Source of the DNA: a virus
Taxonomy: Duplodnaviria; Heunggongvirae; Uroviricota; Caudoviricetes
Length of the DNA stretch: 4,615 nucleotides
Virus record (IMG/VR): IMGVR_UViG_2548876963_000005
Strand: one strand, 5' to 3'
In this document: positions 1 through 4,615 of the stretch, piece by piece
How the letters are laid out: each line of letters starts with the position of its first letter
Position numbering within the stretch: position 1 is the first letter of the stretch
The notes under the pieces: model-generated
The model's database searches: none
Told to the model about the DNA's origin: nothing
What the model saw: the letters and a program-made list of their open reading frames with translations, nothing else
Translations under genes and position numbers: made by a program

Positions 1-34
1 AAAAAAAAAAAAAAAAAAAAAAAAACAAAAAAAA
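1..34. repeat. Homopolymeric poly(dA) tract (A25-C-A8) at the window edge
   Basis: Read directly from the sequence. The window begins inside the tract, so the true length is unknown. Confidence 0.95.
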
Positions 35-181
35 CATTATACATTAATGATAATTCTTTTTATTTTACACAATATATAACCCTATTTATGTTATGAGTTT
101 TTAATTCAAATTATCATTATAATCAATCGAGACTCAGTCATACTCGCGCAGATATTACTGACTACTCAATACTTAGTACAG

Positions 182-193
182 TTGTTATAACAA
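182..193. repeat. Perfect 12-bp palindrome TTGTTATAACAA in the AT-rich region downstream of stf
   Basis: Self-complementary 12-mer, flanked by TACAG (177-181) and CTGTA (199-203). Function unknown; could be a dimeric protein-binding site. Confidence 0.4.
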
Positions 194-246
194 TAGCTCT
201 GTAATCCTGTGTTACGAAGAGCGATCTAGTAAAACTCAGATGTAAG

Positions 247-3200
247 TTATAGCTCGGATAGCTTTAACTTTGCTTCAAGCTCCTCAACCCTTTTTGTCAG
301 TTTCTGAATATGATGAATGAGTGGAACAACCAGACGGTCATACATCACGCCTTCTGCAACCATCCCATTATCAGACGCTATACCTGGATCATCCTCGTCT
401 GTAAGAGGACGCCAGTGAACATATTGCGGTGCTATCTCTCCGACTTCTTCTGCAATAAGGCCATAATGTCCCCAGTCCTTTCTGTCCCTTTCACAAGTCG
501 AGCGATACCATACAGGACGAAGTTTCAACAACTCGTCCGCGTACCTGTTCTCTAAAGACTCGATATCCGTCTTGTATCGACGGGATGAAGTCGAACGAAA
601 TACCATGTTGTAACCAGCAACCGGACTTACGAACATGTTAGGACTATCGGTTGTTGTCTGAATGTCGAATATTTGCAAATAATAACAACTTAACGTCTGG
701 AAGTTTGCATCTAACGAGCCGCCTTCGAGTTTTGATGACGTGATAAAACTTTTATTGAGTTGGTTAATCTCCGATATGCTGTAAGCGCCAATTTCAAGCG
801 GTGTGGGCAGTTTCTTTGTGTTCAGTGCACGACGCCATCCGGGGGAATAAGCTGTGCCATTAAACACATAGATAAATTCCGCATTAGTGAGTGCGCCAGA
901 GACACTTGTCGTCGTGGCTGTTGTTATTCGAATGGTGTAATAAGTTGCACTGTGGCTGAATACTTCTATCACCGCCCCCGCCAGTGGAATAATGCCGCAG
1001 CCTGTTTCACTGTCTGGTATGGAGGCGCTGTCAGCGTATGCCCAGGCACAGCGTGCCACCCATGCTTTTGTATTGAAGGCACCATTATTCTGCAATATCG
1101 TCACTAACTGAGCCGTTGTTATTGATGCACCATTACTCCCTGTGCCTAACCAGCCAGTTGGAGATGCCGGGCAACCAATATTTGCTGGTGACAGAGAAAT
1201 ATTTGCCGAACCGTCAAACGACACGCCATTAATAGTACGCGCTGTCTGCAACTTCGTGGCAGTAGCTGCATTGCCTGTAGTGCTCTGGTTACCAGTCGTA
1301 TTAACACCAGGCAAGTTAATATTCGCAGTACCATCAAAGCTCACACCGCCGATAGTTCTTGCCGTCTGTAGTTTTGTAGCTGTTGCCGCATTACCCGTAG
1401 TGTTCTGGTTACCTGTCGTATTTACTCCCGGAATGCTGTCTTTTTTGGTATAAATCTGAGTCCAGTCTTCCTCAAAGCCATAACCATCACGCGAAGAACG
1501 GTAAAACAGACCGCCATTCTTGTAATGAGCGCGAATCTGGAGAGTCTGGCAACTCCCCACACCGGTATAAAAGTTTGCAACAAGACAGGAGTCGCCAGAA
1601 CGCGTGACATTATATGCACCGGATTCAGCATTCCACGGAACGGCTCCATCCGAATCCGCATAAGCCCCCGTCGCACGTAGGGCAAATGCACCAATATTTT
1701 CCGGCGTGAGATTAATATCCGCCGAGCCATCAAACTTAACACCGTTAATTTTTTTGGCTGCCGCAAGTTTCGTCGCGGTATCGGCGTTCCCCTTCAGTGC
1801 CCCGGTGATCCCACCAGTAACAGACAACGGACCTGAAACTGTTCCTCCGGTTGTTGGCAGTGCTCCAATATCTGATGGTGTAGGTTTCTGATGTGAGCTA
1901 TACATCGTATAAACAACACCATCGGTAACGCCGGAAGGCTTACTCGCTGAATAGGCTGGCGATGTATAAACAGAAACTGACGCATTTGCAGTACAATCCC
2001 AATGGATATTTACACTCGTCGCATAATTGCCAGTCTCAACGTAAATATCATATGTATCGCCGGATGTGTTGATCCAGGCGAAATTCGTTAATCCGACGGC
2101 TGTACGCTTCCACAAAGCTCCGGTAATCCCTTTGGGGTTTCCATTGCCTGCTCGTAGAACCAGTTCTGAAATACCTGCCTGCTGTGGGGAGCCGACGTTG
2201 TATCCGGCACCACCAATCAATGTGATGTAAACGATGGAACTCGCTTGTGGCATGGTAACCGTAGCCAGTTTGAACCACCCAGCCCCGCCAGAGAAAGACA
2301 TCGTTACTGAATTTAAAGTACCAATATCTTTCGGCGTTAATGTGATATCCCCAGTCAGTGCTTTCCCGTTAATTTTTCGGTCAGATGGCACCCTGCTGTT
2401 CGCATTGTCATTGACTGCTTTAACTGCCTTTGGCGTTGCGGCCAGCGATTCACTGGTGCTGTCGACAGCACTGCTAAGTTTCACAACACCTTTAGTGGTA
2501 AGGCTTGCGTCTTCCATCGCAACCGCACCGGCAATCTCTTCAGCACGATCAGCAGCAGCTTCCGCACGGGTCGCAGCGGATTCAGCAGCAGTTTTGCTCT
2601 GAGATGCAGCCGTCGCACTGCCTGCCGCCTCTGTTGCTTTCGTGGATGCCGTTGAAGCACTACCCTTCGCAGCTGACGCCTGCCTGATCGCCTCATCTTT
2701 TGAAGCGGACGCCGAGGTGGCTGATGCAGACGCAGAACTTGCAGATTCAGCAGCTGCCGCCTTAGAGGAAGCGGCATTGTCTTCTGAAGTCTTTGCATTT
2801 GTTTCAGAGGATTTTGCTGCCGATGCTGAATTTTTAGCAGCTGTAGCCTGATTCGTCGCCTCAGTCGCTTTTGCGGTAGCTGTTGTCGCTGATGACGACG
2901 CGCTTTCCGCCGATTTCCCGGCGGCGGTGGCACTGGCTGAGGCCTGCCCGGCACTTGTTGACGCGGCACTGGCAGACGACGCAGCCGCTGTTTTTGAGTC
3001 TGCTGCTGCGGAGGCACTCTGTTCCGCTGCCGTTTCAGAAGCCCTGGCGTTCGTCTCGGACGTTTTTGCCGCCTTCGCGGAATTTCCTGCCGCCGTAGCC
3101 GAGGAAGCTGCACTACTGGCGCTCGAGGCTGCGCTCGTTTCTGATGATTTTGCCGCCTCTTTTGAAGCCGCCGCATCCCGGGCTGAGGTGGCAGCGTCTG

Positions 3201-3888
3201 ACGCTTTCGTGGTCGCGGTGGATGCTGAGGTGGCTGCGGATTGTTGTGACGCTGCCGCGTTCGTTTCTGACGTTTTCGCGGCACTGGCACTGGTGGCCGC
3301 CGCACTTTTTGAGGACTCTGCAGCGGCAGCACTTTTTGAGGCTTCAGTGGCCTTTGTTGATGCTGTTCCTGCGCTGGAAGATGCTGACTGAGCAGATGAT
3401 GCAGCCTGTCCGGCTGACGTGCTGGCTGCGCGTGCTGAGTCTGCAGCATCAGTCGCATGGGTTTCCGCCTCACTGGCAGATGTGCTGGCATCGCTGGCTG
3501 ACTTCTTCGCGGCTTCCGCATTCTGTGCCACTGCGGACGCGTTACGCGCCACCTCTTCCACCATCAGTTCAAAACGGCGCAGTGCCTCCGGACGGGCATC
3601 ATCCTCCGTCATTGCGCCGAGAAAATCATTCAGCGTACCCGGCTTTGAATCCTCATACACTGTGATGGTCCCGGCATGCGAAGGCGGAAAACCTTCAACC
3701 AGCAGGGTGACGCTGTACTGGCCATACTCAACGTCCATACTATAACGCCCGGCTTCATCCGGATTTTCTGAGGCCACCGTGTTCACCACCACCGTGGTGC
3801 TGTTGCGTCTGGCCTTTAGCTGAATGGTGCAGTTTTGTACCGGTTTGCCTGCTCCATCTTTCAGTACACCTGAAATCTTAACCGTCAT
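247..3888 (-). CDS. stf: Side tail fibre protein, mosaic: lambda-Stf-like N-terminal half, tail-fibre repeat shaft, divergent distal region, C-terminal intramolecular chaperone (self-cleaving) domain
   Basis: Single open frame of 1215 codons in the supplied ORF track (247..3894 from a GTG). An in-frame ATG at 3886-3888 gives MTVKISGVLKDG..., which matches the lambda Stf N-terminus as I recall it (MAVKISGVLKDG...), and is preceded by GGGGTGA 5 nt upstream. Stop is TAA at 247-249. Protein aa 1-~470 resemble lambda/Rac-type Stf including the long Ala/Ser/Thr-rich segment. aa ~745-815 (VPWNAESGAYNVTRSGDS...GLFYRSSRDGYGFEE) also resemble lambda Stf. The C-terminus carries an S-x-R-x-K-x-D-I type motif and a coiled-coil-like tail. 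Confidence 0.9.
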   Translation of the reverse strand: MTVKISGVLKDGAGKPVQNCTIQLKARRNSTTVVVNTVASENPDEAGRYSMDVEYGQYSVTLLVEGFPPSHAGTITVYEDSKPGTLNDFLGAMTEDDARPEALRRFELMVEEVARNASAVAQNAEAAKKSASDASTSASEAETHATDAADSARAASTSAGQAASSAQSASSSAGTASTKATEASKSAAAAESSKSAAATSASAAKTSETNAAASQQSAATSASTATTKASDAATSARDAAASKEAAKSSETSAASSASSAASSATAAGNSAKAAKTSETNARASETAAEQSASAAADSKTAAASSASAASTSAGQASASATAAGKSAESASSSATTATAKATEATNQATAAKNSASAAKSSETNAKTSEDNAASSKAAAAESASSASASATSASASKDEAIRQASAAKGSASTASTKATEAAGSATAASQSKTAAESAATRAEAAADRAEEIAGAVAMEDASLTTKGVVKLSSAVDSTSESLAATPKAVKAVNDNANSRVPSDRKINGKALTGDITLTPKDIGTLNSVTMSFSGGAGWFKLATVTMPQASSIVYITLIGGAGYNVGSPQQAGISELVLRAGNGNPKGITGALWKRTAVGLTNFAWINTSGDTYDIYVETGNYATSVNIHWDCTANASVSVYTSPAYSASKPSGVTDGVVYTMYSSHQKPTPSDIGALPTTGGTVSGPLSVTGGITGALKGNADTATKLAAAKKINGVKFDGSADINLTPENIGAFALRATGAYADSDGAVPWNAESGAYNVTRSGDSCLVANFYTGVGSCQTLQIRAHYKNGGLFYRSSRDGYGFEEDWTQIYTKKDSIPGVNTTGNQNTTGNAATATKLQTARTIGGVSFDGTANINLPGVNTTGNQSTTGNAATATKLQTARTINGVSFDGSANISLSPANIGCPASPTGWLGTGSNGASITTAQLVTILQNNGAFNTKAWVARCAWAYADSASIPDSETGCGIIPLAGAVIEVFSHSATYYTIRITTATTTSVSGALTNAEFIYVFNGTAYSPGWRRALNTKKLPTPLEIGAYSISEINQLNKSFITSSKLEGGSLDANFQTLSCYYLQIFDIQTTTDSPNMFVSPVAGYNMVFRSTSSRRYKTDIESLENRYADELLKLRPVWYRSTCERDRKDWGHYGLIAEEVGEIAPQYVHWRPLTDEDDPGIASDNGMVAEGVMYDRLVVPLIHHIQKLTKRVEELEAKLKLSEL
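250..588 (-). other. C-terminal intramolecular chaperone / autoproteolytic domain of Stf (endosialidase-chaperone, peptidase S74-like), aa ~1103-1215
   Basis: Motif S1103-S-R-R-Y-K-T-D-I1111 fits the S-(D)-x-R-x-K-x-(N/D)-I signature at the self-cleavage site of endosialidase and T5 L-shaped tail fibre C-terminal chaperone domains. It is followed by ~100 aa ending in a heptad-like EELEAKLKLSEL tail. Recognised from memory of the family, not searched. Confidence 0.65.
1192..1431 (-). repeat. Two tandem 120-bp (40-aa) direct repeats inside stf (aa 822-861 and 862-901)
   Basis: Protein units PGVNTTGNQNTTGNAATATKLQTARTIGGVSFDGTANINL and PGVNTTGNQSTTGNAATATKLQTARTINGVSFDGSANISL. By my manual codon-by-codon count they share 36/40 aa but only about 85/120 nt. 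Confidence 0.85.
1693..1755 (-). repeat. Conserved tail-fibre linker motif, copy 2 (aa 714-735, KKINGVKFDGSADINLTPENIG)
   Basis: Same motif as copy 1, about 620 bp away. DNA blocks accaatat(t/c)tt(c/t)cggcgt and ccgttaattttt are nearly identical between the copies. Confidence 0.7.
2311..2382 (-). repeat. Conserved tail-fibre linker motif, copy 1 (aa 505-528, DRKINGKALTGDITLTPKDIGTLN)
   Basis: K-I-N-G-x-x-(L/F)-x-G-x-x-D-I-x-L-T-P-x-D/N-I-G pattern typical of the phage tail fibre repeat shared among lambda Stf, P2 H, Mu S and T4 gp37-type fibres. Shares short near-identical DNA blocks with copy 2 (for example cccgttaatttt versus accgttaatttt). Confidence 0.7.
2515..3549 (-). repeat. Low-complexity Ala/Ser/Thr-rich coding segment of stf (aa ~116-460)
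   Basis: About 345 aa composed almost entirely of A, S, T with scattered K, E, Q, N, D, G. The DNA is GC-rich and internally repetitive (gc[atcg] codon runs), which opens long spurious ORFs in other frames on both strands. Confidence 0.85.
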
Positions 3889-3891
3889 ATT

Positions 3892-3899
3892 CACCCCAC
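3892..3899 (-). promoter_or_regulatory. Shine-Dalgarno region for stf (GTGGGGTG, 5-nt spacer to the ATG at 3888)
   Basis: Minus strand GTGGGGTGAATATG. The purine-rich GGGG(T)G sits directly 3' of the terminator U-tract. Confidence 0.55.
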
Positions 3900-3926
3900 A
3901 AAAAAGCCCGCCTGAACCGGCGGGCT
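3898..3926 (-). terminator. Rho-independent terminator downstream of lom, immediately upstream of the stf ribosome-binding site
   Basis: Minus strand reads AGCCCGCC-GGTTCA-GGCGGGCT followed by TTTTTGT: a perfect 8-bp GC-rich stem (3905-3912 pairing with 3919-3926), a 6-nt loop and a U-tract. It starts 22 nt after the lom TGA stop. Confidence 0.7.
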
Positions 3927-3947
3927 TTCATCACGCTGTACTACTAA

Positions 3948-4547
3948 TCAGAATTTATAACCGACACCTACGATGAAACTGTCAGTGCGCCAGTCGCCAC
4001 TGCCGGAACCTTCATAAGCGACATCAATGGCCACCGATTCGGTCGGGTTAAACTGCACGCCAGCTCCCCACGCCATAGAGGTGTTACTGTGGCGAGCGTC
4101 ATCACTTCCGGTCAGCACATCGTGCGTTTTCCCCTTGCTGTCGGTCACCTGCAGATAATCCCCGGAGAAGGTCGACACACGGCTGTAAGCCACACCCGCC
4201 ATCGCATACGCACTGAACCATTCATTCACGCGTACAGACGGACCCGCCATCACGCTGAACCAGCGGTTACGCACGGAATCTTCATGCCAGCGGGTATCGC
4301 TGTAACGGGTCAGCTGGCGATTCTTGTCTCCTGCATAGCTGAATGACGTCACCAGCCCCAGCGTGTCCGTAAATTCATAACGGTATTTCACGTTAATGCC
4401 CTTCAGGTCATCGCTGCCTGGCATATCAGTATGGGTCTGAAGATACCCGGCGCTTAGTGTGGACTGATGCTCTGCTGCGCTCGCTGGCGTACCAGCGGCA
4501 ACCAGCCAGACTACTGCGGACAGAATAACAGCACATAATTTACGCAT
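3948..4547 (-). CDS. lom: Lom, Ail/Lom/OmpX-family outer-membrane beta-barrel protein (lambda lom homologue)
   Basis: 199-aa ORF. N-terminus MRKLCAVILSAVVWLVAAGTPASA-AEHQ is a typical Sec signal peptide with an AxA cleavage site. The rest (STLSAGY...GINVKYRYEFTDTLG...SFSYAGDKNRQLTRYSDTRWHEDSVRNRWFSVMAGPSVRVNEWFSAYAMAGVAYSR...VGVGYKF) matches lambda Lom nearly residue for residue as I recall it, and ends in the C-terminal aromatic residue typical of OMP beta-barrels. Position immediately upstream of stf matches the lambda gene order J-lom-stf. SD GAGAGG lies 5 nt upstream of the ATG. Confidence 0.93.
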   Translation of the reverse strand: MRKLCAVILSAVVWLVAAGTPASAAEHQSTLSAGYLQTHTDMPGSDDLKGINVKYRYEFTDTLGLVTSFSYAGDKNRQLTRYSDTRWHEDSVRNRWFSVMAGPSVRVNEWFSAYAMAGVAYSRVSTFSGDYLQVTDSKGKTHDVLTGSDDARHSNTSMAWGAGVQFNPTESVAIDVAYEGSGSGDWRTDSFIVGVGYKF

Positions 4548-4552
4548 AATTA

Positions 4553-4558
4553 CCTCTC
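4553..4558 (-). promoter_or_regulatory. Shine-Dalgarno for lom (GAGAGG, 5-nt spacer)
   Basis: Minus strand GCGAGAGGTAATTATG. Confidence 0.6.
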
Positions 4559-4568
4559 GCTTTTCTGC

Positions 4569-4595
4569 AATAAAAAAGGCGCCATTTCTGGCGCC
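4569..4595 (-). terminator. Rho-independent terminator upstream of lom (end of the preceding transcription unit)
   Basis: Minus strand reads GGCGCCA-GAAA-TGGCGCC followed by TTTTTTATT: a 7-bp stem (4578-4584 pairing with 4589-4595), a GAAA tetraloop and a U-tract. The lom SD and ATG follow about 20 nt later. Confidence 0.6.
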
Positions 4596-4615
4596 CGTAT
4601 ATGGGTTATAAAATT

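Follow-up and report, generated by a model that had tools for sequence, protein, structure and literature searches.

The question raised by this locus is what follows the side tail fibre gene (stf) at the left edge of the window, by which we mean the whole 4,615-nt stretch of DNA that was analysed. The stf gene (247..3894, minus strand) encodes 1,215 aa from a GTG start, or 1,213 aa from an ATG at 3888. The N-terminal domain of the protein matches Pfam phage_tail_N (E = 2e-72), and the stop codon occupies 247-249, the gene ending in S-E-L-TAA. As the first-pass annotation of this DNA had stated, neither the tail fibre assembly gene (tfa) nor any other reading frame follows; there is no ORF of at least 30 aa on either strand in 1-246, and stops occur throughout all six frames. 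That annotation took the AT-rich DNA after stf to be the probable edge of a cargo locus, at which an undescribed system might begin.

We put a probability of roughly 85% on the following reading. Positions 1-246 are most of a non-coding spacer that joins the stf gene of a lambda-like E. coli prophage to an acquired 1.35-kb cassette of one gene, encoding a nitroreductase-DUF1653 fusion, and a convergent hydrolase gene and a gene remnant complete the ~2.7 kb to the right attachment junction. It is built on the observed gene order and on the limits of the modules, on cargo that is rare and of foreign composition, on what differs at this junction from one related prophage to another, and on the lack of a terminator after stf.

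The window is the entire draft contig AICE01000093.1 (GCA_000447125.2), as identified by a look-up of the exact Stf protein, which is present in two assemblies: this contig and scaffold KB733108.1 of GCA_000352465.1. The latter locus, here L009, carries a Stf identical to that of the window in the middle of a 1.27-Mb scaffold. Both limits of the window are assembly breaks and not biology. On the right, the contig stops just past lom, on the 3' side of gene J; the left end is technical, because the short-read draft assembly broke in a homopolymer-rich, hypervariable and slippage-prone tract of the form (T6-25 G1-2)n on the gene strand. The junction was seen in 17 other E. coli assemblies, comprising L009, four complete genomes in which window 1-700 is found at at least 99% identity, and 12 further assemblies. 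No match to window 1-700 was found among deposited phage genomes, and the spacer motif had no exact match in the IMG/VR viral contigs or in a one-genome-per-species collection. A plasmid search gave a match limited to a short conserved prophage-end segment.

The right-hand 34 nt of the tract form the start of the window (1..34, minus strand). They read T8-G-T25 on the gene strand and A25-C-A8 on the plus strand, and belong to a longer (A6-25 C1-2)n tandem that is cut here by the end of the contig. As the contig end coincides exactly with the end of the A25 run, and the complete genomes contain interrupted runs only (A6-A9 split by C) and no A25, the run could be thought an artefact of assembly or sequencing. 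However, L009, which is independent and has an identical Stf, reads through T8-G-T25-GG-T7 and then GC in mid-scaffold, and its tract total of 43 nt is the same as that of the allele in strain A25 (locus L001). The A25 run is therefore real; an artefact is quite unlikely as an account of the window start, and as an explanation of the poly-A it is ruled out by the read-through in the independent scaffold. Windows that end in homopolymer-rich DNA can thus be assembly breaks at hypervariable repeats.

The sequence to the left was read from the assemblies that extend beyond the contig. The L009 coordinates put the end of stf at 13642 and the start of the following gene at 13995, giving a spacer of 352 nt; leftward of this lie a gene of 292 aa on the stf strand, a convergent gene of 261 aa, an ORF of 40 aa, and then ybhB and bioA. 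The same order is present in the four complete genomes and the 12 further assemblies, and the cargo spans ~2.7 kb from stf to the junction of prophage and host. Across the 17 assemblies the full spacer measures 327-373 bp, and the window covers its stf-proximal 246 bp (1..246, minus strand), which are the non-coding 5' flank of the nitroreductase-DUF1653 gene; by the L009 match, the start codon of that gene lies 106 nt beyond the left end of the window. Since the next gene lies on the strand of stf, transcription here would run leftward, as the first-pass annotation had proposed. Its suspicion of a cargo edge was likewise borne out, as in all assemblies that reach this far stf is separated from the attachment junction by the low-GC nitroreductase-DUF1653 and hydrolase genes. 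The leftward extension that it suggested did reveal cargo, but annotation for defence systems and effectors gave no PADLOC match and returned effector genes at one locus only (L024).

The 292-aa protein is a full-length nitroreductase domain fused to DUF1653 (Nitroreductase E = 1.7e-33; DUF1653 E = 4e-14). The match to PF00881 covers positions 1-167 of 167 in the profile and scores 116.6 bits, the cutoff being 23.5. The convergent gene encodes a generic hydrolase of the alpha/beta fold, 261 aa long (Abhydrolase_1 E = 3.7e-28). The NCBIfam matches of both proteins are all far below the curated cutoffs, and the PHROGs classes assigned are 'nitroreductase' and 'esterase/lipase'. The nitroreductase gene is preceded by a Shine-Dalgarno (SD) sequence, GAGGT, 6 nt before its ATG. 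A GC-rich hairpin without a T run lies between the two convergent genes (L001 13869-13891). The 40-aa ORF (L001 12593-12715), annotated as 'ferredoxin', overlaps a stretch that is 83.5% matched by a YkgJ-family cysteine-cluster gene of another strain, and on this sequence match it looks like a gene remnant.

Residues 3-183 of the fusion align to PDB 3bem and 4qlx (E = 1e-25 to 1e-24), which are YdfN and the enone reductase CLA-ER respectively, and residues 216-289 align to 3be3 (E = 1.7e-24), a structural-genomics protein of the DUF1653 family. The closest solved relatives of the nitroreductase domain are thus FMN nitroreductases of the YdfN/CLA-ER type, from which the cargo protein differs in being a rare fusion with DUF1653. 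Both domains are present in 17 of the best 120 clusters (of ~7,000 matches), the other clusters being stand-alone nitroreductases of ~200 aa. Full-length homologues of the fusion, 55-70% identical, are found among the matches listed in Serratia, Enterobacter mori, Vibrio, Enterovibrio and Burkholderia. No deposited phage genome was found to encode the fused protein, the best match being a nitroreductase domain of 47% identity in an Acinetobacter phage record, and DUF1653 appeared in the searched literature as one incidental entry in a proteomics table. Most probably the nitroreductase uses NAD(P)H to reduce quinone, nitro or enone compounds, which would be to the benefit of the lysogen.

The position of this cargo in a prophage end that is a known hotspot, together with the rarity and low GC of genes borne by prophages at several integration sites, would fit the proposal of an undescribed anti-phage system, for defence or counter-defence, that consists of either enzyme or of both. 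We regard this as very improbable. No model in PADLOC-DB 2.0 was matched at E <= 0.1 by the nitroreductase-DUF1653 protein, the hydrolase or the 40-aa ORF. The genes are also unlinked: the nitroreductase gene is carried by 4 of 5,426 complete E. coli genomes and the hydrolase gene by 30, in 26 of which it occurs without the nitroreductase. Homologues of the fusion are solitary in unrelated contexts, with no conserved partner gene in the three that were compared (Serratia, E. mori and a sequencing-run assembly), where the neighbours are fimbrial genes, NRPS/PKS genes, a resolvase, toxin-antitoxin genes and ispG. Furthermore, many environmental bacteria have ordinary nitroreductases of 200 aa to which the nitroreductase domain of the fusion is 53-59% identical. 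The cargo is two independent and already annotated enzyme genes and no new system, and with the host junction reached after ~2.7 kb, the undescribed system imagined to begin at this point is not there.

The composition of the spacer sets it apart from the remainder of the window. The GC content of 1-246 is 25.2%, compared to 52% for the rest, and the lowest value in any other 246-nt stretch of the contig is 40.2% (mean 52.5%, sd 5.5). In this respect the AT-rich switch described after stf was correctly noted, but it is not sharp; GC falls stepwise, from 44.5% in the last ~450 nt of stf, where the drop begins, to 30-40% in 126-250 and 8-18% in 1-125. Taken singly, the values are 51.7% for stf, 27.8% for the spacer and 37.8% for the nitroreductase gene.

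The end of the prophage itself, or a decayed tfa or other phage gene, could also be imagined as the origin of this AT-rich stretch, and tfa or fragments of it do occupy the equivalent place in related prophages. A sensitive blastn of window 37-262 against 5,426 complete E. coli genomes recovered only the four with the same junction, and no diverged copy of the spacer elsewhere in them; the spacer occurs only together with the nitroreductase gene. All frames are closed in 1-246, and the attachment core lies 2.7 kb further left. We therefore find this origin barely credible, and a further argument against a lost tfa is supplied by Stf itself, as its type of fibre needs no Tfa.

The C-terminal intramolecular chaperone region of Stf (250..588, minus strand) consists of a Peptidase_S74 domain at residues 1103-1159 (window 418-588) and a helical tail that runs to the C-terminus. 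The domain scores 33.8 bits with PF13884, for which the cutoff is 22, and aligns to positions 1-57 of the 58 in that profile; at the position of the family's cleavage serine the region contains the motif S-S-R-R-Y-K-T-D-I. Fibres of the S74 type, such as the K1F endosialidase and T5 pb1, bring their own chaperone for folding, which is later cleaved off, and need no separate Tfa. The homologous domain, ICA, has been reviewed (PMC8326128). The Stf of the window resembles the K1F endosialidase and the L-shaped fibre protein pb1 of T5 in the essentially full-length S74 match at its C-terminus and in having no separate tfa after its gene; it differs in that it is a member by sequence, its self-cleavage being only predicted. 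Lambda is unlike it, as its own Stf uses a separate Tfa, and when the locus was examined for a lambda-type stf-tfa pair, tfa was absent directly downstream and the next gene was that for the nitroreductase. The absence of tfa is best explained by the predicted chaperone domain of Stf, since with this domain inside the fibre protein no Tfa would be needed. The missing gene, which had been counted as part of the anomaly, loses that meaning here, and a missing tfa alone should not be taken as a sign of cargo.

Two further features of Stf were observed. Its length varies among strains with the same ends (1,108, 1,201 and 1,213 aa), the difference lying in the repetitive shaft rich in Ala, Ser and Thr at window ~2500-3550. 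The receptor-binding part (window 790-1047, residues ~950-1035) resembles the tail fibre protein S of phage Mu (PDB 8ju3, E = 1.6e-19).

The boundaries of the cargo were determined by comparison with other prophages. In strain A25 the lambda att core TTAGTATAAAAAAGC is found at L001 12275, where it adjoins ybhB, and the cargo is therefore inside the prophage; the sequence after the core is presumably the lambda attP arm. In pairwise comparison the nitroreductase cassette corresponds to L001 13906-15261, ~1.35 kb that are unique to this lineage. Its left boundary is where homology to prophages bearing the hydrolase but not the nitroreductase ends (L001 13905-13913); on the right it gives way at L001 15262, equal to window 262, to sequence that is homologous to other S74-type fibres. 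For the fibres of SE11 and A30, this limit of homology is 13 nt inside the stop codon of stf. Prophages with the same stf and cargo occur in three chromosomal settings: at ybhB, at prfC, and at an integrase gene whose neighbour is of the Dus family.

Related prophages have different content after stf, which is the hotspot signature that the first-pass annotation had looked to such a comparison to show, and the content directly to the left is variable cargo and neither conserved phage genes nor the host junction. SE11 and A30 have a second tail fibre gene and a DUF4376 gene after the S74-type fibre. A hydrolase segment of 88-90% identity is present in other prophages, among them those of APEC O1 and an O8:H8 strain, where the hydrolase gene comes directly after a remnant of tfa or of a DUF4376 gene (a tfa remnant in APEC O1) with no nitroreductase. 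L024, with the same stf and cargo, has NleH-type (OspG_kinase) and NleD-type (Peptidase_M91) genes between the hydrolase gene and ybhB. This mosaic pattern is as expected of a known accessory slot at the end of lambdoid prophages, and the cargo occupies the place of the lambda b region, where accessory genes are known to reside. Like other accessory cargo of prophages, the nitroreductase cassette lies inside the prophage, is absent at this position in related phages and deviates in composition.

Several observations on the same prophage end may be recorded beside these. At the SE11 and A30 loci (L005 6037-10796 and L006 5732-10796), the S74 fibre gene is interrupted or split, and after it come a fragment of tfa, a second tail fibre gene, which is complete, and the DUF4376 gene. 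The effector genes of L024 (8936-9817 and 10048-10746) constitute a second variable slot at the same end of the prophage. An unannotated stretch of ~195 bp near the prophage end (L001 12480-12674) has matches of 80-95% identity in ~2,980 of 5,426 E. coli genomes; many Stx phage records also match it close to the right end, at ~74% in the aligned part.

Two known kinds of cargo at this position are useful for comparison. In their placement between conserved modules near the prophage end, as non-essential low-GC genes whose content varies between related prophages, the cargo genes resemble the lambda morons and the b-region slot (lom and bor; the interval from stf/tfa to attP). They are unlike them in kind, as neither a nitroreductase-DUF1653 fusion nor an alpha/beta hydrolase is among the lambda accessory genes described, and in that no clear pair of promoter and terminator surrounds the nitroreductase gene. 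In the lambdoid prophages of EHEC and EPEC, Tobe et al. reportedly described in 2006 exchangeable effector loci that lie after the tail fibre genes. The prophage position is the same, and the NleH/NleD-type genes of L024 bring that locus close to them; on the other hand, L009, with a Stf identical to that of the window, has no effector genes there, and the genes adjoining stf are enzymes of a metabolic type. Type III effector genes were absent from the junction in L009 and the 15 other loci compared, L024 being the only one to have them.

The other end of the window holds a cargo gene of the classical lambda kind, lom (3948..4547, minus strand), which encodes an outer-membrane protein of the Ail/Lom family (Pfam Ail_Lom E = 9.5e-122). 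Two intrinsic terminators bracket it, as is classically described for lambda morons. One lies upstream, after gene J (4577..4596, minus strand), and was found by the terminator scan. The other, between lom and stf (3900..3925, minus strand), was read by eye from the sequence as GCCCGCC-GGTTCA-GGCGGGC followed by T6, 5 nt before the GTG start of stf; it is not in the scan list, probably as A/T pairing lengthens the stem so that it takes in part of the T run.

How the cargo gene would be transcribed was considered from the signals in the spacer. The same scan found no terminator between stf and the nitroreductase gene, and for this reason the late transcript should run into that gene; by analogy with lambda, an antiterminated late transcript would read through into the cargo during lytic growth. 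In a lysogen the gene may instead be expressed from a weak promoter in the AT-rich spacer, for which there are three candidate -10 elements. The first-pass annotation had pointed to a perfect TATAAT at 116..121 (minus strand) without a convincing -35, and this is correct, the best -35 match being 2/6; a second perfect TATAAT was overlooked at 36..41 (minus strand), abutting the tract, with a best -35 match of 3/6, and it is mutated to TATGAT in L024. The third is a GATAAT 45 nt before the nitroreductase start codon, outside the window. The best -35 matches for these spacer candidates reach only 2-4/6, and a scan for consensus promoters found none on the minus (gene) strand of the spacer. The whole window contains four TATAAT matches, a count reached by 8 of 200 shuffles and so not remarkable.

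The remaining signals in the spacer were weighed separately. A plus-strand promoter match at 64-92 was rejected, being within the number expected by chance. A 14-bp perfect palindrome, GTTGTTATAACAAC, is located at 181-194, 53 nt after the stf stop; it is without a T run and was not called a terminator. An Rfam search of both strands of the extended spacer and cargo at E <= 1 gave only a chance-level match to an archaeal snoRNA, and the RNA fold of the spacer is not unusual (z = -0.9).

The tract at the left end of the window has properties of its own. On the gene strand it is an irregular tandem (T6-25 G1-2)n, at 13855-13897 in L009 and 14992-15034 in L001, and it is positioned 100-145 nt upstream of the nitroreductase start codon, after a TATAAT. 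Ten length alleles of 18-64 nt are present among the 17 loci, ranging from T8-GG-T8 to seven T6-9 G1-2 units (in L003, TRF reports a period of 9-10 with 7 copies), and some of the single-base differences between these alleles could be homopolymer sequencing errors. The flanks are near-invariant in the same loci, with 0-3 differences in 215 nt before the tract and 0-3 in 989 nt after it. The tract is slippage-prone DNA whose length changes faster than the sequence of its flanks, and it is genuinely hypermutable, because differences in unit number (2 to 7) cannot be sequencing error. A second, 9-nt tandem repeat, ATCAACACC, is present in 3.8 copies outside the window, at L003 7918-7952 (~L001 14935-14975), between the T-rich tract and the nitroreductase start; its gene strand consists of repeated GTNTTGATG units.

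An ATG at 35..37 (minus strand), inside TATAATG and overlapping the -10-like hexamer, opens a Phe-rich frame through the tract. In 5 of the 10 alleles this frame is 40-55 codons long and its stop overlaps the nitroreductase start codon as ATGA, and in the other five it is broken; five in frame, where a third would be expected by chance, gives a binomial p of ~0.2. The ORF has no SD sequence at its ATG and no match in Pfam or NCBIfam. With the frame not conserved (five in, five out), no SD and no family, it was rejected as a real upstream gene; it is probably not a gene, and is regarded as a by-product of the poly-T sequence.

Whether the tract could nevertheless act as a contingency switch or rheostat depends on slippage altering expression of the nitroreductase-DUF1653 gene, which might occur through promoter geometry, through the length of the 5' leader, or through the frame of a translationally coupled Phe-rich uORF. 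The wealth of alleles between almost invariant flanks and the placement of the tract between a perfect TATAAT and the gene speak for this, and so does the exactness with which the ORF from TATAATG ends in ATGA at the nitroreductase start in five alleles. Against the coupled frame stand its disruption in the other five (p ~0.2), the lack of an SD at the upstream ATG, whereas the nitroreductase gene has a good one of its own, and the lack of any family match for the Phe-rich peptide; homologues of the nitroreductase in other genera, moreover, have no such tract. We hold a regulatory role to be a tentative and rather unlikely possibility. The tract resembles the simple-sequence contingency loci of Haemophilus, Neisseria and Campylobacter in being a homopolymer-rich tandem just upstream of a gene, with many length alleles among near-identical strains. 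It differs from them in its irregular unit (T6-25 and then one or two G), and the effect on expression is here only postulated.

With the spacer read as the non-coding link between stf and an acquired one-gene cassette, the junction is unexceptional among the accessory-gene slots that lambdoid prophages have at their ends, and of the whole locus only the repeat tract merits an experiment. Contingency switches based on repeats are uncommon in E. coli, where phase variation normally proceeds by DNA inversion or methylation. Should tract length prove to tune the cargo gene, this would be a repeat-based switch of a kind that is rare in the species.

Follow-up and report, generated by a model that had tools for sequence, protein, structure and literature searches.

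The question raised by the side tail fibre gene (stf) in the stretch of viral DNA analysed here (IMGVR_UViG_2548876963_000005; 4,615 nucleotides, hereafter the window) is whether its product is a newly formed chimera of lambda Stf and a foreign fibre, or a fibre already on record. The encoded protein is far longer than lambda Stf, as the earlier note had remarked (1213 versus ~775 aa, the latter reconstructed from NC_001416). We read it, with a probability of roughly 0.88, as the side tail fibre of a lambda-like E. coli prophage, in which a lambda-type attachment end and rod are combined with receptor-end modules common to other phages, in a mosaic that is already catalogued. Of the mosaic interpretation put forward before, the join between lambda-type proximal and non-lambda distal parts thus stands, while the implied claim of novelty and the reading of aa 745-815 as lambda-like do not.

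The stf coding span runs from 3888 to 250 on the minus strand, with an ATG at 3888 and a TAA at 249-247 (ORF list), and a GTG two codons 5' of the ATG would give an alternative product of 1215 aa. The order J-lom-stf is that of lambda, with stf closing the tail module, and a terminator after J lies at 4596-4577 in the window. The corresponding locus of E. coli KTE84 contains a complete lambda-type tail module (T, H, M, L, K, I, J, lom and stf), which adjoins bioABFCD. The non-coding stretch downstream of stf terminates in an A-rich tract (1-34) that is variable when two related genomes are aligned to it. A tfa-like gene downstream of stf is absent, no ORF of 40 aa or more being contained wholly in window positions 1-246, and no Tfa-like gene was found 3' of stf in KTE84. 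Likewise, no U- or cin-like ORF was found in the window (ORF list).

Coordinates of the genes, protein modules and other features in the window
Feature	Protein	Window	Strand	Basis
stf (side tail fibre gene)	1213 aa	247..3888	-	ORF list, ELG37097.1 identity, Pfam PF08400 + PF13884
lom (Ail/Lom outer-membrane protein gene)	199 aa	3948..4547	-	PF06316, E 9.5e-122
Terminator-like hairpin + U-run, between lom and stf		3900..3929	-	Fold dG -21.2 kcal/mol, z -4.3
Collar (StfN) domain, anchors fibre on tail	aa 1-94	3607..3888	-	PF08400; 9E7M_Ta alignment
Proximal coiled-coil rod, 49 heptads A-x-x-S-A-x-x without break	aa 113-455	2524..3552	-	Heptad analysis
Phage_fiber_2 (PF03406) junction motif 'TTKGVVKLSSA...LAATPKAVKAV'	aa 462-501	2386..2505	-	E 1.1e-19
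All-beta knob (beta-sandwich), no lambda counterpart	aa 526-661	1906..2313	-	
Linker repeat 'GNADTATKL..KINGVKFDGSADINLTPENIG', recurrent recombination border	aa 697-735	1684..1800	-	Sequence; HSP ends of relatives
gp37_C-type domain, homologous to Mu S' and P1 Sv'	aa 749-819	1432..1644	-	PF12604; 8JU3; P1 Sv' translation
Two tandem 40-aa fibre repeats 'GVNTTGNQ.TTGNAATATKLQTARTI.GVSFDG.ANI.L'	aa 820-899	1192..1431	-	DNA direct repeat
Second Mu S' / P1 S-type globular domain ('AQL..IL...GAFN ... GWRR.LNTK')	aa 906-1034	787..1173	-	8JU3; Foldseek; tblastn
Distal tip upstream of predicted cleavage site, presumed receptor-binding end of mature fibre	aa 1035-1100	589..786	-	
Peptidase_S74 intramolecular chaperone domain	aa 1101-1213	250..588	-	PF13884 over aa 1101-1157
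AT-rich non-coding stretch downstream of stf		1..246	.	28% GC; ORF list + composition

At the N-terminus, the PF08400 match spans aa 1-134 (E 2e-72), and the Ur-lambda tail fibre chain 9E7M_Ta aligns over 94/94 N-terminal residues (E 5.6e-51). The protein is collinear with lambda Stf 1-303 over aa 1-303, with identities of 102/112 in aa 1-112 (91%), 52/73 in aa 113-185 and 92/105 in aa 186-290. This is followed by an additional block of 105 aa (aa 304-408) whose counterpart is absent in lambda, after which lambda 304-392 corresponds to aa 409-497, and the likeness stops after 'AVKAVNDNAN'. The proximal likeness to lambda Stf, previously placed at aa 1 to ~470, is therefore real and extends further, to ~aa 497, with the exception of the aa 304-408 block.

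The heptads of the rod carry Ala at position 1 (47/50), Ser at position 4 (37/49) and Ala at position 5 (36/49), and self-identity reaches 0.42 when the lag is a multiple of 7, versus 0.20 otherwise. At the DNA level, repeat spacings in the rod are multiples of 21 nt, with a single exception of 27 nt. Both aa 186-290, missing in relatives of 1108 aa, and aa 304-408, missing in lambda, measure 105 aa (15 heptads each), and the spacer length among relatives is always 3 mod 7, the rod-length variants holding the heptad register. The preservation of both frame and register by these variants indicates selection on the protein. This speaks against the gene being a remnant in a defective prophage, with an intact-looking ORF from which a functional fibre is no longer made. 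Such a cryptic state is common among E. coli lambdoid prophages, and a 4.6-kb window tells nothing of the remaining phage genes; however, the ORF runs through 3.6 kb without interruption, relatives conserve the predicted catalytic residues as well as every module border, and the genes of the complete KTE84 tail module upstream (T to J, and lom) are full-length, making a defective remnant unlikely.

In the mosaic side tail fibre that we favour, the last lambda-like stretch is the PF03406 motif, which recurs at lambda Stf aa 358-394 and at residues 105-156 of Mu S and S', and the mosaic junction lies at ~aa 497, equivalent to lambda ~aa 392. BLASTP gave no lambda Stf HSPs beyond aa 513, in agreement with the earlier observation that aa 529-713 and the ~200 aa preceding the chaperone domain have no counterpart in lambda Stf. 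These alignments support a fibre in which a lambda-Stf proximal half is joined to a non-lambda distal half at ~aa 497. Lambda Stf comprises a collar (1-91), linker (92-101), proximal coiled coil (102-393) and hinge (394-422) (PMC12617516), and in this layout the junction coincides with the end of the proximal coiled coil and the start of the hinge. Engineers have grafted a P2 fibre onto lambda Stf at R393, and have fused parts of K1F, K5 or KL106 at S528, and chimeras made at either position were functional (PMC11338833). The natural junction adjoins the R393 graft point. The chimeras of Brodel et al. 2024 (PMC11338833) follow the same design, a lambda N-terminal part with a foreign distal part, but are laboratory constructs with characterised donors, whereas the combination described here is natural.

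Beyond the junction, the order is beta-sandwich knob, gp37_C domain, two 40-aa repeats, second Mu-S'-like domain, short tip and Peptidase_S74. The model of the beta-sandwich knob is similar to the N-terminal domains of tailspike-like proteins. The gp37_C family PF12604 (T4 gp37 C-terminal domain) was absent from the whole-protein Pfam scan, and was matched by aa 749-819 when this segment was scanned alone (E 2.4e-7, 31.2 bits versus a cutoff of 22.5). Residues 324-439 of Mu S' (8JU3) align with aa 734-853. The earlier note had taken aa 745-815 for a second lambda-Stf-like stretch; BLASTP with and without low-complexity filtering gave no specific HSP there, and the region instead matches PF12604 and Mu S' 8JU3, while the lambda distal half has PF07484 and PF03335. 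The tandem repeats are visible in the DNA as a direct repeat (1198-1311 and 1318-1431; 73% identity, 120 nt spacing), and relatives of 1173 aa, which are 40 aa shorter, align as though a single repeat were present (offsets of P0018 and P0019). In the second Mu-S'-like domain, 8JU3 residues 168-320 align with aa 863-1026 (i-Evalue 8e-26; overall E for 8JU3 1.6e-48, in two stretches), a Foldseek search with the AF2 model retrieves 8JU3 (E 3.6e-8), and tblastn with aa 906-1039 gives 82% for Cyrano, 78% for the P1 variant MH422554 and 43% for Mu, D108 and P7. The tip and chaperone domain together have 62% identity to lateral-fibre proteins of ~50-kb T1-like coliphages (tonn, tunus, SECphi27, swan01); the AF2 monomer is of low confidence at the tip and in the greater part of the chaperone domain, with a mean pLDDT of 57 and values below 50 at aa 1048-1112 and 1120-1153.

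The C-terminal chaperone domain expected from the first reading is present. PF13884 matches with a moderate score and covers only aa 1101-1157 (E 4e-8, 33.8 bits versus a cutoff of 22; 35.6 bits with the segment scanned alone). Self-cleavage is predicted between T1100 and S1101, with Ser1101 and Lys1106 as the putative catalytic dyad: 'TSSRRYK' aligns to 'TSGIEYK' of the L-shaped tail fibre 8HQZ_d, Ser occupies the nucleophile position at the predicted cleavage site with Lys five residues on, and S1101 and K1106 are conserved in 36/39 and 34/38, respectively, in the alignment of relatives. The catalytic roles of the two residues are assigned from published work on K1F and T5. The K1F endosialidase, T5 L-shaped fibre pb1 and 8HQZ L-shaped fibre have the same C-terminal Peptidase_S74 with Ser-x4-Lys at its start, and in these fibres and spikes, as in the present protein, the tip lies immediately upstream of the chaperone. 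They differ in that they resemble the present protein only weakly in sequence (E 0.012 to 8HQZ_d) and have unrelated receptor-binding parts upstream, and in that cleavage is here a prediction. The K1F donor of the engineered grafts is presumably a tailspike of this S74-chaperone class.

Compared with Ur-lambda Stf (P03764; collar in 9E7M/9MGH), the J-lom-stf position, PF08400 collar, Ala/Ser heptad rod and PF03406 junction are shared, with a rod that is 105 aa (15 heptads) longer. The distal part of lambda Stf consists of the hinge, a distal coiled coil, Collar (PF07484), Phage_fiber repeats (PF03335) and a His-rich gp37-like tip, served by a separate Tfa, whereas the present protein has the knob, gp37_C, repeats, Mu-S'-like domain, tip and S74 chaperone, without tfa; neither PF07484 nor PF03335 was found in it by Pfam. 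The two globular domains are homologous to those of Mu S' and P1 Sv' (8JU3; P1 C-segment), with ~40-45% identity, and the PF03406 motif is shared with the constant part of S. However, the two homologous domains stand in reversed order here, and the different tip, separate U/U' chaperone and tip switch by DNA inversion of Mu and P1 are absent.

The GenBank protein ELG37097.1 ('phage tail fiber protein [Escherichia coli KTE84]') is an identical 1213-aa sequence present on two assemblies, and belongs to a 90% cluster of 99 members. WP_077764199.1 (1108 aa) has 99% identity over aa 347-1213, with one 105-aa in-frame coiled-coil indel as the sole difference; it and WP_077819255.1 (1108 aa) occur in the same lom-stf context and lack coiled-coil aa 186-290. 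The 1173-aa proteins match over 100% of the length with 91-94% identity, and partly collinear relatives are present in E. albertii. ELG37097.1 and the 1108-aa proteins carry generic annotation only ('prophage tail fiber N-terminal domain-containing protein'). Given these end-to-end matches (91-99% for the 1108- and 1173-aa variants), the protein belongs to a family that already exists under generic annotation, and its module combination is an established one that is already catalogued. An end-to-end match to a known tail fibre protein is the outcome that the earlier note had named as refuting a new chimera. A newly formed, previously unseen chimera, as the first reading implied, could be suggested by the fact that no isolated phage genome was found that covers at least 80% of the window or protein, that among 5426 complete E. 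coli genomes only 4 cover at least 80% of the window, and that none of the papers retrieved describes the module combination; this possibility is nevertheless ruled out by the end-to-end database matches, and we regard it as very improbable. With an identical protein already in GenBank, stf is an ordinary example of tail-fibre shuffling.

For this prophage side tail fibre, the following mode of action may be proposed. Three chains would form one fibre, whose collar domain (aa 1-94) would dock at the gpV/gpM junction of the tail, as in Ur-lambda. A short linker would be followed by the Ala/Ser coiled coil, trimeric and 49 heptads long (15 more than in lambda), and past the PF03406 junction a different distal shaft would take the place of the lambda-type distal part. 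Peptidase_S74, acting as an intramolecular chaperone, would drive trimer folding and then cleave itself off at T1100/S1101 through the Ser1101-Lys1106 dyad; such a chaperone would account for the missing tfa gene. The exposed tip, possibly together with the lectin-like knob, might adsorb reversibly, as the primary step, to a surface structure different from that used by lambda, for which we infer an LPS or O-antigen glycan to be likelier than OmpC. An enzymatic tailspike or depolymerase is a very improbable reading. It could be suggested by the earliest descriptions of the S74 chaperone, which come from endosialidases, and by the likeness of the knob model to N-terminal parts of tailspike-like proteins. 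However, searches of Pfam, PHROGs and PDB sequences gave no beta-helix, sialidase or lyase domain. The modules lying between the repeats are only 80-135 aa in size and are homologous to fibre domains of Mu/P1 S that are non-enzymatic, and one matches gp37_C, a Pfam family named for T4 gp37.

The gene of this mosaic fibre was probably assembled through recombination with fibres from other phages of enterobacteria, at linker motifs that are conserved, and a change of host range through such a fibre is plausible. The nearest relative among isolated phages varies by module (phi458, Cyrano, a P1 variant and T1-like phages). The fibre of the lambdoid phage phi458 (44.9 kb) aligns in three pieces that span aa 1-904 and cover 37% of the query, with ~90% identity; the DNA of this phage is 89.9% identical over window 1811-4615, and its distal part is divergent. 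Tail fibres of the 108-kb phages Cyrano and CMS-2020a are also among the closest; Cyrano has 89% over aligned pieces spanning aa 458-1039, with a different N-terminus, annotation as a P1 S homologue and no close match to aa 1040-1213, and neither phi458 nor Cyrano matches end to end. Among 374 relatives, breakpoints concentrate at module borders, clustering at aa 670-679, 720-739, 810-829, 860-879, 900-919 and, most strongly, 1030-1039.

The 1213-aa side tail fibre protein (Stf) belongs to a widespread family of recombining tail fibres from enterobacterial prophages; it has already been deposited, and as such is ordinary and already known. An identical protein is present in GenBank (ELG37097.1, 'phage tail fiber protein [Escherichia coli KTE84]'), and its 90% cluster contains 99 members. 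At 91-94% identity, proteins of 1173 aa can be aligned with it from end to end; they have 40 aa fewer, and in the alignment seem to contain one copy of a 40-aa repeat rather than two. Among complete E. coli genomes, four cover 94% of the window, with DNA identities of 96.5-97.5%, and their 1108-aa proteins (e.g. WP_077764199.1) share 99% identity over aa 347-1213, the absence of aa 186-290 being the sole difference. With identical and full-length matches in the databases, the protein is therefore not the new chimera that the earlier note had considered. A whole-protein NCBIfam scan returned no family.

The mosaic architecture proposed for Stf, with a lambda-Stf proximal half joined to a non-lambda distal half, is largely right, apart from the assignment of one segment (aa 745-815). 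For comparison, Ur-lambda Stf (~775 aa) was rebuilt from two frameshifted ORFs of NC_001416. The lambda likeness of the proximal part is borne out: aa 1-94 match the Ur-lambda fibre collar domain structure 9E7M (E 5.6e-51), and the two proteins are collinear to aa 497 (lambda 392), with aa 304-408 extra. The cryo-EM layout of lambda Stf comprises a collar (1-91), a linker (92-101), a proximal coiled coil (102-393) and a hinge (394-422) (PMC12617516), and therefore the natural junction in Stf coincides exactly with the point where the proximal rod ends. It adjoins lambda R393, the fusion point used by engineers for the graft of a P2 fibre (PMC11338833).

The rod (aa 113-455) consists of 49 heptads without a break, of pattern A-x-x-S-A-x-x, with Ala in 47 of 50 cases at position 1, Ser in 37 of 49 at position 4 and Ala in 36 of 49 at position 5. 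Its self-identity reaches 0.42 at lags divisible by 7, versus 0.20 at other lags, and the DNA repeats are spaced by multiples of 21 nt, apart from a single spacing of 27 nt. Tandem Repeats Finder reported only a weak 21-nt array and a poly-A tract, and the heptads are shown at the protein level instead. Two independent indels (the block absent from lambda, and that absent from the 1108-aa relatives) are each exactly 105 aa, or 15 heptads. Among relatives, the spacer from 'EEVARNA' to 'T..G[IV]V.LS' measures 241, 248, 255 or 353 aa, all 3 mod 7, with a single partial protein as the sole exception. These whole-heptad variants are a tidy illustration of how a coiled coil can change in length without loss of register.

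Past aa 513, no specific BLASTP match to lambda Stf is obtained, with or without the low-complexity filter, and Pfam scans of Stf find neither of lambda's distal domains, Collar (PF07484) and Phage_fiber (PF03335). The lambda tip binds OmpC; this tip is absent from the Stf protein. The stretch at aa 745-815, previously read as lambda-like, is instead a gp37_C domain (PF12604) homologous to the Mu S' tail fibre (8JU3). Both globular domains of aa 749-1034 are common to Mu S' (8JU3) and P1 Sv' (3726-5283 of the compared P1 sequence), in which their order is opposite; in Stf, the gp37_C-type domain is the first of the two Mu-S'-type domains (window 787-1644). The comparison shows that module shuffling extends to the order of domains inside the shaft. 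Foldseek matches other than 8JU3 were dismissed as noise. AF2 monomer models are usable in two places only, at the knob (aa 526-661) and at the Mu-S'-like domain (~aa 915-1020); pLDDT falls below 50 in the tip and over most of the S74 domain. The start of the latter, 'T-S1101-S-R-R-Y-K1106', aligns with the chaperone-domain start of the L-shaped tail fibre 8HQZ_d, and S1101 and K1106 are kept in 36/39 and 34/38 relatives, respectively. A PDB sequence search with the tip and chaperone returned 8HQZ_d alone, with a marginal E of 0.012.

The closest isolated-phage relative differs module by module, passing from phi458 to Cyrano and a P1 variant, and then to T1-like coliphages. Breakpoints, defined as positions where similarity stops while both proteins go on, cluster among 374 retrieved relatives at aa 670-679, 720-739, 810-829, 860-879, 900-919 and 1030-1039. 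The clusters correspond to module borders, and several lie in or adjoin conserved 'TATKL..ING..FDG..NI.L' linkers. That phages exchange tail-fibre segments as modules is textbook knowledge.

Features of the Stf protein (aa), its closest phage relatives by segment, and neighbouring elements in the window (nt)
Feature	Position	Strand	Details
Lambda-collinear region	aa 1-303		Lambda 1-303; identities 102/112 (aa 1-112), 52/73 (aa 113-185), 92/105 (aa 186-290)
Additional block	aa 304-408		105 aa; no lambda counterpart
Lambda-aligned region	aa 409-497		Lambda 304-392
End of lambda similarity	beyond 'AVKAVNDNAN'		Lambda 'AVKVVMDETN' onward
PF03406 junction motif	aa 462-501		E 1.1e-19; common to lambda and the constant part of Mu S
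gp37_C domain	aa 749-819		PF12604, 31.2 bits (cutoff 22.5); 8JU3 residues 324-439
Two 40-aa tandem repeats	aa 820-899		
Second Mu-S'-type domain	aa 906-1034		8JU3 residues 168-320; Foldseek E 3.6e-8
Short tip	aa 1035-1100		
Peptidase_S74 domain	from aa 1101		
Relative: lambdoid phage phi458	aa 1 to about 692		About 90%
Relatives: phi458; 108-kb phages Cyrano, CMS-2020a	aa 514-735		90%
More distant: Yersinia, P1-like, T5-like, T4-like phage fibres	aa 514-735		50-75%
Relatives: Cyrano; P1 variant; Mu, D108, P7	aa 906-1039		82%; 78%; 43%
Relatives: lateral-fibre or chaperone proteins of ~50-kb T1-like coliphages	aa 1040-1213		<=62%
lom (Ail/Lom gene)	3948..4547		Directly upstream of stf; 199 aa; PF06316, E 9.5e-122
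Terminator past J end	4596-4577		
Strong GC hairpin then U-run, between lom and stf	3900-3929	-	dG -21.2 kcal/mol, z -4.3

A mechanism may be proposed from these homologies, together with what has been published on lambda Stf, T5 pb1 and endosialidase chaperones. Stf would form a trimeric fibre, held on the tail by its collar domain, in which the long coiled-coil rod would lead into a distal shaft of beta structure. Trimer folding is predicted to be driven by the C-terminal S74 domain, which would then remove itself and may thereby stand in for lambda's separate chaperone Tfa; the ORF list contains no tfa-like ORF in window 1-246. For lateral fibres of this type, the usual ligands are glycans of the O-antigen or the LPS core (PMC11990801, PMC12312913). 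Whole-heptad changes in the rod could fit the reach of the fibre to the thickness of the host O-antigen or capsule; a 15-heptad block (105 aa) corresponds to roughly 15 nm, and the variation among close relatives is in whole heptads only. The reversed Mu-S'-type domains, followed by a T1-like tip and its S74 chaperone, might define receptor specificity. The joint reading from sequence, with a length-tuned rod and a distal combination defining an uncharacterised receptor specificity, is improbable, and we would give it about one chance in ten.

As a discovery, a deposited and generically annotated prophage tail fibre has little importance, and its practical value is modest. It provides a natural lambda-Stf scaffold with a predicted self-chaperoning (S74) distal module, joined beside the empirically chosen lambda R393, and is therefore a possible ready-made donor, or a guide to design, where lambda-based delivery particles are to be retargeted.

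By exact match, the window is the entire 4615-bp contig AICE01000093.1. The gene is the single long ORF in the window (minus strand, 3894/3888..247). GTG at 3894 was rejected as the start codon in favor of ATG at 3888, which gives 1213 aa, because the latter matches the lambda Stf start in the alignment; the stop is TAA at 249-247. The gene order J-lom-stf is the same as in lambda. Expression of stf would need read-through of the lom-stf hairpin, as expected for antiterminated late transcription. A pattern scan for promoters and terminators missed this hairpin and gave a site count below that of shuffled controls. Across the Ala/Ser coding region (2481-3665) there are overlapping ORFs, out of frame or antisense, at 2481..3521 (-, 346 aa), 2927..3391 (+, 154 aa) and 3144..3665 (+, 173 aa). 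These were rejected as genes, since they look like composition by-products of the GCN-rich heptad repeat; in lambda, orf206b is annotated at the equivalent place. The change in GC content from ~60% (window 2400-3600) to ~45-50% (250-2400) was likewise rejected as evidence of recent acquisition from a foreign source, since the GC-rich part is also where the Ala/Ser (GCN/TCN) heptads lie.

Downstream of stf, window 1-246 is non-coding with 28% GC, and ends in an A-rich tract (window 1-34, A25 C A8 C) at the contig end, where the assembly was probably broken by this tract. In two related E. coli genomes, the tract at this site is longer and variable, of the form (A7-9 C1-2)n. In KTE84 (KB733108.1), the gene closes a complete lambda-type tail module (T, tape measure, M, L, K, I, J, lom, stf) and is followed by two cargo genes; this prophage end adjoins ybhB-bioABFCD-uvrB, the side of lambda integration. 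In strain 377323_2f, a near-identical stf region adjoins prfC and osmY. The same cargo genes follow stf in both strains, encoding a DUF1653 protein (which in KTE84 also has a nitroreductase match) and an alpha/beta hydrolase.

Follow-up and report, generated by a model that had tools for sequence, protein, structure and literature searches.

In phage T5 and in the K1F endosialidase, an upstream aspartate (Asp1239) and an arginine of the neighbouring chain (Arg1250; both T5 numbers) sense correct folding of the trimer. The Thr1263|Ser1264 bond and the Ser1264/Lys1269 dyad of the T5 fibre pb1 have been defined by experiment, and the S1264A fibre, which is uncleaved, loses receptor competition (PMC4690869). 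Lambda carries its genes in the order J-lom-stf-tfa, and Stf chimeras of lambda with K1F and with K5 have been built before and work (PMC11338833). Here, we analysed a 4,615-nt stretch of caudovirus DNA (the window), for which a preliminary description had proposed that a self-cleaving chaperone domain at the end of stf takes the place of tfa. The best explanation for the observations as a whole is probably a Stf with a built-in self-cleaving chaperone, assembled without a separate tfa, a reading that draws on sequence comparison, structural models and analogy with known fibres.

The features of the window are given below. The ORF tool begins the stf reading frame at the GTG at 3894 (247–3894, minus strand, 1215 codons), and residue numbers throughout are counted from there; the true start is likely the ATG at 3886–3888, where MTVKISG pairs with MAVKISG of lambda Stf.

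1–246, no strand: non-coding stretch after stf, 25% GC, with an A-tract at 1–34; no ORF, no tfa.
247–249, minus strand: stf stop codon TAA (ORF translation).
250–3888, minus strand: stf, side tail fibre, 1213 aa counted from the ATG at 3888 (ORF list and translation).
250–588, minus strand: intramolecular chaperone (Peptidase S74/ICA) domain, aa 1103–1215, with predicted release (Pfam, PDB profile, AF2 and Foldseek).
253–330, minus strand: C-terminal 26-residue helix, aa 1189–1214, putative trimeric coiled coil (AF2 monomer model).
571–573, minus strand: K1108, predicted catalytic lysine, serine + 5 (conservation; equivalent of T5 Lys1269).
586–591, minus strand: predicted scissile bond T1102|S1103 (S1103 conservation; register with T5 pb1).
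589–810, minus strand: tip at the distal end of the predicted mature fibre, aa 1029–1102 (homology to stand-alone tip+S74 proteins from aa ~1038).
811–1689, minus strand: Mu S/P1 S-like fibre domains and GNAATATKL...FDG repeats, aa 736–1028 (PDB 8ju3 match; BLASTP to pAVS0578-B).
2530–3552, minus strand: Ala/Ser/Thr-rich shaft, aa ~115–455 (composition, 73% A+S+T).
3487–3888, minus strand: lambda-type N-terminal attachment domain, aa 3–136 (PF08400, E 2e-72).
3948–4547, minus strand: lom, coding for an Ail/Lom outer-membrane protein and lying next to stf on its upstream side, as in lambda (PF06316, E 9.5e-122).

The window, with lom and stf in the lambda order, covers the lom-stf end of a lambda-like prophage; in near-identical genomes this prophage occupies att-lambda. 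The region beyond the window was taken from E. coli A25, a 99.7% identical genome, whose locus holds J, tail assembly genes (with a complete J-I-K-L tail gene set), an exact attR core and ybhB-bio. Stf itself is a mosaic of a lambda-type N-terminus, an Ala/Ser-rich shaft, Mu/P1 S-like domains and a cassette of tip and chaperone. Pfam places PF08400 at its N-terminus and PF13884 at its C-terminus and detects no enzymatic domain in it, its PHROG matches are tail-fibre families, and four E. coli genomes carry a 99–100% identical gene under the annotation 'prophage tail fiber N-terminal domain-containing protein'. The lambda-type attachment named in the preliminary description is borne out by PF08400 and by residues 3–96, which differ from chain 9e7m_Ta of the lambda tail fibre at 8 of 94 positions (86 identical, ~91%; E 2.4e-50); PF08400 and the J-lom-stf order together class Stf, by sequence, as a lambda-type side tail fibre. 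In the shaft, Tandem Repeats Finder detected no genuine array, and pairwise alignment shows aa 188–292 (nt 3019–3333) to be missing from the strain A25 protein, a length difference of 105 residues. Residues 736–856 and 887–1028 match the Mu S/S' domains (PDB 8ju3, E 6.7e-56).

The coordinates 250–606, to which the chaperone had been assigned, are the final 119 codons of the stf ORF (aa 1097–1215), and a profile-HMM search upholds an S74/endosialidase chaperone domain there. PF13884 (Peptidase_S74; IPR030392) matches aa 1103–1159 with 33.8 bits (E 4e-8) in the whole protein and scores 38.1 bits (E 1.9e-9) with the 119-aa C-terminal piece alone, against a gathering cut-off of 22 bits, a sequence match far beyond chance. 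The 113-residue domain occupies the extreme C-terminus of a 1215-residue tail fibre ORF, its product being taken as a trimer by homology to other fibres. When a profile from 48 homologous sequences was searched against the PDB, the best match was 8hqz_d of a T5-like L-shaped fibre (E 1.5e-10); 6f45_A, the S16 long-fibre distal subunit (E 6e-9), 7dc3, the MyRF ICA domain (E 6e-4), and 8jov were also matched, and every match was a protein bearing an intramolecular chaperone (IMC), with no others. Single-sequence phmmer with the last 197 aa gave a marginal match only, again to 8hqz_d (E 0.016). The AF2 monomer model has a block-mean pLDDT of about 86–96 over the chaperone domain, which it folds in the order H-E-E-H-E-E-H(26 aa), and Foldseek with this model returned 7dc3 (E 3.6e-5), 3gw6 (endoNF IMC) and 3gud (GA-1 IMC) at the top and nothing significant beyond them. 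On profile and model evidence alike, the Stf C-terminus belongs to the S74/intramolecular-chaperone family. The tip region reaches a pLDDT of only 45–70, as is expected when an intertwined trimer is modelled as a monomer; the tip (aa 1029–1102) is expected to be the part that the chaperone folds, the two forming one cassette of 187 residues.

In the proposed assembly route, the lambda-type N-terminus would dock Stf onto the tail, while three chaperone domains would trimerise via their C-terminal helices, by analogy with K1F endosialidase and T5 pb1, and template the folding of the intertwined tip. After a correct trimer is reached, the Ser1103-Lys1108 dyad would cut T1102|S1103, freeing three 13.25-kDa fragments and leaving mature chains of 1100 residues (110.5 kDa) with the tip exposed; by the same analogy, cleavage would depend on trimerisation. 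The cleavage signature read earlier from the translation lies exactly at aa 1103–1111 (SSRRYKTDI, nt 562–588). Set against T5 TSDARLKNDV, the Stf segment TSSRRYKTDI brings T1102, S1103 and K1108 onto Thr1263, Ser1264 and Lys1269, although the hhalign alignment of the 48-sequence profile with T5 pb1 1197–1396 is weak (probability 2.4%, 28 columns) and gives a register reading only, not homology. K1108 and Y1107 are invariant in the 48 homologues, which range down to 26% identity; conservation is at least 90% at S1103, at S1104 and in the YGLIAEEV motif. S1103 and S1104 had both been named as residues to mutate; the serine-to-lysine spacing points to S1103, and not S1104, as the catalytic serine. 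The predicted released fragment of 113 aa has a computed mass of 13.25 kDa, which corrects the earlier figure of ~12 kDa.

Homology suggests that Stf would undergo autoproteolysis at T1102|S1103. It is very improbable that the chaperone is a folding cap that goes uncleaved, or poorly cleaved, and stays on the mature fibre: the Thr-Ser...Lys triad sits in the exact T5 register, RST|SSRRYK is kept in 87 of the best 120 matching clusters, and a retained cap would probably disable the tip, given the loss of receptor competition by uncleaved T5 S1264A (PMC4690869). What speaks for such a cap is that the Arg/Asp folding sensor was not found: no residue stands at the spacing of T5 Arg1250/Asp1239, and the tip is poorly predicted in the AF2 monomer model. 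R1100 (−3) is the only nearby arginine and is conserved within the close subfamily.

With the chaperone built into the fibre, a separate tfa would not be needed at the locus. There is no ORF of at least 20 aa in positions 1–246 of the window, and tblastn with lambda Tfa, which detects tfa remnants in control loci, gave no match in the window or in the 9 kb downstream in A25. Just beyond the poly(A) tract, the one place where the preliminary description had allowed for a tfa, A25 has instead a nitroreductase-DUF1653 fusion gene, the next gene after stf, 106 nt past the window edge. This gene and an alpha/beta hydrolase gene are the only ones between stf and the attR core 2.96 kb downstream, and the earlier statement that no tfa-like ORF follows stf extends in A25 as far as attR. 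The DUF1653 gene was considered as a disguised assembly protein and ruled out, its product being fused to a nitroreductase and matching no PHROG related to tails. A terminator and promoter scan of bases 1–400 gave nothing meaningful.

That the chaperone domain stands in place of tfa, as had been proposed, agrees with the fibre of the P1-like plasmid pAVS0578-B, in which 215 of 233 residues (92%; BLASTP) are identical to Stf aa 809–1041. The near-identity stops at ...GWRRALNTKK (aa ~1028), and past this joint the plasmid fibre ends in another C-terminus, with a Caudo_TAP (PF02413) tfa gene next to it. Because the plasmid has another tip and its own tfa beyond the joint, tip and chaperone were exchanged as one cassette, and for such a swap 'replaces tfa' is a fair wording. 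Intact tfa is absent too from three further Stf loci with an S74 end (L010, L011 and L012/13), and the lambdoid phage PhiR55_1, whose isolation host was E. coli C, has an S74 tip gene and no tfa. The anticorrelation between S74 and tfa is not clean: fibres that have no S74 can also do without tfa, as at L014, where no Caudo_TAP gene lies downstream of a related Stf of this kind.

The S74 domain might fold and process only the last ~75 residues, while the whole fibre needs Tfa in trans, for example from another prophage, so that the IMC supplements tfa. The internal Mu S/P1 S-like domains belong to Tfa-dependent fibres in their home phages, a Caudo_TAP gene accompanies the 92%-identical P1-like fibre, and E. 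coli genomes often hold several stf/tfa loci (e.g. in tandem, as in SE11 and L012). We nevertheless consider a supply in trans unlikely. In the P1-like fibre, Tfa goes with the divergent C-terminus, which Stf lacks, identity ending at the joint; several S74-ended Stf prophage loci and PhiR55_1 have no tfa; and Tfa proteins act on the C-terminal tip of their fibre, as North et al. (2019) reportedly found. From the sequence comparisons, we infer that Stf is independent of Tfa.

A non-functional recombinant in a decaying prophage, in which the missing tfa reflects a deletion of the fibre-distal region, would also account for the locus. Stf is known only from prophages, its shaft differs by 105 residues between strains, and the related loci of SE11 and NCTC86 contain a broken stf with tfa remnants. 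Decay is hardly credible for an ORF that stays open without a break across 3.6 kb, whose C-terminal 540 residues are 100% identical between the window and strain A25 (pairwise alignment), and whose A25 locus retains the complete J-I-K-L set and the exact attR core; in addition, no tfa fragment is detectable with lambda Tfa in tblastn, and the architecture recurs in other genomes.

The count behind this recurrence comes from a full-length search, since the 187-aa cassette query had returned short proteins only: PF08400 and PF13884 occur together in 66 of the best 120 matching protein clusters (E. coli, E. albertii). The fused chaperone on a lambda-type fibre had been called a notable combination, a judgement that does not survive this frequency or the engineered lambda-K1F/K5 chimeras (PMC11338833); being common in E. 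coli prophages, the arrangement is ordinary. Of 5426 E. coli genomes, about 800 have a related S74 tip gene, in free-standing form, at an stf locus. Drexlerviridae also have the free-standing tip+S74 form, annotated 'putative lateral tail fiber chaperone'. There is a small chance that the tip+S74 cassette is a portable unit working either fused, as in Stf, or as a free-standing ~230-aa protein that may chaperone, or dock onto, a separately encoded Stf in trans. If the free form does serve such an Stf in trans, the fused gene would mark an evolutionary switch between intermolecular and intramolecular chaperoning within the same fibre family, which has not been described previously. Among the papers searched, none was devoted to a lambdoid Stf that carries an intramolecular chaperone.

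The value of these observations is mostly practical. The understanding of fibre assembly is unchanged, since the shuffling of S74 chaperone domains between numerous classes of fibre was known before; what is gained is a functional annotation for a fibre with a generic RefSeq label, with a predicted processing site (T1102|S1103) and fragment size (13.25 kDa). The natural joint at aa ~1028, where a self-chaperoning tip has taken the place of a tfa-dependent one, is useful for helper-free chimeric lambda side fibres.

Compared with known systems, Stf resembles T5 pb1 (PDB 4UW7/4UW8; Garcia-Doval et al., 2015; PMC4690869) as a long lateral siphovirus fibre with an S74 domain at its end, with Thr|Ser...Lys in the same register (TSDARLK in T5, TSSRRYK in Stf) and with the same predicted order of secondary structure up to a final C-terminal helix of about 25 residues. 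It differs in its low sequence identity (the single-sequence search being barely significant, E 0.016), in a pre-chaperone tip of ~74 residues where pb1 has a ~290-residue bullet domain, in a shorter predicted beta-hairpin 'tentacle', and in an N-terminal attachment of lambda type rather than T5 type. The K1F endosialidase (endoNF, PDB 3GW6; Schwarzer 2007; Schulz 2010) shares the Pfam family 'Chaperone of endosialidase' and the Ser-Lys chemistry (Foldseek probability 0.98), but it is an enzymatic podovirus tailspike, whereas no enzymatic domain was detected in Stf by Pfam.

With lambda Stf and Tfa, the locus shares ~91% identity over the N-terminal 94 residues and J-lom-stf at att-lambda, and the internal Stf domains are homologous to S of the Mu S+U and P1 S+U pairs. 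Unlike lambda, Mu and P1, the Stf locus is without a tfa/U gene (PF02413) and has the tip+S74 cassette as its C-terminal tip; the S-type tip of Mu and P1 is absent, near-identity to the P1-like plasmid fibre ending at aa ~1028. Closer to the cassette are the stand-alone tip+S74 proteins of lambdoid prophages and Drexlerviridae (225–234 aa), including KarlJaspers Bas06 gp35 ('putative lateral tail fiber chaperone') and those of PhiR55_1 and NCTC86, which are 52–62% identical over aa ~1038–1205, RSTSSxRYK included, and occupy the same place, directly after the stf or lateral fibre gene. They are separate genes with a coiled-coil-like N-terminus of ~49 residues, flanked by conserved 93-aa and 97-aa genes that are both absent from the window locus, whereas in Stf the cassette is fused in frame. 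The lambda-K1F and lambda-K5 STF chimeras likewise join a lambda Stf N-terminus to a fibre or spike that naturally ends in S74, and lambda particles carrying them work (Brodel et al., 2024; PMC11338833); their constructs presumably include the S74 chaperone, a domain on which the paper is silent. Those chimeras are artificial, and the stf of the window is their natural counterpart with a non-enzymatic tip.

All genes in the window lie on the minus strand, and its layout is as follows:

3948-4547, minus: lom (PF06316, E 9.5e-122)
247-3894, minus: stf open reading frame, 1215 codons, with the lambda Stf N-terminal domain PF08400 at its start (E 2e-72)
1-246: non-coding DNA 3' of the stf frame, 246 bases, 25% GC, with an A-tract at the far end

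Stf and the lambda tail-fibre chain 9e7m_Ta disagree at 8 of the 94 positions that span Stf residues 3-96, and because of this match the true stf start is probably the ATG at 3886-3888, preceded by GGGGTG; residue numbers count from the GTG, as in the preliminary description. Minus-strand GC-rich hairpins followed by T6 lie at 3900-3925, 12 nt 5' of the stf ATG (seen by eye, missed by the scanner), and at 4577-4596, just 5' of lom (scanner-detected). Both are terminator-like and fall within the late operon; read-through would need anti-terminated transcription. Three further ORFs overlap the Ala-rich part of stf:

2481-3521, minus, other frame: 346 aa
2927-3391, plus: 154 aa
3144-3665, plus: 173 aa

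Their translations are low-complexity and Pro/Arg/Gln- or Ala-rich, and they look more like by-products of GC-rich repetitive coding sequence than like genes.

The preliminary description had located a cleavage signature at aa 1103-1111, within a region (250-606) that equals aa 1097-1215; the position is correct, and the sequence there is SSRRYKTDI. The Peptidase S74 profile it had called for, PF13884 ('Chaperone of endosialidase'), covers aa 1103-1159 with 33.8 bits, above its gathering score of 22, and the isolated 119-residue C-terminal piece scores 38.1 bits (E 1.9e-9). Across 48 aligned homologues, with identity down to 26%, Y1107, K1108, G1145 and A1148 are invariant, while S1103, S1104, R1106 and the YGLIAEEV block are at least 90% conserved. 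A profile from this alignment matches only S74-domain proteins in the PDB, namely a T5-like L-shaped fibre (8hqz_d, 1.5e-10), the phage S16 long-fibre distal subunit (6f45_A, 6e-9), the MyRF ICA domain (7dc3, 6e-4) and 8jov. The AlphaFold2 model built from the alignment has block-mean pLDDT of ~86-96 across the domain and ends in a 26-residue helix; its high-probability Foldseek matches are MyRF ICA (E 3.6e-5), the K1F endosialidase chaperone 3gw6 and the GA-1 chaperone 3gud, with no other significant match. The S74 domain at the Stf C-terminus is real, far beyond chance, and its family membership is demonstrated.

In T5 pb1, the scissile bond is Thr1263-Ser1264, Lys1269 activates Ser1264 and S1264A blocks processing (PMC4690869). 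Comparison of T5 N-T-S-D-A-R-L-K-N-D-V with S-T-S-S-R-R-Y-K-T-D-I places T1102, S1103 and K1108 on T5 Thr1263, Ser1264 and Lys1269, in an alignment that is statistically weak and serves for register only. Because S1103 falls on Ser1264, it, and not S1104, should be the nucleophile. Cleavage there would release S1103-L1215 (113 aa, computed 13.25 kDa) and leave a mature chain M3-T1102 (1100 aa, computed 110.5 kDa). The Arg and Asp that couple cleavage to correct trimer folding in T5 and K1F were not located in Stf; the monomer model of its tip is poor. That the domain is instead an uncleaved cap seems very improbable to us. By analogy with K1F and T5, three C-terminal domains would trimerise, template the intertwined tip and then use the Ser-Lys dyad to cleave themselves off, which would leave the tip exposed; from the same analogy we infer that cleavage occurs, that it depends on trimerisation and that no Tfa is required, and we regard the account as a whole as likely.

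The preliminary description had seen no tfa-like ORF beyond stf and had stated that a tfa just past the poly(A) tract would contradict its reading. None is present in the window or the locus of E. coli strain A25: window bases 1-246 hold no ORF of at least 20 aa, and lambda Tfa gives no tblastn match in either, while the control loci SE11 and NCTC86 yield tfa remnants. The window region occurs in four complete E. coli genomes (identity 99.4-100%). In A25 the prophage sits at att-lambda, with the 15-base att core 2.96 kb past the stf stop and then ybhB and the bio operon; between stf and the core lie just two genes, one encoding a nitroreductase-DUF1653 fusion, the other an alpha/beta hydrolase. 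This cargo cassette, divided from stf by the 25%-GC stretch (L001 8895-9246 in A25), occupies the lambda b-region position as far as attR. The window A-tract has 34 bases (93% A), and in A25 more C residues break it up, so its length and sequence vary between strains. Intact tfa is also missing from three further S74-ended Stf loci. A locus with a related Stf without S74 (L014) has no tfa downstream either, and tfa absence is not unique to S74 fibres. Related long fibres of 1341-1344 aa at L014 2735-6769 and in phage Cyrano (L009 1752-5777) carry only a Gp34_trimer domain, with neither an S74 domain nor a downstream Caudo_TAP gene.

The fibre itself is composite. Two Stf segments match the phage Mu S/S' structure 8ju3 (E 6.7e-56) in swapped order: aa 736-856 (window 1327-1689) resemble the distal part of the Mu fibre (residues 324-440), and aa 887-1028 (811-1236) resemble residues 186-320, thus placing a Mu-type distal domain mid-fibre. 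This match favours the main rival, in which these internal domains, of Mu S / P1 S type, would still need Tfa supplied in trans; we consider it unlikely. A natural exchange is seen in comparison with the P1-like phage-plasmid pAVS0578-B, whose fibre is 92% identical to Stf residues 809-1041 (215/233), with near-perfect identity to ...GWRRA(L/Y)NTK at aa ~1028. Past this joint the pAVS0578-B fibre has a different C-terminus of ~235 residues, with a gene for tail fibre assembly (PF02413, E 3.8e-29) after it, whereas Stf has a 74-residue tip and the S74 domain, without tfa. This comparison gives the best evidence for tip and chaperone being exchanged as a unit, and for the built-in chaperone occupying the place of a tfa-dependent tip. 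The earlier proposal of a C-terminal chaperone domain in place of tfa is supported as to the identity of the domain and the reason for the missing tfa. We give very little weight to stf being a dead mosaic gene. The A25 orthologue lacks a 105-residue Ala/Ser/Thr-rich shaft block (window 3019-3333, aa 188-292) and is otherwise near-identical; the remaining 20 differences all precede aa 675, with no change in the C-terminal 540 residues, and fibre length therefore varies while the tip is fixed.

Lambda-type attachment with S74 maturation had been called a notable combination, a view that the survey does not support: in the full-length search, PF08400 and PF13884 occur together in 66 of the 120 best clusters at 90% identity. 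These 66, all of E. coli or E. albertii origin, span 863-1671 aa and bear the RefSeq name 'prophage tail fiber N-terminal domain-containing protein'; RST|SSRRYK is present in 87 of the 120. PHROG 3299 (1385 positions) already covers the fused architecture, 804 of 5426 complete E. coli genomes hold DNA ~72% identical to the chaperone-coding part, and SSU5-like phage-plasmids have long fibres ending in an S74 domain. Published work describes S74 domains as common across many fibre classes (PMC12143355; PMC11990801; PMC12090712), and lambda Stf chimeras with K1F and K5 fibres function on lambda particles (PMC11338833). The literature searched contained no paper describing a natural lambda-type Stf with an S74 domain, and the gene is therefore an uncharacterised example of a known, not very unusual kind.

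Tandem side-fibre loci, which look like successive insertions of fibre cassettes, have an S74-ended stf, a 24-36-residue tfa remnant, a second complete stf (590 aa) and a DUF4376 gene; the first SE11 stf is annotated as broken (N-terminal pseudogene plus 518-aa ORF). P0006, a 189-aa predicted protein with Ail/Lom and Peptidase_S74 Pfam matches, is 94% identical to the window chaperone domain and may be a deletion product joining lom directly to the stf end. Elsewhere tip and S74 domain form a free-standing gene. The loci of both kinds are:

L002 3159-8796: tandem locus, SE11
L012/L013 4001-9638: tandem locus
L006 5664-6963: free-standing, NCTC86
L004 5593-6855: free-standing, PhiR55_1
L005 4558-5504: free-standing, KarlJaspers

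The free-standing genes encode 225-234 aa with a coiled-coil-like N-terminus, annotated in BASEL as 'putative lateral tail fiber chaperone'. Before each lies phrog_1361, a conserved gene of 93 aa, and in the lambdoid loci of NCTC86 and PhiR55_1 a 97-aa apparently membrane protein (phrog_1443) follows; the window has no counterpart of either. Of the genomes with ~72%-identical DNA, one locus was examined, that of NCTC86, where this DNA is a separate 234-aa gene after stf and the 93-aa gene, and the lambdoid phage PhiR55_1 and the Drexlerviridae phage KarlJaspers share this three-gene layout.

Follow-up and report, generated by a model that had tools for sequence, protein, structure and literature searches.

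We favor, with some reserve, a reading in which the distal end of the side tail fiber encoded in this stretch of viral DNA (4,615 nt, hereafter the window) is a mosaic: a structural knob of the type found in phage Mu, followed by a chaperone-folded, self-released tip whose hypervariable cassette would contact the host receptor. The part that resembles a specificity determinant is likely a 39-aa cassette at aa 1037–1075, which makes up one fifth of the interval (aa 905–1100) proposed in an initial annotation to be the receptor-binding domain. The search for host specificity would thereby narrow from a 196-residue "unknown domain" to this 39-residue cassette, with one variable loop of the known knob domain as the second candidate. 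The fiber is otherwise ordinary, being a mosaic of modules known from Mu, P1, P2, T5-like and T1-like phages.

The window contains a single long minus-strand ORF (247..3894(-)), which is predicted to encode a 1215-aa product from a GTG start. Its N-terminus matches the Pfam family phage_tail_N (PF08400; aa 3–136; E 2e-72), and aa 3–96 align with residues 1–94 of the lambda-type tail fiber in PDB 9e7m (E 2.6e-50); because residue 1 of the latter falls on aa 3, translation probably begins at the ATG of codon 3 rather than at the GTG. Upstream lies a lom-like ORF (3948..4547(-)). The same DNA occurs at 99.7% identity in E. coli A25, where it is the last gene of a prophage with the order J-lom-stf that adjoins the bio operon. 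From the ORF list, the N-terminal domain, the 9e7m alignment and the gene order, we assign the product as a lambdoid side tail fiber precursor (stf). The identical distal sequence was present in 4 of 5426 complete E. coli genomes.

Stf of lambda (Ur-lambda) shares with this fiber the phage_tail_N attachment domain (9e7m), the J-lom-stf order and an Ala/Ser-rich shaft, whereas its distal end is unrelated: the lambda protein carries a Tfa-dependent tip resembling that of T4 gp37, and the window fiber comes without tfa. We found no tfa downstream of stf in window 1–246 or in E. coli A25, and no ORF of any kind within window 1–246, which consists only of a 246-nt AT-rich spacer. The missing tfa fits a fiber with its own chaperone. 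Ur-lambda Stf is reported to bind OmpC.

The interval highlighted by the initial annotation was correctly located. Window 595–1182(-) translates in frame to NIGCPASPTGW...YNMVFR, which is aa 905–1100, and the segment does sit between the last repeat and the chaperone, following the repeat at aa 863–902 and stopping 2 residues short of a Peptidase_S74 match at aa 1103–1159. That repeat is the second of two tandem 40-aa shaft repeats (aa 823–862 and 863–902; 1189..1428(-); GVNTTGNQNTTGNAATATKLQTARTIGGVSFDGTANINLP and GVNTTGNQSTTGNAATATKLQTARTINGVSFDGSANISLS), which are identical to each other at 35 of 40 positions and set the N-terminal boundary of the segment; Tandem Repeats Finder did not report the two 120-nt repeats on the DNA, though they are clear at the protein level. 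Three of the four annotated cysteines (908, 966 and 1070) are where they were placed, while the fourth is at 949 and not 950; C949 and C966 are only partly conserved across the domain family described below (alignment of 23 members). The segment is indeed rich in Thr, Ser and Gly, but no more so than the whole protein (30.1% versus 31.4%). Aromatic residues account for 11.2% of the segment versus 5.8% of the whole stf protein.

The initial annotation had also described the segment as having no recognizable relatives, and for two thirds of its length this proved wrong. With the 196 residues as query, phmmer over all PDB sequences aligned positions 1–132 with residues 201–328 of 8ju3_A (E 1.1e-26), an entry named "Tail fiber protein S, S'" of phage Mu. 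We call this region (aa 905–1036; 787..1182(-)) domain A, a globular alpha/beta knob of the Mu gp52/S' type, of which 8JU3 is the only solved member. The structure of the Mu gp52 (S/S') G(-) tail fiber, 8JU3, reportedly appeared in Virology in 2024 (Mori et al., 593:110017). PHROG families 6722, 3299 and 26292 match the same 130–140 residues (E 1e-31 to 1e-75), the strongest matches of aa 905–1036 being to 6722 and 3299 (E 1e-72 to 1e-75; 9e-75 for 6722). Pfam and NCBIfam have no model over domain A and, more widely, none over aa 137–1102 of stf.

Domain A is widespread. In a tblastn search of 50,697 phage records the module was found in 94, including Mu, D108, P1 and P7 (S'), P2-type H proteins, PSP3 and SSU5, the distal long-tail-fiber subunit of KVP40 (annotated gp37), and phages of Yersinia, Aeromonas, Shewanella and Vibrio; no match in these records exceeded 70% coverage of the 196-aa query. 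A HMMER scan of 1.84 billion cluster representatives returned 401 proteins at E<=1e-3 (311 at E<=1e-10), and among the best 150 of these 401, almost all matched query positions 1 to ~140 only. Alignment of 23 diverse members, from fibers of E. coli, Vibrio, Aeromonas, Shewanella and Yersinia phages, gave a mean column identity of 51%, with conserved motifs TTAxF, GAF, SWxY, GxG..LAG, TIRxTT and SPGWRR; the window sequence has all 12 of the 12 invariant columns, beside which 20 more are nearly invariant. AlphaFold2 modeled domain A as a closed alpha/beta fold (pLDDT 90–97; pTM 0.80 for the domain alone), with aa 915–1029 treated as a closed, self-contained globular unit, and domain A shares the fold of the Mu gp52/S'-type knob. 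The PF21446 (Gp34_trimer) label carried by relatives was set aside; it maps to the C-terminal edge of domain A and a KPTAADVGALP linker that is absent from the window.

That the whole of aa 905–1100 is a single receptor-binding domain without known relatives, as first annotated, would agree with its distal position in the mature fiber and with the absence of any Pfam or NCBIfam model over these residues. Yet two thirds of it match a solved structure and hundreds of fiber proteins, aa 915–1029 are modeled as a separate closed globular fold, and its two parts have been exchanged separately by recombination, at junctions near aa 1030–1050. We consider that reading highly improbable. The initial annotation was therefore right about the distal position of the segment in the mature fiber but not about a single unknown domain, since the segment is composite and most of it is known; with its coordinates correct, its interpretation is partly supported.

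Domain A is a standard mid-fiber module and not a tip, as judged by its positions in other fibers and by what follows it there; many fibers of myophages and siphophages employ this conserved building block. It occupies residues 808–946 of 1341 in the Cyrano fiber, 539–667 of 966 in PhiR29_2 Stf, 681–797 of 1094 in KVP40 gp37, 793–932 of 1260 in the SSU5 fiber and 358–483 of 736 in a P2-type H protein; in Mu and in P1 S', another domain and then the tip lie beyond domain A. Across 147 of 147 top representatives with domain A, a median of 211 residues lies beyond it.

A second Mu gp52/S'-type domain, domain B, was found further up the same fiber (aa 736–816; 1447..1689(-)). By phmmer, residues 324–440 of 8ju3_A match stf aa 736–856 (E 1.4e-21), and by blastp domain B is 54% identical to Mu Sv' 164–244 and to P2-like H 479–559. 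Mu gp52, the G(-) fiber in 8JU3 (PMC11821841), thus has a counterpart of each stf domain, but in swapped order: here domain B is followed by the repeats and then domain A, whereas in Mu, P2 and P1 domain B lies downstream of domain A. The Mu tip further differs in needing a separate chaperone, U', while stf has a 66-aa tip with a fused S74 chaperone.

Beyond domain A, residues 1037–1075 (670..786(-)) form the hypervariable tip cassette, in which a helix-prone short linker (AYSISEINQLNKSF) precedes a variable loop region. A conserved pre-cleavage stretch follows at aa 1076–1102 (589..669(-); TTTDSPNMFVSPVAGYNMVFRST), defined by the family alignment, and the intramolecular chaperone domain occupies aa 1103–1215 (250..588(-)), assigned from Pfam, Foldseek and its conserved residues. 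The Pfam match (PF13884, Peptidase_S74; aa 1103–1159) spans profile positions 1–57 of 58 at 33.8 bits versus a cut-off of 22 and begins exactly at S1103. Foldseek with the chaperone recovered the MyRF ICA (7dc3) and the endosialidase chaperones 3gw6 and 3gud. A search with aa 1022–1215 returned 175 proteins. In an alignment of 20 relatives K1108 is invariant and R1100, S1101, T1102, S1103 and S1104 are nearly so; RSTSS-x-RYK is nearly invariant, its S1103-S-R-R-Y-K1108 coming directly after the pre-cleavage stretch. The pattern TTT..N....P..G...V.RSTSS is conserved throughout the family, and many distant S74 proteins begin to align at ~aa 1075–1080.

One of the nearest counterparts is the C-terminal domain of the T5 L-shaped tail fiber pb1 with its intramolecular chaperone (PDB 4UW7/4UW8). 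T5 pb1 is cut at T1263|S1264, with K1269 as the activating lysine, and competition with infection is seen for its cleaved form but not for the uncleaved one (PMC4690869). Both fibers end in a Peptidase_S74 chaperone with a Thr|Ser bond and a Lys at +5, and we predict the scissile bond of stf to be T1102|S1103, with S1103 (codon 586–588(-)) as nucleophile and K1108 (codon 571–573(-)) acting as the lysine does in T5 pb1. Outside the chaperone there is no sequence similarity between T5 pb1 and stf, and the bullet-shaped receptor domain of pb1 has ~290 residues per chain versus ~66 between stf domain A and the cleavage site. At 66 residues per chain the proposed tip would be short by the standards of receptor-binding domains, which counts against it.

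With the predicted removal of the S74 chaperone by cleavage at T1102|S1103, aa 905–1100 would form the distal end of the mature fiber, and a receptor-contacting element therefore likely lies somewhere within it. For the pre-cleavage tip, a profile of the 20 relatives run against the PDB found no solved tip similar in sequence; 8hqz_d, a chain of a T5-like L-shaped tail fiber, matched profile positions 101–225 only (E 0.0019), which correspond to the last few pre-cleavage residues and the chaperone. A Foldseek search of viral models (BFVD) gave chaperone-driven matches and no informative tip match. In the AlphaFold2 monomer aa 1034–1102 reach a pLDDT of only 47–63. Relatives of the cassette (aa ~1037–1075) are confined to a small set of proteins from E. 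coli prophages and T1-like phages.

An established model of S74 chaperones, derived from T5 pb1 and K1F endosialidase, has them trimerize, template intertwined folding, cut by Ser/Lys and depart, which exposes the tip (PMC4690869; PMC12143355, citing Schulz et al. 2010). Applied to stf, the segment would comprise two modules. In the first (aa 905–1036), each chain would fold alone into a compact knob, and three such knobs would decorate the trimeric shaft, most likely as a structural element or an accessory low-affinity binder. The second (aa 1037–1102 plus the chaperone, aa 1103–1215) would be a self-contained tip unit: the C-terminal S74 chaperone would trimerize first, template the folding of the ~66 residues ahead of it, in which the three chains would intertwine, and then cleave itself off at T1102|S1103 through S1103 and K1108, leaving a small trimeric tip and a mature fiber that ends at T1102. 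Residues 1076–1102 are predicted to supply the final strands of the mature tip, and these conserved C-terminal strands would serve as its scaffold; the exposed hypervariable cassette at aa 1037–1075 would be the most likely surface for contact with the host receptor. O-antigen glycans are the reported or proposed ligands of lateral fibers in T5-like and T1-like siphophages (PMC8594841), and by analogy with other chaperone-bearing lateral fibers our guess is that the receptor is probably a surface glycan. Literature searches found no receptor studies on lambdoid fibers with this distal end.

Variability along the tip unit is concentrated in the cassette. Alignments of relatives were built on trimmed sequences; whole-protein MAFFT forced unrelated regions together. 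Mean pairwise identity among relatives is 0.43–0.49 over aa 1037–1075, 0.60 over aa 1076–1102 and 0.73–0.76 over the chaperone. Relative P0137 is nearly identical to the window protein in domain A (130/132; 98%) and chaperone (105/110; 95%) and close to it in the pre-cleavage stretch (24/27), but only 18 of its 39 cassette residues agree (46%). P0020 is without domain A and has 16/39 identical residues in the cassette, 23/27 in the pre-cleavage stretch and 101/108 in the chaperone; its cassette allele is that of P0137 (ISEVNAKFNEYVSKRALEASNLDAAFSMLSCYDLYIYDIM). P0138, by sequence the E. coli SE11 allele, shows the reverse pattern, with 92/132 in domain A, 30/39 in the cassette, 26/27 in the pre-cleavage stretch and 104/110 in the chaperone. 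At least three cassette alleles are visible in the alignment.

The DNA of E. coli SE11 is 88–100% identical to the window in 60-nt windows over window 322–741 (tip and chaperone) and 65–75% identical in domain A. Four relatives (P0149, P0020, P0024 and P0156) lack domain A and have the tip and chaperone straight after a shaft repeat; in T1-like KarlJaspers and lambdoid PhiR55_1, a homologous tip and chaperone form a separate gene of about 226–231 aa, two genes after the fiber gene. These relative-by-relative identities, tips that lack domain A and stand-alone tip genes indicate that domain A and the tip/chaperone are independent modules, which recombine near aa 1030–1050. One novel domain spanning aa 905–1100 is ruled out by the 8ju3_A match, the 401 representatives and this independent exchange of parts.

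Receptor binding could instead reside in domain A, acting as a lateral glycan-binding knob, with aa 1037–1102 only a structural cap for chaperone folding. The window and the SE11/P0138 allele have a nearly constant tip (30/39 and 26/27) but unlike versions of domain A (92/132), an indel-rich loop within domain A (EVFSHSATYYTIR versus EVFNNGSSSNNYTIR) stands out among diverse members, and T-shaped dual-RBD fibers with a lateral domain and a T5-like chaperone tip have already been proposed (bioRxiv 10.1101/2024.09.12.612763), a dual-site arrangement that this fiber might share. Its core, however, is conserved across phages of unrelated hosts (51% mean column identity); it is usually mid-fiber, followed by further distal domains that have chaperones of their own; the tip module occurs without it; and papers citing the 8JU3 structure report no receptor-binding function for the Mu domain. 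On balance we regard domain A as an unlikely principal binder. The confident alignment of the segment is with a structurally characterized domain (8JU3) and not with one of known receptor specificity.

The segment might also be purely architectural, host contact being made through aa ~530–680, through domain B (aa 736–816) or through a separate adhesin. The fiber does have these further globular regions upstream, and for some S74-ended fibers the recruitment of a separate adhesin has been put forward (PMC12143355). The region downstream of stf, however, has no candidate adhesin gene in window 1–246 or in E. coli A25, and a purely structural stretch would not readily account for a cassette that is hypervariable while its flanks are nearly identical; we give this explanation little credence and continue to favor the mosaic with a receptor-contacting cassette.

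Stand-alone proteins of ~230 aa from Drexlerviridae (KarlJaspers bas06_0035, PeterMerian, BEBK14 and Jahat_MG145) and from lambdoid PhiR55_1, annotated "lateral tail fiber chaperone" or "chaperone of endosialidase", are 52–68% identical to stf aa 1037–1215 by tblastn, with alignments starting at ~aa 1038–1053. They share with stf the RSTSS-x-RYK site and the TTT..N...P motif, but they are encoded by separate genes and have an N-terminal coiled coil in place of the long fiber. A more tentative extension, which we think possible though doubtful, is that aa 1037–1102 form a minimal portable adhesin cartridge in which host specificity is set by cassette exchange alone. If so, the cartridge would have two uses, as a fusion to a lambdoid side tail fiber or as a stand-alone ~230-aa mini-fiber in T1-like phages and PhiR55_1, and the tip would represent an unsolved kind of receptor-binding tip, a 39-aa cassette on a 27-aa scaffold folded by an S74 chaperone.

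The module boundaries offer natural fusion points for engineering lambda-type fibers, one after the shaft repeat and one after domain A, near LPTPLEIGAY. Domain A itself also varies between relatives (it is ~70% identical to the SE11 allele, with an unchanged tip) and could equally carry specificity.

Upstream of its Mu gp52/S'-type knob (domain A, aa 905-1036), Stf carries a second domain of the same type at aa 736-816 (window 1447-1689, minus strand), which matches residues 324-440 of the solved Mu tail fibre S/S' structure (8ju3) and is 54% identical to its counterparts in Mu, P2 and P1. In those three phages, however, the domain order is reversed, whereas in the window the aa 736-816 domain precedes domain A.

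The distal tip and its Peptidase_S74 chaperone, fused to the fibre in Stf (aa 1037-1215), form a gene of their own, encoding ~226-228 aa, in KarlJaspers (bas06_0035; L010 4327-5004) and PhiR55_1 (L011 4375-5058). In both phages, a lateral or side tail fibre gene is followed by an ORF of ~90 aa and then by the tip-chaperone gene. The stand-alone gene is annotated in one record as a 'putative lateral tail fiber chaperone', yet its product could be a distal mini-fibre instead of a chaperone. Within stf, GC content changes in steps: the tip-chaperone module (window 247-800) has 42-47%, the central part 47-51% and the Ala-rich shaft (2400-3600) 56-63%, which is consistent with modules of mosaic origin.

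The Ala/Ser/Thr-rich region itself (window ~2515-3486, minus strand; aa 137-460, 324 residues; DNA 56-63% GC) is 38% Ala and lacks aromatic residues. The Stf allele of E. coli A25, a strain with the same prophage DNA, is 1108 aa long compared with 1215 aa in the window. Since the final 400 aa of the two are identical, the length difference lies upstream of them, and it is probably located in this Ala-rich region.

At the N-terminus of the protein, the ORF finder placed the stf start at a GTG (window 3886-3894, minus strand). Codon 3 is an ATG, and because residue 1 of the solved lambda-type fibre N-terminus (9e7m) aligns there, the true Stf is probably two residues shorter and begins at this ATG, which would shift all of its residue numbers by 2. 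Just upstream of the stf start, between lom and stf, lies a G+C-rich inverted repeat (gcccgcc...ggcgggc; window ~3901-3930), with a T-run after it in the minus-strand direction. Together these look like a candidate intrinsic terminator, judging from sequence; terminators are annotated around the lom-stf area in related phage records.

The spacer 3' of stf (window 1-246) has 28% GC, contains no ORF and opens with an A-run of 25 A, one C and 8 A (window 1-37). The equivalent site in E. coli A25 has several A-runs that are shorter and interrupted, so tract length differs between strains.

Follow-up and report, generated by a model that had tools for sequence, protein, structure and literature searches.

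The fibre genes lambda Stf, P2 H, P1 S, Mu S and T-even gp37 are mosaics, according to the work of Haggard-Ljungquist (1992) and Sandmeier (1992, 1994) as cited in PMC3945230. For the T-even distal fibre locus, short conserved motifs in the fibre genes are described as enabling swaps of segments that alter the fibre (Tetart 1998, as cited in PMC10879196). An experimental route for stf-tfa exchange within one cell is known from crosses of lambda with defective prophages, in which relaxed recombination of the Red/Rad52 type operates and lambda recombines through Red with Rac and Qin across stf-tfa (De Paepe et al. 2014, PMC3945230). Chimeras of lambda Stf made by engineering are also functional (PMC11338833).

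Here we analysed a window of 4,615 nucleotides (the whole stretch of viral DNA considered), which carries a lambdoid prophage side tail fibre gene. Like the mosaic genes above, this gene has segments homologous to lambdoid, P1-like, P2-like, T-even, Felix-O1-like and SSU5-like fibres, with short conserved motifs between them. Like the T-even locus it has motifs that could serve in the exchange of segments. Unlike that locus, the motif here is a GNAxTATKL...FDGS shaft repeat, most junctions lie beside the motif, and the unit swapped would be a knob in the middle of the shaft, not the adhesin tip. The motifs of Tetart, Desplats and Krisch (1998) are reportedly His boxes and Gly-rich islands.

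Results

Architecture of the side tail fibre gene

The gene encodes a fibre built of serial modules, and the features of the window that the analysis draws on are as follows.

3948..4547, minus strand: lom-like outer-membrane protein gene (ORF; Ail/Lom family annotation in relatives)
247..3894, minus strand: side tail fibre gene, stf-like (ORF list; 1215 aa from GTG)
2488..3564, minus strand: Ala/Ser/Thr-rich low-complexity shaft, aa ~111-469 (translation)
2386..2457, minus strand: Phage_fiber_2 (PF03406) motif ..SESLAATPKAVKAV.., aa 480-503 (Pfam E 2e-9)
2311..2382, minus strand: box B1, aa 505-528, DRKINGKALTGDITLTPKDIGTLN, matching the shaft repeat weakly and in part
1885..2310, minus strand: core globular domain, aa 529-670, ~140 aa, the mobile unit (tblastn, profile matches)
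1792..1884, minus strand: Gly/Thr-rich linker PTPSDIGALPTTGGTVSGPLSVTGGITGALK, aa 671-701, containing the commonest right-hand junction (aa ~692)
1681..1791, minus strand: box B2, aa 702-738, GNADTATKLAAAKKINGVKFDGSADINLTPENIGAFA (box HMM i-E 1e-21)
1432..1644, minus strand: gp37_C-like domain, aa ~751-821 (Pfam PF12604, E 6e-7; alignments)
1162..1395, minus strand: boxes B3 and B4, aa 834-873 and 874-911 (box HMM i-E 7e-26 and 9e-25)
832..1161, minus strand: domain D3, aa 912-1021, common to P1-like and SSU5-like phage-plasmid fibres (79-83% DNA identity)
418..588, minus strand: Peptidase_S74 intramolecular chaperone domain, aa 1103-1159 (Pfam PF13884, E 4e-8)

The true start of the fibre gene is likely the ATG at 3888, two codons downstream of the GTG. 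At the N-terminus, Pfam phage_tail_N (PF08400, 'prophage tail fibre N-terminal') matches aa 3-136 over its full profile (1-134, E 2e-72), and the closest E. coli genome holds a 98.9% identical gene annotated 'prophage tail fiber N-terminal domain-containing protein'. The fibre gene of one IMG/VR contig (L013) is 100% identical, and at least 80% of the gene is found in only 4 of 5426 complete E. coli genomes. The lom-like ORF lies directly upstream, giving the lambda order J-lom-stf, which is annotated as such in four relatives (L003, L004, L008 and L010). From the N-terminus onward the protein runs through phage_tail_N, Ala-rich shaft, PF03406 motif, B1 with the core, B2 with the gp37_C-like domain, two boxes, D3 and the S74 chaperone, an order that appears to be this fibre's own combination. 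The shaft at aa ~111-469 has a GC content of 0.57-0.65, owing to GCN codons, and its length differs among relatives, with L008 spanning only 55% of aa 111-300.

Judged from its sequence, the Peptidase_S74 domain, which is also matched on a protein fragment (E 1.2e-8, profile 1-57 of 58), probably stands in for a separate tfa gene; no ORF of at least 60 aa that could be tfa was found on the fibre strand within window 1-246, and in L008 the gene after the fibre encodes a DUF1653 protein 329 nt away. With this domain at its C-terminus, the protein resembles fibres that carry an intramolecular chaperone of the endosialidase type. The fibre resembles StfR of the K-12 Rac prophage on the left, where over gene nt 1-1493 (84.7% DNA identity) both have the N-terminal domain, the Ala-rich shaft and the PF03406 motif, and also in the gp37_C-like domain that follows a GNAxTATKL box, which alignments show to be common to this gene and StfR-type fibres. 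StfR shares the left flank as far as ATPKAVK (aa ~498) and rejoins at the GNAxTATKL box and gp37_C-like domain. Unlike this gene, it has an insert of ~265 aa in place of B1, core and linker, and its C-terminus consists of a collar and a His-rich needle with a separate TfaR chaperone where this gene has D3 and S74.

The boxes are copies of a shaft repeat

A preliminary description of this DNA had reported a motif at aa 505-528 and 714-735. Both copies are indeed present, as DRKINGKALTGDITLTPKDIGTLN (window 2311-2382) and KKINGVKFDGSADINLTPENIG (window about 1690-1755). They had been described as two copies that bracket the block between them, but two further copies exist, TIGGVSFDGTANINLP (aa 847) and TINGVSFDGSANISLSPANIG (aa 887), and the fibres of the relatives sampled carry from 0 to 9. 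The two boxes are members of a family of shaft repeats, with no standing as a special bracketing pair. The consensus of the family is a repeat of 37-40 aa, GNAxTATKLxxARxIxGVxFDGSxxIxL. An HMM built from 56 canonical boxes finds strong matches at aa 702-738, 834-873 and 874-911 (i-E 1e-21 to 1e-26), the last two of which, B3 and B4, form a tandem 120-nt repeat visible in the DNA as a direct repeat (1198-1311 / 1318-1431, 73% identity). The HMM gives the first box (aa 506-529) no more than 1.7 bits (i-E 0.015), against -0.2 at the 95th percentile and 2.8 at most for shuffled sequences; this box is without the GNAxTATKL head and has a 2-aa deletion. In P1-like fibres a canonical ATKLQTARTINGVSFDGSKNIELTPRSIG box sits where B1 sits here. 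B1 moves together with the core domain, and B2 is a full copy of the repeat at the head of the next module.

The most likely role of the box is to form short intertwined trimeric stretches of shaft between knobs, and because of this shaft-building role it would be conserved mainly for structure. Behind this reading stand sequence similarities that are weak and a homology model from the literature (PMC6449081) for which the T4 gp34 shaft, 4UXE, was the template. The box matches a head-decoration family (phrog_3018, E 9e-8), and the tail of the phage L Dec protein, ...NAETADKLSTARTITLTGAVTGSASFDGSANVTIE, resembles it in the C-terminal spike of PDB 6e3c, although that match is weak (phmmer E 0.1) and Dec, unlike the box-bearing fibre, is a capsid protein. 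We found no solved trimer structure of the box itself.

The preliminary description had also noted near-identical DNA blocks of ~18 and ~12 nt shared by the two boxes. The shorter one is exact:

2366..2377 (copy 1) and 1742..1753 (copy 2), no strand assigned: exact 12-nt repeat AAAAATTAACGG (CCGTTAATTTTT on the plus strand), encoding K-I-N-G

It is the sole repeated 12-mer within gene nt 1401-3645. The longer block is less alike than described, with ACGCCGAAAGATATTGGT and ACGCCGGAAAATATTGGT matching at 16/18 positions, and the wider 36-nt family is 75% identical. Between the boxes, the ~555 bp hold no meaningful internal repeat, as had been said. Across the whole alignment, 42/66 bases of B1 and B2 are identical. 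When synonymous codons are resampled, an exact run of at least 12 nt between the two box DNAs has a probability of 0.054, and codons are identical at 8 of the 11 shared residues where 4.2 are expected (P = 0.018), so that the DNA identity marginally exceeds what the shared residues predict.

This excess is of interest for one account of the region, in which the KING boxes serve as conserved linkers at the DNA level, and the ~185-aa block enters or leaves a fibre gene as a unit through recombination inside them. The T-even motifs offer it a precedent (Tetart, Desplats and Krisch 1998, as cited in PMC10879196). Among close relatives, however, B2 is the most divergent DNA segment, with five alleles of 64-81% identity, where the core is 91-99% identical; divergence of B2 beside a conserved core is contrary to what a conserved DNA linker would lead one to expect. 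B1, moreover, belongs to the repeat family only weakly, which also argues against this account, as does the fact that direct repeats around a segment of one gene favour its deletion over its exchange.

The core domain is found in many fibre backbones

By tblastn, the core occurs in 296 phage records of many families, with carriers that include phage phi458, a Yersinia phage (37-kb genome), SJ46/ST64B, T-even gp37, Felix-O1-like phages and SSU5; it is present as well in lambdoid and P2-like prophages and in SSU5-like and P1-like phage-plasmids. It matches 188 representative clusters, at positions from 1-150 to 1585-1713 in proteins of 54-2682 aa. At least 80% of the block is found in 673 E. coli genomes, ~110-kb plasmids among them; among GTDB species representatives, a scan turned up only 3 loci. 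We took a census of its surroundings in 118 carriers, using HMMER representatives because the alternative set of homologues gave only partial proteins of at most 280 aa, which are unsuitable for judging architecture. The carriers fall into at least eight classes of left and right context, and only 19/118 show a B1-type box to the left of the core together with a GNAxTATKL box to its right. That many fibres carry the core with neither box again speaks against linkers that deliver the block as a unit. The distant homologues (gp37 of T2, RB49, TH57 and ZZ1, wV8, ST64B and SSU5) have no such box on the left.

By prediction, the core forms a beta-rich knob in the shaft. An AlphaFold2 monomer of aa 495-750, computed from a 34-sequence alignment, has 8 strands in the core at pLDDT 55-79, in a poor model overall (mean pLDDT 53). 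A Foldseek search of this model against the PDB returned nothing at E <= 0.001, and given the poor model and the empty search we assign no fold. The core has no Pfam family and no sequence match in the PDB, where the sole match to the block is the ATPKAVK motif of Mu fibre protein S (8ju3); an NCBIfam search gave nothing useful. Given its position here and where it sits in T-even gp37 and in fibres with a collar, the module would be an element of the shaft, not a receptor-binding tip.

The block is exchanged independently of its flanks

The proposal that the block can be exchanged as a module holds up, since it has parted from its flanks repeatedly: the same flanks carry a different insert in K-12 StfR, and a near-identical core (93-96% DNA identity) is found with left flanks of at least three classes and right flanks of at least four. 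The block and its flanks are thus not always found in a single co-linear arrangement. A shift in composition or codon usage across the block, which had been suggested as a further sign, is absent (GC3 0.443 in the block, 0.439 and 0.415 in the flanks). Module content also differs from box to box, with L001 and L006 lacking aa 730-821 and L004 carrying one box more. With one group of lambdoid fibres, 'type A', the gene shares a tract of recent ancestry:

1645..2412, minus strand: tract of recent shared ancestry with 'type A' lambdoid fibres, aa ~495-750, ~96% identical

On either side of this tract identity drops to 66-77% (left) and 78-81% (right). The tract spans both boxes, which is in keeping with a block that moves as a unit between them.

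Could a block that merely evolves more slowly than its flanks mimic such a cassette in the absence of any exchange? In every comparison the core is conserved better than any other segment, as this would predict. However, for two relatives whose cores both match at 96%, one and the same flank matches at 97% in the first and at 66% in the second, and beyond the block the groupings change over. StfR moreover holds an insert of unrelated sequence, and unrelated fibre backbones also carry the core. Between L018 and L019, identity is 66% over aa 431-469 but 98% in the core, and again 64% across B2 but 97% over aa 751-816, and throughout the segment-by-segment identity matrix clade membership switches between segments. 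Rate variation is unable to explain this pattern, which on these alignments evidently reflects true phylogenetic incongruence; the incongruence matrix refutes slow evolution as the cause, and we regard it as almost certainly wrong. Instead, the comparisons show that the knob module has passed between the fibres of unrelated phages and that its reassortment continues among E. coli prophages and phage-plasmids.

Junctions lie mostly beside the boxes

We mapped junctions from binned mismatch profiles, since a single change-point model picked mostly alignment ends; junctions located in this way are drawn from identity changes and are blurred where both parents are conserved. Transitions in identity fall at aa ~485-500 (the PF03406 motif), ~550 (inside the core), ~692, ~705 and ~750. 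None maps inside aa 505-528 or 714-735; alignment ends fall at aa 711 and at aa 728-731, of which only the latter touch aa 714-735. The PF03406 motif is the commonest left-hand boundary of homology, with a change point at aa ~489 in 21 loci, and megablast homology to K-12 stfR and many others stops at gene nt 1476-1493. On the right, mismatch density at aa 691-700 goes from 0 to 8-9 per 30 nt in 7 of 12 representative loci and rises less (4-5 per 30 nt) in three more; the right-hand megablast end is at gene nt 2084. Altogether there are ~11 distinct junctions between aa 470 and 816, of which ~6 lie in linker segments that make up 40% of the length, an enrichment that is not significant by a rough binomial estimate.

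The boxes had been proposed as sites of microhomology for exchange. One case fits this, a hybrid of B1 and B2, while the main transitions lie mostly beside the boxes; exchange at the boxes is possible as a rare event. In the fibre of E. coli NCCP 13717 (L103; junction in NZ_CP115984.1, 2997060-2997220), a natural hybrid in a complete genome, box 1 is joined in register to box 2 and the block is missing: an L001-type B1 continues up to GATATCAC and an L004-type B2 runs from GATATCAC onward, an 8-nt crossover within a shared stretch of 13/14 (GATATCAC[A/T]TTAAC). A crossover of 8 nt is probably too short to be an ordinary substrate for homologous recombination. The hybrid CDS is flagged as pseudogene or partial by the annotation pipeline. 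Such a join through a short shared stretch is what conserved linkers at the boxes would produce, but its junction is present in only 1/5426 complete genomes; together with the lack of transitions at aa 505-528, and with nothing beyond the alignment ends at 728-731 in aa 714-735, this leaves delivery of the block by recombination at the two KING boxes distinctly unlikely.

Several proteins (Nu1, gpA, portal, J and others) also appear fused in frame to the fibre at the same PSARK codon in draft assemblies. The L104 fusion has two junctions with 1-3 nt of overlap, and the first of these is absent from all 5426 complete genomes. For these reasons we set the PSARK fusions aside as evidence of exchange, as probable draft-assembly chimeras or very rare decay products.

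A further alternative is that joins arise anywhere by illegitimate recombination and are then sorted by selection, so that the boxes matter only structurally; junctions would seem to cluster near linkers because only joins at domain boundaries still trimerise. The variable positions of the junctions are as this predicts, some of them falling within the core, where 7 loci change at aa ~550 and L057/L079 have a divergent patch at aa 561-605; the sole resolved crossover uses just 8 nt, and in P2-like and P1-like contexts the flanking DNA has no similarity to the window. Among close relatives, however, transitions fall mostly where the partners are alignable and conserved (PF03406 motif, linker, VPWNAESG), as homology-dependent exchange predicts, and Red-dependent exchange across stf has been demonstrated (PMC3945230). 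We therefore consider illegitimate joining unlikely as the main route.

Site-specific invertases of the Cin/Gin/Pin type might also move fibre segments. They were proposed for exchanges between distantly related phages (Sandmeier 1994, as cited in PMC3945230), and De Paepe et al. (PMC3945230) favour them for ancient exchanges between temperate and virulent phages; pin-like recombinase-family genes do lie downstream of tfa in L003, L007 and L010. In the window, however, there is no AAACCNNGGTTT crossover core even with one mismatch allowed, and neither a recombinase ORF nor tfa beside the fibre gene, and the junctions are numerous and at differing positions. Invertases are thus a very remote prospect here.

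Discussion

The reading we favour, and think probably correct, is that of a fibre of serial modules whose knob module is reassorted mostly by recombination in shared stretches and rarely by box-to-box joins. One module would consist of the degenerate shaft repeat B1, an autonomous beta-rich knob of ~140 aa and the Gly/Thr-rich linker, and the region singled out by the preliminary description would be one such module together with B2, which heads the module after it. Reassortment would most likely proceed by homologous or relaxed-homologous recombination (RecA, or enzymes of the Red/Rad52 type) in stretches that two fibres share; the pattern of identity tracts seen here fits the relaxed recombination described for lambda and defective prophages (PMC3945230). 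Candidate stretches, suggested by the changes in identity, are the ATPKAVK motif, the 93-99% identical core, the GGxTGxLxGNA linker and VPWNAESG, with which the next domain starts. Rare microhomology joins between box copies, of which the 8-nt crossover of NCCP 13717 is the one example, would gain or lose whole modules in register.

A bolder version would make the boxes in-register 'zip points', at which short-homology joins between any copies add, delete or duplicate box-headed modules. We hold this to be highly unlikely. If it were true, the prophage population would continually make fibres of varied length and domain content, and the process would have been caught in the act in the NCCP 13717 hybrid and in P0075, where a module is duplicated in tandem. 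In a weaker variant, illegitimate joins would have a hot spot at the first codons of B1 (PSARKVNG), as the recurrent draft-assembly fusions would suggest.

The stretch singled out is one exchangeable module in the side tail fibre gene of an E. coli prophage, a real but ordinary finding. Mosaic fibre genes have been known since the 1990s, and the picture of how such genes evolve is unchanged. Tail fibres help set the host range of phages, and engineered Stf chimeras already retarget lambda-derived particles (PMC11338833). The naturally tolerated junctions at aa ~490-500, ~692-705, ~750 and ~816-820 offer concrete fusion points for the engineering of fibres, to which the natural in-register deletion of a whole module in NCCP 13717 adds another. 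The locus also provides a test case for the old question of whether phage mosaicism arises through conserved linkers or through random joins followed by selection.

The fibre gene and its surroundings

The gene under study is a lambdoid side tail fibre gene, and the residue numbers (aa) used here are those of its product. It has the following features in and around it.

247..3894, minus strand: long fibre ORF, 1215 aa from GTG, enclosing positions 1693-2382, which the preliminary description had flagged
aa 3-136, minus strand: prophage tail-fibre N-terminal domain (Pfam, E 2e-72)
aa 480-503, minus strand: Phage_fiber_2 motif, PF03406 (Pfam, fragments scanned separately)
aa ~751-821, minus strand: gp37_C-like domain (Pfam, fragments scanned separately)
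aa 1103-1159, minus strand: C-terminal Peptidase_S74 (S74) intramolecular chaperone domain (Pfam)
3948..4547: lom-like gene, directly upstream of the fibre gene (ORF list)

Since relatives begin MAVKISG.., the true start is probably the ATG at 3888. An IMG/VR provirus contig (L013) has a 100% identical gene, and a prophage gene in E. coli 377323_2f is 98.9% identical. At least 80% of the gene is held by only 4 of 5426 complete E. coli genomes. The Ala/Ser/Thr-rich shaft (window 2488-3564, aa ~111-469) differs in length even where relatives are near-identical; the product of the nearest genome copy has 1108 aa versus 1215 aa here, with the gap lying within this shaft.

The 246 nt downstream of the gene (window 1-246) are very AT-rich (GC 0.19-0.37), and an ORF scan found no tail fibre assembly gene (tfa) in them; the fibre's own S74 chaperone domain stands in for it. 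The window starts with a run of 25 A, then C, then eight A (1-34). In the downstream region of E. coli 377323_2f, which is otherwise identical, this place has T8 GG T9 GC (fibre strand) ahead of unique sequence; the long A run looks like an artefact of sequencing or of the contig end. A GC-rich hairpin (GCCCGCC-tgaacc-GGCGGGC, window 3898-3928) lies between the stop of lom and the start of the fibre gene. It is flanked by A6 and T3, such that the minus strand reads hairpin then T6. From its sequence it looks like an intrinsic terminator immediately ahead of the fibre start codon, and it is absent from the list of the consensus scan. In one related prophage (L010, 6610-8214), the fibre/tfa/pin region is closely followed, on its downstream side, by a gene for a TIR-domain anti-phage reverse transcriptase.

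Copies of the box

The preliminary description placed two copies of a KING-containing motif at aa 505-528 (DRKINGKALTGDITLTPKDIGTLN) and aa 714-735 (KKINGVKFDGSADINLTPENIG). Both are present there, but the motif is not limited to two, as further copies lie downstream at aa 847 and aa 887. A box profile made from 56 canonical boxes found in relatives returned three strong copies, B2 (aa 702-738), B3 (aa 834-873) and B4 (aa 874-911), with i-E values of 1e-21 to 1e-26, while the first box, B1 (aa 505-528), gave a weak, partial score of 1.7 bits (shuffles: 95th percentile -0.2, maximum 2.8). Because P1-like fibres carry a canonical box exactly at B1's position (ATKLQTARTINGVSFDGSKNIELTPRSIG then TINSTTMSF), B1 is a degenerate positional homologue. 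The box is a 37-40-aa repeat, GNAxTATKLxxARxIxGVxFDGSxxIxL, of which each fibre among the relatives sampled has 0-9 copies. Its sequence is similar to the spike at the C-terminus of the phage L decoration protein (PDB 6e3c, E 0.1; phrog_3018, E 9e-8), and there is weak but consistent evidence that its conservation reflects a role in building the trimeric shaft.

At the DNA level, the short blocks said to be shared by the two boxes were borne out in part. An exact 12-mer is real (plus strand 1742-1753 and 2366-2377) and, outside the Ala-rich part of the gene, no other 12-mer recurs, but the '18-nt block' matches at only 16 of 18 positions; the 555 bp between the boxes, as described, hold no meaningful repeat that we could find. 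Synonymous resampling gave P = 0.054 for an exact B1/B2 run of at least 12, and 8 identical codons were observed versus 4.2 expected (P = 0.018); the DNA identity of B1 and B2 barely exceeds what their shared residues impose.

A second short motif, (L/P)(T/S)PxxIG(A/T/C), occurs five times at domain ends (aa ~520, 671, 728, 900 and 1029), and a relative of it, KPTxxD(V/I)GA, is found on both sides of the core, the domain at aa ~529-670, in distant homologues. This motif may be a more general inter-domain joint of these fibres.

Exchange of the block

The block between the boxes (aa 529-713), proposed to be an exchangeable module, is indeed exchanged independently of its flanks, as seen in an insert in StfR, in incongruent segment identities and in the varied contexts of the core. 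StfR, the Rac prophage fibre of E. coli K-12, is a case of the same flanks with a different insert: it matches the gene to nt 1493 (aa 498, right after ATPKAVK), continues with an unrelated insert of ~265 aa, and resumes the match at GNAxTATKL and the gp37_C-like domain. In the 95 loci fetched, the core shares 93-96% identity with the window, and the flanks form discrete classes.

In a pairwise matrix, three loci (L019, L032, L040) are 96-98% identical to the window over aa 431-469 and four (L018, L037, L017, L003) are 63-67% identical, and the core is 91-99% identical among all loci but L003. B2 comes in five alleles at 64-81%, and here the window groups with L018 alone (97%); over aa 751-816, L018, L019 and L037 are 97-99% identical mutually, with the window at 78% to each. 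These identities show genuine incongruence, and rate variation is ruled out as the cause of the segment pattern.

The surroundings of the core vary likewise among 118 carriers: a B1-type box to the left plus a box to the right in 19, B1 with a collar domain in 13, a canonical box with a Gp34_trimer-like module in 10, a QNGADIPDK-type left flank with a P2-H-like end in 10, and other contexts in 39. A composition shift across the block, which the preliminary description proposed to look for, was not seen, GC3 being 0.443 in the block versus 0.439 and 0.415 in its flanks.

Position of the junctions

Junctions were mapped as identity transitions in binned mismatch profiles of 12 representative relatives. 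Left transitions fall at aa ~485-500, in and just past the PF03406 motif, and, in seven loci, inside the core at aa ~550. The commonest right transition is at aa ~692, between SVTGG and ITGAL, with others at aa ~705, aa ~750 (15 residues past B2) and aa ~816; L003-type and TH57-type fibres exit the core at aa ~665 straight into a collar domain. The boxes had been thought to be the sites of exchange, but no main transition lies within aa 505-528 and the second box is touched only by alignment ends (aa 711 and 728-731). About 11 distinct junctions lie in aa 470-816, ~6 of them in linker segments that make up 40% of that length, which by a rough binomial estimate, not a formal test, is no significant enrichment.

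The commonest joint is just upstream of each GNAxTATKL head, and the fibre is better described as tandem box-headed modules: B1, core and linker (aa 671-701); B2 and the gp37_C-like domain; B3; B4 and the domain D3 (aa 912-1021). The core itself may be a homology platform for reassorting left and right parts, since it is the longest near-identical stretch common to otherwise different fibres (~600 nt at 91-99%); crossovers inside it would be invisible. In two loci (L057, L079) the otherwise ~96% identical core contains a short, highly divergent patch of 7-12 mismatches per 30 nt (window ~2080-2212, aa 561-605), which has the look of an intradomain gene-conversion tract.

Joins between boxes

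A synthetic query, in which the sequence left of KING in B1 was joined to that right of KING in B2, hit E. coli NCCP 13717 as one unbroken stretch of 294 nt. The fibre of this strain reads NSRVPSNRKVNGKALTADITLT directly followed by AAHVAAFARRATDTYADADGGVPWNAESG, and its DNA is of one B1 type (that of L001) up to GATATCAC and of another locus's B2 type (L004) from GATATCAC on, so that the crossover used 8 nt (13/14 over GATATCAC[A/T]TTAAC). Compared with L004, the 250 aa between the two DITLT pentapeptides are gone and the reading frame is kept, which shows that an in-register join of the two boxes can form. The annotation pipeline marks this CDS as partial. Of 5426 complete genomes, only this 1 has the B1 x B2 hybrid junction; the boxes may serve as exchange sites, but rarely. 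Further box-to-box differences in module content were seen in L001 and L006, which lack aa 730-821, and in L004, which has one extra box.

One protein (P0075, 791 aa) carries the whole unit of boxes, canonical box, core and Gp34_trimer-like module twice in near-identical tandem, an arrangement that unequal crossing-over between box repeats, or else faulty assembly, would produce. Separately, many proteins predicted from draft assemblies (P0108, P0109, P0111, P0113-P0116, P0044, P0047) consist of an unrelated phage protein (Nu1, portal, J, protease-like, primase-like, Stf N-terminus) fused in frame to the fibre at exactly the same fibre codon, just before PSARKVNGKAL at the start of box 1. Second breakpoints recur after NPKGI and, in gpA, after FRVIPI. 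In the L104 fusion (5001-5726) the two junctions overlap by 1-3 nt, and the first of them is in none of the 5426 complete genomes. These fusions are probably assembly chimeras, though this does not account for the recurrence of the same fibre breakpoint.

The core domain

The core is an autonomous domain. By tblastn it is found in 296 phage records, at 94% identity in lambdoid phi458, 80% in a Yersinia phage with a 37-kb genome, ~55% in SJ46 and ST64B, 35-49% in gp37 of T2, K3, RB49 and other T-even phages, ~41% in Felix-O1-like phages and 33% in SSU5. HMMER against 1.84 billion representatives gave 188 matching clusters, with the core placed anywhere from residues 1-150 up to 1585-1713 in proteins 54-2682 aa long. 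No KING-type box precedes the domain in gp37 of T2, RB49, TH57 and ZZ1, or in wV8, ST64B and SSU5.

AlphaFold2 modelling of aa 495-750, although of low overall quality (mean pLDDT 53), gave the core as an eight-strand beta domain (pLDDT 55-79); a fold search with this model was uninformative, and no solved structure matches the block by sequence. Because the core lies mid-fibre here and just ahead of the collar and needle tip in other fibres, we infer that it forms a knob of the shaft and not the receptor-binding tip.

Probable mechanism of exchange

The most likely mechanism has three elements. Homologous or relaxed-homologous exchange would be ongoing among co-resident lambdoid prophages, phages and phage-plasmids where their fibre segments are sufficiently alike; joins of box copies by short homology, with one case shown, would be rare; and older moves would have carried the knob domain between unrelated phage families. 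Red-dependent exchange across stf-tfa has been shown experimentally for lambda with Rac or Qin (PMC3945230). Exchange by an invertase is an unlikely route for this gene, as a scan of the window found no crossover core and the fibre gene has no adjoining recombinase or tfa.

Descriptions of mosaic tail-fibre genes and of recombination at their conserved internal motifs date from 1992-1998 (cited in PMC3945230 and PMC10879196), and engineered chimeras made at regions of homology work (PMC9594776; PMC11338833). The fibre gene is a further, well-resolved example of the known mosaic fibre genes, with a module order of its own.
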